From contig CBFDEM010000052.1 in NCBI GenBank assembly GCA_965603825.1, forward strand, positions 575,579 through 639,578: DNA of 64,000 bases, given 5' to 3'. Each line of letters begins with the position of its first letter. The stretch's first letter is position 1. This DNA comes from Blepharisma stoltei ATCC 30299. Taxonomy: Eukaryota; Protista; Ciliophora. The translations under genes and the position numbers were made by a program. Below, piece after piece: positions 1 to 64,000 of this stretch. A model generated the notes under the pieces. It ran no database searches, was not told where the DNA came from, and saw only the letters and a program-made list of their open reading frames with translations.

Positions 1-968
1 CAGCTAAACAAGTAGCTATTAAAGCTGGCCTTTCTGAGTCTTGTATATGCACAAATGTCAATAAAGTCTGCAGCAGTGGGATGTTTGCAATTAGTTCGGC
101 TGTAATGACGATCAGACAAGGATTAGAAGATGTTATAGTGGCTGGTGGGGTTGAAATTATGTCAAATGTCCCTTATTATCAACAAAGAGGAAGCTTGAAT
201 AGAGGAGACTCTGTGCTTGTGGATGGGCTGCTAAAAGATGGACTAATGGATGCCAGGTATAACATTCATATGGGAGAATGTGCTGAAAGATGTGCAGAAA
301 AATATAATGTGACGAGAGAAGAAATGGATAATTTTTCTAAAAATACCCATGAAAAAGCTAGAAAGGCTTGGGAAAATGGAAAATTCAATAATGAAGTCAT
401 CCCAGTGCCAAATTTAAAGAAAAAAGGAAACTTCATTGAAAAAGATGCATTAAAACAAGGCGAGCTAAATTTCGGAAAACTAAGACCTGCATTTAGAAAG
501 GAAAACGGCAAAGTTACAGCAGGGAATGCCTCATCATTAAATGATGGAGCTGCTATGGTCGTGCTATGTTCAAGGGCAAAAGCACAAGAAATGGGGTGGG
601 AAGTCTTAGGAACTATTATGAGTTTTGCCCACGCAGAGCAAAATAACGTTGAATTTACAACATCGCCAAATTTAGCTGTTAGAAAAGCTGTAGAAAAAGC
701 TGGGCTAAGCTTAGGTGATATCGAGCTTTTTGAATTAAATGAAGCATTTGCAGTTGTTGGGATTGTTAATACAAGGCTGCTTGGTATTGGGGAAGAAAAA
801 GTGAATATTTATGGAGGGGCTGTTGCGCTTGGACACCCACTTGGATGCTCTGGAGCTAGAATTGTGATAACTTTACTATCAGCACTAAGACAAGAAGGGA
901 AAAGAATAGGAGTTGCCGGGATATGTAACGGCGGGGGAGGAGCAACTGCATTGGTATTAAAAGTTTAA
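1..968 (+). CDS. Acetyl-CoA acetyltransferase (thiolase), 5'-truncated by the window
   Basis: Frame is open from base 3 and includes CTNVNKVCSSGM (catalytic Cys). Also NEAF, GHPLGCSGAR and GICNGGGGA motifs; TAA stop. Confidence 0.95.
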   Translation, partial: AKQVAIKAGLSESCICTNVNKVCSSGMFAISSAVMTIRQGLEDVIVAGGVEIMSNVPYYQQRGSLNRGDSVLVDGLLKDGLMDARYNIHMGECAERCAEKYNVTREEMDNFSKNTHEKARKAWENGKFNNEVIPVPNLKKKGNFIEKDALKQGELNFGKLRPAFRKENGKVTAGNASSLNDGAAMVVLCSRAKAQEMGWEVLGTIMSFAHAEQNNVEFTTSPNLAVRKAVEKAGLSLGDIELFELNEAFAVVGIVNTRLLGIGEEKVNIYGGAVALGHPLGCSGARIVITLLSALRQEGKRIGVAGICNGGGGATALVLKV

Positions 969-1055
969 TTGATTTCTGCTTATTTTTGATGCTATAATAG
1001 TCTATTTTAGAAACCTTTACATTACTTAACTAATAAAAATTGTTATCCTGTACAA

Positions 1056-3698
1056 TTAAGGGCCGAACCCAGGTGGAGGACTAATAGAAAATCCCCCAAA
1101 AGAAGAGTGGTATTTTCTATTACGATCTGGCACGAATTCCTGGAAATCTTCACTGAGCGCGTTCTTATGGCCTTCTACACTAACCAAATAAGGCCCACGA
1201 GCAGGTAAATGATGATACTCAACGCTATCCGTCCTATAGTGGGGTGGGTCAGCGCCTTGTAAGGTATTCGACATATCTTCTTCACCCAGCAACGTCTCAA
1301 TGAATTTCCGCTGTTGTTCTTCATGGCCCTCAAAATTATATAAAGGGGAAAAATGGGTATTTGGGTTGTTTTGGAGCTCTGGTGGGAGATTTGATACATT
1401 CACAACTTTCTGTTGGGGCTCGTTGACGTATAATAAATCTCCTGAGTTGGAAAAAATAGAGCTATATGAACCTCTTGTGTATTGGGAGTCGTCTTCGTAT
1501 GTTTCCTTGTTAAAAACTGACGACCTAACCCCTGCTTTGACGATATTTCTGAAATCGCCTTGTCCGGTGATAGAAAACATGCTGGCAGCCCTTCTCTGTA
1601 CAAAGTCATAAATATTGCTGCACTTATAGTCACTTCAATTGATTGGATGTCCAAACTTAGCATGGAGCATCATCTCAACGCGGGATCCTGGGAGTCCTTG
1701 TTTGCAGTCATGCAAGATTTCGTCCATGCTTTTTGAGACCTCTTCTGTGTCTGAAATTGTCTTTTTCTTGCTTGGCTTCCATATCGCAAAAGGATGATTT
1801 GTCCCTTTAAGCACAATTTCTACATTCGGGATCGTCAATAATAAGTCTTTTAGCTTAGAAAATCCTAGTTCTTGTAGATCTAAATGGAAACTAAGTTTTC
1901 TCTTAAGGTACAAAGGAAGCTGGGCTAGAGAAATCCCGCTTCGATTCTCTTTGAGGACTTCTACGACTGCGAATTGGACAGCTCTAAGCTTGTTAGCGTT
2001 ATCTTCTTCGTAGTTTTTTTTGGTCGTCACAGGTGTTCATACTAATAAAGTCCTTTGGTATCTTAACAGATCTTCGTCTATAGCTAGCTGGACCATATAG
2101 CTAAGCTTGCCTAAAGAAGAGCTCTGCAAAGTAGGCGCACAAAGCTTCAAAAATTGCGCACAGCCATATCTCCCTCCAGGTATAGCTGTAGATTCATCTA
2201 TTTTTGGCCCAGCTGAGGAAAAATAGCGCTCTAAAAACTCCACAAAGTTTTGCCATTCTCTTGTCTGCTTTATGTGGAGGACGTCGCCTACCTTGATAAG
2301 CTGGTCTACTGACTCCCATTCTTCGCCTTTAGGAAAGATGACGTGGGTGTCTTGGCCTGTGACTGGGTCATTGATGTCTCTGATTATAAATTCAGGGATT
2401 TGGTCTGTGGTAAATAGCGGCTCAGAGTCACCTTGTTGGTGCATAAAAATTGAAAAATCGATGCCTTGCTTTTCTGCTGGGGCACTTTTGGTATGGTGGT
2501 GCTTTTCTTGGTAGAACCCTTTGCAAGCGTCTAGGAGGTTGTCCCACTGTACAGGTGATGGCTTGAATTCAAAAGCTTCTTTCATACGGGACATTATGGC
2601 TCTCTCAGTTGGCATCATTTCGTCTACTCTTAAAGATCGTAAAGTCCATAGCAAACTTTCCAGGCTGAGACTACTCAGTTTCATGCTAATAAAAGACATT
2701 GATTTTATGTTCCCGAACTGTCTCTCAGTCAAATGGACTATGTCAAGCCTACTTGCAGAATTTATAAAATCCATTGTCCTATCAGAGGATATTCTGAACT
2801 TTTGGGAGAAGTATTGGACGAATTCTTTGGTTTCGTGCATTATTTGGCCTTTTTCAGCAAGCTCTTTGAGAGCGGACAGGAGTTGGTCGTGGGAAGCGTC
2901 TTGTTCAGCTTTTCTGACGAATCTTTGCATAACTGGGCAAGCCTCAAGGATCACTACTTTTTCGCCTGGTTTTAGTCCCGATCGGAACTCAGAAAATGAA
3001 TTTCGCCCTTGGACTGAAGGTTTCGAAGAAGGCACAGGGATTTTTGTTGGCCCGTCCATTTCTTTCGGCAGCATTTCGACAGGGAATGGGTTTATGGGAT
3101 AGTAAGTTGACGAAATTAGAAGTTTCACACTGGGCAAATTCGCTTGAATTTGAGCGAGATGATGCCTTATTTGTATGGCTTGGCTGCAGAGCACCAAAAT
3201 TTCAGTCAGCCCTTTCGAGCCTTCAGACGAAATGTCGATAAGCAAAGCTTCAGTTTCCCTTAGACCTTCACAAATAACAAGCTTAACACCAGCTGCTTCA
3301 AAGATGTCCTTTCATTTAATGAATCAGTCGCCATACGCTTTTATACATTCGACTTTTTGGAATTTTTCTTTTATACTTGTTATGGCAGTTTGCACATCTT
3401 CTGGGCGCAACGGTCTACACGTGTTAAGGTCCCAAAAAACAGCGACGCGGCTTGGTGGGGAAAGCGTTGTAATACTGTGCTTCATATGAGCCTGCTTGCA
3501 ATTGCTGCATATGCTGATTTGGCAAGTGTTGCATAATTGGATAGCCGGAGACCTACAGTTTTGGCATAGTGTTTGACGTGTGTGGGTTTTTCGCTTGCCA
3601 CCACGATGGATGGCGTCGTCACAACGAGGGCAAAGGGCTTCGTCACATTCTGAGCAGATAACTTTTGCCTGAATGTTAGAGCATTCCTCACAATTCAT
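1056..3698 (-). CDS. B-box zinc finger + NYN-like + OST-HTH/LOTUS protein (MARF1/limkain-like architecture), 880 aa
   Basis: Four track ORFs share one frame, separated only by TGA. B-box CSECDEALCPRCDDAIH, NYN start motif VAVFWDLNTC, IPGGRYGCAQFL, LOTUS-like GISLAQLP..LGFSKLKDLL; ends TAA. Confidence 0.8.
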
Positions 3699-4712
3699 GT
3701 TATTATAGATAATTTAAATCAACTTTTTAATAAAGAAAAAAGAGAAATTAAATACTTTAAAGGAAAATATGATTTATGTTTAAAGTTAGAAGTGAGGAAG
3801 TATTTGGTGCCTTTATAAGGGAATAGGAAATTGGGATTTTGAAAAAATTTTTATGAGCCATTTATATGGATTTGAGTGCCATTTGAATACTTTATCAGTA
3901 GAAATAAAAGAGTTTAGAAAAATGATTTAGATATGCATAGGCAGAATAGGAAAGTAATTCTTCTAAGGATTGGAGATGGTTTGAATAATTTTATTAGGAA
4001 ATTCAAAAAATATGAAAGAAAGAATTTCTTAATTATATCGAAAACCTTATTTTTAAAGCTATCTAATAATAAACCTAACTATTATGAATTTTCGGAGGGA
4101 AATTATTTCTGTTGAATAGAAAATTTTATCTTTAACAATAACAAAGAATAAGTTTTAAGATATCTTACACTTAATTTTGGAGAGTTTTAATCTAGCTTGC
4201 ATTTGTTTTGATTAAATTTTATTACTGAATTTTCAGTCTAAATGGCATATATTTTTATCTTTAAATCGAAAATAATTTGTCAAAATATTCCTCCAGCGTT
4301 TCAAATAAATATATCTATGTGCTGTCAAATAATAATTGTAACTCTCACAATCAGATATTTTTGATCTAAAAATCAGGCTATTTTTTAATAAAAACAAGAA
4401 TGAAGTTTTACTTTAAATAATTTCTTTTAGGATAAATAAGCTCCTATGATTTTTCTAGAAAAGAGCCACATCGATTCAACACTTTTTACTTTTAACTATA
4501 AGACCATTATGTGGAAGAATTTATTATCATATTGAAAATAGCTCACCATTAATGTTTTATAAGGAAAATTGGCTCCTTTTAACCAACTTCCCACAAATCA
4601 CTCACCGTTTGGAACTAAATAAGCTAATAAAATAAACTTATTTTTCTTATAATTAATCGCTATAGGAGTTCAGTAAAGCGTTCTATTATTCTCCAATAAA
4701 TTCTTTAAATTT

Positions 4713-6377
4713 ATGAACATTCTTAAACAAATCAAAGCAGTTCTCCTAGACAAAGACAGATCAGAATTATCCTCAGCTCAACAGAATAATATTTTTAAGA
4801 GCAACCAAAAATCCTCAAAGCTTGCATTACAGCAGAAAAGGCCTTCTGTTTTATTAACTAAGGAATTACCAATAAACATCCCTAAGGATCTTTCTTGTGA
4901 AGAGGAAGAACAAATCATCAGAAAGCTTGACAAGGCCAAAGATTGCACTGAGTACTATTGGATAGAAGCCCAATGGGTAAAAGACTGGGCTGGGTATATC
5001 CATGGAGATAAAGCTCCTGGCAAGCTGAGAACTTCAAAATTGAGGGATGCCAAAGGTGCCGTTAAGAAGGATTTAAAAATTGGTACCGATTACCGAGCTC
5101 TTAACAAGCAGCAATGGCTCTTTTTATCACACAAATACGGAGCTGAGTCACCCATAATTTCAGCTTCCCCTATATATTTAGAGCCAAACAGTGAAGAAAT
5201 TGAGCCTGAGGATGCTTTAACCCCTCGTTTTGATGCTACAAATTTAAAATTGCCTCCAAGCATCAGATCTGATCATTTCAGGTCGAATTCCTGTATTGAA
5301 GGAAATCCTAGCCTTAAAAATTCATTTTTTGAGGCTGAATTATTAGAAGCCAATCCATTATTTTCAATAAGAAAAGAAAGTTTCGAAATTCCGAGCGTGG
5401 AAGGGGACGTAAACACTCCGCTTACTGAAGCAGAAGAAATTGAAATTAAATCAAATAATGAGTCAGCGACAAGGAGCACAGCTAATACTATGAATGAATC
5501 GGAGCTCAGCTTCTTGTGCTCAGGACCTTTTAAAGTAAAATCTGGAAGAGTCGGGCTGGAGAACCCAGGGCTGCTTTGCTATATGAATGCAGGGCTGCAG
5601 TTGCTTTTTACGATTCCAGAAATTAAAGAAAATTTATTACAGCAAAATATAGATTTTCAAGAAAAAAATTTATTGAAAATCATGAGTGAGCTGGCAAGAC
5701 AAATTTTTATTGGAAAATCAAAAAAAATCAGGCCTGAAAGCTTTTGGGACTATATAAGCACCTATTTTCCTTTAAGCAGGCAGCATGATTTGCCAGAGTT
5801 TTTGAGGTTTATGATAAATAAACTGGAACAAGAGCTCCCAGTCTTTACACAAATTTTTAATGGGAGCACTTGTAGCAAAATTACATGCGATAACTGCTTT
5901 CAGGTTTCTAAAAAATATGAGCGGTTTATCGATCTCCAGTTCGAGCTGAGCTCGTCAGTAGAAAAAAGCTTTCTTTTATTTACAAAAGAAGAGCGTCTCA
6001 CAGCAAATTATGACTGTGATTCATGCAATGAAAAATCCGAAGTTTCCAAGCAATTTAAAATTTCCAAGGCTCCTTCATATTTATTAATCCAAGTTAAGAG
6101 GTTCCGACAAATGCCTTATCCACACAAAGTGTCAACCTCCTGCAGGTACAAAAAACGAATGAGCATTGAAAATTTTGCAACGGAAAAAAATGAATATGAA
6201 CTCTTAGGAGTTGCCGTACACAATGGGTCAATCGACAATGGACATTATTTGGCATATTGCAAACGAAGCCATTCCTGGTACCTTTTTGACGACGCGAAGT
6301 GCACAAAAGTGTCTTTAAAAGAAGTGCTGAATTTAAATGCATATGTCCTCCTCTATCAAAAAGTCGATCCAAATTAA
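4713..6377 (+). CDS. Ubiquitin-specific protease (peptidase C19) with N-terminal DUSP-like domain
   Basis: Cys box GLENPGLLCYMNAGLQ, QHD, His box HNGSIDNGHYLAY, WYLFDD. Confidence 0.93.
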   Translation: MNILKQIKAVLLDKDRSELSSAQQNNIFKSNQKSSKLALQQKRPSVLLTKELPINIPKDLSCEEEEQIIRKLDKAKDCTEYYWIEAQWVKDWAGYIHGDKAPGKLRTSKLRDAKGAVKKDLKIGTDYRALNKQQWLFLSHKYGAESPIISASPIYLEPNSEEIEPEDALTPRFDATNLKLPPSIRSDHFRSNSCIEGNPSLKNSFFEAELLEANPLFSIRKESFEIPSVEGDVNTPLTEAEEIEIKSNNESATRSTANTMNESELSFLCSGPFKVKSGRVGLENPGLLCYMNAGLQLLFTIPEIKENLLQQNIDFQEKNLLKIMSELARQIFIGKSKKIRPESFWDYISTYFPLSRQHDLPEFLRFMINKLEQELPVFTQIFNGSTCSKITCDNCFQVSKKYERFIDLQFELSSSVEKSFLLFTKEERLTANYDCDSCNEKSEVSKQFKISKAPSYLLIQVKRFRQMPYPHKVSTSCRYKKRMSIENFATEKNEYELLGVAVHNGSIDNGHYLAYCKRSHSWYLFDDAKCTKVSLKEVLNLNAYVLLYQKVDPN

Positions 6378-6452
6378 GTCGTATATCAAGCGATATAATA
6401 ACCTAATACATTATTACGAGTAATAATTCCTATGTCAAATTAAAAATTATAT

Positions 6453-9200
6453 ATGGGAACTGGATGCACAAAACTAAATTACAAACACTTAGTTGAAGTA
6501 TCTAACCCAAACCTACAACCTAATGACAGGACTAACACCCCAAACAATTCTCGGTCTCTTCCTCAGGCAGACTATGCCAAATCTCGGACTACCTCTTTTA
6601 AAAAGAAAAAAAGTATGAGCAAAGACAAAGATTTTTCCTCTTATATAGAAGCTTCTGCAGCTGAAATCGACCCTTATGCCACAAAAACATCAGAAGACAA
6701 AGATATGATTTTGACTGCTCTGAATAGTCACTTTATTTTCACAAGTTTAACTGAAGAAGACAAAGAAATGGTCGCTGAATCAATGCAGCTCTATTTATTT
6801 GAGACTGGGGCTATAGTTTTTGAACAAGAAATGCCTGCACGATCATATTATGTTTTAAGGACTGGGCTATTGGAAGTGTTTGTGAATGGAAAATCAGTCA
6901 ATAAAATCAAGCCTGGGGAAGGGTTTGGAGAGCTTGCATTATTGCATGATAACCCTAGAAGCGCCACTGTAAAATGTTCAGCGCCTTCAGGGCTCTGAGG
7001 TGTCGAACGACAAACCTTCAGAAAAGTCATTGAAGAAATGAATACACAAATCTATGAACAAAACCGAGAATTCATAGAAAAAGTCACATTGCTGCAGCCT
7101 TTGAATCCTCGGCAAAAGGACTCATTGGCAGCGTCGCTAGTTATTTATAAATACTATAGTGGCCAAAAAATCATTACAGAAGGAGAAACGGGGCAGCAAT
7201 TGTTTATTATTAAAGAAGGGATTGTGAGTGTACAAAGAGGCAGCCAGGAAATTGCAAGACTACACTCAGGGGGGTATTTTGGAGAAATGGCGCTGCTGAA
7301 TAATGCACCGAGATCTGCTACATGTGTTGCAGTTGATGGGCCTGTTAAGTGCCTAGTTTTAAGTAGAGAAACTCTTCAGAAAAACTTGTCAAATCAGCTA
7401 CAAGATATTATCGAAAAAAATACAATTATGGAAGCTATAAATAAGTCAGAAACCTTATCCTTGCTAAACAAACATCAAAAAGAGCTTATCTGTAAAGATA
7501 TTGACCACAGAGTCTACAAAGGAGGAGACGTCGTTATCCCCCAAAGCACCCTCTGCAAGCTAAAACTATATATCGTTATATCAGGCAGACTTCAATATGC
7601 AAGAACTTCTCATACCTTTGCAGATAAAGGGACTTGTGTGGGTGATCAATATATCACTCAGGTTAACCCTGAAGATGTAAAATACGAAGACGATATGATC
7701 GCTGCTTCTGACATGAAGGTGGGAGAACTCACCAAATATAAATTTGAAGTAAGTATTGGTGGGAAATATGAAGATGTTGTAAAAGAAAATGCAGCCACAA
7801 ATATTTTGCGAAAAGTTTTCCTATTTAAAACTCTTGACAGCTCACAGATGAAAGAACTATTCAGCATCATCAACACTGAAAAATTCTCTGACGGCGAAGT
7901 AATTTTGCAAGAAAAAAGTCAAAGCCAGCACATTTTTATAGTGAAAAGAGGAAAAGTTGACATTATGAGAGGAGACGTTATCATAAGAACAGTCACAAAG
8001 CACGATTACTTTGGGGAGCGCGGAATTCTATTTGAAAGTGCTGCTAGTGCTACTTGTCGAGCCAATGGAAACGTCACGCTTTGGGTTATCAATAATAACG
8101 ACTTTATCAATATTTTGAACGAAAACATGAGAAAGCAGCTGCTTCATAGAATTCGTATGGAGGATGAAAGAGCAGAGCTTGAAGACCTAGCGATTATAAG
8201 GCAAATTGGCAGAGGAATGTTCGCAAAAGTGTATTTAGTGCATCCCAGAGACTCAAAAAATTTATATGCGCTGAAGGTTGTGGAAAGAAGAGTGATTGAG
8301 AAATTCGCAATACAAGAACAGTTGTTGGTATTCTTTATGTAGCTGGAAAAACATATTTTGAACTTGTGTGACCATCCTTTTATAGTGAAACTTATAAGGA
8401 CTTATAAAGATTATAAAAGAATATACTTCTTGCTTGAGTATGTTCATGGCATGCAGCTCAGCGAAATTTTAATGAAAATCGGGCTTTTTACAAATAGCGA
8501 CACACAGTTTTACTTGGGATCTCTAATCTTGGCCCTTCAATATCTTCATGAGCGAGACATCATATATCGCGATTTAAAGCCTGAAAACATCATGATTAAC
8601 GATACAGGCTTTATCAAACTAATTGATTTTGGCACTGCCAAAATCATCCCATCCCGTACTTATACACTTGTGGGCACTCCTCATTATATGGCCCCAGAAG
8701 TGATTGTTGGGAAAGGCTACAATAAAAATGCTGACTTATGAAGTCTTGGTGTGTGCATGTATGAGTGCTTATGCGGCCGTGTTCCATTTGGAAATGAAGA
8801 AACTGACTGTTATAGAGTCTATGAAGAAGTACTTGAAAAAGAAATAGACTGGCCTGATGATATAGACCCTGTCAGCGAAACAGCCAAAAATTTTATAGAG
8901 CAGCTTTTAAGTAAATATGCAGAATCCCGAGCTGGAGGGTCTATTGATAATTTAAAAAAGCATGAGTGGTTCACTGGGTATGACTGAGATAACTTAATTA
9001 ATGAAGCTGTAATACCTCCATATACACCAAATTTAGGCGAAAAAACTGAAGATTTGCAGAATAATGCTGGGCATGTGTATATGTGGGATGCGCCACTGGA
9101 TAATGAAAGTGAGGAGGAAGAGTCGCTGCCTGATATTTCTGATACAGAACTGGAAGCATATAAAAAAAGTATTCCTGAAAACTGGGATGAAGGTTTTTAA
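6453..9200 (+). CDS. PKG: cGMP-dependent protein kinase with multiple cNMP-binding domains; 15-nt intron 8328-8342
   Basis: FGELALL..PRSAT cNMP motifs, [23 protein letters not shown] at conserved Trp positions (ADL-W-SLG 8739, GYD-W 8985). Intron GTATTCTTTATGTAG; N-terminus MGTGC. Confidence 0.93.
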
Positions 9201-9304
9201 TATATTATCTAATCAAGCAAGAAGTTATGAAAATTTTACCTTAATTAGTAATATCGATTTCAGTTTATAATTGATAAGTGGGCTAATTTATAGTTTACTA
9301 TAAT

Positions 9305-10441
9305 CTACAGTGACCCAGAAATTTCTTCATGATCTATTTTTTCTTCCTCTTCTTGGCTTTCTCGCTGTTCTTCAATTTGCACAGGCTCTGGCGCTACTTT
9401 ATTATCGCTCCCACAGCACAAGCAAGCAGAAATAAAGCTGTGGTGTTCTTTTAAGCTAAAATAAATAACAGTCCTTCTACATTGCACAGCAAGCATAGAA
9501 TTACGTGCTAAATGTATCGATTTTTTGGCTAAAATAAGTGTCCCGAATTTAGAAGCGTTATCTTCTAAATAGAAGCTTTTTCCTATAAATCTTATAGAGG
9601 AATGGCACCTTGATACTGAAATATCAGCAAAACTTATATCATTATCATGGCTTCTCCCAATAGTCAAGCATAAATTGTCAAATGCAGAAATTACCCACAA
9701 ACAATAATCATTGTTTTTTTCTCCCTTTAGATCTAATAGGATTATATAAGGACCTAATGGCTTGTTGACCTCAATTATATTGTACTGCTTGCTGTTTACT
9801 TTTAGGCTTGATGGGTAGCTGTCTTTACAGATCTCACAATGAAGCTGATGCCATTTGTAGCAAACTGAGTTGTTGTGTTCAGATACATTGACTTTTCCTT
9901 TTAGCCACGTTTGAAGACACTTATAATGAATCCACTTCATCGATCCAGAACAGCTGCAAGGTGAAATTAATGGGTTTTCGTCAGTATACATTTCGCTTAA
10001 ACAAAATCTACACACAGAGCCTTCAGATGATTTTTCATTAATCGTTGCTTTGGTTTCTTCTTTGGAACAAGAGTTTTCTATGCTATTAATTTCCTTTACT
10101 TTCATACGGATTCTACCAAATTTAATCATATCACCTTCACTCAACTTGTAGCCAGGATTTCCAAGATCTGTATATAATTCTTTTACAACAAGCCAAAACC
10201 GCTCTTGGTTTGAAGGATGAATAATAAATTCCTTATTGGATTCGGTTATTTGAGCTAAAATTCCTTCTTGAGGAGATAGTGAAGGAGGAAGAAATTTGCA
10301 TTCTTCTCCTATTTGTACAACTGAGCCTGATACAAGTGTTTTAAAAGCGCTTGATTGAGTGTTCTTAGATTCATAGTCAAATAAACCGTGAGAATCCCGC
10401 TTCCAAGTATGAGTTTTTATTGATAGAGGAAGGTTTGTCAT
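9305..10441 (-). CDS. FHA + RING-CH (RINGv) domain protein
   Basis: CRFC..PCSCSGSMKWIHYKCLQTW..CEIC; FHA GRSHDND..SVSRCH..SKFGT. Confidence 0.9.
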   Translation of the reverse strand: MTNLPLSIKTHTWKRDSHGLFDYESKNTQSSAFKTLVSGSVVQIGEECKFLPPSLSPQEGILAQITESNKEFIIHPSNQERFWLVVKELYTDLGNPGYKLSEGDMIKFGRIRMKVKEINSIENSCSKEETKATINEKSSEGSVCRFCLSEMYTDENPLISPCSCSGSMKWIHYKCLQTWLKGKVNVSEHNNSVCYKWHQLHCEICKDSYPSSLKVNSKQYNIIEVNKPLGPYIILLDLKGEKNNDYCLWVISAFDNLCLTIGRSHDNDISFADISVSRCHSSIRFIGKSFYLEDNASKFGTLILAKKSIHLARNSMLAVQCRRTVIYFSLKEHHSFISACLCCGSDNKVAPEPVQIEEQRESQEEEEKIDHEEISGSL

Positions 10442-10898
10442 TTTTTGTTAATATATTTATGTATTATAGCATAAGTTTTGAGTTGGTTGGAAGGCATAAT
10501 TTTTAGCATAACCCAGCAGTGGTTAAAGAGAATTAGGCTATTTATAAGGACTTCTGCCTTCCAAGTTCAATCCAAAGCTGGACCTAGGGATTGTACAGCA
10601 ATTATTGAAGTTTAATAAAAATCAATAAATAAAATTTCAAATATAAAATAACTCTGAAAAATTTTATATTAAAATAAAATACTTGCAAAGCAAAATAATA
10701 TAAAAATCGAATTTATTATAAACTTCTCTACTAATTTAGTCAAAATAGCCAATTTAATCAATATTTAATGAACTTTAAAATTCAGTTGAAAAGATGAACA
10801 TTAATTAATTTATTCAAGAAAGCTCACTTTTTCAAAGAAATGCTTGCATAATTGACTAAAATAGAGCGTAATAGCCTGATGAAGCATAGTTAATATCC

Positions 10899-10905
10899 CA
10901 AAAAA
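10899..10905 (-). terminator. Pol III oligo-T terminator of the 5S gene
   Basis: T-run on the minus strand a few nt after the 5S 3' end. Confidence 0.75.
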
Positions 10906-10909
10906 GTTT

Positions 10910-11028
10910 AGCTGTCAGCACGAGGGCTTCCCTGGCGGTCCCCCACCCAAGTACTAACCTCGCCTTATGCCGCTTAACTTCAGAGTTCGGATGGGATCTG
11001 GTGCGTTAGGCATAGTATGGCCGACAAC
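10910..11028 (-). rRNA. 5S rRNA, 119 nt
   Basis: Reverse complement GTTGTCGGCCATAC...GATCCCATCCGAACTCTGAAGTTAAGC...TTAGTACT...GGGAAGCCCTCGTGCTGACAGCT matches the eukaryotic 5S pattern, with complementary ends. Confidence 0.97.
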
Positions 11029-11289
11029 GAGAAATTATCTTTTCAGATCCTTAAATACCTCTTCTCAATATCTAATTTTTAAATTCGCGACTCATAAATT
11101 ATATTTTATTTTAAACCAATATATATTATTATCCTTTATATATCCTAAATACCCAAATACCTCAGATTGATTTTTTATTTCTCTAAACCATAAGGATCAA
11201 GTTAGAGGTAATCTACCTATAAAATAAGCCTTTTGTTACCAGTTAAATTGTTTTTCTCAAAATTTTGAACTTTTATTTAATAATCTAAA

Positions 11290-11634
11290 ATGGATCCAGA
11301 TTATTTTTTACCAAAAGCCTTCCTCTGTGGTGCCGGGATCTCAGCACTATGCTCCTTCTCGAGACCAGACGTGAATTTTCCTCTATTTTTATTCGCATGG
11401 CTTATATGGAAAGATAAAGGCGAGCGCATAAAAATTTTCGGACTTTTATTGATAACCTTGATTATTGACTTGGTCTGGCTTATCTTTTGGGGCCCAAAGT
11501 GGAGCTCAGACAGAGATGTGGAGCGAGGAGTTCATGGATTTGTGCTGGCGATGTCAAGTTTGCTGTTTATTTACAAGCTATTGCTGACTGGAGCTGTTTT
11601 CCATTACGAAAAGCATAACTTTTTCTCACGCTAA
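11290..11634 (+). CDS. Small multi-pass membrane protein, 114 aa
   Basis: ATG-TAA ORF with 3-4 hydrophobic segments. Confidence 0.7.
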   Translation: MDPDYFLPKAFLCGAGISALCSFSRPDVNFPLFLFAWLIWKDKGERIKIFGLLLITLIIDLVWLIFWGPKWSSDRDVERGVHGFVLAMSSLLFIYKLLLTGAVFHYEKHNFFSR

Positions 11635-11737
11635 CTAATCTATTTAAATGCTAATTATTTTACATTCAAACATCATTGTCTTCTTTTGCCTAGGCATCAA
11701 TGAGAAATTTATTATTATATCGAAAAAAATTTAATAT

Positions 11738-14011
11738 TTAACTGTTGCTAGCGTCTGACTGCTTTCTTTTAATTGCAATATCAGAAGTCCCTAGAATTTG
11801 CCGCTTTTCGACTTCAAAAGATTTAGACACTGCACTGCTGTATCCAACTGTCGATCTTCTAGCTTTTCCTTTATCCTCCCAATGATTATAATTCGCTTTC
11901 ATTTGGTCCAAGCATGACCTTGTAATTGTATCTGACCTTAAAAACTGGCATCATACATCAAACAGCGGAATACAAATATTTTTCAAAAATCCAGCTTGGC
12001 TTTTAGGGATATCAGCGTTTTCTCTGTCACAGTACATAGAAATCGGCTGCCTTCTTGACCTTTCAATATCTCCTTGTTTATAAAATTCTTCGCATACTAA
12101 ATCTGTCCATTTTTCATGCAATTCTTTAATTTTTGCACTGTGCCCTATATCTGCACATTTCAGCCCCATCGCCAAAATTAGTGTTTTGTCATCTTGATTG
12201 TCCAAATTTAGATCAGAAAGACTTAAAGCTCTAGTTCTGAACCTCCCCAGAATCTCAAAATGTCTTGACATGTCAGTTTCAAGGACCATTTCAATTATTA
12301 ATTTTCTCGATTTAACCCAGTCATCACTAGATAATTTTTCAAAAATATTGCAGCCTGTTTTTCCCATAATACTAAAAATCTTAAAACAATGCATGTTTTC
12401 TAATACACTTATGTCATTATATTGGATTGCTATTTCGTCTCTATTGTTTACTAAGAATCTATTTGTCAGTCCTGGATGACCTACATCGTGGCCTAATGAT
12501 GCAACTAAAGAAGAAATTGTGTCAAGCGGGCTCAAATTTCTGAGGAATTCTCCATTAAAATAAAAAAATAAAAGAGTGTGCAGCACATCAGCAGCATGGC
12601 ACGCATTGTGATATGGATTATGGTTATACCCCTAAATAGCTATTACTTTTTCCAATGTCTGGAAATACTTGTCACATACGTCTTCTGGTATGTTAAAAGC
12701 CTCAATTAAATTTCACTTTTTAAAAAAATATTTTGCTATAATAAAAATGCTATGTCCAGTTGTATTATATACAAACCAGATATCAAAATTCCAGTTTTTT
12801 CCAACAGAAAAAAGCACGCTTTCCAGCTCAGCGACTCCGTAGCTATGAAAAGGAAAATCGGTTTCCTTTTCTGTTATATCGCTCATTGTTACTTTTCGTT
12901 CATTATTGCGGTCTCTTGTGCTTTCAATAGTGACATTCATGTAATTTTCTCTGATAAATGCTTTATCCTGCTCATCAATATTCATATGGGTTTCTATTTT
13001 TACATCGTCAAAAAATGATCCGTGAGCGATTCTCCTTTTGACTTTTTCTATTAATCCCATGGTCTGTTTTAGTCTTTTTTTGACGTCTTTAAATATGATG
13101 ACATGGTAGGCATATTTAAGCTCTTGCTTTATTTTGTCGCATGAACTTATAAGGATTTCAGTTTCTGATTTAATGTCAGGTTTATTGGTGTTTTCATCAA
13201 CTTTTAGATCGTGCTCGATGCCTTCTTCTTCTTTTTCTTTTCTTCAGAACAGCTGCCGAGTTCTGAAATCAATTTTTTGAGAGTCGAGGATTTGGAGCAC
13301 AAAAAATAATGCGATAAGTGAAAATTCACTTAGAGTGGAGTATGTTGATAGTCGGGAATAGCCAACTTCTAGTCCTAAAAATAAAATTAAAGCATAAGTT
13401 GCTAAGATTACTAAATAGTAAAAGCATTCAAATAGAACTAGCCTCATCAAAACCAAAAAACACACAATACCTATCGATGTCGGCAGGCGGCTGCTAGTAT
13501 GATTAGAATCTGTAATTTCTGATAAAACTCGGTGATCTCCCACTATCAAATAACTCAAAAAAGCCAAGCCCAGCATCAAAAAAAATACTCTGTTTTTCAT
13601 AAGAAACCATTGTTTTTTATATATACAGATCAGCCAGATATACGAAACCAAAGTTATCCCACCTAAGCAAATTAGGTGGAAAACCAGCTGAATATCTGAC
13701 AGATTTCCTTCTGAATGTAGTAATAAAGCAGTTGTAATCAGTATGACTATATATATTGACAAAAATAGGTAAAACATCAATAAATTGCTTTTAAACTCTG
13801 CAGAAGGCTTTGAAATTTCATCTTTGCATGTGTACAAGGTTTGGATGTATTTCTGGTTTAAAGCTTTGTCAGCGAAATTTAATAAATTGGGACTGACTGG
13901 AAGATAAGATACCTCGCGCTCCTCGTGCTGCAAAATACTATAAACTGGAGAATTGCTTTGTTTTGATATTGGATTCTCGGCGAAATTCATATCAAGGACC
14001 TTTGAAGACAT
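11738..14011 (-). CDS. Membrane-anchored class I cyclic nucleotide phosphodiesterase; 15-nt intron 12632-12646
   Basis: N-terminal TM helices; NPYHNACHAADV follows intron GTAATAGCTATTTAG; HDVGHPG, LENMH, KCADIGH. In-frame TGA at 13244, 12713 and 11951. Confidence 0.92.
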
Positions 14012-14471
14012 TAGAATTTTATTAATTTTATTTGGAAGATTAACAGATTTAATTGAGGGTTAGTTTATCGATGCAGAAGGTTATGAAATTATTTGGCAGG
14101 ATTAATTGATAGTAAAATGGAAATAGATAAGCTGCTTAAATATTGGATTATTTAAGTGGATTTTCTTTTGAAAAATCCTTAATCAAGGTGCTAATATTTA
14201 AGGAGATTTATGATTTGCAGTTTTAAGTTATAATTATTATATTATCAGAAAATGAATTTATTGATTAAAATGATTTAGACAAAATAAATTGCTTCATAGT
14301 TGATAATTCCATTAGTAAATCTTGCCATAGAATTCCCTAACACTTATCTATTTTAGTTTAATACTCATAAACAAGAATAAATAAATATTTCTTATCTTAT
14401 TTAGTGTTTTTTCTTAAAAATTCCTACTAATTTGCTAATAAATCCAGATTCTATTAAAAGGCTGTAATAAA

Positions 14472-15731
14472 ATGGATGCGCAACCTGGAAACCTAGAAGA
14501 GACTAAGACTGATGTTGTAGTCACAACCTCTGAAGATGGTGAAAACGTTTACGCATCCGATAAGTCCTGGACTGATCTGCTCATTGAAGAGTCCATCATT
14601 AGGAATTTGCATCTAAAATCTTGGCTGAAGCCTACATTCATTCAAGGTGCAGCCATCCCCACCATCATGAAAGGCCGAAACATCGTTGCGCAGTCCAAAA
14701 ATGGCACAGGCAAAACAGGTGCATTTGTGATAGGCTCATTATCAATGATTGATAAGGATTTCCCACCTCTTCAAGCAATCTGCATTTCCCATACTCGTGA
14801 ACTCAATCAGCAGAACTACAACGTCTATTTATCCATTGCCAATGAAACTGGCATCTCAGTCGGAATTATCCAGAAAGGTGACAGAGACATTCCTCGATGT
14901 CATGTATTGTGCACCACACAAGGAAGCTTGCTGAAGCTTCTCAAGGAAAAAGAGCCAAGAGTGTTCGACAACGTAAAGGTAATTGTGTACGACGAAGCAG
15001 ATATGATGTTCCAGCACGAAGACAACATCAGAATTATACGAGAAGTTCGTAAAAGACTGAGAGACACCCAACAAGTCCTTTTTTCAGCGACTTTTGATGA
15101 GAAAGTGATGAAATTTATCAATGAGCAAATTCCTAATCCAGTTACCATCAGGATTGAAAATGTTGAAGACTTGACTTTGGAAAATGTAGACCAATACGTG
15201 ATTCAATGCGAGCACCAACAAAAGTTCAATACTGTCGTAGACATTGTCAGGAGGGTCCCATTTAGGATGTGTATTATCTTTTGTAATACAAAAGATTATA
15301 TTCATAGATTACATCAACATTTAGGAGCACAAGGATTCAGAGCTCACGTCATTGCAGCTGGAATTGTAGACGAGTCTGTCAGAGATGAAGTTATTAAGAA
15401 AATCCAAGGAGGAGATGTCAGCATTTTGCTATCAACAAATGTCCTCAGCCGAGGTGTCGATTTCAGACTGGTAAGCTTGGTTATTAACATGGACCCACCA
15501 ACTTATAAGGAAGGGGAAGTATTTTTGCCAGACCCAGTTACTTATTTGCATAGGGTTGGGAGAACAGGAAGATATGGAAGAAGAGGAGTCGCTGTAAACT
15601 TGGTGACAAATGCAGAAAGCCAAACAGTCTTTAGGACAATTCAGGAGTATTATCATAAGGCCATGTCGGGAACCACAATAGATGCACTAGTACAAAGAAT
15701 GGAAGAAGTTAAAGCAGATTACAACGTTTAA
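14472..15731 (+). CDS. DEAD-box RNA helicase, Dbp5/DDX19-like
   Basis: AQSKNGTGKT, DEAD, SAT, TNVLSRGVD, TYLHRVGRTGRYG. Confidence 0.9.
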   Translation: MDAQPGNLEETKTDVVVTTSEDGENVYASDKSWTDLLIEESIIRNLHLKSWLKPTFIQGAAIPTIMKGRNIVAQSKNGTGKTGAFVIGSLSMIDKDFPPLQAICISHTRELNQQNYNVYLSIANETGISVGIIQKGDRDIPRCHVLCTTQGSLLKLLKEKEPRVFDNVKVIVYDEADMMFQHEDNIRIIREVRKRLRDTQQVLFSATFDEKVMKFINEQIPNPVTIRIENVEDLTLENVDQYVIQCEHQQKFNTVVDIVRRVPFRMCIIFCNTKDYIHRLHQHLGAQGFRAHVIAAGIVDESVRDEVIKKIQGGDVSILLSTNVLSRGVDFRLVSLVINMDPPTYKEGEVFLPDPVTYLHRVGRTGRYGRRGVAVNLVTNAESQTVFRTIQEYYHKAMSGTTIDALVQRMEEVKADYNV

Positions 15732-15977
15732 TCTAACATTTAGTTATAAATAATGCCTAGATTAATATATTTTATTTTAAGATTTAAAATTATAAAATTC
15801 TTATGCTTAAAGTGCCCTAGAAACTTCTTTAAAATTATTAGAGGTTATACATTAACTTAAGCTTTATTTGAATAAATCATACATATAGGCTACCAGAGCT
15901 GACCCTTAGGAAAAATTCGTTATTCTAATTATTCGCAAACAAGTAAAAAAGTTTACTGAAAAATTAAATAAAAAATA

Positions 15978-16790
15978 ATGGAAGGTAGAATTTTTGTTGA
16001 TACGCAATCTGCAAATGACATGCTAAATAGCGACTCAGCATACATTATTGATTCAACTCTCCTAAATAATGAAGACTCAAGACGCAAATTTATCCAATGC
16101 CGAATAAGAGGTGCTAAATATTTTAACATTACAGAAATCAGAGATACAACTGCTTCAATATCATTAGCTTGGCCTACAGCAGCTCAATTTGCTGAAGCAA
16201 TGGTAAAAATTGAGATCCCGAATAATGGGAAAAGTGTCATTGTTTATGATCAAACCGGAATTGGAACTGCTTCCAGAGCATGGGTAATGCTAAAATATTT
16301 TGGCTATCCAAATGTTTTCATTCTTGACGGCGGACTTCCTAAATGGCTATCAGAAAGAAGACCCACTGATACTGGAGAATATCTAATAACCCACTCACTG
16401 CCAGTAAACCCATTTCACTATATAACCTCTGAACATCACGAAATGAGAGCCCTCATAAACACCGTTGAACAAGTTGTAAATCAGCTAAAAAACGGAGATT
16501 TAAGCACTACCATTTGGGACGCTCGACCTCCTAATACATTCCAAAATGGCAGCGTCCCTGGCGCAATAAATTTCTCAGCCTCAAATTTTTTTAACGACGA
16601 TAAAACAGTCAAATCCCAAGATGAAGTCCGTTCCCTTCATTCCCAAAATGGCTTGTCCAATGGAGTTATAACTTCCTGTTTTAAAGGAAATTTCGCTTCA
16701 TTAGCATATGTATTGCAAAAATACGCGGGAAATGATAACGTTCGGGTCTATACAGGGTCATACGAAGAGTGGAAAAAGCTTAAAGGTTAA
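15978..16790 (+). CDS. Tandem-rhodanese sulfurtransferase (TST/MST family)
   Basis: ASRAWVMLKYFG..ILDGGLPKW, DARP, VYTGSYEEW. Confidence 0.88.
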   Translation: MEGRIFVDTQSANDMLNSDSAYIIDSTLLNNEDSRRKFIQCRIRGAKYFNITEIRDTTASISLAWPTAAQFAEAMVKIEIPNNGKSVIVYDQTGIGTASRAWVMLKYFGYPNVFILDGGLPKWLSERRPTDTGEYLITHSLPVNPFHYITSEHHEMRALINTVEQVVNQLKNGDLSTTIWDARPPNTFQNGSVPGAINFSASNFFNDDKTVKSQDEVRSLHSQNGLSNGVITSCFKGNFASLAYVLQKYAGNDNVRVYTGSYEEWKKLKG

Positions 16791-16831
16791 ATTTTTCATT
16801 AAAAAGTGTAAATGCTTCTCCATATTTCTCT

Positions 16832-18034
16832 ATGTCAAAGCCAATTTTTATTCTCTTCACGTTGGCTTTACTGCTTGGAATTATTTCAGGGGATACAATT
16901 GTAAGCGTGGTGTCGACTTTTCGACATGGGGCAAGATCGCCTATAGATAAATCATCATGGGACTTAGGAGTGTGGCCTCAAGGATATGGCGAATTAACTC
17001 CTGAAGGGTATAGGCAACATTATTTGAATGGGAAGGAAATGGCTTATAGGTATATAGAGCAAGCTCAGCTGATAAGCCCAAAGTTTAGCGTTTCTGAGAT
17101 TTACATTCGATCAACTGATTTGAATCGAACTGTAATGAGTGTGCAAAGCCAACTATATGGAATGTTCTCAAATGGTCCTCAACTCGCACAGACAGCATTC
17201 AATCAAAAAGCAGTTCCTCCACTCCTCAATGTTCAAAACCAGCAGCAAGCTATTACAGCATTAGGAGAACATGCACTTCCTAATGGTTACCAGCCAGTTC
17301 CAGTTCATGTTGTCTCAGCAAGTTATGATAACATGCTGGTCGGAAGCTCAATTGCAGCGTGTCCTAGAATGGCAGAAATTCTGCAGGCGCAGCAACAAAC
17401 TGATATTTACAAACAAAAAGTTGCAGCTTATACCCAAGGGCTACAAAAACAAATATCTCAAGTTTTTGGGATAACTGTTTCCTATGAAGTCGCAGGATAT
17501 ATGGCCGACACATTGACTACTGACAAGTTTCATAAGTTTGACTGGCCTCCAGGAGTTACTGACGAAATGTATTATCAAATGTATGGAAATCAGAACTATA
17601 CAAACAGCTATTTTTATACACCTGAAGCCTCAAGCTTGGCTGGGTCTCAATTTTTCCAAGCCATTTTAGACCAGTTTGATGGGACTATCAGCGGTACATC
17701 CACAAGGAAATTTGGATTTTATTCAGCCCATGATACAACACTTATAGCATTTTTAAATTTCCTTGGAGTTTTTGATGGGAATAACCCTATTTATGCGTCC
17801 ACTTTGATTTTTGAGCTTCATAACAATAATAATGCCTATGCTGTCCACATTTCTTATAATGGTGCCTCAATTCTACTTGATGGGTGCGTAGATCCGTGCC
17901 CTTATGCAACATTTAAAGAAATGATGCAGGAAAAAATCATTGCTAATGTAACGGAAGCCTGCCAGTTGCAGAATGATGAAGCTGAGCTGAGTTATAATTA
18001 TAACCCCTACCTTGATATCAACGCTTTATCATAA
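16832..18034 (+). CDS. Secreted/lysosomal histidine acid phosphatase
   Basis: Signal peptide, RHGARSP, SAHDTT. Confidence 0.93.
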   Translation: MSKPIFILFTLALLLGIISGDTIVSVVSTFRHGARSPIDKSSWDLGVWPQGYGELTPEGYRQHYLNGKEMAYRYIEQAQLISPKFSVSEIYIRSTDLNRTVMSVQSQLYGMFSNGPQLAQTAFNQKAVPPLLNVQNQQQAITALGEHALPNGYQPVPVHVVSASYDNMLVGSSIAACPRMAEILQAQQQTDIYKQKVAAYTQGLQKQISQVFGITVSYEVAGYMADTLTTDKFHKFDWPPGVTDEMYYQMYGNQNYTNSYFYTPEASSLAGSQFFQAILDQFDGTISGTSTRKFGFYSAHDTTLIAFLNFLGVFDGNNPIYASTLIFELHNNNNAYAVHISYNGASILLDGCVDPCPYATFKEMMQEKIIANVTEACQLQNDEAELSYNYNPYLDINALS

Positions 18035-18628
18035 TAAAGTTAATAGATTTTAAGTATAAAAAAATAAATACGAAAAATAGATTTATTAAATTGGCAGTTT
18101 CTCATTGTGTTTTATAATTAATTTTTTTATTTTGGATATCTTATCTTATCTTTATGTTTAAAGCGGAAGATTCCGCACTTCTCTCGTTTAAAATCAAAAA
18201 ATCTAAAACTTCAAACACTTCAAAAACAACAAAACTCTAACTTCTGTGATAAACCTTAATAGAATTTCAGAAACAGCGCCAGCAACATTAGTTGAAGCAT
18301 CAATGATGAACCACCCACTCGATCCTCCGATGTGAGCCACCAAACAATGCAGACTCTGCCACACCAAGTCCTCCAGTTCCCACAAACTCCATAAGCTTCA
18401 TCAAATTTCCTCAAACTCTCACAAAACTCCTTCAAACTTTTGGCACGAAAATGCGCCCTGTTAAAAATTTAATTATTTATTTTGGATATAAAATAAATCT
18501 AGCTTTAATTTATAAGTATATTTACTTATAGTTTTACTAAAAGTATAGATTCTATTAATTATTTTGAAAATATTATTTTATTTTACCATATTGCCTACAA
18601 AAAAATTCCCTCACATATAATTAAGAAA

Positions 18629-18823
18629 ATGGGCAACACTACAGTAAGACAAGGCTTTACGTCTTTTTTATTCCCCAGCAATTACTCTAGCCCTTTTAAC
18701 TCAAAATTCACTCCTGCAGTATTCCCATGTGAGCAACCCCGCCAAATCAAGATTAACGAAAATACCCCTTCTTTTATGCTTGACGAAGGAAAAGTATGGG
18801 CAAGCGCGCTCTATGTCGATTAA
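18629..18823 (+). CDS. Small hypothetical protein, 64 aa
   Basis: ATG-TAA ORF, GC-richer than its AT-rich flanks; no recognised motif. Confidence 0.45.
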   Translation: MGNTTVRQGFTSFLFPSNYSSPFNSKFTPAVFPCEQPRQIKINENTPSFMLDEGKVWASALYVD

Positions 18824-19275
18824 TTAGCTTGCATCAGCCTTCATGATATATTTAACTAATTAGAATGGCTTTTATATTGGTTTATAAAATTAATGTAAGA
18901 TGGAAGAATATAAAATAAAAGCAAACTAAACTTAAGCTTAAATTGAGCAAATTCTTAGATTAGGAGTCAAGTTTTATGCAAAAAATCTGTAGAAAGAATA
19001 TTTAATAAATGGGTAAATGTATTAATAAAGTATCCTGCTATAAATTAATTGAATAAGCAACAATGGGGCAGCTAATACTTTTTAATATGCTTTTTATCTG
19101 AAGATATTCTTTTTATAGGCAAGTATTGATTATTGAATCGAAATAATCTAAAAATACAAAAAAATGTTGTGTGTCAGAAAATACAAAAGTTTATAAAATA
19201 TAAAAATGGGGCGAAAATCATTAGAAATTAGATTATAAATAACAGTAAATGATAAAACTAAGCAGATAAATTTTA

Positions 19276-19605
19276 TTATTTTTGTATCAAAACTCCTTTG
19301 GCTTCATTCACTTTTGTTGCAAGATAAGTTGATCCTCCATTATCAGGATGGTTTAAAAGCATCAGCCTTTTGTGAGCAGAAAGAATCTTGTCCTCTGGAG
19401 CTGACTCTCTGACGCCAAGGATTAAAGATGCCTCCCTTCTTGTCATCGGATTTTCAAATGGGCCCATATATAGCTTAGCTCTTGATGAATCCAAGCTTAA
19501 GCCTCCTGCTTTTGCTGCTTTTGACTGTCTGATTGCACGAATAACCACTTTGCTTGAGGCTGCAGCAAATATTAAGCCAAGGCCAATAAGAGCGAAGTGT
19601 GACAT
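19276..19605 (-). CDS. PAM18: Mitochondrial import motor J-protein Pam18/Tim14
   Basis: MTRREASLILG, LLNHPDNGGSTYLATKVNEAK. Confidence 0.93.
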   Translation of the reverse strand: MSHFALIGLGLIFAAASSKVVIRAIRQSKAAKAGGLSLDSSRAKLYMGPFENPMTRREASLILGVRESAPEDKILSAHKRLMLLNHPDNGGSTYLATKVNEAKGVLIQK

Positions 19606-19899
19606 TTTATTTATAATTGTTATGCTTGAAGTAAAATTATGAGAATTTATATGATTTTTATTAAACTAATCCAAATTTGATGACCCATTACAATTCATTG
19701 TTTCAGATAAACTTATGATAGTCATAAATCAAGGATTCATCAACTAAATATTTAGCAATTTATGAATCAATAAGCCAAATTTATAGTGAGAAAATAATAA
19801 TCTAACATTATAGCGATATTTAGATTTTCATCAAAATAATTTCCTGAGAAAATGATTATGCACTTTCCAGCCATTTTTAACAATTTTTCATAATTTGAA

Positions 19900-20805
19900 A
19901 TGGAAAGAATCGAGCGATATCAAAAGATAGAGAAAATCGGAGAAGGCACCTATGGTGTCGTTTACAAGTCCCGAGACCGAAACACAGGAGAAATAGTTGC
20001 ATTGAAGAAGATCCGACTCGAGTCAGAAGATGAAGGGGTCCCATCTACAGCAATTCGTGAGATCTCATTGCTCAAAACCTTAAGACACCCAAATGTGGTG
20101 AAGCTTCATGACGTGGTTCACACAGATCAAAAGTTATACTTGATATTTGAGTTCCTTGACCATGACCTAAAAAAGCATATGAACGTCTTAGGCTCACCAT
20201 TACCTCCTATGACAGTAAAAAGTTTCCTATACCAAATCCTTTCTTCATTAGCCTACTGCCACACTCATAGAGTCCTGCATCGGGATTTAAAACCTCAAAA
20301 CATCCTTATTGATCTACAAGGAAGTGTCAGACTTGCCGATTTTGGTTTGGCAAGAGCTTTTGGTCTGCCTATTAAAACATATACCCATGAAGTGGTTACA
20401 CTTTGGTATCGTGCCCCAGAAATCCTATTAGGAGCTAGGCAATATTCAACACCTGTAGATATTTGGTCAGTCGGATGCATTTTTGCAGAAATGGCTCAAA
20501 AAAGGGCGCTGTTTATGGGAGACTCAGAGATTGATCAGCTTTTTAAGATTTTCAGGGTGCTTGGGACGCCATGTGAAGAAACGTTTCCTGGGGTTACAGG
20601 GTTTCCTGACTTTAAACCTACTTTTCCGAAATGGAGAGCGCAGAATATAGCAAGATTTGCTTCAAATCTTGATGAGAATGGCATTGATTTGCTATCAAAA
20701 ATGGTATGCTATGATCCAGCCAAAAGAATTTCAGCTAAAGCTGCAATGCTGCATCCATATTTCAATGATCTAGACACTTCGTGCCTAGCTCCATATAATA
20801 TATAA
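19900..20805 (+). CDS. cdc2: Cyclin-dependent kinase, CDK1/2 (PSTAIRE) type
   Basis: [39 protein letters not shown]. Confidence 0.96.
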
Positions 20806-20922
20806 ATAAATTTTATTTATTTGACATTTTAATGCAGTGTACAATTGAATTTCTCTATTAGAAATTACTAAAACTTAAATAAAACCCACTAAAAATTGAG
20901 AAATTTCACTAAAAACGTAAAT

Positions 20923-21555
20923 TTAATCCATCCTAGCTTTTAATGTCCTCGCAGTAATTCCAGCCGGCGTAATGATATAAACTACTGCACCCCACCCTGA
21001 AAACGCGTCCCTATCTAAGGCTGACAACATGCACTGCGACGCCACTTCAAAAAGTTCTTCTGGCTCTAAATCAGGCTTAACAAAGCTTTCACATGCCCCC
21101 AGCATCAATTCAGAAGCAGTTCCAATGCAAAAGAAATTATCTCCATCTGTCATACACCCGATCGAGTCACTAGTCGAAATATAAGGCTCATTATTTTCGT
21201 CTAAGCCAGCCACTATTGGCTCTATGAAATATGGGCCAAATCTTCTGCCATATAGCATATTGGAGATCAGCCATGACAAAGTTTTGGGCTGGATCTGTCG
21301 GTTTTCTTTCAAAGTATAGAGATTAAGCTTGTACTTCAAGTCGGCACCGATTGTCTGGACGTCTCCTCCTAAGCCGATAAAGCCTGCTACACACTTGTCA
21401 GTCATCTTGAAGACACGCTGGAAAGTTGTGCTGACTGTTTTGTATTGGGCGCCGAGACGACGATCCATTGCAACTGCGACACAGTTTTTGCCTTTGATTG
21501 CGAGGACTGAGCCACCGTGGAAATTGAAGATATTTGACTATGTTGATCTTACCAT
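20923..21555 (-). CDS. PSMB3: 20S proteasome beta-3 subunit; 15-nt intron 21538-21552 directly after the ATG
   Basis: ATG|GTAAGATCAACATAG|TCA gives MSNIFNFHGGSVLAIKGKNCVAVAMDRRLG; RRFGPYFIEP, DRDAFSGWG, LKARMD. Confidence 0.94.
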
Positions 21556-21679
21556 CTTGCTAAGTTATTAGAAATATTAGAGGAGAAAATAAATGATAAC
21601 TGCAAACATGGGAAATTCAGCTGCTTAAATGACTATTAATAGTTAATTTATCCAAGAAGATTTCTGAGGAGATTTCGTG

Positions 21680-23168
21680 CTATATTCTATTTGACTCATT
21701 TTTATCATGCTCGGACAGTTTGCTAAGCATGATTTCTGTGAACTCGTCAAAATCGATTTCTCCGTCTCCATTTGTATCTGCTTCCCTCAATATATCTAAG
21801 AAATCAAAATGATTGCGGTCATTACCTCCTAGAGATTGCTTTAACTCGTCAAGAGAAATTTTTCCACTTCCATCAATATCATATACCTTAAAAACTTGGT
21901 ATAATTTTTCCTTGCTTAAAGCTTTTCTCCAATTCATAGCGGTAGTCAAAAACTCTGAGTAATCAATATACCCATTATTATCTAAGTCACAATTTGTCAT
22001 TAATTCATGAACATCCATTTTAACTGCCTGATGCACCTTTTTGATGCCTTTAGTTAGTTCTTCTTCGCTTAATTTTCCATCCCCATTTTCATCAAGGGCA
22101 TGAAAAATTTCCCTGAGATAAGCGATTTCGACATTTGTGGAAAGATGAGACACTATAAAAGTTAAAGTGGCCTTTTGAAGTTTGTTACTTATATTGAAGG
22201 CAATTAAGTTTTTTAAAGATGTAGATACGATTGGGTTATCTTTTATTGAGTTGTTGGCTCGCTGTTTTATTCAATTATTTTCAAAAACTTCATCTATTGT
22301 AGGACGATTTGATGGATTCTTTTTAAGCATTCATTTAATCAGATCTTTTGCTTCTTTTGAAATCCCATCCCATACAGAAAAATCAAAAGAAACTGGCTTT
22401 TCTTGGATTTTTTTATAAAGTGATTGCTCGGATTTTGCTTTGTATGGAACAAGGCCTGATAGCATTATGTAAAGAATAATCCCAAGGCTCCATATGTCAC
22501 ATTTATTATCATAGCTTCCTGAAATCATCTCAGGAGCTGCGAAATAAGAAGTCCCAGTAAATTTAGTAAGTTTTCCGTTTGGTTTTATGAACTGTGAGTG
22601 CTTAAACCCAACAATTTTCAGTTTTGCATCAGCTGACTCGTTTTCAAATAAAATGTTCTCAGGCCTTAAATCTCCATGCACCACGCCAACAGAGTGGCAA
22701 TGCTTAATTCCAAATATAATTTCCCTCATAAACTTAGCTGCCTGATTTTCTGAAAAACTTTCCATTTGGCCCATTCTTTCGAATAATTCTCCTCCATAGC
22801 TCTGTGACTATGTGCAAGTATATTTTATCGTCGTAAACTTCATAAACTTTAATAATATTTGGGTGATCTAATTTTCTCAATACTTCTACTTCATCTAATA
22901 CTTTATCATTTTTATAGCGATCATTTGCATCAACTAAAATAGATTTTATTGCTCGTTGTAAGCCAGTCTTTTTTTCAGTGCCTATTTTGACTTCATAATA
23001 CCCATCTTCTAATCAAGTATCTCCAAGCTCATAATTTTTAGTTACTTTACACTCAAAAAATTTTACAAAATTGCCTTGCTTAATACTCATCTTTCTTGAA
23101 TGAGGCTTTGGCTTGAGTGTTTTTGTCTTTTTCACTTCTTGATCTTGCTGACTTGTGCAGCAACCCAT
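21680..23168 (-). pseudogene. CDPK-like (pseudo)kinase with 4 EF-hands, copy 1, frameshifted by a 5-nt deletion near 22796
   Basis: Colinear with the neighbouring paralog. GAGCTATGGAGGA versus GAGCTTTGCACTGGAGGA; ATG-to-MGQ distance is 394 nt versus 399 nt. Confidence 0.8.
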
Positions 23169-23732
23169 ATTTTTTATTCAGCCATCATTTCAGATTTTTT
23201 TTATTTTCTCCAAATGGACTTTTTTGCATGATTTATTTTTATATTGATAAAAATTTGGTCAAAAGCTATGCTTGATATTGAAATTTATGTAAATTTAAAT
23301 ATGATTAATAGTATTAACATTTTGATGCTTGGTTCCTTATACATAAATAAGACAGCCCAATTTAAGACTTGATTCTGCAATAATAATTTCATAGCTCAAT
23401 TAAAAAGGAAAAGTAAATATTTTCATCTCCCATTTATAAAAGGCTTTTTAATAGGGCGAGGATAGGCAGAATGACATTTTATACCTTCAAATCATTTATG
23501 AGATCTTAATATTTATATATTTTGCAAGTTTCTTCTCCCAAGCATTATAAAAGCAAACCATAAATATGTTTCTTACCAAATCTAAATTATTATAATCTAG
23601 AAGTTAATAAAGCTTTCTTTATCATCTTTATTTCAATCTAAATATTATTAATCAAATGACTCCATAAATTAATAAGTTACAGGGCATATTTAAAAATAAA
23701 ATTGGCTATAATCTAAAAAGAGGAAGATTGTT

Positions 23733-25277
23733 TTAACTAATTATTTCTTTTTTATTAAAGAATATTTCGGAAGTAATATGCTTTTTATATTCTATTTCAT
23801 TCGCATTATCATGCTTAGCCAGCTTGCTGAGCATGATTTCTGAGAATTCATCAAAATCGATTTCTCCATCTCCATTTGTATCTGCTTCCTTCAATATATC
23901 CAATAACTCAAGATGGTTACTATCATTGCCTCCCAAAGACTGCTTTAACTCTTCAAGAGAGATTTTCCCACTTCCGTCAATATCATACACCTTAAAAACT
24001 TGATATAATTTTTCCTTGCTTAAAGTTTTTCTCCAATTCATAGCCGCAGCTAAAAATTCTGAGTAATCAATGTATCCATTATTATCAGAGTCACAATTTT
24101 TCATCAATTCATGCACATCAATTTTCATTAACTGATGATTATTTTCGAAGCCTTTTGTTAGCTCTTCTTCACTTAATTTTCCATCGCCATTTTCATCAAG
24201 AGCTTGAAAAATCTCACTAAGATGCGCTATTTCTGTATTAGTAGAGAGATAAGATGTTATGAAAGTTAGAGTGGCTTTTTGAAGCTTGTTACATATATTG
24301 AAACAGGCTAAATTTGCTAAGGATTTGGATACTATTGGATTGTCTTTTATTGAGTTATTAGCTCTCTGCCTTATTCATTTATGCTCAGAAACCTCATCTA
24401 TTGTAGGACGATTTGATGGTTTTTTCTTTAGCATCCATTTTATCAAATCTTTAGCTTCTTTGGAAATCCCGTTTCATGCAGAAAATTCAAAAGAAACTGG
24501 CTTTTCTTGGATTTTTCTATAAAGTGATTGTTCAGATTTAGCTTTATATGGAGCTAGGCCTGACAGCATTATGTAAAGGATAATCCCTAAACTTCATATA
24601 TCACACTTATTATCATAGCTTCCTAAAATCATTTCAGGAGCTGCGAAATATGAAGTTCCAGTAAATTTCGTTAATTTTCCGTTTGGCTTTATGAATTGCG
24701 CCCTTTCAAATCCAACAATTTTCAGTTTTGCATCAGCTGACTCGTTTTCAAATAAAACGTTCTCAGGCCTTAAATCGCCATGCACCACGCCAACAGAGTG
24801 GCAATGCTTAATTCCAAATATAATTTCTCTCATAAACTTAGCCGCTTGGTTTTCTGAAAAACTTTCCATTTGGCCCATTTTTTCGAATAATTCTCCTCCA
24901 GTGCAAAGCTCTGTAATTATGTGTAAGTGCAAATTATGATGATAAACTTCGTACACTTTAATAATACTTGGGTGGTCTAATTTTCTCAATACTTCTACTT
25001 CACTTAATATATGATCAATTTTATAACTGCTATTTGCTCCAACTAAGATAGATTTGATCGCTCGCTGGATGCCGGTCTTTTTTTCTATTCCTGTTCTAAA
25101 TTCATAGTTTCCATCTTCAAATCAAATTTCTCCAAGGTCATAATTTTTAGTTACATCGCATTCTAACAATTTTACAAAATTACCTTGCTTTATGCTCAAA
25201 TTTCTCCTTTTAGTTTTTGATTTGATTATTTTTGCTCTCTTTGCTGACTTTACTTGCTGACTTATACAGCAACCCAT
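23733..25277 (-). CDS. CDPK-like pseudokinase with 4 EF-hands, copy 2 (frame intact)
   Basis: MGCC start, kinase fold, four EF-hands; continuous when TGA is read as Trp. Catalytic motifs altered (HGDLRPEN, KIVGF). Confidence 0.88.
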
Positions 25278-25718
25278 ATTTTTTATTCAACGATTTAATT
25301 ATCATTGATATATGACTTCTTCCCTTCTGCGAATTTCTTATAAAAAATTAATTGTGTTTATTATTCTATAGACATATAAACTTAATCGTTATGGTATATC
25401 ATAGATGAAGCTAAGGGGCAGAGTTTAAATTTTACAAAAGCAAGCATGGTTACCAACAGTTGCTGCCTATTGAGTCAATTTTTTTACAACTAAAACAAAC
25501 CATTTTGTCTGGTGAAGAATTTAAAAACACAACTAATAATTCAAATTTAAATTTTTTATTGCTTTGGCTAGTCAGTTAAATTAAAAATGGGATTTAGCTC
25601 TTATAGAATTAAATATCATTGGCATGATTATCAAATAATATAATCAGGGTTAAAACTAACACTTAAATTTTTATTGTTAATTACAATTTTATTGGCAAGC
25701 TTCAAGTCTTAAGCTAGA

Positions 25719-25826
25719 GGCATCCTTCATACCGCAAAGAGTATGCTAATTCAGATGCAGTCTATCCTCAGTGCACGAATTTTATTGAACTCAGACCTAA
25801 GTGGTCTTAAAGTGAAGGATGATTCC
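25719..25826. ncRNA. Candidate structured RNA element, unidentified
   Basis: Outer inverted repeat CATCCTTCA/TGAAGGATG enclosing three hairpins, in a GC-richer intergenic island. Confidence 0.35.
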
Positions 25827-25877
25827 AGAAGATAGATTAGATTAGATTAAAGAATAAAGCGTTAATAAATTATGTTT

Positions 25878-26402
25878 TTACATTACAAGCCATTTATGAG
25901 GCTTATAATATTGAGGGCTTCCTAAAGTAAGAGTTTTTTCTATGAGCAGGACATAAAAAAATACCATAAAAATGCTTCTTACCCAATATACAATTTCATA
26001 TCCAGGATGACTCCATAAATTGATTACAGTAGTCTCATTCATCACGATTTCAAGCCTCAGCCCTTTTTCCAGCCCAAAAAGTATCAAATGCACAGGAAAA
26101 GCCAAAAAAATTGAAAGAAATTCCCTGCAAAGTATCCCAATAAGGCCAAATCTAAAAAGAAAGGTCTGCCAAACCAAGAAAAACAACCAGCAAATAATGA
26201 GCACTTGGATCCCTCCTTGGATTCCAAAGAAAATCAAAACTATAATATTCTCAGTCCCACTTGTGTAGTCTTCTTGACCAGGTATTGCGCACTCTCCATA
26301 ATAAGTATATGCATTTGTAATCACATCACAGAGCAAAAGGAAATAAAAGAACATCAGTTTCGCCCCAAATGAACGCGCTTCTACGAGTTCTGCCCTCGCC
26401 AT
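25878..26402 (-). CDS. TMEM138: Ciliary membrane protein TMEM138-like
   Basis: LLLCDVITN, QTFLFRFGLIGIL and LGSPQYYKPHKWL resemble TMEM138 as recalled; multiple TM segments. Confidence 0.75.
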   Translation of the reverse strand: MARAELVEARSFGAKLMFFYFLLLCDVITNAYTYYGECAIPGQEDYTSGTENIIVLIFFGIQGGIQVLIICWLFFLVWQTFLFRFGLIGILCREFLSIFLAFPVHLILFGLEKGLRLEIVMNETTVINLWSHPGYEIVYWVRSIFMVFFYVLLIEKTLTLGSPQYYKPHKWLVM

Positions 26403-26439
26403 TTATGAATTATTAATTTAAATTTTATTTGATTTGTAT

Positions 26440-27393
26440 TTACACAAGTTTCTTTTTAGCCCAGGTTGCTAGTTTTGGCACTTCACTCCAGCGGCTTTCA
26501 TAGGATTTGCAGCCTAGGACTGTAACAATTAATTGCGGCTCTGAAGTTTTAGTTCTTACACATAGGCAGGGTCCTGCTTTATAGGTATGCCCAGTTTTTA
26601 TACCATCAAAACCTTTTCCTAATAATTTATTTGTACTTTTTCATGTAACTTTTCTGTCTCCAGAATCAGTATTTTCAATCAAACAAGAATAGCTTTTGGT
26701 ATTTACAACTGAGCAGAAAAAGTCATTTTTCAATGCATAAGAAGCTAGTTTGCATACATCCCTCACCGTAGAGAAGTTGGGCTTTATTGACAATCCATGT
26801 GGATTTTTAAAATAAGTATTTTCCAGGTTTAGCTCTTGGGCGAATTCATTCATTCCTTTCACGAACTGCGATATTGGAGGTCCTTCATTTTTAAGTCCAC
26901 CAAAATATTCAGCTAATGCTACAGCAGCGTCATTTCCTGAAGGAAGCATAAGTCCATAAAATAGATCTTTAAGCATAATCTCGTCTTTTTGTTTTAACTT
27001 GGCAGTTGTCCCTGTTGTTTCCGCTGATTTTTTGCTTATTGTGATTTTATTGGAATAGCTTATATTGAGTTCTCCAGCTAATTTAATGCTATAAATGCAT
27101 GTCATTATTTTGGTAAGACTTGCTATTTCTCTTTTTTCATCAAACTTGGAGCCATATAGCATTTCTCCAGTATTAGGCTGAAATATTCCTCATGCTTTTG
27201 CAGATATATAAGGAGGAATAAGATGGATTGGCTTTGGAACCGATTCTGTAGGAGAATATGGTAACAAACTTGAAAGCGCTTTTTTAGGGCTTGGAGTAAG
27301 GTTTCTGAAAGACTGTGGTGCAGCGCGTGGCTTAGAGCGGCTTCTTGCTGAAGAAATACTGGGGAGAAATAAAAAGTTTGATTTCGCTTCCAT
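26440..27393 (-). CDS. D-alanyl-D-alanine carboxypeptidase (peptidase S11, PBP5/DacA-like), 317 aa
   Basis: SxxK (ASLTKIMT), SxN (PSGNDAA), NPHGL, KTG (GIKTGHTYKAGPCL); TGA=Trp at 27190 and 26641. Confidence 0.92.
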
Positions 27394-28002
27394 ATTCAAC
27401 CAAACTTTTCAAAATAATCCAAGTAAAACTATAATACCGACTTCTTAGTTATAAGGATTCTTATGATGTTTATTAAACTTTATAATAATTTTATTTAAAG
27501 TTTAGTCATTTTCTATTTCTTTCAATAAAAATATTTTAATTTATGTTTAAGCTTAAATTAACCAAAAACAAGTTATGCCAGTAAAAGATTCTACTGTAGA
27601 ATCTAATTGCGTCATTATGCTTAAAAAAATGCATAACTGACGAGAAAATTTTCTAGTGGCTGCGATTTTTTATTTTCCAAATTTTCAAAGATTTTACCTA
27701 AATAAAAGTCCGATAAACCTTCACTATCTTGACCCATCAAAAAAGGATTAATAAGCACTAATGCTTCCTTCCAAATATCAAGGAAAAATAATTACTGATC
27801 ATAATAAGCACTCGAATATGGCCATTTTAATAGAGGGATTCCCAACCCTTTTGAAAATAAAGATTTTTTATCTAGAATTTTCTGCATTTTATTGTGGTTT
27901 AACCCACTTACTAAATATCAAATATCAAAACTCATAAAGAATAATTGATTCTAAATAAGAGATAATTTTAAAGCAATTATCTGCATTGGCAAGCACTTGA
28001 AA

Positions 28003-28365
28003 TTACCCAACAGAGTTTAAGAGATGCAGCATTACAGGAAGCTTAATTTCAGTTGGACAGACTTTTCTACTGTTATCAACAAGCGGTAAGATTGGCAAAG
28101 TGCCTTGTGTTGTTTGAAAATTTAAATTAACATTAGGTGTATCTATGATGCGCCGAGAAAGCAAGAATAAGTCGACTTGCTTATGTTGTGTTTCATTAAT
28201 TCTAGCTTCAATACTATCTGCTTCTTCTCTTTCTATCGAAGTAGACTTGTTATTTACTGTACCGATTTTTAAATGTTCTGAATTAATGTGCCTTGCCAAT
28301 GTGTACTTTGTTTTATAAACTTTATTGCAGAGCTCATAATAGCATCTGAACACTCTATCTTCCAT
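28003..28365 (-). CDS. C2H2 zinc-finger protein
   Basis: FRCYYELCNKVYKTKYTLARHINSEH. Confidence 0.8.
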   Translation of the reverse strand: MEDRVFRCYYELCNKVYKTKYTLARHINSEHLKIGTVNNKSTSIEREEADSIEARINETQHKQVDLFLLSRRIIDTPNVNLNFQTTQGTLPILPLVDNSRKVCPTEIKLPVMLHLLNSVG

Positions 28366-28531
28366 GGTTTTTTATTACGATTTCTCGGTTATATCTAGAA
28401 AATATATCTAAAAGTCGTGCTATAAATGGTGTAAGACGTAAAACAAAAAAAAAAATTTTCGAGCAGCTAGTAAATTATTAATAGGTTATTTTTGTAAATT
28501 ATGATAATAGGGCTTGAAAAAAGGATAAATT

Positions 28532-29089
28532 ATGATTATTTCAAATTTCTTAAAAGATCCTATTATAGCGACTATTCATTTCCCGAAAACTGTTAGAGAT
28601 ATTCCGACTGACATCCAATTTCCGAGCTGCTCAGCTAATTTCTGTAGGATTAGCACTGTGCAACAGAATCCTGAATACTTGGAAGCGAAGCTCAGAAATT
28701 TGAGATCATTTTCACAGAATCAAGGGGTGCTGCTTTTGGTTTTAGACTTAGAAGATCTACAATGTTTGGAATTTATTAATATAAAATGCTTTGAGTACAA
28801 TTGCTTACTGCTTGTAGCGGCCACTGCCATGGATCTTCAAAAATACATTGAAGGGTTTGCATCAAGACCTAAGCCACAACCGGTTTATAAGGATGCAGGG
28901 GATTTTCTAAAACAAATAAAAGGCGTCAATAAAAGCGATATTAAGAAACTATTGGAGAGATGGGGGACTCTAAGCAAAATTAGTAAACAAAGTGAGCAGG
29001 ATATGCTGAATGTAAAAGGCATAGGCAAAGAAAAAGCGAAGAAGATTTGTAATGTTTTATTTTCTAATTTAACAAGATCTAATAATTAA
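28532..29089 (+). CDS. ERCC1: ERCC1/Rad10-like protein with C-terminal HhH2
   Basis: NPEYLEAKL..VLLLVLD..CLLLVA..KYIE central domain; LKQIKGVNKSD and VKGIGKEKA HhH motifs. Confidence 0.75.
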   Translation: MIISNFLKDPIIATIHFPKTVRDIPTDIQFPSCSANFCRISTVQQNPEYLEAKLRNLRSFSQNQGVLLLVLDLEDLQCLEFINIKCFEYNCLLLVAATAMDLQKYIEGFASRPKPQPVYKDAGDFLKQIKGVNKSDIKKLLERWGTLSKISKQSEQDMLNVKGIGKEKAKKICNVLFSNLTRSNN

Positions 29090-29097
29090 TAAATTCT

Positions 29098-29580
29098 CTA
29101 CAAGGGTCTAAGAATATTAAAATTCATCAGCATCATTTTGCTGTAGCGGTCTGGACTTTTAAGTCTTGCCCTCGTTCTGCTTTTTTCTTTTCGTAGGTTT
29201 TCCAGGATCCCAGCTCTGTCAATCTCCAATTTATGCCCATTTTCGTTTTTCTCCTGGTGCTTGCACTCTTTCGCCATATGTCCTAATTCTCCACACACAT
29301 AGCATTCAATATCAGCTTTTGCAGCATTTTTTGAGGTATTAGACGCTTGTGGAAGCTTATTTTTGGGCCCTTTCTTGCTTCATTCAATGTTTATCACGTT
29401 TCCCATGATTTCTTTGCCATGCATTGCTCCCTTGGCTTGATCTGCAGCTCTGGCTTGTTCAAAATCAATAAAAGCAAAGTTTCCTTTGACGTCTACAGCG
29501 CATTTTCCAAATTTGTCAAAAATCGCATGAAGGTCTTTTGCAGTCACATTTCTTGAGATATTGCCGATGAATAGACTCAT
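29098..29580 (-). CDS. RRM + CCHC zinc-knuckle protein (SRSF7/RSZ-like)
   Basis: LFIGNI and GNFAFIDF RNP motifs; INIE-W(TGA 29380); CYVCGELGHMAKEC. Confidence 0.88.
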
Positions 29581-29687
29581 GCTAAATTATAATTATATGA
29601 ATATTAAATTAGAGCTGGGCAATTATTATAAGGAAACTAAGGCTTTAACTCTTTAAAATTAATGCCCATTATGTAACAAGATTAAAA

Positions 29688-31070
29688 TTATCAAGCAAAA
29701 CTCACAAAGTTGTGTGCTTTATTGCCGCAAGATTTTGGAGAATTGGGGACTGATGAATATTTAGTACTCAGTGCCTGCTCTCTTTCTCCCATATAAATCT
29801 GAAACAATCGATTTTTGTGAGGTTTCCTCTTGCTATTGCTAGCTGTGTGCCCCATGCTTTTCGTCATTGTTTTTCTTTCATATTGAAAAAACCTTGTTGC
29901 TAAAGCTGTTGCGAAGTGAAGCTCAGATGGTCTTCTTTCGAAGTTTATGTGATCCTTATAGCTTTGTTTTGTCTTGTACTCTTCGTTGTTTGACTCCTCT
30001 AAATGCACATCAGAAGTACTTTTGCGGTGTCCAGAACCCAGCACGTCAATTAGCTCATTTAAGTTCCTTGGAGTGTCGGTAAATTCAAATTTCTGGTTAC
30101 TCTCGTTATTTGGAGAAACCACTCTGCTGACATCTGCTGAGTATAGCATTTTCCGCTTTTGTTCTAGTTTTTCTCTCATAATTGCTTTTTGGTGAGATTT
30201 TTCTATTGTTTTTGCAATCATTTTTACAAAAACTGGACTGTTAGGTGCTCTGTGGAATTTAAAATCAAAGCGGAATTTCAGAGATTCCCTAGATTTTCTC
30301 CTATCAGAAACTTTTCCTATGGGAATAAACTCTGGCACTGCAGATTCTAAATTTCTAGCATCTTCGTCAGGGTCTGGAGGCTGGTCAAGAAAAATGGTAT
30401 TAGTCCTGTTTTTATTCCTGACCCTGGGAATGTTGCTAAGCTCTTTGGCAAAAACAGGGTTTTCAAGCCTAATTAAATAATAATATCCATACCCATCGAC
30501 ACACAAATCATATCTCAGCTGGTCAACAATTTCACTTTGAAATCGGTATATATATTCTGCAATAAACAGAGTCATTTCGTGGGCTCTTTCGCATAGGGAC
30601 TCATCTTTGACAGCGTCGCCGTTTTCTTTTTCAAATGATTTATATGAGAGCTCATTCTTGAACTCTCCATTTTCATTCTTGGCTTTCACTTTTATCATCA
30701 CGTTGGAATAAGTCTCAGGAAGAGCCATATGGATGCTTCTCATTTGTAAACCGTACATGAGGTTTTTGGAAAAATTGATTGCCTCTTTTGCTCTTAGCAC
30801 TTTCCTTCCTTTTTGATGATATAAATAAGCAATTATTTTTTCTGGGGAATAGTCCTCTAAGATTGGACACCTTATGTTTAAAAAGTGAGTTAATAGTTGC
30901 GAAGTTTTGTTTAGGGTCTTTGTTGTTTTTGTAATTACAATCCCACTTTTATCGTTGGCATATCATTCTTGCAGTAGGTCACCTCTGCATAAGCCAGCTT
31001 CAAGAATTCTTAAAGGGGTTTTTCTTGTGTTAACTAACGAAAGAAGTCATGAATAAGTTTGATTTTCCAT
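29688..31070 (-). CDS. Hypothetical protein, 460 aa
   Basis: Frame open from ATG 31070 with TGA=Trp; ends ...GCT TGA TAA. Confidence 0.75.
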
Positions 31071-31491
31071 GGAAATGAATTTCTTATATTATTTTTTTAT
31101 TTTTACGAAGAAGTTCAACAGTTTCATATACAATATAGTAAATAATGTAAAAGAAAGAAATCTGATCTAATTATTTGGCATTTTCAAAAAAATTTAAAAT
31201 TGCAAGAAGCACTTTGCAAGAGTAATATTAATAAAGCAAGATACTTAAATGAGTTTAGGAATATCATTTAATTTTGATGGGTAGTTAAAAATTAAAATCA
31301 TTTAGAAAAAGAAAAATAATTATCTTATATTATTCTTTAGTAAAGAAATGGATAAAATATCTCAATTCTATAGCAATCAAAGACAAAATGTATCGTGCCA
31401 TCTTCATTAATGGCAATGAATCCCATTAAAAGCATTTTAATTAGTAAATACTTAATCATTGATTTGTAGTAAAAATTAAATTATACTCAAA

Positions 31492-32905
31492 ATGGGGAAT
31501 TATTTGATACAAGGCAACCAAAGCACATCACTTGCCAGCTATCTCTTAAAACCAGTCGACTTTTCCATGCAAATTCTCACAAAATGTAAGCTTTAAGCAG
31601 GAATTCTCTCTGACATAATGTTTCTTTATAAAAGATTCATTCGTCTGCACACAGGAAAAGGCTTTCTCCTGTCCAGAGCTGAGGTGAAAAGATTAGCAAG
31701 AGTTTCTCCAATGGGCGGCATGGAAGATGTGATTTTCAATGCTTTTCATATGTTTAGCTCTCAGAAGTTGAACATCCTTGAAATCTTTGCGGCAGCCATC
31801 ACATACAGTGACATGGAGTTAAATGAAAAATTGAAACTTGCAATGTACATTTTCGATCTGGACGGCAGTAAATACTTGACAAAGGATGAGGTCTTACTGT
31901 TGTGCAGATCGTTCATCAGGGCTATTGGAAATATGACAAGAGGCCCTGAAATTGAAGAGCCTAGCATTTTGGTTCTTTGTGACACTTTTTTCTCTGTACT
32001 TAATAAAAACACAAATGGAAAAATTAGCTTGGATGAGTAATTTATTATTCAGCCTCAAAAATTTAGTATTTCTGAATCAAACTTTAACTGAGCTTCTCAA
32101 TAAAAATATCAAAATGAAAGAGCTTAAAATTTTCGCTACAGAAAATTCGCCCCGGAATAAAACACCCTTAATAAAAAGAGGACACCGTCGGGTTGAAACT
32201 ATCGGAGCTTCACCTTTCACAATTAAAGCCCGAGCCACAAGCCGACAAAGAGACACATCAGCCACTTCAAAAGTAAGAAGATCATCTTTCAGAAAAAAAC
32301 GAACTGATAACTTCAGTGTTTCCATTGGAAATGAGTTAATTTCCAGATGCGAAGCCAATAGATTTTACGAGGTCTTCAAAGCAGCAGCCAAAGGACAAAA
32401 CGTAGCAATTTCATTTTTAATCCACAATTTAATGCTGCAAGAAAGAGACCTTGTATACGACGCAGACCTCATTCCTCAGACCAGCGAAATCATGAATTTC
32501 ACACAAATGCTTTCAATGATCTATAGGAATGCTACACCGGCCGAAATCCGAAGACTTGTCAGAATTATTGACCGTAAGAAATATTTAGCCAATTTAGAGC
32601 CTGAGACACCGATTCTGGAAAATAATCAAGAGTATAGGAAAAGACTGTCATTTAGGACAGCAAAGATTTATCCACAGCTTTTTGATAAATTTGAGAAGGA
32701 TAAAGACGGGTTCATCGGATTTAAAGCGTTGAAAAAAGTACTTGGAGACAAGTTTCAAGAAGAAAATCTACACAAATTATATGATCAGTATCGCACAGAT
32801 AAAGGTATTGATCTTCAAGGGTTCATAATGATGTTCGCACCAAATAATTCATATATAACGCAGGATGTACTTCATAAGCTCTTGACATATAATGTAAAGA
32901 CATAG
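31492..32905 (+). CDS. EF-hand protein (calcineurin B/NCS-like N-terminal part); introns 31586-31600 (15 nt) and 32037-32052 (16 nt)
   Basis: MGN start; KLKLAMYIFDLDGSKYLTKDE; further EF-hands. Both introns restore a continuous frame. Confidence 0.8.
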
Positions 32906-33226
32906 ACCGAGCAACACACGTATATAGATTCATAACGTAATTTTTTTATAAATTTTTGGATACCATTAATTTTAATTTCCATTAGCCTATGAACAATTAA
33001 ATAATAGTTACTAGGATTACTTTAATAACTCTATTATTAAATTCGAGCATATATGCAAATATCCTAAATTATTTGAACTGATTTTAATTAGTTTAAGACA
33101 CTAAATTCTGATAAATTAACTAGTTCAGGGTTATATAAAGAAAAGTTTTATAAGAATTTCACTTAAAATTTTCAACCCGTTATTAAAGAACAATTTTATT
33201 TAATTTCTTTTGTTCAAATAATTATA

Positions 33227-35824
33227 ATGGATATTGGAAGGCCTTTGAAACTTATTGATATAAAGGACAATGGCGAGATGGAAGTCACAACAGAAGGAAT
33301 CGCCCATCTTCAAAGCTACACAAATTCAGTTGGTCTAGTATGTGTAATTGGTTCTCCATGTGTAGGAAAATCCACTCTTGCAAACAAAATCCTCGATCGG
33401 CCTCAAGGTTTTGAAGTTGGCAACGGTCGAGAAATGCTAACAAGGGGTATTTGGATTTGGAACCAGTCTATAAAAGTAATCCAAAAAGACGATACTGGAA
33501 TTGAAAAAGAAGGCGAGCTTCTTGTTCTTGATTGTGAAGCCTTTACATCTCGGCCAGACCAAAACATCCAGTTAGGACTCCAAATTCTCGCATTGGCTTC
33601 TTTATTAAGCTCTCATCTTGTGCTCTGCACAAGCCAAGCAATCAATAATCAGTACTTGCAAGATCTTGAAATCCTAAATGAATTGCCAACAGCTATTTTG
33701 GTCAGGTAAGCTTTATATAGAAAAAAACAAGACTCAAGGAACTATCTGGGGAATTATCTTCCAAGCCTCTCTTGGGTTATTTCTGGGCCTGACATCAAGC
33801 TAGGAGGACAGTCTGCGACGTAAAGGCTACATAGGAAATATTTGGAAAAATGCTTATCAAAGCAAGCTGGAGAGCCTGCAGCAATCACAAATATAAAAAC
33901 CAACATCAAAAATTTCTTCAAAAAGCGGGCGTGTTTTAGCATTCCTCCTTTAATTGACGACAAAAATCCCCAGCAAAAATCAGCATATCAAGCTTCAATT
34001 GCTCCGTTTGTTGAATATATAAGGTCAAGCACTGAAAATAAAAGGTTCAATGGGAAGCTCATAAGCGGAGCTGTCCTTTCTAACATGGCCCAGGCCTTTG
34101 TGCATAGGTTTCATAAGAAAGCTCCTGCCGTCATCCTAAATGCTTTTGAAAGAGCTGTAGCTTCAGAGTCGCGCCGCCACAAAGAAAAGCTATTTATCAG
34201 GTACCTAGACAAAATGGGACTAATTGAAAATGACATGCCCTGTGATGAAGAACATCTATGGAAAGAGCACCAATCTGTGCTAAAAGAGCTACTAAAAGAA
34301 TTTGATGGGATGATGCTAGGAGTAATCGAGCAGGAAGAAGTCCAAGAAGAAAGAAATAGTCTTATTGAAAGAATTGACTCTTATTATGAAGACTTAAAAG
34401 CAGCTAATAATAAAGCTAGTGATGCCAAATGCAGAGATGCCTTTAAATCAGCCTTTGACCCAATTAAGGCAGAAGCGCTGAAATATAATGAGGATGGTAG
34501 TGCAAATGTGACGGAACTGGAGCAAAGTATTTTAAATGCTATAAATAAGTATCAAGATAACGCTGAAGGACCGATGGCTGAGACTGTTTTTGCAGAAGAG
34601 ATTGCGTTTTTGGTACCTCATATGTGTAGCTTATTAAGAGATATGCACAGCCATTCAGATACTGATAAAGAGGATTTGGAACGAGAAATCAAAAATTTAA
34701 CGAGGCACAGAGATGAGGCGAGGGCTGGAGAAAAAAGACTGAGGGATTTGTTAGAAGAGACCAATAAAAACTACGAAAAGCAATTAGAGCAGAGAGAAAA
34801 ACAAATTGCTGAACTTCAAGCCAATGTCAATTCAAGAATACACGCAGCTGAAAGCAAAGCCAGACTCCAAGCCAGAGAAATCCAAGGATTGAAGCTGGAA
34901 CTTGAACAAGCCCAAAAAGAAAGAGAAATGGTGATTGAAGCAGAAAGAGACATGTACGAAAAAAAGATCAGCGACATGGAAAGCAAACTTTATAAATTAC
35001 AATTGGAAAATGGGAAGTATGAAAAGTCGCTTGACGAGCTCAGAGAAGAACAAGAAAAAATAATTTCAGATAAAAATGAACAAATCAATGATCTGTCAAG
35101 AAGGATTAAACTTATGGAAACACAGTCAGAAGCCCCAAGCACTCGCCAAGACTCTTCGATTCTCAGGTCTTTCAGAGACTATTTAGAAGACATTTTCAAT
35201 AAATTTTCAAAAGAGCAGAATGGCAACGCTAAATATTTGTCTCAGCTTGAAAGAGTTTCAAGCCTCCAAAGCGAACTTAATCAATTCAAACTGCAGGAAC
35301 AAGAAAACAGGAACAAGCTTATAGACGAGTATGAAGAAAAGCTAGGCCAGCTTAGGGCTGAAAAAGAAGCAATTGCGAAAGAGCTTGCAGAGGTCCTGGA
35401 AAAACAAAAATTAGATTTAAACTTGAATATTGATAACTTGGCCATTGATATAGAGAGTACAAACTCTGAAAGAGAAGAACAAATCAAAAGAGTCATTGAT
35501 GAGAAAAATGAAATTTCTAATGAATTGAATAAAAGAGAGCAGCAGCTGCTGGACCAGAATGAAGCAATGGACGCTTATAAAAAGCAAATAGACACACTGC
35601 AAATTGAATTGGATGATAGGGATAACATGCTAAATAGGCTGAAGATTGAAAATGTGGAGGAAAAGGATGATAATGATATATTGATAAGCTTGATGGGGGT
35701 TGTTATGGAGGTTCAACAAAAAAAAAGAAATGTGCAGACCATCCATTTAGGGAGGATTCAGAATTCAGATAATCGAGGGAAAGTAGCGAAACTTTTTAAG
35801 AAATTTGGAATACCATATGAATAA
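33227..35824 (+). CDS. Guanylate-binding protein/atlastin-family GTPase-like domain + long coiled coil; introns 33706-33720 and 33820-33834
   Basis: GSPCVGKSTL P-loop, TRGIWIW, LVLDCE, LASLLSS; two 15-nt introns remove in-frame TAAs. Confidence 0.87.
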
Positions 35825-36012
35825 TTAACTAATTCATTAAATAAATAATAAGACTAAGCTTTGACTTTATTCAATAAGACTTTCACTAATTAATTTATTA
35901 TGGCTTTATTAATTGTTTTATCTATTCTCATCAATTCTATTTATCTATATTTTATTTCAAGTTTTGAATTAAAATATCTTCATCTAAATCTATTCTTTGG
36001 CCATAAATAATA

Positions 36013-36906
36013 ATGAGTCTAAGCTGGCTATCAACCAAATCCCTTTTCGGGCTAACTATCGGACTCGGAATTGGATATGCAGGATTCAACTTCCTCTTCC
36101 ACAAAAAGCCCAAAGCCCACACCCACGAGACTTATGTTTCAAAAACCCTTCTCCTTGCTATACTAAAAGAAATAAACAGAGAAATGATCGCGCTCGCCAT
36201 CTCCCTCGCAACAACTGCAGCTCAAATCCGAGAACAAATGAGCCCAAATTATCCTGAAAAGATAATCCTACAAATGATAGAGTCCAGCAGTAAGTAATAT
36301 CTAGCTTCCTTTCCAAAGCAAATGGAATCGCTAGAAAAAAGAGTTTATGAAAGATTTAATACAAATAAAAAGGTCGTCGAAAAAGCATTTAAAAAGGATT
36401 TTCATGATGATCCGTAAACCCTAAACAGTGATATCCAAGACCTCTGTTTAAAGGCTAGAAAAATCGTCGAAAACGCGTTTAAAGGGATACTCCCAGTCAT
36501 AGGAAGTCCTTTACCAGATTTCATGACGTCTGATTTTGTGTTAAGTATTATGAGAGAAATTTATAACAAAAATACAAAGGCTACACTTATAATGATTAGA
36601 GAAGCAGAAACTAAAGGAATTTTAATCAATTTTAAAGACCAGCGCTTCATTGAAGTGACTCAAGAAATTGAGACAAAAATAGAGCTTGAAAAGCGGGAGA
36701 TTTTTGAAAAATACCGATTAATGCATTATGAAGATTCACCAAGCTGTATCATCCATAATGCCATTAAGCAATTTTCGCAGAATTCAAAAGAGTTTAGGAG
36801 AGAGTTAAATAGGATTGAAAATGGGTACCACAGCACGATTCAGCAGATCATGCAAAATCAGCTTTCTAGGGACCAAGAATTCCAGATAATGAATAGGCTA
36901 GATTAG
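36013..36906 (+). CDS. Hypothetical protein with N-terminal membrane anchor; introns 36290-36304 and 36414-36428
   Basis: Introns GTAAGTAATATCTAG and GTAAACCCTAAACAG join same-frame ORFs. Confidence 0.78.
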
Positions 36907-36962
36907 ACTTTTATTAAAATTTAATTTTAATGTGACTGATTAGAAAGCTTCTTTTAAATATC

Positions 36963-37232
36963 TTATTGGTTGTGCTTCAACAAATAATAAGCAAAAAATT
37001 CGACTGGGTTGCTTGGTCGACATTGGTCAAGCTCTGATAGCGCTTTCAGCACGATCTCTGAAACAGTTGAGTTCAAGTAAGTCCTAGTTGGCATTATTTT
37101 AGGATTCAATTTATTGTTAATTCTTTGTGCAGTCTCTTCTGCTTTGAGCCCTTCTTCTGGGTTGTCGTACCCACACTCTGGGTCAATCATTCTCATTGAC
37201 TTCGACTTCATCGAGGAAACTTCAGAGTCCAT
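36963..37232 (-). CDS. Dpy-30 motif protein
   Basis: PTRTYLNSTVSEIVLKALSELDQCRPSNPVEFFAYYLLK; true ATG at MDSEV. Confidence 0.87.
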   Translation of the reverse strand: MDSEVSSMKSKSMRMIDPECGYDNPEEGLKAEETAQRINNKLNPKIMPTRTYLNSTVSEIVLKALSELDQCRPSNPVEFFAYYLLKHNQ

Positions 37233-37261
37233 TTTATTTTTATTTAAAACATTATATATAT

Positions 37262-39193
37262 TTAATAAATCATGCATTTCAGGTTTCCTTTCCCACAAAT
37301 ATTTCTTCCTCCTTGGATAAAGACCTTAGTAGGACCTTCTACATTTCCGCTGATATTATGTTTCATTTCTTCAGGGTCATCTAAGAAGGTAACCAGGTCT
37401 CTAGATCCTTCGCCTATTAGCATAGCTCCCTGTGTGTTATCAACGATGAGAGTTTTCTCTATGACCACTCTGAATTTCGCAACGGTGATTCCATATGCTT
37501 TATTGATAGAGATATCACTATTAGAAAGAATGACTGTCCCTCTAAGGTTTTCTGGAGCTATTTGATCTTTTCCTTTCACATAAGAAGTGGGCTCTCTTGA
37601 CTGCATTAAATATACTCCGTTATGATAATTTTCTGTAATCTTGCATTGGTCAATTGTGATGCTTCCCTGGTAGAAATCGAGGACAGTGACTCCATTTTCC
37701 CCATTGCTGTATATTTTGCATTTTTTTATTTCAAGGCTTGTTTCAATTTCTGCTTCTTTATTGGAGCTACCTACCACCATTACCCCTCCTAAGCTGTTTC
37801 TATACAGTTCATTGTTATCGAAAACTCCTCCAGCGTCATACAAATATACTCCATAGCCTCCACAGGAATCATAGCATCGATTAAGTGTAACCATGATTCG
37901 GGAATCTGGGGTCAATTTGTATACTTTTTGCAGCCACAAGCCGCTTCCTTGGCTTCAATTAAAATCATTAGACAAAACATAGAGGTCTTGGAGCGCTAAA
38001 TGGCGCACAGCTAAAGCTTCTTTAGCAGACTGCTCGATTTTATTTTTTATTATATTCACAATAGATGGAAAATGGCAGACATGCTCGCTTCAAATGCTGA
38101 CTCCATAAGCTCCAGAGTTTTTTATGTCATTTCCTTCAATTCTAATCGTCCTTGATTGGATTTCTCTTGAATTCGTCAAAGAGCCAGACCGTGAGCTGGG
38201 TTTTCCAAAACTTGAATTTGGAATTATCCTAATTTCGACTGAGGTTTTTTGACAATTTTGAATGACGCTTTCTAATAGTTGAAAATTGGTAGGGTTTAAT
38301 ATACTGACTCCATTTCCAATACAGTTGTTTATATGAGTTTTTTCAATATGAATTGAGGAGTTTATACCTCCTTTGATAATCTCATGGAAGTTGCTGATAT
38401 TGCACGATTTTATGACAAGAGAACTGTTATATCTCAAATCAATCCTTGTTGCGTGTCTCTTGAAAGAAATTCCATTTGCTCAAAAGCAAACATCTTGCAG
38501 CTCTTCTGAAGAGTCCTCTACTGTAGAAACCATCTCTTTTTCTTCATGATTGATGCTTCGAATATCACAGTCGCGTACTTCTATACTTGTATTTGGTGAG
38601 TCCATAATAAAGAGTGCTGGCGGAGACGTGCTGGACTTAGCAGCACCCCCAGTGAGGTTAAAAATAATAGAAAGCTCACACATCAGCGCTGATTCTGATA
38701 TTGATCCAATCATGCTCTCTTTCGAGTGACTGCTGAAATCAACTACAATTGACCCGTTCGCTATTTCCAAGGTGCAGCCAGGCGTTCCTTTGATGGTTAT
38801 CGGGGATGTAATCAAAAGTCCATTTAAGGTGATGTTTTGGGGAGGCAAAGTGATTATTGCTCCAGGAGCCGCTTTCCTTATAACTTCTTGAAGTCTTAAA
38901 GCGACGTCGTTTTCGTCCTGAAAGCTTAAACGACTTAAGTCAATTTCTTGGAGCCCAATTGAAAAAAGTTGCTCGATTGTTCGAAATGAATCTTGAGATA
39001 TCGCTCTTGAAATCTCCATGCTAGGACGAGATATCGAGGTTTGAAATTTCCCTGAGCAACTGAACTGAGAGCGGTTGCTCATTGATTCTTCTTTGTAGTG
39101 GAGATCGTTTGCGTTGTGGTAAAAGGTGTTTTTGAGGATTTTTCGTTCGATATTTGAAAGGTTATTCTCTTTATGTGAATACCCACTTGACAT
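37262..39193 (-). CDS. Right-handed parallel beta-helix (PbH1) repeat protein with CaaX-like C-terminus (CMIY)
   Basis: Repeats such as IKKCKIYSNGENGV and IDQCKITENYHNGV; three ORFs joined by TGA. Confidence 0.8.
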
Positions 39194-39601
39194 AATAAAA
39201 TATGGGAATTTAATTTGCCTTTTGATTTAATAGAAAATCAGCGTGAACAGGATTTGCAGATGCTTGCTGAAGTAATATTCGGTAAGGAAATTGAAGAAAT
39301 CCTATGAGGGCTTAGCAAAGAGTAGAAGATTTTTGATTTTTTAATCAATGAATTTAATTATAAAAGATTGCTATAAATTTATATACATTAAAGCAATATG
39401 GAAAGAAAAAAAATTGAGAAAATTTTGATTTATTTTGTAGATTGTCTCTTAAACTCTTTAAGGTCATTAATGATTTAAAACCATTAGCACAAAATGAGCC
39501 TCAAAAACTTAAAAAATATGTTGGCTTTCGTGCATATGAAATAGTGAGAAGTTAATTATTGATAAAGTAAAAAAATTGAGTTGAAAATCTTCTCACGATA
39601 A

Positions 39602-40990
39602 ATGGCTGAGCAACTAAAAAGAAAAATTGACTCTTTAGGCATTTCGAATAAAACTTTATCTGAAATAACCAATCTTACAGGGTCAACACTTGACAAAGTA
39701 CTGAAAAGAATCAGGATCAAGTGAATAAATGATGGGCAAACCCAGAAAATCAAGCTAAAACAACTAATTGATGATAGAAATTCTGAAGAAACTGACAAAG
39801 AAACTCAGCAAGCATTGCTGGAACGACGTCAAAAAGAAGAGGAAGAAAAAGCAATCGCAGCTTTAAAGCTAACTAAAAAGCTAAATAAAGAAATGAAAGA
39901 ACGCGAAGAAAGATTAAAAGAACGGGAAAATGAAATGCTAAGGAAAATACAAGAAGAAGTTTTACTTGAAGAAAAATTGAAGGAGGAAATGCTGCTTGAA
40001 AAAGACGAATTGAAAAGGCAGCAACTAAAAGAGCTTCAAGAAAAATCACGCTCAAGAAAAAAGGAAATCGCGTTGATGAAAGAAATTCAAGAAAAAGAAA
40101 CCAAAAAAATTTTATCTGAAAAGCCTCTATATCAAAAATTAGACGAGCTTTATACAAATGAAATACTTATGCCAGAGCTTGAAAGAAAAAAAGCTGAACT
40201 CGCCAAAAAGAGAATGCTCTTTAAGCCATTAGATCATAATGAATTAGCTGAGTACGAAAAAAGGCATGACGAGATGCTAAGAGAGTGCGAAGAAAGACGC
40301 AGAGAAAGAGCCAAACAGAGATCTATTGATCACATAGCGAACTCTGCTTCTCTTGACTTAAAGTCAAAATTCTACGACAACATCCTAGAAGAAGAAAAAA
40401 AGCTGAAAGAAGAAAAAGAAAAAGAATTTTTACAGAAAAAGCTAAAACTCGAAAAGCAGCTTTTATATTCAGAAATAATTAAAGAGGCATATTCACCAAT
40501 AATAGACCCAGCAAAGCAAAAAGAAATGAAATTATTAATAGAAAAGCTAAAGCATGACCCTTTTTCAGCTCGACACAAAAAGTCTATAAACAGCTGAAGC
40601 GAGCGAAGAGTCTCTGAAGGGAATCAATCGATTCATTCAAGAAAATGAAAAGAAAACCCTATGGTCCCGAAGCTTAAGCCTCCAAGAGAGCCAATATTTA
40701 TTGACTATTTAGCAGAAAAAAGGAAAGAAAGAGAAAACTCAGACTCCCCAGTCTTTGGAAGAAATGCGAAACAATGAGTCGAAGGTCTGGCTGACACAAA
40801 TCTCACAGATCGAGACAGGATAAAAATCAAAGCAAAAGCAGCCAAATTAGAAAGATATGTACAGCAGCAAGAAGTCAAGCTCGAGTTCCTTGATCCATAT
40901 AATGGAGAAGGAATCAAGGCGGCTAATGACTTAAACGACATGTTGGTGAGCTCTATCAAAGCCAAGCTTGCACTACTCGAAAAAGTATAA
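39602..40990 (+). CDS. Coiled-coil protein, 462 aa
   Basis: E/K-rich heptads; continuous ATG to TAA with TGA=Trp. Confidence 0.8.
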
Positions 40991-41153
40991 TTTTGATAAA
41001 TTTCTAAACAATTCCACAGATGACTGGCTCCAATCTTTAAAACGATCTAATAATTGTTTAATTTTTGAACCCACCCAACTCCCATTTTTATTTGCTGGAC
41101 ATTTTTAGGCTTTTTTTTGTAACAGACATGACGATAATAATAATAAATTAGCG

Positions 41154-41873
41154 ATGATTAACTTGAAAACAGAGAAAATACACATAAAGTGTTCTGATTG
41201 AGTTTGGACTTTATTCCAGGCTATTCAGATCTCAATCATCGGGCTCATGACTTGGTCTCTCTTATCAGAAGATTGGCTGAAACTCGGGTTTTCTGGCCAA
41301 TATTATGATTTGAGATGGACAGGCTCTTTGAACTCAGTTCACAAGGGCCTAGGAGGTCTTAAAGGCACTTCATACTCTGACTTATTTAAGGCGTACTGCA
41401 GCAGAAGTGATTTGTCCCAAGACATCCAAATCAACGAGTCAACTTGGTGCAAAATGTTTGCGTCCCTTTGGGTAAGCGAAATTGTTTACGTCCTATTCGA
41501 AGTTGTGGCGATGCTATTAATGGTCAGTTGGACCATTTCCCTGAGACTTGCTTTAAAGACCAACAAATTAAGGCGAGTCCCTGGCATATGCTCGGCCAAT
41601 GGAGCATGGGTTTTGCATGTAGCCGGATTCATCACGTGGATGGTTCTGTCTCGTGCAAATTTCAGTGGAGACTGCAACAAGGAAAGTGATGGAAAATCAC
41701 CTCCTAAACTTTGCGCTCTTACTGGCCCTACTATTGCTCTGGCCTTGGCAATAATAATGCCTATCTTGGCAATATCATATCCATTCCTCATAAGATGCCT
41801 TACAAAATCGGTTGAAACTCAGTCCGCCATTCCTAAGCAGCCTGAAGGGAAGATGATAGAAGTCACAGTATAA
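41154..41873 (+). CDS. Four-TM membrane protein (claudin-like topology)
   Basis: Four hydrophobic segments with Cys in the loops; start extended through a TGA. Confidence 0.7.
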
Positions 41874-41903
41874 TATAAATAATTGGAATATGAGTAATAA
41901 TAA

Positions 41904-42917
41904 ATGTGGATCTGCTTAATATCTATATGTGTATTCGTGATATCACCAATAATGATCATCGAGCTTTGCCTTTATAAGCTTAGACCTTTAATCAAATATA
42001 CAAGAAATCTCCCAAATTCAGGAGTCGACATATTTCGTAGGTGAGATATACCAAAATGAAATAGGCTAAAATTTTACCTTGGGGCAATCATATTCCTCTA
42101 TCTCAGACTGCTCCTCCTTTTTACATGTGTATTTATGCATTGGGTTTCAGCTAAAATTGTGATGTATAAATTCCCTATAGAGTCACAGCCACTAACTTCT
42201 AAAAGACGAGCATTTTTCAAGCTTTCTTCAAGGTTTTGGAGCAGGACGTTACTACTAGCTTTGGGATATTGGAAAATAACTAATCATGGGCAGGCTATTG
42301 ACAAAGTTTGTGTGCTTGTTTCAAATCATACATCTTTTATTGATATTTTATACTTTCTTTGTGATGAAGACGTTCCTTCACTTGTTTCCAAAAATGGGGT
42401 TAAAGGATTTCCATTTATTGGGACAATAGCGACGGCAATGCAATGCTTGTTTATTGATAGATTTGAAGGCAGAGAAGAAGCGCTAAAATTGATAGAAAAA
42501 AGAGAAATTGAGATAGCTAAGAAGGTCGGGTACCCCAAGCTGGTGCTATTCCCGGAAGGGACCACTACAAATGGAACTGGACTGCTATATTTTAAAAGGG
42601 GACCTTTTATTGCTAAATTGCCTGTGCAGCCAATTGTGTTGAGATATCCAGAAGGAAATTTCTCAGCCGCTATAGATGTGATTCCTATATGAATTAGTGC
42701 AATTTTGTTGATTTGCCAAATTAGGAATCAGCTAATTGTCAATAGGCTACCAGTAGCTCTACCAAGAGAAGATATAACAATAAAAGAATTTGCTGAGAGT
42801 GTTAGAGCAACAATGGCTGACTTTATGAAAGTCCCTATGGTTTCAACAACAATTGAGGAGAAAAATGAATTGATCTCAAAAATATTTGGCTATAAGATTA
42901 AGGATAAAAGTGTTTAA
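41904..42917 (+). CDS. Lysophospholipid acyltransferase (LPCAT/PlsC family)
   Basis: SNHTSFID, FIDR, FPEGTTTNG, FKRG..PVQP. Confidence 0.9.
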
Positions 42918-43086
42918 ATAATTAGGTTAAATTTTTGAATTAGTGCTCTAATTGTTTCAGAATGCGATTAAAGCAATCTAAACTTGGAAATGATATTATA
43001 AAACAAAATTTATCTATTTCTGTACTGAAGAGAGCTGATGCCGTTTTTATTCATAAAATGTTGAAGAAATTTTAACTATAAAAATA

Positions 43087-43785
43087 ATGGCAGACAACAC
43101 TGTAAAAGTTCACGGAGTCATTCTTTCGCCTCCTGTTAGGGCTGTCCTCATATTTTGTCAACTTCATAGCATTCCTATCGAATTCCTTGATGTTGATATG
43201 GCCCACGGTGCTCATAAGTCTCCAGAATATTTAGCAATTAATCCTTACGGCTTGGTTCCTGCCATTACTCATGGAGACTTCCATTTGGGTGAGAGTGGAG
43301 CAATTGTCTACTATTTAGCTGAAGCTTTTCACATAGACAGCCAATGGTTCCCTGCAGACCTCCAACAGAAAGCTAAAATCAACTCATCACTCCATTGGCA
43401 TCATACCAATACTGTGAAAAATATTATCCCTTATACCTACAATAAGGTCATTGCTCCTATGTTTTTGGGAAAACCTCCAGTTACTCCTGAGTTTGAAGCT
43501 GAGCTTATTGCAAATGCACGCACATTCCTTAAATCCCTTGACGATTTATTCGCGACTGGGGTTTACATTGCAAGAACCGCTCACCCAACTTACGCAGATG
43601 CTCTATTGTATTGCTTTGTCAGTCACTTGGAATTGGTTTCGTTTGATTTCAGTGCTTATCCAGCCCTTAATAGATGGAGAGATGAGCTAGGTGCAATTCA
43701 AGCTGTAAGAGAAGTGCATGAGCCATTCAGACAAATCGTAGCACGCATTGTTCAAAAATCCCAAGCTCCTCAGCCCTCAGCATAA
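43087..43785 (+). CDS. Glutathione S-transferase, theta-like
   Basis: SPPVRAV, INPYGLVPAI, LGESGAIVYYL, LHWHHTN. Confidence 0.92.
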   Translation: MADNTVKVHGVILSPPVRAVLIFCQLHSIPIEFLDVDMAHGAHKSPEYLAINPYGLVPAITHGDFHLGESGAIVYYLAEAFHIDSQWFPADLQQKAKINSSLHWHHTNTVKNIIPYTYNKVIAPMFLGKPPVTPEFEAELIANARTFLKSLDDLFATGVYIARTAHPTYADALLYCFVSHLELVSFDFSAYPALNRWRDELGAIQAVREVHEPFRQIVARIVQKSQAPQPSA

Positions 43786-43952
43786 TTTATTCTAATTAAA
43801 ACTTAAATTGCAATTGAAATTAGCATCAAGCTGAATTAAAAATCTGTCTAGTTTCTCTACTCAAAAGAAAAACCTGAAAATGAGTAAATGTAAGTGATAT
43901 ATAATCTCAATCTATTTGAAAAGAGAGGGATTATAATATAAATAATACATAA

Positions 43953-44519
43953 ATGCTGAAAAGATTATTTTCTTCAGTACCTTCGATATTAAAACTAGAA
44001 GAAGTAGTTAATCTCTCAGCTCTCGAAAAAGAAACCCCAGAATCAATTACTTCACTCTGAAATAACTACCATCAAAAAGCACCTGACATGGTTTCTGCTG
44101 TGATTTCTTCAGGCGATCTTGAAAAACTTAACTCCAGAGTCACTGAAAGCTCAATCTTCCTTTTCCCAATAAGACGGAAAAATGAGCACTTCTTGATGAT
44201 TTCGCAATCTGTGCAGAGATTGGCTGTGTTCTCAAATTTTGATGAATTTGAAAAAAACCCTGAAGAATGCAAGTCAAATCTGATGATAACTTTTTTTGAT
44301 GAGCTGGAAAAATCGAAAGGTATTGTTCCTGTGAAAGGAGATATGATGGATGATTATCTTAGTAAGCCTGAATGTGAAATGCTATTAAAGAGCTACTTAG
44401 ACTATTACCTTCTTGATCATCTTTATCATGCTCATATATATAAGTTCAACTCAGATCCAGAAACTTTTAACCATTCGGAATACATCAACAGCTTTTTCTC
44501 TAGGTTTAATAAAGAATAA
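43953..44519 (+). CDS. ATP11: Mitochondrial F1-ATPase assembly factor Atp11-like
   Basis: MLKRLFS presequence; ITSL-W(TGA)-NNYH..VSAVI, FLFPIRR, DELEKSKGIV, FNSDPETF. Confidence 0.75.
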
Positions 44520-45052
44520 TAAGAGATTATGATGCAATCAATCTTTAGAATTTTTTATTCATATAATAGAGGTCGTTGAAATAGTCTGAGACAAGTTGCT
44601 GTAGAGGCTAAGATTCAAAATTATTAAACAATTCAGCCAATAAATGCCCTTTATAGCCTAAACATTTGTAAGTTAATAAGATTATTTTAGAGATCTTGTT
44701 CATATTTTGAAGAGCTATTTATCTGGTTTTGTTTAGAAGCATTGTTTGCTATAAAAATTGAATCTTAATGTTTATATAATCATTAGAAATGACGATTAAA
44801 TCTCAATAATAATAAGTAATTAGCTAGTCATAATAATGAATGCAATTTAAAAGAGATTTGATACTTATGTAGCTTCACAATGAAAGCTTTGTCTTAGGAA
44901 GCTACTATAAAGGTCTAACCCTTTTTTGTTTCTCATGATGGCTTGAGTTTTTTGACAGATTCTTCATTTCAAAATTGTGCTCTATAGCAATATATTTACT
45001 TTAATATAAAAATCTAATCAATCACAGCTTTCAAATTGAAAGGAATTGTACA

Positions 45053-45250
45053 TTATTTATTGCAAAGTTTCCTCCTCTTTTGTTTTATAAGATCATCAAT
45101 AAACTTCAATAGATCTTCTCTCTGCTTAAGCTCATCTTCTAAGTTTTTTATGTCAGCAGCTACGAGTTCTAATCTATGCTTTAGATCTTCTATAGAGAGT
45201 CTCGAAAGCTTTTTTTTAAGTTCATCATATGATTCTCCTTTGACCTCCAT
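45053..45250 (-). CDS. Small coiled-coil protein, 65 aa
   Basis: ATG-TAA ORF with leucine heptads. Confidence 0.45.
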   Translation of the reverse strand: MEVKGESYDELKKKLSRLSIEDLKHRLELVAADIKNLEDELKQREDLLKFIDDLIKQKRRKLCNK

Positions 45251-46455
45251 ATATAACTGCAACTATTTATGAAAATTATTAAATTTCATCAAAGCTTTAA
45301 AATCCCATAAACTACTTTTTAGAAGTATTGAGAAGGATACAAATATTCGCAATTATAAGCATCTTTAAGCTTAGAAGTGCTTCTTGTATTATTAACTGCT
45401 GATGATAATATTTTTTATATAAACAGCTAATGTAGTTTGCTTGTATTTGAATCTATAAAAATAAATAATAATTCAAATATAGCTTTGGAATGCTCAAACT
45501 TATGTTGATTTAATGCTATAAACTAATTTTAGACATTGAATATAGGCAGCCATACAAAATTCATTTCATCCAGCCCAATATAATCTTCAAGTTTTGTGCT
45601 TTAAACTGCTGCTGATACTATAAGAAATAGAAATGAAGCCATCATGCAAAATAATTAATTAGCAATTTTACTACCAACAATTTATTCGGTTTTTAGCATT
45701 AGCGTATTAATTGATAATAATATTTTATTAGAATTAAAACTTTGAGAAATTGATGGAGAAACTGGAGAAGGAATTGAAAAAGAAATCGTAGAATGGAGAA
45801 AGAAAAAATAGAAACGGTTTTAATTTTTAGAATAATAAATAAAAAAACGGACGCAATCAAAGAATTTCATAAAGTGATCCTATGAGAGAAAGAAGATACC
45901 AATGAGAGATGGAGCAAAAGAAGAGACTGACCCAGCATGAAGTATAAGCAGCAAAAAGAAAAGAAGCTGGGAATATGAATGGGCTAAGGCAGGCTGGTAT
46001 AGAGTATTTCTAAAATAAATCCTTAAGGTCATAAATTCCCTGATCAATGAATGAATGATAAGTTATGCCTAGTTAAATCAGCAAAAATATTTCATTATTT
46101 TAAAGCTGAGTAAATTAGTATGCAAATTAAAATGGTTATCAATTAAATAAATCCCTAAATATCACATTATTTTCTAGCTTTAAAATTGTGATTTTCTCCA
46201 TTACATTTTAAAAATATTGGTTTTATGAGATGATTTTTTAAATAAATAGCTTAATTTAAAAAAAGAATTTAAGGAAGAGCATTTTAATTAGCATCTACAT
46301 TAATATTTTGTTACACAATTTTATCATATTTTTTAATCAAAATGCAGCTTTGATCTCTTTGATATTTTATATTACGACTGCTATATTTTAATATCTCTGT
46401 GCCTTTCTAAGGTTACTGGTTAGCTTTAATAATCTTACAAGCTGATTTATAATAA

Positions 46456-48687
46456 AACTCAATTTTTGCAACCATTATTAAAATTCTCTCGTCAAATTCT
46501 AATTTATTAGGAATTCATTTCCAAGAAAAACCAAAAAGATCTCTCCTGGCCAATAGAAGGCTTACACATATAACTCCATCTCCATTGGAAGATTCCAACA
46601 AACCTTGAAAAAATAAAATCAAACCAGATAACTCCAAAATAGAGCAAAGCACGTTCAACGATTCTTCATTTGGCTTTAGATCGAAATATCAAGATGTTTG
46701 GAAAAGAGCCCGCTCAAGACTTCTTGCTTTGATTTTGCTCAAAAAGAATATCAAAACAGTCAACCAAAATTTTATCACAGTCAACGAATTTAATGAAGTT
46801 CGTCGCTCAAGGAGCTCTCTAAGAGTTGTCGAAGCTTTTAATGAAGGCCTTGAAAAAATTCGGGAGCCAGTTCCTTGGGGAATTATCCACCCAGACCATA
46901 AATTTCGAACATTCTGAGACTTGGTGATGGCACTAATTTTGATATATACAGCCACAGTAATGCCATACAGCATGGCTTTTGTGAATTCGACAATGTGAGA
47001 CACGTGATTTATGCTTGATTTAATTGTCAATTGCTTCTTTATTGTGGATATAGTTGTTAATTTAATGTGTGCATACGTTGATTCTGAAGGAAAGCTAGTT
47101 AAAAGTAGGTGGCGCATTTTTCTGAAATATTTTAAATCGTGATTATTGATTGATTTAGTATCGTCAGTCCCATACAGCCTGCTTCCTAGCGATGCAACAT
47201 CTTCTGGTGGAAATTATAACGGCAGTATGTCTTTATTGAGGCTGCCTAGGCTATATAGATTATTCAGAATCTCCAGAGTGGTAAAGTTATTGAAAAAGTA
47301 CAAAAATAGCGAATTTATAGAAAAGCTTCAAGATTTCTTCAATTTAAAAACAAACAGAGTCAGACTCTTGACTACTGTTATTACTTTAGCCATTTGCATA
47401 CATATAGCAGCATGTCTTTGATATTTTTCTGCCAAAATTAATGGATTTTATTATGATACCTGGATATTTAGAAATGGATTAATGGATGAAAATACTGGAA
47501 CTTTATACTTGACTTCACTTTATTGAGCAATAGCAACCTTATCAACTGTAGGCTATGGTGACATCTATGCACGGACTATATTGGAAAAAATATTTGCAAT
47601 TATATGGATGATTTTCACTGTTTATGTTTTTTCATTTGTTATTGGCAGCTTATCAAATATGCTTTCAGGGGCTGATTCAAAAGAAAATGTTCTGATTAGT
47701 AAACTTGCAATTATAGATGAATTCGCTAAAGAAGCGAACTTGGAAAAAGGCTTAAAACATAGACTCAGAATTGCCCTTCGTTACTCTACTGAAAAAACTG
47801 GCTTTTCTTGGGCAGACAAACAAAATATATTCAATGAGCTGCCTAAGAATTTCCGTTACGAAGTTGCTATGGCAATGCATAGAGGAGCAGCTAAAGATTT
47901 AACCTTTTTTGCAGACAAAGACCAGGTTGTCGTTGCCTCTATTGTCCCTTTCTTGCAGCCAATGTTCGCCAAAGGAACTGAGCTGGTTTATGATAAAGAC
48001 GAGTTTTCTGATGAAATTTATTTTGTTGTGAAAGGAAATATCAGTTATGTTTTTGGCAAGGAGAATAAAATAATAAGGTCTACACAAAGAGGAGGATATT
48101 TTGGGGACATTGAAGTTGTGAGCAGAATCACAAGAAAATATGCTGCCTTAGCAGTTAGAGATTCTGAATTATTGATCATGGGAAAAGCACTAATAAATAT
48201 AACCATGGAAGAATATCCTCATATATGAGATGAAATCGTTCTTGTAGCTGCAGAAAGAGATAATATCAATCAGAGAACCATTGCAGAAATTGAAGTGCTA
48301 AACGCCATGAAAAAAAAAGGAGAGCTAACTTCAATCAATATGGTAAAGTATAAAAAAGAAGTTGATAAGTTCATGACAAGAATGAAATACAAAGACTTGA
48401 AAAAAAGAGTCAACTTAGACCCCAAGAAGCCTAGTCTGGAAGATATAAATATTAATGACCTCAATGATAAAATAGACTCTATTTTCAAAGGCATCGAAAT
48501 GTTGGAAAATCAAATTAAAGAGCTTGGCCAAATGTCAGCAATAGCAAGAAGTCCAGGCAGAGCAAAATTACCTCCACTTGTTAAGAAAGGCTCAAAATCC
48601 CCAAATGTCCGAAGGCTAAGTAATTCATTTAGCGTCATTAGCAGCCTATCTTTAGTTAGATCATCGAGAAGTTGCCTTTATATCTAA
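46456..48687 (+). CDS. Cyclic-nucleotide-binding-domain K+ channel (EAG/HCN-like); start codon unresolved
   Basis: IIHPDHKFRTF-W-D, S4 LLRLPRLYRLFRISR, pore Y-W(TGA)-AIATLSTVGYGD, CNBD YFGDIE; many in-frame TGA. Confidence 0.9.
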
Positions 48688-48851
48688 CTTGTCTTGCTGG
48701 ACTTACTATGCTCCTCTCATATGAGACTCAAATGCTAATTTTTATGTCGCGCATCAAGCAGTCTAGCCAGATGGTGTGCCCCATCAGCTGTTTATAAGCG
48801 CCGCCATTTAATTTATATGATGAAACCATGACATCTTTAATATAAATAATA

Positions 48852-49523
48852 ATGCATAAAAGAGATCGCAGTCTCCCTATAGATCTAAAAAAAATCGATA
48901 AATTAACTGAGAACATTTTGATTCTTCGAGATTCCTTAAGAAGCAAAAGAGAAAAAGTCCAAGATTTCATCAAAAGAAAATCTAAGTACACTAATGACTG
49001 ATTGTCAAACCCAATTTTTAAAAGGGTAGAATTTAACTCGACAATTGTTTACCAGGATGAAAAGCGAAAAGCAAATGAATTTTGAAGTAAAATCAAGCAC
49101 GACGAAAAAATCAAGGCGCTAGGCTTGCAGGAAAGGTACTTTTCTCTAGAACACAAAAATGGGGTAAACGAATGTGAAGCTTATTATTTTGATAAAAATT
49201 CCTGAAATAAAATCAGGGAGTGCTTTAATATCCAAAAACGAGATTTTGGGAAGCAAAGCCAGTTGAATAAAACTATATGGTTCACAAAAGTAGCAAGAAA
49301 AACACCAAAAAAGAGACAAACAAAACTTTTGAGAAGAGATAAAGTGATAGATGGTGAACGACGAAGAATATATAAAGGAATAAGCCACGGGAAGGTTGTA
49401 ACAGAAGATTTCACTAGACCTGCAGCAGAGAGTTCAGTGTCATTTTGCTTGCCAATAGAGCAAAATGATGCTTCACTTAAAAAAACATTTTTCAAAAATT
49501 TTGCATTGACGCACAATGCTTAA
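48852..49523 (+). CDS. Hypothetical basic protein, 223 aa
   Basis: ATG-TAA frame with three TGA codons; only the tail appears in the ORF track. Confidence 0.65.
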
Positions 49524-49622
49524 TTTGGCTGCAAATTTTGGCGATAGCAAGCATAAGCAATTATCAGAAAGATTTTAATAATCAGACATTTGCCCAGCAA
49601 AACCGATAAAATCATACACCTT

Positions 49623-52019
49623 TTAATTTCTAATTTTATTTTTTATATCATACATCACTCTGCTGATTTTGCCTCGGATGTTGAAATGGTACTTCTTTAT
49701 TTTCCTTGCCTTTTCCAGCGAGTTCACAGCGTCCTCATATCTCAATTCTGCGTTATAAGCCCGAGATATCCAATACAATGAATGTGGAGCTAGATAAACT
49801 CCCCATGGAGGCAGCCCAGATATCTTCAAGACTAAGTCATCAGAAATTTCTGAGGCTTCTTCAGTGTCCCCGTTCAAGCAGAGAGCCATAATTTGCAGCA
49901 TTTTGGCTGAGCAGAACTCAACTAAAAACGACCCAGTTGGCTCTTTGGGCAATTTTTGGATAATGTGCTCAGCGGTAACGAAAATTGTATTCAGCATATC
50001 AGGAAGTAACTTTGTGTGCTGCTTTAAAAAGTAAATTACTTCAAAGGGCAACAAATCAGTGAATTGGCGATATAAAAATACCTGAGCCAGTCCGCCAAAT
50101 TCTTCATCAAGTTTGGTTCGAGATGCTGAAGGCGTGCATGCAGAAATCTTGGTAACTTTAAGCCAGAATGTAACTCTAGTATCTTTTAAAGCAGCTAAAC
50201 AGCCAGCAAGCTGAGCAATTAAGCAAGCCTTGTGTGGAATATAAACTCTATCTTTATGAGACGGCGTTTGTGGACCTTCAAGCCACCCTGTTTTCGTTTT
50301 TTTCTTTGTGCTGACTCTTCTGAAAAAAAGTTCTTCAAAAGCTGGTTTTCTTGCTTCATTAATATCGCCATAAGTCAAAGCTTCTTTTACAAAGGAATCA
50401 AGTTCAGAACTTAATGATAAAGTATCACACAAAATAGACTCAAATTGTTCGCGAGCTCTATATCAGTCCATGCGTAAAAAATGAAACCACCCTAGTTCAT
50501 ATTTAATAAAAGCTGCAAGCGGCTCTAAATCTTTCCCACAGCAGTGCAGCGCATCTTGCAGTACCCGAACAGCGACGTCTACTTTATTTAATTTCCAAGC
50601 TACAATGGAATTCACCCAATGAAACAGCACGCAGCCAGGGAACTCAGCGAGACCTTGATCCAAAATAGCTTTGGATTTGTCTATATCTGGCTCCATATCA
50701 ATATAAAATAGCCCTAAAATTAGTGCTGCAAATGGAGAACGGGAAATTTTCATTTCTCTGCACTTATATAAAAGCTCCAATCCACGCTCTTTATTACTCG
50801 TAAATCCAGCAAGCTTTAGAATGGTTGAGATAGAAGAAGGGACAAGCGAAACTATTAGCATAAATAGCCCCAGTCCAAAAATCACCCTGCCCTTGAGATC
50901 TTCGTCTTTAATAGTTGATAAAGAATTTTCATATTTTCTGAACAATTTCCAAGCACTTCTCATACAAATGAAGGCTTTTAATTTTTGCCCACTTACGAAT
51001 AATAGAATACTTTTGAATAAATTGGTTTCTGCTACAATAATTTCTGAATAGCTGTCTGCTAGTGTTGTATACATTCTCTCTACCTCAGCTAGAGCGTCGC
51101 TACTTCGTAGGACATCAGATTTTCGGCCTGTAACTAGTACACGGAATAAATTTACTTCTGCATAATGTAGGCTACATCTTAAATCACAGTTTTTCATTAG
51201 TGAAAAGCAGTTTTTCGCATTTTCTAATTGGAAATTTCACATGTATTTCAGCCCAGCTTCTCTTATATTTTCTGGGCTTTGGATTTCTGGGAGTTCATAT
51301 CCATTTTTGCCTCTGCTTGGTATTTTAAATTCCAATGATTTCTCGTGCGTAGATTTCATATAGCTTTCTTCGGCATCTTCTTCAATCATGCTCAAATTTT
51401 CATTCATCGATACATTATGGCTTCCACATCCCACCTTAGACGTAGGTATCGAAAACGCTGCATTTTCCTCTGGAGCGTCGAATTCTCCTTCTGAAGTCGG
51501 TGACAGAATCCCCGCAAAAGTTCTTCTACTAGTTGTTATAACCGGCTCAATCTGCGTTGATTTATATGAATCTGACTCTTTTAAAGGCTTAAGCTCGTCT
51601 TCTGACTGATTTGAGCAATAAATGTCCAAAATGTTTTTGATTTGATCGTTAGAAGCAAGCCTTAAATAAAGCATCATCTGCGAGCATTCAAATTCACTTT
51701 TTGCGAATAAAAAAAATTCAGAATTGAAATTCGCTGTCAGAACTTTTATTGAATTTGAGTAACCTGAGAGCGTAGATTTAAGCGGAATTGCTATACATTT
51801 GCGGAGATCTATTGAGCCTCGCGAGGCAATTGATTTTCGGGTTAAGTAGTAAATTAAGCTTTCATTATGAAATACAAAGTATCGAAATACCCTCCTACCG
51901 AGGATTTTGCCTTTTTTGAGCAAAAGGTGGCGGGTTTCTGTGAGAAAAATCAGGGTTGAAAAAATTTGAGCTGGTTCGTAAAAAACTGGGGCTGTGTCTA
52001 TGAGATCTAATGTTTCCAT
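49623..52019 (-). CDS. PH domain + TTC39/Iml2-like TPR protein
   Basis: PH: LLKKGK..RYFVF..LIYY..RGSIDL. TTC39-like FGLGLFMLIVSLVP..LAGFTSNKERGLELL and YELGW. Joined at TGA 51237 and 50463. Confidence 0.82.
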
Positions 52020-52252
52020 TTATACTTGAAGTTTTGTTGTTAGAGACAGTTATTAAACAGTAATTAACTAATTAAATTTTGGCTGTTTTGCATAAGTTTC
52101 ATTAGCATGGTCTCAGCTATAAATAGATGGAAAAGTTCTAATCTCGCCTTATTGGATTTCGGATAAAACTAAGTTTTCTTTAAAAATAAGGAGTTTATCA
52201 GTATATAAGAGCAAATTTTTGAAAGCCTAATTAAATTTGTTCAATAAATCGT

Positions 52253-53356
52253 TTACATTATATTGTAACTCTTATAACCCCTAAATTTAAAAGAAAAAGT
52301 AACACTCGAAACTTCATTAGGCTTCCCTCCACAAATTAAAATTTCTGATATTATGCTTCCAAATTCTTTTTTCTTGCATGAGACTACAAACTCAATGATA
52401 TCGCCCGTGTCTATTTTAAACTTTAAAGATTTTGCTATTTCTGTTCTTTTTTTTAGCACTGCCATGACTGAGTCTTTTCCATCATTTGATCCTTCATCAA
52501 TAACAAAAAATTCTTTAATCATGATATTGCATGCTACACAAGAACTTTGGGGAATAACTTTTGTTAAATCAGCTAGATCAACTGCTTTCTCAAAATGAAA
52601 TCATCAGTGCTCAATCTTCAATATCCTAGCTGCATATAAAGCATATATAAAAAATTGCTTATTGAAATTGAAAAATTTTACCACTATTGAAAATCCTGGC
52701 CAATATGCAAAGTTTAGATCTCGAAAAACAATGTTTATTCTTTTTCCTGCTAGTTTTAAGATGCATTCAAAAATATTTTGAGTAATTTTCTGGCTGAAAT
52801 TTGTAGATTTACTACAAATGGATCAATTTTCATTTGGGATTGCATCAATATTTTTAAAGAAATCAAATGTGATATCTGAACGGCAATTGATACAAATGGA
52901 TCCATTTATTTTAATTCTTGCCAAGTGCTCATGCAAATCTGAAAGAACTAAATCAGCATTCTCATCTAAAATATCGTAAAATGTTTGTGTATATGAAAAG
53001 TTTGGGAATCCTAAAAAGAAGTCTAATACATCCAGCTTCTCAGGCGATAAAGATCCAAATGCTATGTATAAATTTTCAATTGATAATTTTGACAATTGGT
53101 TACTAGACAATCCTGCTTCCATAATAGAAACTTCATCTAAGTTTATATAAAACCCAATTTCAGATTTATCTTCAAACATTTGTAAAGCATTAATTGCATC
53201 TTCATTAGATTCATACACAATTTTTATTTGATTATCTATAGCGAAATCAAATGCCTGATAAGGTCAATTAATTTGCTTGATATTCCCATATTCTTTAGCT
53301 TTTTCAACTATCAGTTCAAAATCTTCTTCAGAACAATTCAATACAATTGAGTTCAT
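52253..53356 (-). CDS. Hypothetical protein, 367 aa
   Basis: Continuous frame with TGA=Trp, including tandem TGA TGA at 52601-52606. Confidence 0.7.
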
Positions 53357-53513
53357 TATAATAAGATTAAAAATAAAATAGGCTCCATAATGTATTTAAT
53401 ATAATATATCAATTATTTCATTAGCAGGAACTCCTGCAAAAGCTTCAATATTTGTCAAGCTTCCAAGAATTGTTTAATGTTAAGTAAAAAGATTGTTAAA
53501 AAAATATTGTCAC

Positions 53514-54107
53514 TTAATATCCTCTAGCAAGAGTGTTTTCATACAGCTTCAGCTGGCTCATAAATCCTTTATTTGGTAAACATTTTGGTCTTTTTTCTTG
53601 AACATATGATAAAGCATCAGTCAAAGATAAATGCTTTTCTCTCATAACATAACCAACACAAACTGCTCCGGATCGACTTCTTCCTGCATAACTGTGTTAT
53701 AATTACCAATGAACAAGCACTTTTCCATGAGCTCTGCCTTCGTCAATAAATTGAAAAGCTTCATCAAAAGCACTAAAGATGTTCGATCCGGGCAAATCGA
53801 AAATTTTGAGTTTTTTATAGATAAAATCGTTTGGGAATACAGGAGATAGCTGACCAGCAACTATCAGAATATGAGTTATCCCTATATTTTGAAGGTTTTG
53901 CTTAAAAACAGAAGCTCCAATACTTCCCAAATAGAGATTTTCTAAAATTTTAACAGGTTGATTATCTGTTCTATAATACTTTAAAAGATTAACAAATCAT
54001 TTTCTGGGACTTCAAGGAAAGTCAAAGGTAGAAGGTTTATGCGCATTAGAATAAATACCATTGCTTATCAGATACGTGCAGCTCTCTGAATTTTTGTCTT
54101 CCTCCAT
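53514..54107 (-). CDS. Dual-specificity protein phosphatase; 15-nt intron 53692-53706
   Basis: LYLGS; splicing yields VLVHCYAGRSRS; PNKGFMSQL. Confidence 0.92.
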
Positions 54108-54762
54108 AATTTCAGTTATAATTGAGACTAAGTTTTAATATTTTTGCAGATAGTCTTTTAACTTGATAGGTGGTTTATATTCGTCATTCATAATTTATTC
54201 ATTGTTCGATCCTAATTTCGTTGACCAAGCTAGGTCTGTAGGCATATAAATAAGAATCCATAATAATTGAAACCTTATAACACTGTATAATTAGTGGTAA
54301 CTTTACTTTATCCAGTTATATAGTCAAGATATCTATTAAATTTTACATTTGGCATTAGAGCTTTTTTATTAATAAGAGCAATCCAATTGCTCACAATAGT
54401 ACTACACTAAATTTATATGAACAGTCAAGCATAAAGCGGTTTTAAATGAACCGAAGACATTTAATAAAATTAATCTCGTTTGCCACTTTATGGGAGAAAC
54501 TACATTAGATGAGCTCAATATTTTTAAGTGTAATAAATACTTTGAGTTCTTTAATTATGCTAACCAATTCATTAGTCTATCAATTATTACTTATCGCTGA
54601 TAAGGCTTAGTTTAAAAAGTAGTAAAACAGCTTGCATTAAAGTAAATTTTTGTCACATTTTTCATAAATAAACTGCTTGGGTTTCAGAATTTTAGAAACT
54701 GATAATTATTAAATTAATATTTTCGATTTGTTGAAATAAAATTGCATAAAGATTTATTAATT

Positions 54763-56447
54763 ATGCCACACTTCCCAGCAGAAATCACAAACGAATTTGA
54801 AGTTGTCGATGACATTAACTTTGGATTCTTCGGAGTTGTCTACAAAGTTAGAAGAATTGGTAATCGCTATTTAGCTGACAATAAGATCTATGCAATGAAA
54901 ACTGTTGTAAAACAGTATGGAGATGTAAAGAGCTGAAAAGATGTGGAAACAGAAATTAAAATTCTTTCTGAGTTGAATAACCCATATCTTCTCCACTTAG
55001 AAAGGAGAATTGACCAAGACAATAAAGTTTACATGATTATAGATTACTGTGAAAACCATGATCTGCTTAAACTAATAGTTGACCAGATTCAAATTGGCCA
55101 ACCCTTTGCGGAAAGTGAAATTTGAAAATATTTTATTCAAATCTGCTTTGGCTTAGAATGCATGCACTCAAACGGCTATATCCATAGAGACATAAAGCCA
55201 GAAAATATTTTACTAGACAAAAACAACAATGTTAAGATTGGAGATTTCGGGCTTTCCAGGTATCTAACTACCTCATCTGTGGAGGGACGCCTTTTTACTA
55301 TTCTCCAGAAATGTGAAGAGGAGTTCTCCCATCCAAAGAAAGCGACATATGGGCTCTTGGGAACGTTTTATATTTCCTTTGCCAGTTTGAGCATCCATTT
55401 GAAGGAAATGCTTATAAAGTTCAGAATGAAAGACACCGACCTATTAGAGATTATTACTCGAATGAGCTTAAGTATATAGTTGATTGGTGCATGAAAAAAG
55501 AAATGAGTGAAAGACCCTCTATAAATGATATTTTAAGCCAAAATTTTGTGATTGAAAAAGTAAATACTTTGGGGATCAAAATTCCTTCGCTTTCTATTGT
55601 AGAACGTCTCATGAGAAGCAATAGGAGTAGCTTTGAAGAGGAAAAAAGCATTTCCTATAGCAAAGCTAGCTCTGCAAGTGATTGCAGTGAGCTTTTATTT
55701 ATAAAATTGTATACCAATCAGCTCTTTGCGGTAAGTTTGAATTCAAGAGAATGCACAAAATTGTTTGATTTATCTATTGATTTATTTTCCTATGGATCCG
55801 CATACATCCCTGATAGCCAATCGACATTTTTCTATGGAGGATACACCAATGGTAGAACTACAGGTATAGCATTCATAGTTGATAAGGACAAAAATTATAT
55901 TGAACTCTCTTCAGGTGCAAGCACTCATGGGGTTGGTTTAGCCTATCATAGAAATTTTGTATATGCATTTGGATGTCATAATCAAATAGTATCAGCTAAA
56001 TACAATTTATTAGCTAATAGATGGGAACCATGTGAGATTCTCCCAAGAGGAGGAGAATATACTGATGCTTGCACTGCTGTATTTCGAGATAGCGTTCTAA
56101 TGGTCGCTTGATACTTTTCTAAGCTGCTAAGCTACGATATAAGGCAGAATTGCTTCCAAGAAATCTCAGACCTTAATTTGAGCGGTCTCCTTCGCAAGGA
56201 GATTTTTTCATATGAAAATAGAGTTTATATATGTGAGTTCCTAGGGAGCACTTATCAAAGCGCGATAAACGATGCTACTGCATGGGAAAAGGTTGCAGGA
56301 AATACAGCCTCCAATTTTGCTATTATCTCTCATGCTATGAAATTCGCTGAAAACTTCTATTTCGTTAGGAATCAAGGATCGGACCTGCCTATGCTAGTAG
56401 AATTCAATCTCAAAAAAAAGAGGCTGCTCCACGTTAAAGAGCTATAG
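54763..56447 (+). pseudogene. NEK-like kinase + kelch-like beta-propeller, with a 1-nt frameshift near 55280 (pseudogene or assembly error)
   Basis: HRDIKPEN and DFGLSR in one frame; GTPFYYSPE and SDIWALG in the -1 frame. Kelch-like FFYGG and VYAFG..NRW downstream. Confidence 0.75.
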
Positions 56448-56489
56448 TCTTAATTATAATATTTAAAGTTCCCAGGTAAATTAATTAAT

Positions 56490-57300
56490 ATGACAATTCC
56501 ACAAAGAGCACTTAAATTCAGCGAAAATTCTTGAGAGAATCTATGCAAAATTACCCAATATAAAGAAAGAGTTACTACTTACGATAGATTAAGCGAATTT
56601 TATCAGAATAAAGAATTACCCACTTATTTCCAAGTTTATAACATTAGCACGAAAAAGGAAATATATGATGTCAGCTTATTGCCAGTCAGTTTAGATGATT
56701 CAACAAGTTTTGTATAGCATCTCTGCATATAATTCTTATGAGAGAGAAATTAGCTAATTGGGGGTTAGCTTGTGCTCCTAATGCTGCAAACTAATTTTCA
56801 GTTGGCCCTTCTGCAAAGACCAGTTAAAGAGTTTCGTACCATTTTTAGTTCGCAACCAATCTCCCTGCTTATAGAAAGCAAATGTGAGGAAATGCAATAC
56901 AGATTTCAAATAAAGAATTGCTTTTTGCAGGGCCGAAAGCATATTCTAATTGAGGTGCAGCTGGAATAATTGACTTTACAAGATATGAGATTGCAATGTT
57001 TTTCCCCTTCCCATTTGAAGATGATTTCTTTGGTTTTTGGGTAGCTTATTTTGAGCAAAATGTTTATGTTTTTGGTCTCTCTAAAATTAATAGAAACCAA
57101 AATTCGGTAGCTAAGAAGCTAAGTTTAACAAAAAGTCGATGAAAGGCGCTGGCTGCTCCCCCAGCTAATGTAGATGAATGCTCATGCGTCTTTTATAAGC
57201 ACTCAATTCTGATTGCAGGAGGCAAAAAGAACAAAATATATCAATATAATATTGATCTGGATAGCTATTTAGAGCGTGACCCCTCAATGCTCTATAATAT
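56490..57300 (+). pseudogene. Decayed kelch-like gene fragments
   Basis: ATG 56490 frame stops at TAG 56715. A later fragment NVYVFG..SRW..CSCVFYKHSILIAGG resembles the propeller of the upstream gene. Confidence 0.55.
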
Positions 57301-57530
57301 ACACTTGATCAGGATTGCAATTCAGTTTTGAGTATGCTATACGTCTCCAATTCAAATAACTTCCAATTTCGCTTTCATAGATTGATCCCTTGTCCCATTC
57401 AATCAAATATAGTCTCTCTGCATTTATCAGGATCTTTCTTTTCTTATCTTCAAATTTATAAGGAATTATTGAGAAAGAGTCAATATCAATTGAGTATAAC
57501 AAAAGATTTCTGCTATCATATCAGAAATCA
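57284..57530 (-). pseudogene. Inverted fragment of another kelch-like family member
   Basis: LYSIDIDSF..RKILINAERLYLIE..GSIYES..W parallels LSYDIRQNCF..RKEIFSYENRVYICE..GSTYQS..W at 56.1-56.3 kb; no start codon. Confidence 0.6.
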
Positions 57531-57846
57531 AAATATTTCTATTAAATATTATACTACTGAAATAACAATCAGCTTGTGGCATAGGAATTAATTGAATTCA
57601 CCGATTTTGATCCAAATCAAATCTAAGAGATAGAGTTAAATTAAGCCAAAGGGATTGATCATTGTTATTGGTCCTGTCAGACATGAATCCAGCAATATCA
57701 GCATTTATGCTCCCTAAATCAGTAATTCCTATCTTTAAGGCTTATACCCGCGATCTCTTCTAGTAGGTTATCAAAAAACTTGTCTTCCCGCAGATTCAAC
57801 TGGACCATAAGCATCCACCACCAAGTTTTCCAGTTCTATTTGTATG

Positions 57847-58340
57847 TACCTAGGTTGCGCCAAAGAAAACAATTGTGCTGGATGCTCTGTAAAAAGCACC
57901 CAATGCGATTTACATGAGGCTGAATACTTCCTTAATGAAGATAGTGCCACTTCAACACCTTGCCTTTGTAAGATTTTATTTAGCTTGCACCGACTCCTGC
58001 ACAAGTTGCTAGCCAGGTCCCGAATGCTATAAATGCGCTAAAACAATAACTCAAGCAGGAACTACTTGCAGAGTCGATTCTGTTGGATACCAGATCAGCC
58101 TCGATGATACAAATATCGTGCTTGACTTTGCTCATCCACTTTTGACTAGGCTTTCGAAAAGTTCAATTAAAGCTACTTCAAACTCAAATGCAGATATCTC
58201 AACAAGTGAATGGACTTTAAATGGCTGCGTAGCAGGCTTGAAGCAGTGCAAAATTTATGCCCCTAATATTCAAGAAAGCGATCTCCCAATTGGAATTCAG
58301 GTCGAATTCGCTCAAGTCTAAGCCAAGTCTCTTTAAGGGT
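57847..58340 (+). pseudogene. Truncated duplicate of the 3' part of the terminal Cys-rich gene
   Basis: Aligns by eye to 61481-61973; 16-nt intron 57968-57983; AAG>TAG nonsense change at 58010. Confidence 0.88.
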
Positions 58341-58494
58341 AAATAGCCTTTTCTCAAAAATCAATAAATCTCTTTATTTCAATTAATTTATGGCAAGATC
58401 ATAATATAAGCATTATAGAAATTTTTTCAAAAGCAATATTTACATTAATTACTCATAAAGATCAATATTAAGATTAGCTGGCAACTCGAAACAT

Positions 58495-58790
58495 ACTGTA
58501 TTTTTTACTTTAGGCTGCTTTAATCCTCTTATAGAAATTGCCCGAGGATGGCGCAAAATAGCGCCATCCTCGGGCAATTTCTATATATTGTTTCTTGTCT
58601 GTTAACCTTCGTTAAGCTCTGCGCTTTATGTGATGAAGGCAATTTCCTCTACAATGATGAAGCAGCCACAGCATCTGCATATATAAATTTATTTAGCCTT
58701 TATTGGTTCCTACAGTTCTTGGAGCAAGGCCTCGTGCTTTTATATGCTTCTGCAGTCGCTCAAGACGGAAGAAATCTGTAAAGTAAATAT
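58495..58790 (+). pseudogene. Third, more diverged remnant of the Cys-rich gene family, interrupted by a palindrome
   Basis: Intron-like GTATTTTTTACTTTAG, then LCALCDEGNFLYNDEAATASA versus QCDLCPTGYFLNKDSATSTSC. Confidence 0.6.
58530..58585. mobile_element. TA-bounded perfect palindrome (25-bp arms, 6-nt loop); IES/MITE-like insertion
   Basis: TATAGAAATTGCCCGAGGATGGCGC-AAAATA-GCGCCATCCTCGGGCAATTTCTATA; absent from the paralogs. The palindrome is certain, its origin is inferred. Confidence 0.65.
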
Positions 58791-60551
58791 GAAAACTGGT
58801 TCTCAAATTATCTGGCTATTAAGATAAACTTCATTCTGGCTGTTCAGACGACACCTTTATAAGCAAATTGATGTGACGATCTTGGTAAAATGAGCTTCCA
58901 GTGACTCGTAACTAGAATTCAATCAAGTCTAACTTTAGGAGCAGCTAATCCTCTTATTAAATTCATTATAGCACTGCAGCTGTGTATTAAACAAGCTTCG
59001 CTAAAAATTGGTTGATTAATTATTTTTAGTTATAATTCCCAAGAAAATTTTTATAAAATTTAAATCGCTTCTTATATCTCCTATTATAAGTATTTGAAAA
59101 TTTATTTATTCAAATTTTTAATCGAATGCTTGATTTTTAACAAATTAAGTAGTTAAATTAATAATTTTTAATTTAATTCTTCATTCATTTTCGAGTCTTA
59201 AAACTCTATTTGGATTTAAGTGATTCTTTAATTTTATCACAATATCCTTTGTACATGTAATAAAGGAATTTTATAATCGCTATTTGAGTGATATCAATTT
59301 TATTTGGCTTCGCTTTAGATCATGCATTGGCTTTTGCATCCAAAAATTTAATTTTTTTATTATATGATCATCCTTGTCTATCTACAAGCTCGGTTCTTTG
59401 CATTTTGGCTGGAGGGTTGCAGCCATATATTCTATATAGCAACTTCTTAATTTAGGTCCTGAAACTATGGAGCTAATCAATTTTTTGTGCTGAATGATGG
59501 ATTGCCTTATTCCCATCTGGGACCATCAGAATTTTCTTTTCAGAAATAGGATGGGGATTTCTTACGGAAGCATTTAGAATTGAAAGGAGTATTGCACAAA
59601 ATAACTAAAATCAAAATGACTTAAAGCTTTTCAATAATGAAAAGCTAGGCTTAGAGCAATTGCTTTTTAGTAGTCACTCAAAGTTATTTGATTTCTTTCG
59701 AGTCTTTCTTGCTTCAGCCTTAAAAACAAAAAAGTCAAAATATTTCGCTTACCTGATAACAATATTTTCTTAACATAGGAAAAATATGCATGCAGCATTA
59801 GAATTTCTATTAATTTCATATTAGAACGGCCAATATAAACTAAATGGCAAGGCAAACTAGCTGAGAGCTCTTTTTTGATTTTTTGTCTTCAATTAGGAAA
59901 TGCAACATTTTCTCCATAAACTCACTATATTTTTACTCAAAATAATTTATCGAGTGGAAAATAGCTGATTTCAAATAACAGTCCTTCTTTTTATTCCCAT
60001 CATAGCTATATCATGCCTGCTAAATGTGGATGTCTAGGAGCTTCTCAAAGTGCTGGATATGTTGTAGATTTTCAAGTTTTAATTTCTGCATCACTTTCTG
60101 AAATCGCTGTTAGCATTTGATTTTACTTCTAGTTATAATAGAATAACAATGAAGAGAACTGTCCTAAGAAAACTGACTTAAACTTAATTTATGGACAGAT
60201 ATTAGGAATTAAGTTGGAAGAACATAAGTTTGAGCTCATTCAAATTAAGGAAATTAAATTTGAGATAAGGTACTAGCGATTTTGAATATCCCAAATCCTT
60301 TACCACTATGTTTAAACAAAAAATTAGTTTTAAATATAGGCCAACTTGGTAATTTTAACGATAGGCAATATTACAGATATTTAAAGTGGGATTTTAAGCA
60401 AGCCTAAGGCTTCATTATAGTAATTTTAAATTTTATTCTGGCCATCCAATTCATAAATTTGAAAAACAATCAAAGCATTCTTGATAAAATTTACAATTAA
60501 AATCGCTTAGCATCCATTTTTAAAGTGAAATGAATTTGTTTATAAATAAAA

Positions 60552-61954
60552 ATGGTTTATTCAAAGCCACTAATTATTCTCGTCCTCGTCGTCCTCTTAT
60601 CATTTGTCCAAGGATGATCAGTAGGTGATTGGATTCTTAGAAAACCAACAGGAGTAACTCTAAGCAATGGCATTATCAATCAGTTAAATTCCGGTACCCC
60701 TGCTCTATCTCCAGATGAGTCGGTTGATATCAACCAATATCTTAGCTGCTTTTCATTAAGCAAGAACGGTGAAAGCTGGAGTTTAACAGCAGATGCATCA
60801 AACTTAATCAGTGGTTCAGAATACGCATTTGGATTTTGGGTAAACTTTGAATCAACAATTAGCCCAAAAGTTTTTCAATTTGGAGCTAACACTGGCCCAC
60901 GTTTTATTGTCTCATCAACTGAGAATGGCACCTTAAAAGTTTCCTTCTTTTCAAGCACTACAACAAATGATCCAGCTAATGATTTGTCCATAACCGTCCC
61001 TTTAAGTAATTTATATATAGACAAGTGGTTCTTTATTGTGTTTCACTTTACTAATGTCTCAGGCACTCCTACTTTGAAGATTATCTTGCCTGGCCAACCC
61101 GTAATTTCCAAAACTTCAGGGAGCTCAAACGTTGCTTTTGTTATACCTAGCAAGGTATTTTTTTTGGAGGTGGAATTAAGGGTAAAATTTATAGGGCTAT
61201 GCTTACAAAGAGTGCCACCATAAATCAAGACTATAATAAAATAACAGTAAATGATGGCATATATAGGTTTGATATAGCTGTGCCTTGTACTCCTGGAGCT
61301 TGCATTGATAGTATATGCTATTATGGGAGCAATTGTATATCATTACTGGAATATTGCACCACTTGCACTCAAAACTCATGCACTAAGTGCGATCCTGATT
61401 CAGCTAGAGCTGAGGGAAATTTTTGCCAAACCTGCAAGGATACCACTACTAATGAACTTAAAAATTATCACTGTAATTTCTACTTAGGTTGTGCCAAAGC
61501 CAACAATTGTGCTGAATGCTCGACAAAAAGCACTCAATGTGATTTATGTCCGACTGGATACTTCCTTAATAAAGATAGTGCGACTTCAACGTCTTGCATT
61601 TGTAAGTGTTATTTAGCTTGTACCGACTCCTGCACAAGTTGCAAGCCAGGTCCCAATTGCTATAAATGTGCTAATACAATAACTCAAACAGGAACTATTT
61701 GCATAGTCGATTCTGTTGGCTACCAGCTCAGCCTCGATGGTACGAATATCGTGCTTGACTTTGCTCATCCACTTTTGGCTGGACTGTCGAAAAGTTCAAT
61801 TAAAGCTACTTCAAACTCAAATACAGATATCTCAACAAGCGAATGGACTTTAACTGGCTGCGTAGCAGGCTTGAAACAGTGCAAAATTTATGCTCCTAAT
61901 ATTCAAGAAGGCGATCTCCCAATTGGAATTCAGGTCGAATTCACTCAAATCTAA
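60552..61954 (+). CDS. Secreted protein: signal peptide, beta-rich LamG/ConA-like region, Cys-rich CxxC repeats; frameshift in T8 at 61158-61165; probable introns 61473-61487 and 61602-61616
   Basis: MVYSKPLIILVLVVLLSFVQG signal; AFGFWV, KWFFIVF; CxxC repeats; TAA 14 nt before the telomeric register. Confidence 0.72.
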
Positions 61955-61968
61955 GCCAAGCCTCTTTA

Positions 61969-64000
61969 AGGGTGTTAGGGTGTTAGGGTGTTAGGGTGTT
62001 AGGGTGTTAGGGTGTTAGGGTGTTAGGGTGTTAGGGTGTTAGGGTTAGGGTGTTAGGGTGTTAGGGTGTTAGGGTGTTAGGGTGTTAGGGTGTTAGGGTG
62101 TTAGGGTGTTAGGGTGTTAGGGTGTTAGGGTGTTAGGGTGTTAGGGTGTTAGGGTGTTAGGGTGTTAGGGTGTTAGGGTGTTAGGGTGTTAGGGTGTTAG
62201 GGTGTTAGGGTGTTAGGGTGTTAGGGTGTTAGGGTGTTAGGGTGTTAGGGTGTAGGTGTTAGGGTGTTAGGGTGTTAGGGTGTTAGGGTGTTAGGGTGTT
62301 AGGGTGTTAGGGTGTTAGGTGTTAGGGTGTTAGGGTGTTAGGGTGTTAGGGTGTTAGGGTGTTAGGGTGTTAGGGTGTTAGGGTGTTAGGGTGTTAGGGT
62401 GTTAGGGTGTTAGGGTGTTAGGGTGTTAGGGTGTTAGGGTGTTAGGGTGTTAGGGTGTTAGGGTGTTAGGGTGTTAGGGTGTTAGGGTGTTAGGGTGTTA
62501 GGGTGTTAGGGTGTTAGGGTGTTAGGGTGTTAGGGTGTTAGGGTGTTAGGGTGTTAGGGTGTTAGGGTGTTAGGGTGTTAGGGTGTTAGGGTGTTAGGGT
62601 GTTAGGGTGTTAGGGTGTTAGGGTGTTAGGGTGTTAGGGTGTTAGGGTGTTAGGGTGTTAGGGTGTTAGGGTGTTAGGGTGTTAGGGTGTTAGGGTGTTA
62701 GGGTGTTAGGGTGTTAGGGTGTTAGGGTGTTAGGGTGTTAGGGTGTTAGGGTGTTAGGGTGTTAGGGTGTTAGGGTGTTAGGGTGTTAGGGTGTTAGGGT
62801 GTTAGGGTGTTAGGGTGTTAGGGTGTTAGGGTGTTAGGGTGTTAGGGTGTTAGGGTGTTAGGGTGTTAGGGTGTTAGGGTGTTAGGGTGTTAGGGTGTTA
62901 GGGTGTTAGGGTGTTAGGGTGTTAGGGTGTTAGGGTGTTAGGGTGTTAGGGTGTTAGGGTGTTAGGGTGTTAGGGTGTTAGGGTGTTAGGGTGTTAGGGT
63001 GTTAGGGTGTTAGGGTGTTAGGGTGTTAGGGTGTTAGGGTGTTAGGGTGTTAGGGTGTTAGGGTGTTAGGGTGTTAGGGTGTTAGGGTGTTAGGGTGTTA
63101 GGGTGTTAGGGTGTTAGGGTGTTAGGGTGTTAGGGTGTTAGGGTGTTAGGGTGTTAGGGTGTTAGGGTGTTAGGGTGTTAGGGTGTTAGGGTGTTAGGGT
63201 GTTAGGGTGTTAGGGTGTTAGGGTGTTAGGGTGTTAGGGTGTTAGGGTGTTAGGGTGTTAGGGTGTTAGGGTGTTAGGGTGTTAGGGTGTTAGGGTGTTA
63301 GGGTGTTAGGGTGTTAGGGTGTTAGGGTGTTAGGGTGTTAGGGTGTTAGGGTGTTAGGGTGTTAGGGTGTTAGGGTGTTAGGGTGTTAGGGTGTTAGGGT
63401 GTTAGGGTGTTAGGGTGTTAGGGTGTTAGGGTGTTAGGGTGTTAGGGTGTTAGGGTGTTAGGGTGTTAGGGTGTTAGGGTGTTAGGGTGTTAGGGTGTTA
63501 GGGTGTTAGGGTGTTAGGGTGTTAGGGTGTTAGGGTGTTAGGGTGTTAGGGTGTTAGGGTGTTAGGGTGTTAGGGTGTTAGGGTGTTAGGGTGTTAGGGT
63601 GTTAGGGTGTTAGGGTGTTAGGGTGTTAGGGTGTTAGGGTGTTAGGGTGTTAGGGTGTTAGGGTGTTAGGGTGTTAGGGTGTTAGGGTGTTAGGGTGTTA
63701 GGGTGTTAGGGTGTTAGGGTGTTAGGGTGTTAGGGTGTTAGGGTGTTAGGGTGTTAGGGTGTTAGGGTGTTAGGGTGTTAGGGTGTTTGGGTGTTAGGGT
63801 GTTAGGGTGTTAGGGTGTTAGGGTGTTAGGGTGTTAGGGTGTTAGGGTGTTGGGTGTTAGGGTGTTAGGGTGTTAGGGTGTTAGGGTGTTAGGGTGTTAG
63901 GGTGTTAGGGTGTTAGGGTGTTAGGGTGTTAGGGTTAGGGTGTTAGGGTGTTAGGGTGTTAGGGTGTTAGGGTGTTAGGGTGTTAGGGTGTTAGGGTGTT
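61969..64000 (+). repeat. Telomeric repeat (GGGTGTTA)n = CCCTAACA, about 250 units, running off the window
   Basis: Direct observation; G-rich strand runs 5'->3' toward the end; a few variant units. Confidence 0.99.

Follow-up and report, generated by a model that had tools for sequence, protein, structure and literature searches.

Tc1/mariner-type MITEs (Stowaway-like) are non-coding, uniform in size and able to form a hairpin, and they have terminal inverted repeats (TIRs), a TA duplication and an AT-rich target bias. The element described here has all of these properties, although it is much shorter, with a body of 52 bp and an interior of 6 bp. In another ciliate, the solo palindromic TIR IESs of Paramecium Thon/Sardine are Tc1/mariner-related and, like the element, are palindromic and dispersed at TA sites without a transposase (PMC3464196). 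However, these are hundreds of bp long, are excised and have a known parent element, whereas the element is 54 bp and somatic.

Blepharisma itself has non-autonomous sequences with inverted repeats and TA-containing ends that are like the element and in the same genome, namely the MITIES (BogoMITE) and the palindromic IES families rnd-1_family-87 together with rnd-1_family-160 (PMC9942856). The latter two families are palindromic as the element is, the TATAG..TT end is similar, and the element is probably also germline-rich. Yet BogoMITE and the two families are germline-limited and 153-389 bp long, while the element is 54 bp with at least 44 copies in the MAC, and the duplication of BogoMITE is TAA/TTA rather than TA. 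No sequence link was found between the element and the known families tested, and its sequence is absent from the supplement text of PMC9942856.

The MAC genome of Blepharisma stoltei ATCC 30299 has been published as 41 Mb in 64 contigs with telomeres of CCCTAACA; it is virtually homozygous, has introns of 15-16 nt and reads UGA as Trp (bioRxiv 10.1101/2021.12.14.471607). The smallest published IES length class is 64-66 bp and there is no 54 bp class (PMC9942856 Table S1), although the peak calling required at least 100 IESs, such that a small 54 bp class could escape. According to the same authors the excisase cannot act on very short loops, and step 3b of their model (PMC9942856, Fig. 6) has MITEs that the excisase cannot cut being purged by selection; Seah et al. 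2023 described excised ones only. No somatic family of 54-56 bp palindromes is described in the two genome papers on Blepharisma or in the supplement text in PNAS (figure images and RepeatModeler library aside), and the family reported here is apparently unpublished. The 56-mer at the locus under study is probably a young non-autonomous DNA transposon, a mini-MITE, belonging to a germline-rich family and unexcised because it lies under the IES size floor.

A TA-bounded palindrome and its dispersed family

The window is the whole 64,000 nt stretch of DNA that was analysed, the features of which are collected in Table 1. Positions 58530-58585 form a perfect palindrome with arms of 25 nt each (58530-58554 and 58561-58585) that are 100% complementary, with a 6 nt AAAATA spacer between them and TATA at both ends of the palindrome. 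This is as the earlier note had described from the letters alone, except that the arms, there called GC-rich, are so in their inner part and not in their outer part. The DNA fold of the hairpin is -31.8 kcal/mol (z = -10.3), which was equalled by 0 of 200 shuffles, and the chance expectation for such arms in the whole genome is about 6e-6. The body consists of two 23 bp TIRs and the 6 bp spacer and brings a net gain of 54 bp, including the TA duplication.

Table 1. Features of the element, its host and the adjoining end of the window
Feature	Position	Strand	Evidence or remark
Left TA, target-site duplication	58530..58531	.	Empty paralogues L055/L058; one TA and exact 54 nt gaps at L035, L032, L022
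Left arm, 23 bp terminal inverted repeat	58532..58554	+	Arm pairing, family alignment
Asymmetric spacer AAAATA, 6 nt, marker of subfamily A1	58555..58560	.	Family comparison
Right arm, 23 bp terminal inverted repeat	58561..58583	-	Arm pairing, family alignment
Right TA, target-site duplication	58584..58585	.	BLAST to L058 ends at 58533, restarts at 58584
Host: last exon (Cys-rich) of the terminal gene family, in a decayed copy with frameshifts	58514..58780	+	Alignment 97.5 vs shuffles 36.8 ± 6.1
16 nt GT..AG intron remnant of host pseudogene	58498..58513	+	Aligns with the terminal gene's 15 nt intron, 61473-61487
3' exon of the terminal gene, as a 90% identical copy with frameshifts	57847..58337	+	Directly upstream of host block
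Terminal Cys-rich gene adjoining telomere, reference paralogue	60546..61956	+	Used for host alignment
Telomeric repeat, 8 nt unit, permutation of CCCTAACA	61970..64000	+	Window end

A pattern and BLAST search was conducted over the genome assembly (41.46 Mb, 64 contigs), which we infer to be the somatic (MAC) genome of the near-homozygous B. stoltei ATCC 30299. At least 44 copies were identified, a count to be taken as a lower bound, and these are 53 to 56 nt long including the flanking TAs (38 of 56 nt, five of 55 nt and one of 53 nt). Their flanks are mutually unrelated, bar one pair of paralogues (L032 and L022). The hairpin at 58530-58585 is identical to the copies at C11:131k and C49:65k, giving three identical A1 copies. 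Nine copies of the B-type are identical to one another, and there are three further identical pairs in which the partners share arm mismatches. Because arm mismatches recur at unrelated sites in this way, the element multiplies as a whole unit and is not regenerated from one arm.

The most variable sites between copies are positions 5-6 of the 56-mer, in the left arm. Spacers in the other subfamilies are AAGATA and GGAATG, plus a 5 nt ATTGA type. When set against asymmetric arm variants, the spacer is found in both orientations (L027 vs L029/L038 and L030 vs L024/L043), as expected when the centre of a palindrome inverts.

The family has the TIRs, the shortness, the lack of coding capacity, the target duplication seen through empty sites and the many uniform copies at non-homologous sites that define a MITE, and its TA duplication is that of Tc1/mariner elements. 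The mini-MITE reading proposed earlier is supported by this dispersion at a fixed length, with sharp ends, a TA duplication and identical copies at unrelated sites. A fold-back or assembly artefact is rejected on the 44 loci, the identical copies and the contigs that reach the element ends in three DNA runs. The prospect that the arm might prove unique genome-wide, which had been raised against the element, did not hold, there being at least 44 copies.

No longer elements with the same TIR were found in the MAC assembly with interiors of 31-60 nt. Among the matches listed from this assembly there are no unpaired arms, every one being paired at a short spacer, and no autonomous partner sharing the TIR. 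The arms have no resemblance to the published BstTc1 TIR, and the exact core pattern was not found in metagenome and viral contigs. A candidate at C53:50k (L053) is a chance match and was left out of the family. An unrelated 53 nt near-palindrome, also bounded by TATA, is present at G000:C13:302952-303004 as a single MAC copy at 3 or fewer mismatches; it may belong, as a stray copy, to a different family of germline hairpins.

Host pseudogene, target sites and placement relative to genes

With the element taken out, 58480-58780 aligns to the intron and last exon of the terminal gene with a score of 97.5, the shuffles reaching 36.8 ± 6.1 and at most 61.5. This bears out the earlier view of the host as a decayed paralogue of that gene. 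The homology is visible in the DNA alignment only, tblastn between the terminal exon and the host having given no match. The last exon of the terminal gene has no Pfam match. Closer paralogues of the host are present on contig C64 (L055 and L058, 75-81% identical), both of which carry stops and frameshifts and are without the element at exactly the host's TA. Because these empty copies are frameshifted and have stops too, the host exon would most likely have been dead before the element arrived, and the copy at 58530-58585 would ride along neutrally in an exon that had already lost its function.

Aligned with the host locus, the empty L055 and L058 show a 55 nt gap that is read as 54 nt plus a 1 nt indel. 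Clean gaps of 54 nt with a single TA left are seen against the empty paralogues at L035, L032 and L022. Because these exact gaps leave one TA, the duplication is TA, the body is 52 bp and the TIRs are 23 bp; a TATA (4 bp) target duplication is ruled out by the same gaps. The insertion of about 55 nt that had been noted before is thus indeed an insertion, L055 and L058 being empty at the same TA, with its net length adjusted to 54 nt. A heterozygous allele is unlikely in a strain that is virtually homozygous. The target flanks have a weak symmetric bias, with T at +1, +6, +8 and +9 from the TA, for which the nominal p values of about 0.001-0.008 are borderline after correction for 56 tests.

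The earlier note had left the perfect arms to either youth or selection. Recent copying explains them, because identical copies exist elsewhere, and selection on the 58530-58585 copy is rejected, since the empty paralogues are frameshifted as well. The perfect arms therefore probably reflect youth rather than selection, in a host exon that was probably already broken. It is most improbable that the family as such is a functional host element under selection, acting as a small-RNA hairpin or as a cis-acting DNA site. The hairpin is very stable and 10 arm changes are mirrored, but 41 are unmirrored, and the element is missing at paralogous sites and sits in ORFs and pseudogenes. An Rfam search returned generic hairpin matches, the best of 30.9 bits against a gathering score of 245. 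With no Rfam family at the gathering score and almost no contig depth in X8, the one probable RNA run, the suggestion of a hairpin small-RNA source found no support.

At 58584-59060, contigs from the ATCC DNA and one RNA run show copies of this block that are about 97-98% identical and are not found in the 64-contig assembly. The alignment of one X8 contig begins at the right TA (58584) and leaves its first 16 letters unaligned, a length that equals the stretch between exon start and TA; this contig may derive from an element-free copy of the host block.

The surroundings are subtelomeric in character. The 90% identical upstream copy of the terminal gene (57847-58340 vs 61481-61970) reveals the sequence past the telomere addition point, and the telomere sets in at a short AGGGT match. 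Positions 57300-57640 are a high-copy dispersed repeat, often subtelomeric, with dozens of 84-95% matches and very high depth in all DNA runs. Positions 57299-57641 and 59169-59900 are 95% identical to G000:C52:4915-8157 (L065), which lies at the other end of this contig, and on this identity both contig ends share a subtelomeric duplication.

Nine of the 44 sites have an open frame that reaches at least 50 codons to either side, compared with 30% of the neighbouring TAs, a modest gap that introns blur. The flanks of the family are AT-richer than random TA flanks (GC 0.278 vs 0.306, p = 0.001). True IESs of Blepharisma lie within genes in about 70% of cases (PMC9942856). The scarcity in coding frames and the AT-rich flanks fit selection against insertions that escape removal.

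Five of the nine copies in long ORFs are free of stops and in frame, adding 18 codons: L035 (C22:103k), L051 (C61:81k), L032, L021 and L022. The other four preserve the frame and bear a stop: L038 (C36:113k), L010 (C48:475k), L047 (C54:758k) and L045 (C50:398k), the ORF hit by L045 being integrase-core-like. Rickettsia palindromic elements (RPE) are short palindromic mobile DNA that can lie in-frame in ORFs, adding peptide. The five copies are predicted to add their 18 codons likewise, but the RPE are bacterial and longer, the in-frame copies of the element are few and no homology is claimed.

Two of the in-frame copies, L032 (G000:C4:109076-109131) and L022 (G000:C4:84194-84249), belong to different subfamilies and occupy the same homologous Tyr-codon TA. 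Their hosts are tandem paralogues, about 70% identical and 25 kb apart. This TA is present in three of ten paralogues, of which L032 and L022 are filled and L068 is empty. The double hit points to an insertion hotspot, for which the weak TA preference offers no explanation.

Probable germline-side abundance, and evidence on excision

Contigs of four sequencing runs, assembled contigs rather than raw reads, were aligned on 57300-60300. Judging by the study layout, X7 would be the MIC-enriched gradient fraction, X3 the ATCC total DNA, X12 strain HT-IV and X8 RNA; the germline enrichment of X7 rests on a layout in which four samples equal four sucrose fractions. In the element bin the summed contig depth is 74,337 in X7, 4,456 in X3, 3,923 in X12 and 21 in X8, with flank depths of about 270, about 182, about 26 and 0-67, respectively. 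The X7/X3 depth ratio is 16.7 in the element bin, 3.7 or less (median 1.7) in the other 29 bins and 2.8 for another high-copy repeat in the region. Relative to other DNA, the depth of the element is 6-11x higher in the probably germline-enriched X7 than in total DNA, depth not being the same as copy number. This is a strong hint of a germline excess of the element, of roughly hundreds to a thousand copies, with the same caution that summed contig depth is not copy number. At least 93 X7 contigs run from the exact ends of the element into unrelated flanks, and X12, the probable second strain, likewise has the family in abundance.

Precise excision would leave a joint that skips 58532-58585 and keeps one TA, a check that the earlier note had proposed. 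There is none among the stronger joints listed from the two ATCC DNA runs, in contigs that drop rare variants, such that excision at a low level may occur. Two joints starting at 58533 were rejected as excision products; their letters differ, and they stem from empty paralogues that have diverged. The element is TA-bounded as IESs are, but it is present at no fewer than 44 MAC loci and, at 54 bp, is shorter than the 64-66 bp class. Because somatic absence and IES length are both lacking, it is not classed as an IES or MITIES. The listed joints and the length do not show a retained IES in the narrow meaning of the term, one that is cut out as a rule and kept at times; the alternative wording of the earlier note, an element too short for excision, fits both.

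It is unlikely that these are nevertheless true MITIES, with most 54 bp copies excised precisely and the approximately 44 MAC copies forming an inefficiently excised remainder near the lower size limit, some of them only in part cut out of a given MAC. The germline-side excess of sequence, the many exact-end junctions in X7 and the four copies that bring a stop into otherwise long ORFs are in keeping with such excision. So are the TATAG..TT ends, which agree with the consensus published for the ends of the IES classes of ~153 and ~174 bp (PMC9942856). However, Table S1 of that paper is without a 54 bp IES class, the joints listed from the two ATCC DNA runs include none that skips the element, and the rarity in coding frames is unlike that of IESs.

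Thirteen X7 contigs reach the hairpin at 58536 after a flank that is GC-rich (median 51 nt, consensus agreement 0.55), and the weak consensus of that flank is unmatched in the MAC assembly at 3 or fewer mismatches. This hints that the flank belongs to a longer germline relative or parent of the element, or to a palindromic IES. The 54-mer could on these grounds be a somatic remnant, its two ends joined once an internal IES had been removed, or a detached palindromic module of a longer germline TIR or palindromic IES. IES families that are palindromic are known at ~153 and ~228 bp (PMC9942856), the Paramecium Thon/Sardine solo palindromic TIR is a precedent (PMC3464196) and the A-type spacers have a TA inside. 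This origin is nonetheless improbable: the B- and C-type spacers have no TA, the empty sites show a clean 54 bp unit, and many X7 contigs exit at the exact ends of the 56-mer, such that the short form appears to be present in X7 DNA. A longer relative could also be the ancestor, leaving the MITE reading unchanged.

Under somatic capture, germline hairpins set free during development would have entered the developing MAC at the cuts made by the excisase (IES junctions) and then been fixed by assortment over long vegetative culture, the loci being empty in the germline. The double hit of L032 and L022, with 3 of 10 paralogues having that TA, has a rough chance of about 5e-4 (an estimate), and the T at +6 to +9 in the target flanks is loosely IES-end-like. 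A transposase hotspot is a simpler account of the double hit, however, and the family is abundant in the probable second strain as well. No empty-site joint was seen among those listed for X7, which is a weak test, and altogether capture is very improbable.

Origin of the somatic copies and its meaning

Under the preferred reading, that of a mini-MITE, a putative TA-targeting DDE transposase (Tc1/mariner/IS630 type) would mobilise the element in trans in the germline. Copies inside DNA destined for elimination would cost nothing and would pile up, producing the germline excess. Copies in MAC-destined DNA would mostly stay because 54 bp is below the smallest IES class, the PiggyBac-derived excisase presumably handling nothing under this class of about 65 bp; the length floor is a correlation. 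The retained copies would enter the MAC and undergo selection, and the survivors would be found mainly in AT-rich non-coding DNA, pseudogenes and redundant paralogues.

A bolder proposal, which we hold only tentatively and think unlikely, is that a germline-abundant 54 bp hairpin (10^2-10^3 copies) lies just under the excisase size floor and favours sites that the excisase also cuts. If this were true, the MAC copies, the repeated codon hits and the 18-codon additions would be a natural readout of the floor, and the MAC copies might even be germline hairpins that were excised and then inserted anew in the soma, at IES junctions.

On its own, the locus at 58530-58585 would be one neutral copy in a pseudogene. 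The in-frame copies elsewhere in the genome could be a small source of peptide insertions. As a somatic 54 bp TA-bounded family with IES-like ends, the element is a candidate for the non-excisable MITEs predicted by Seah et al. 2023, and its 44 natural loci lend themselves to testing how short an IES can be in a heterotrich.
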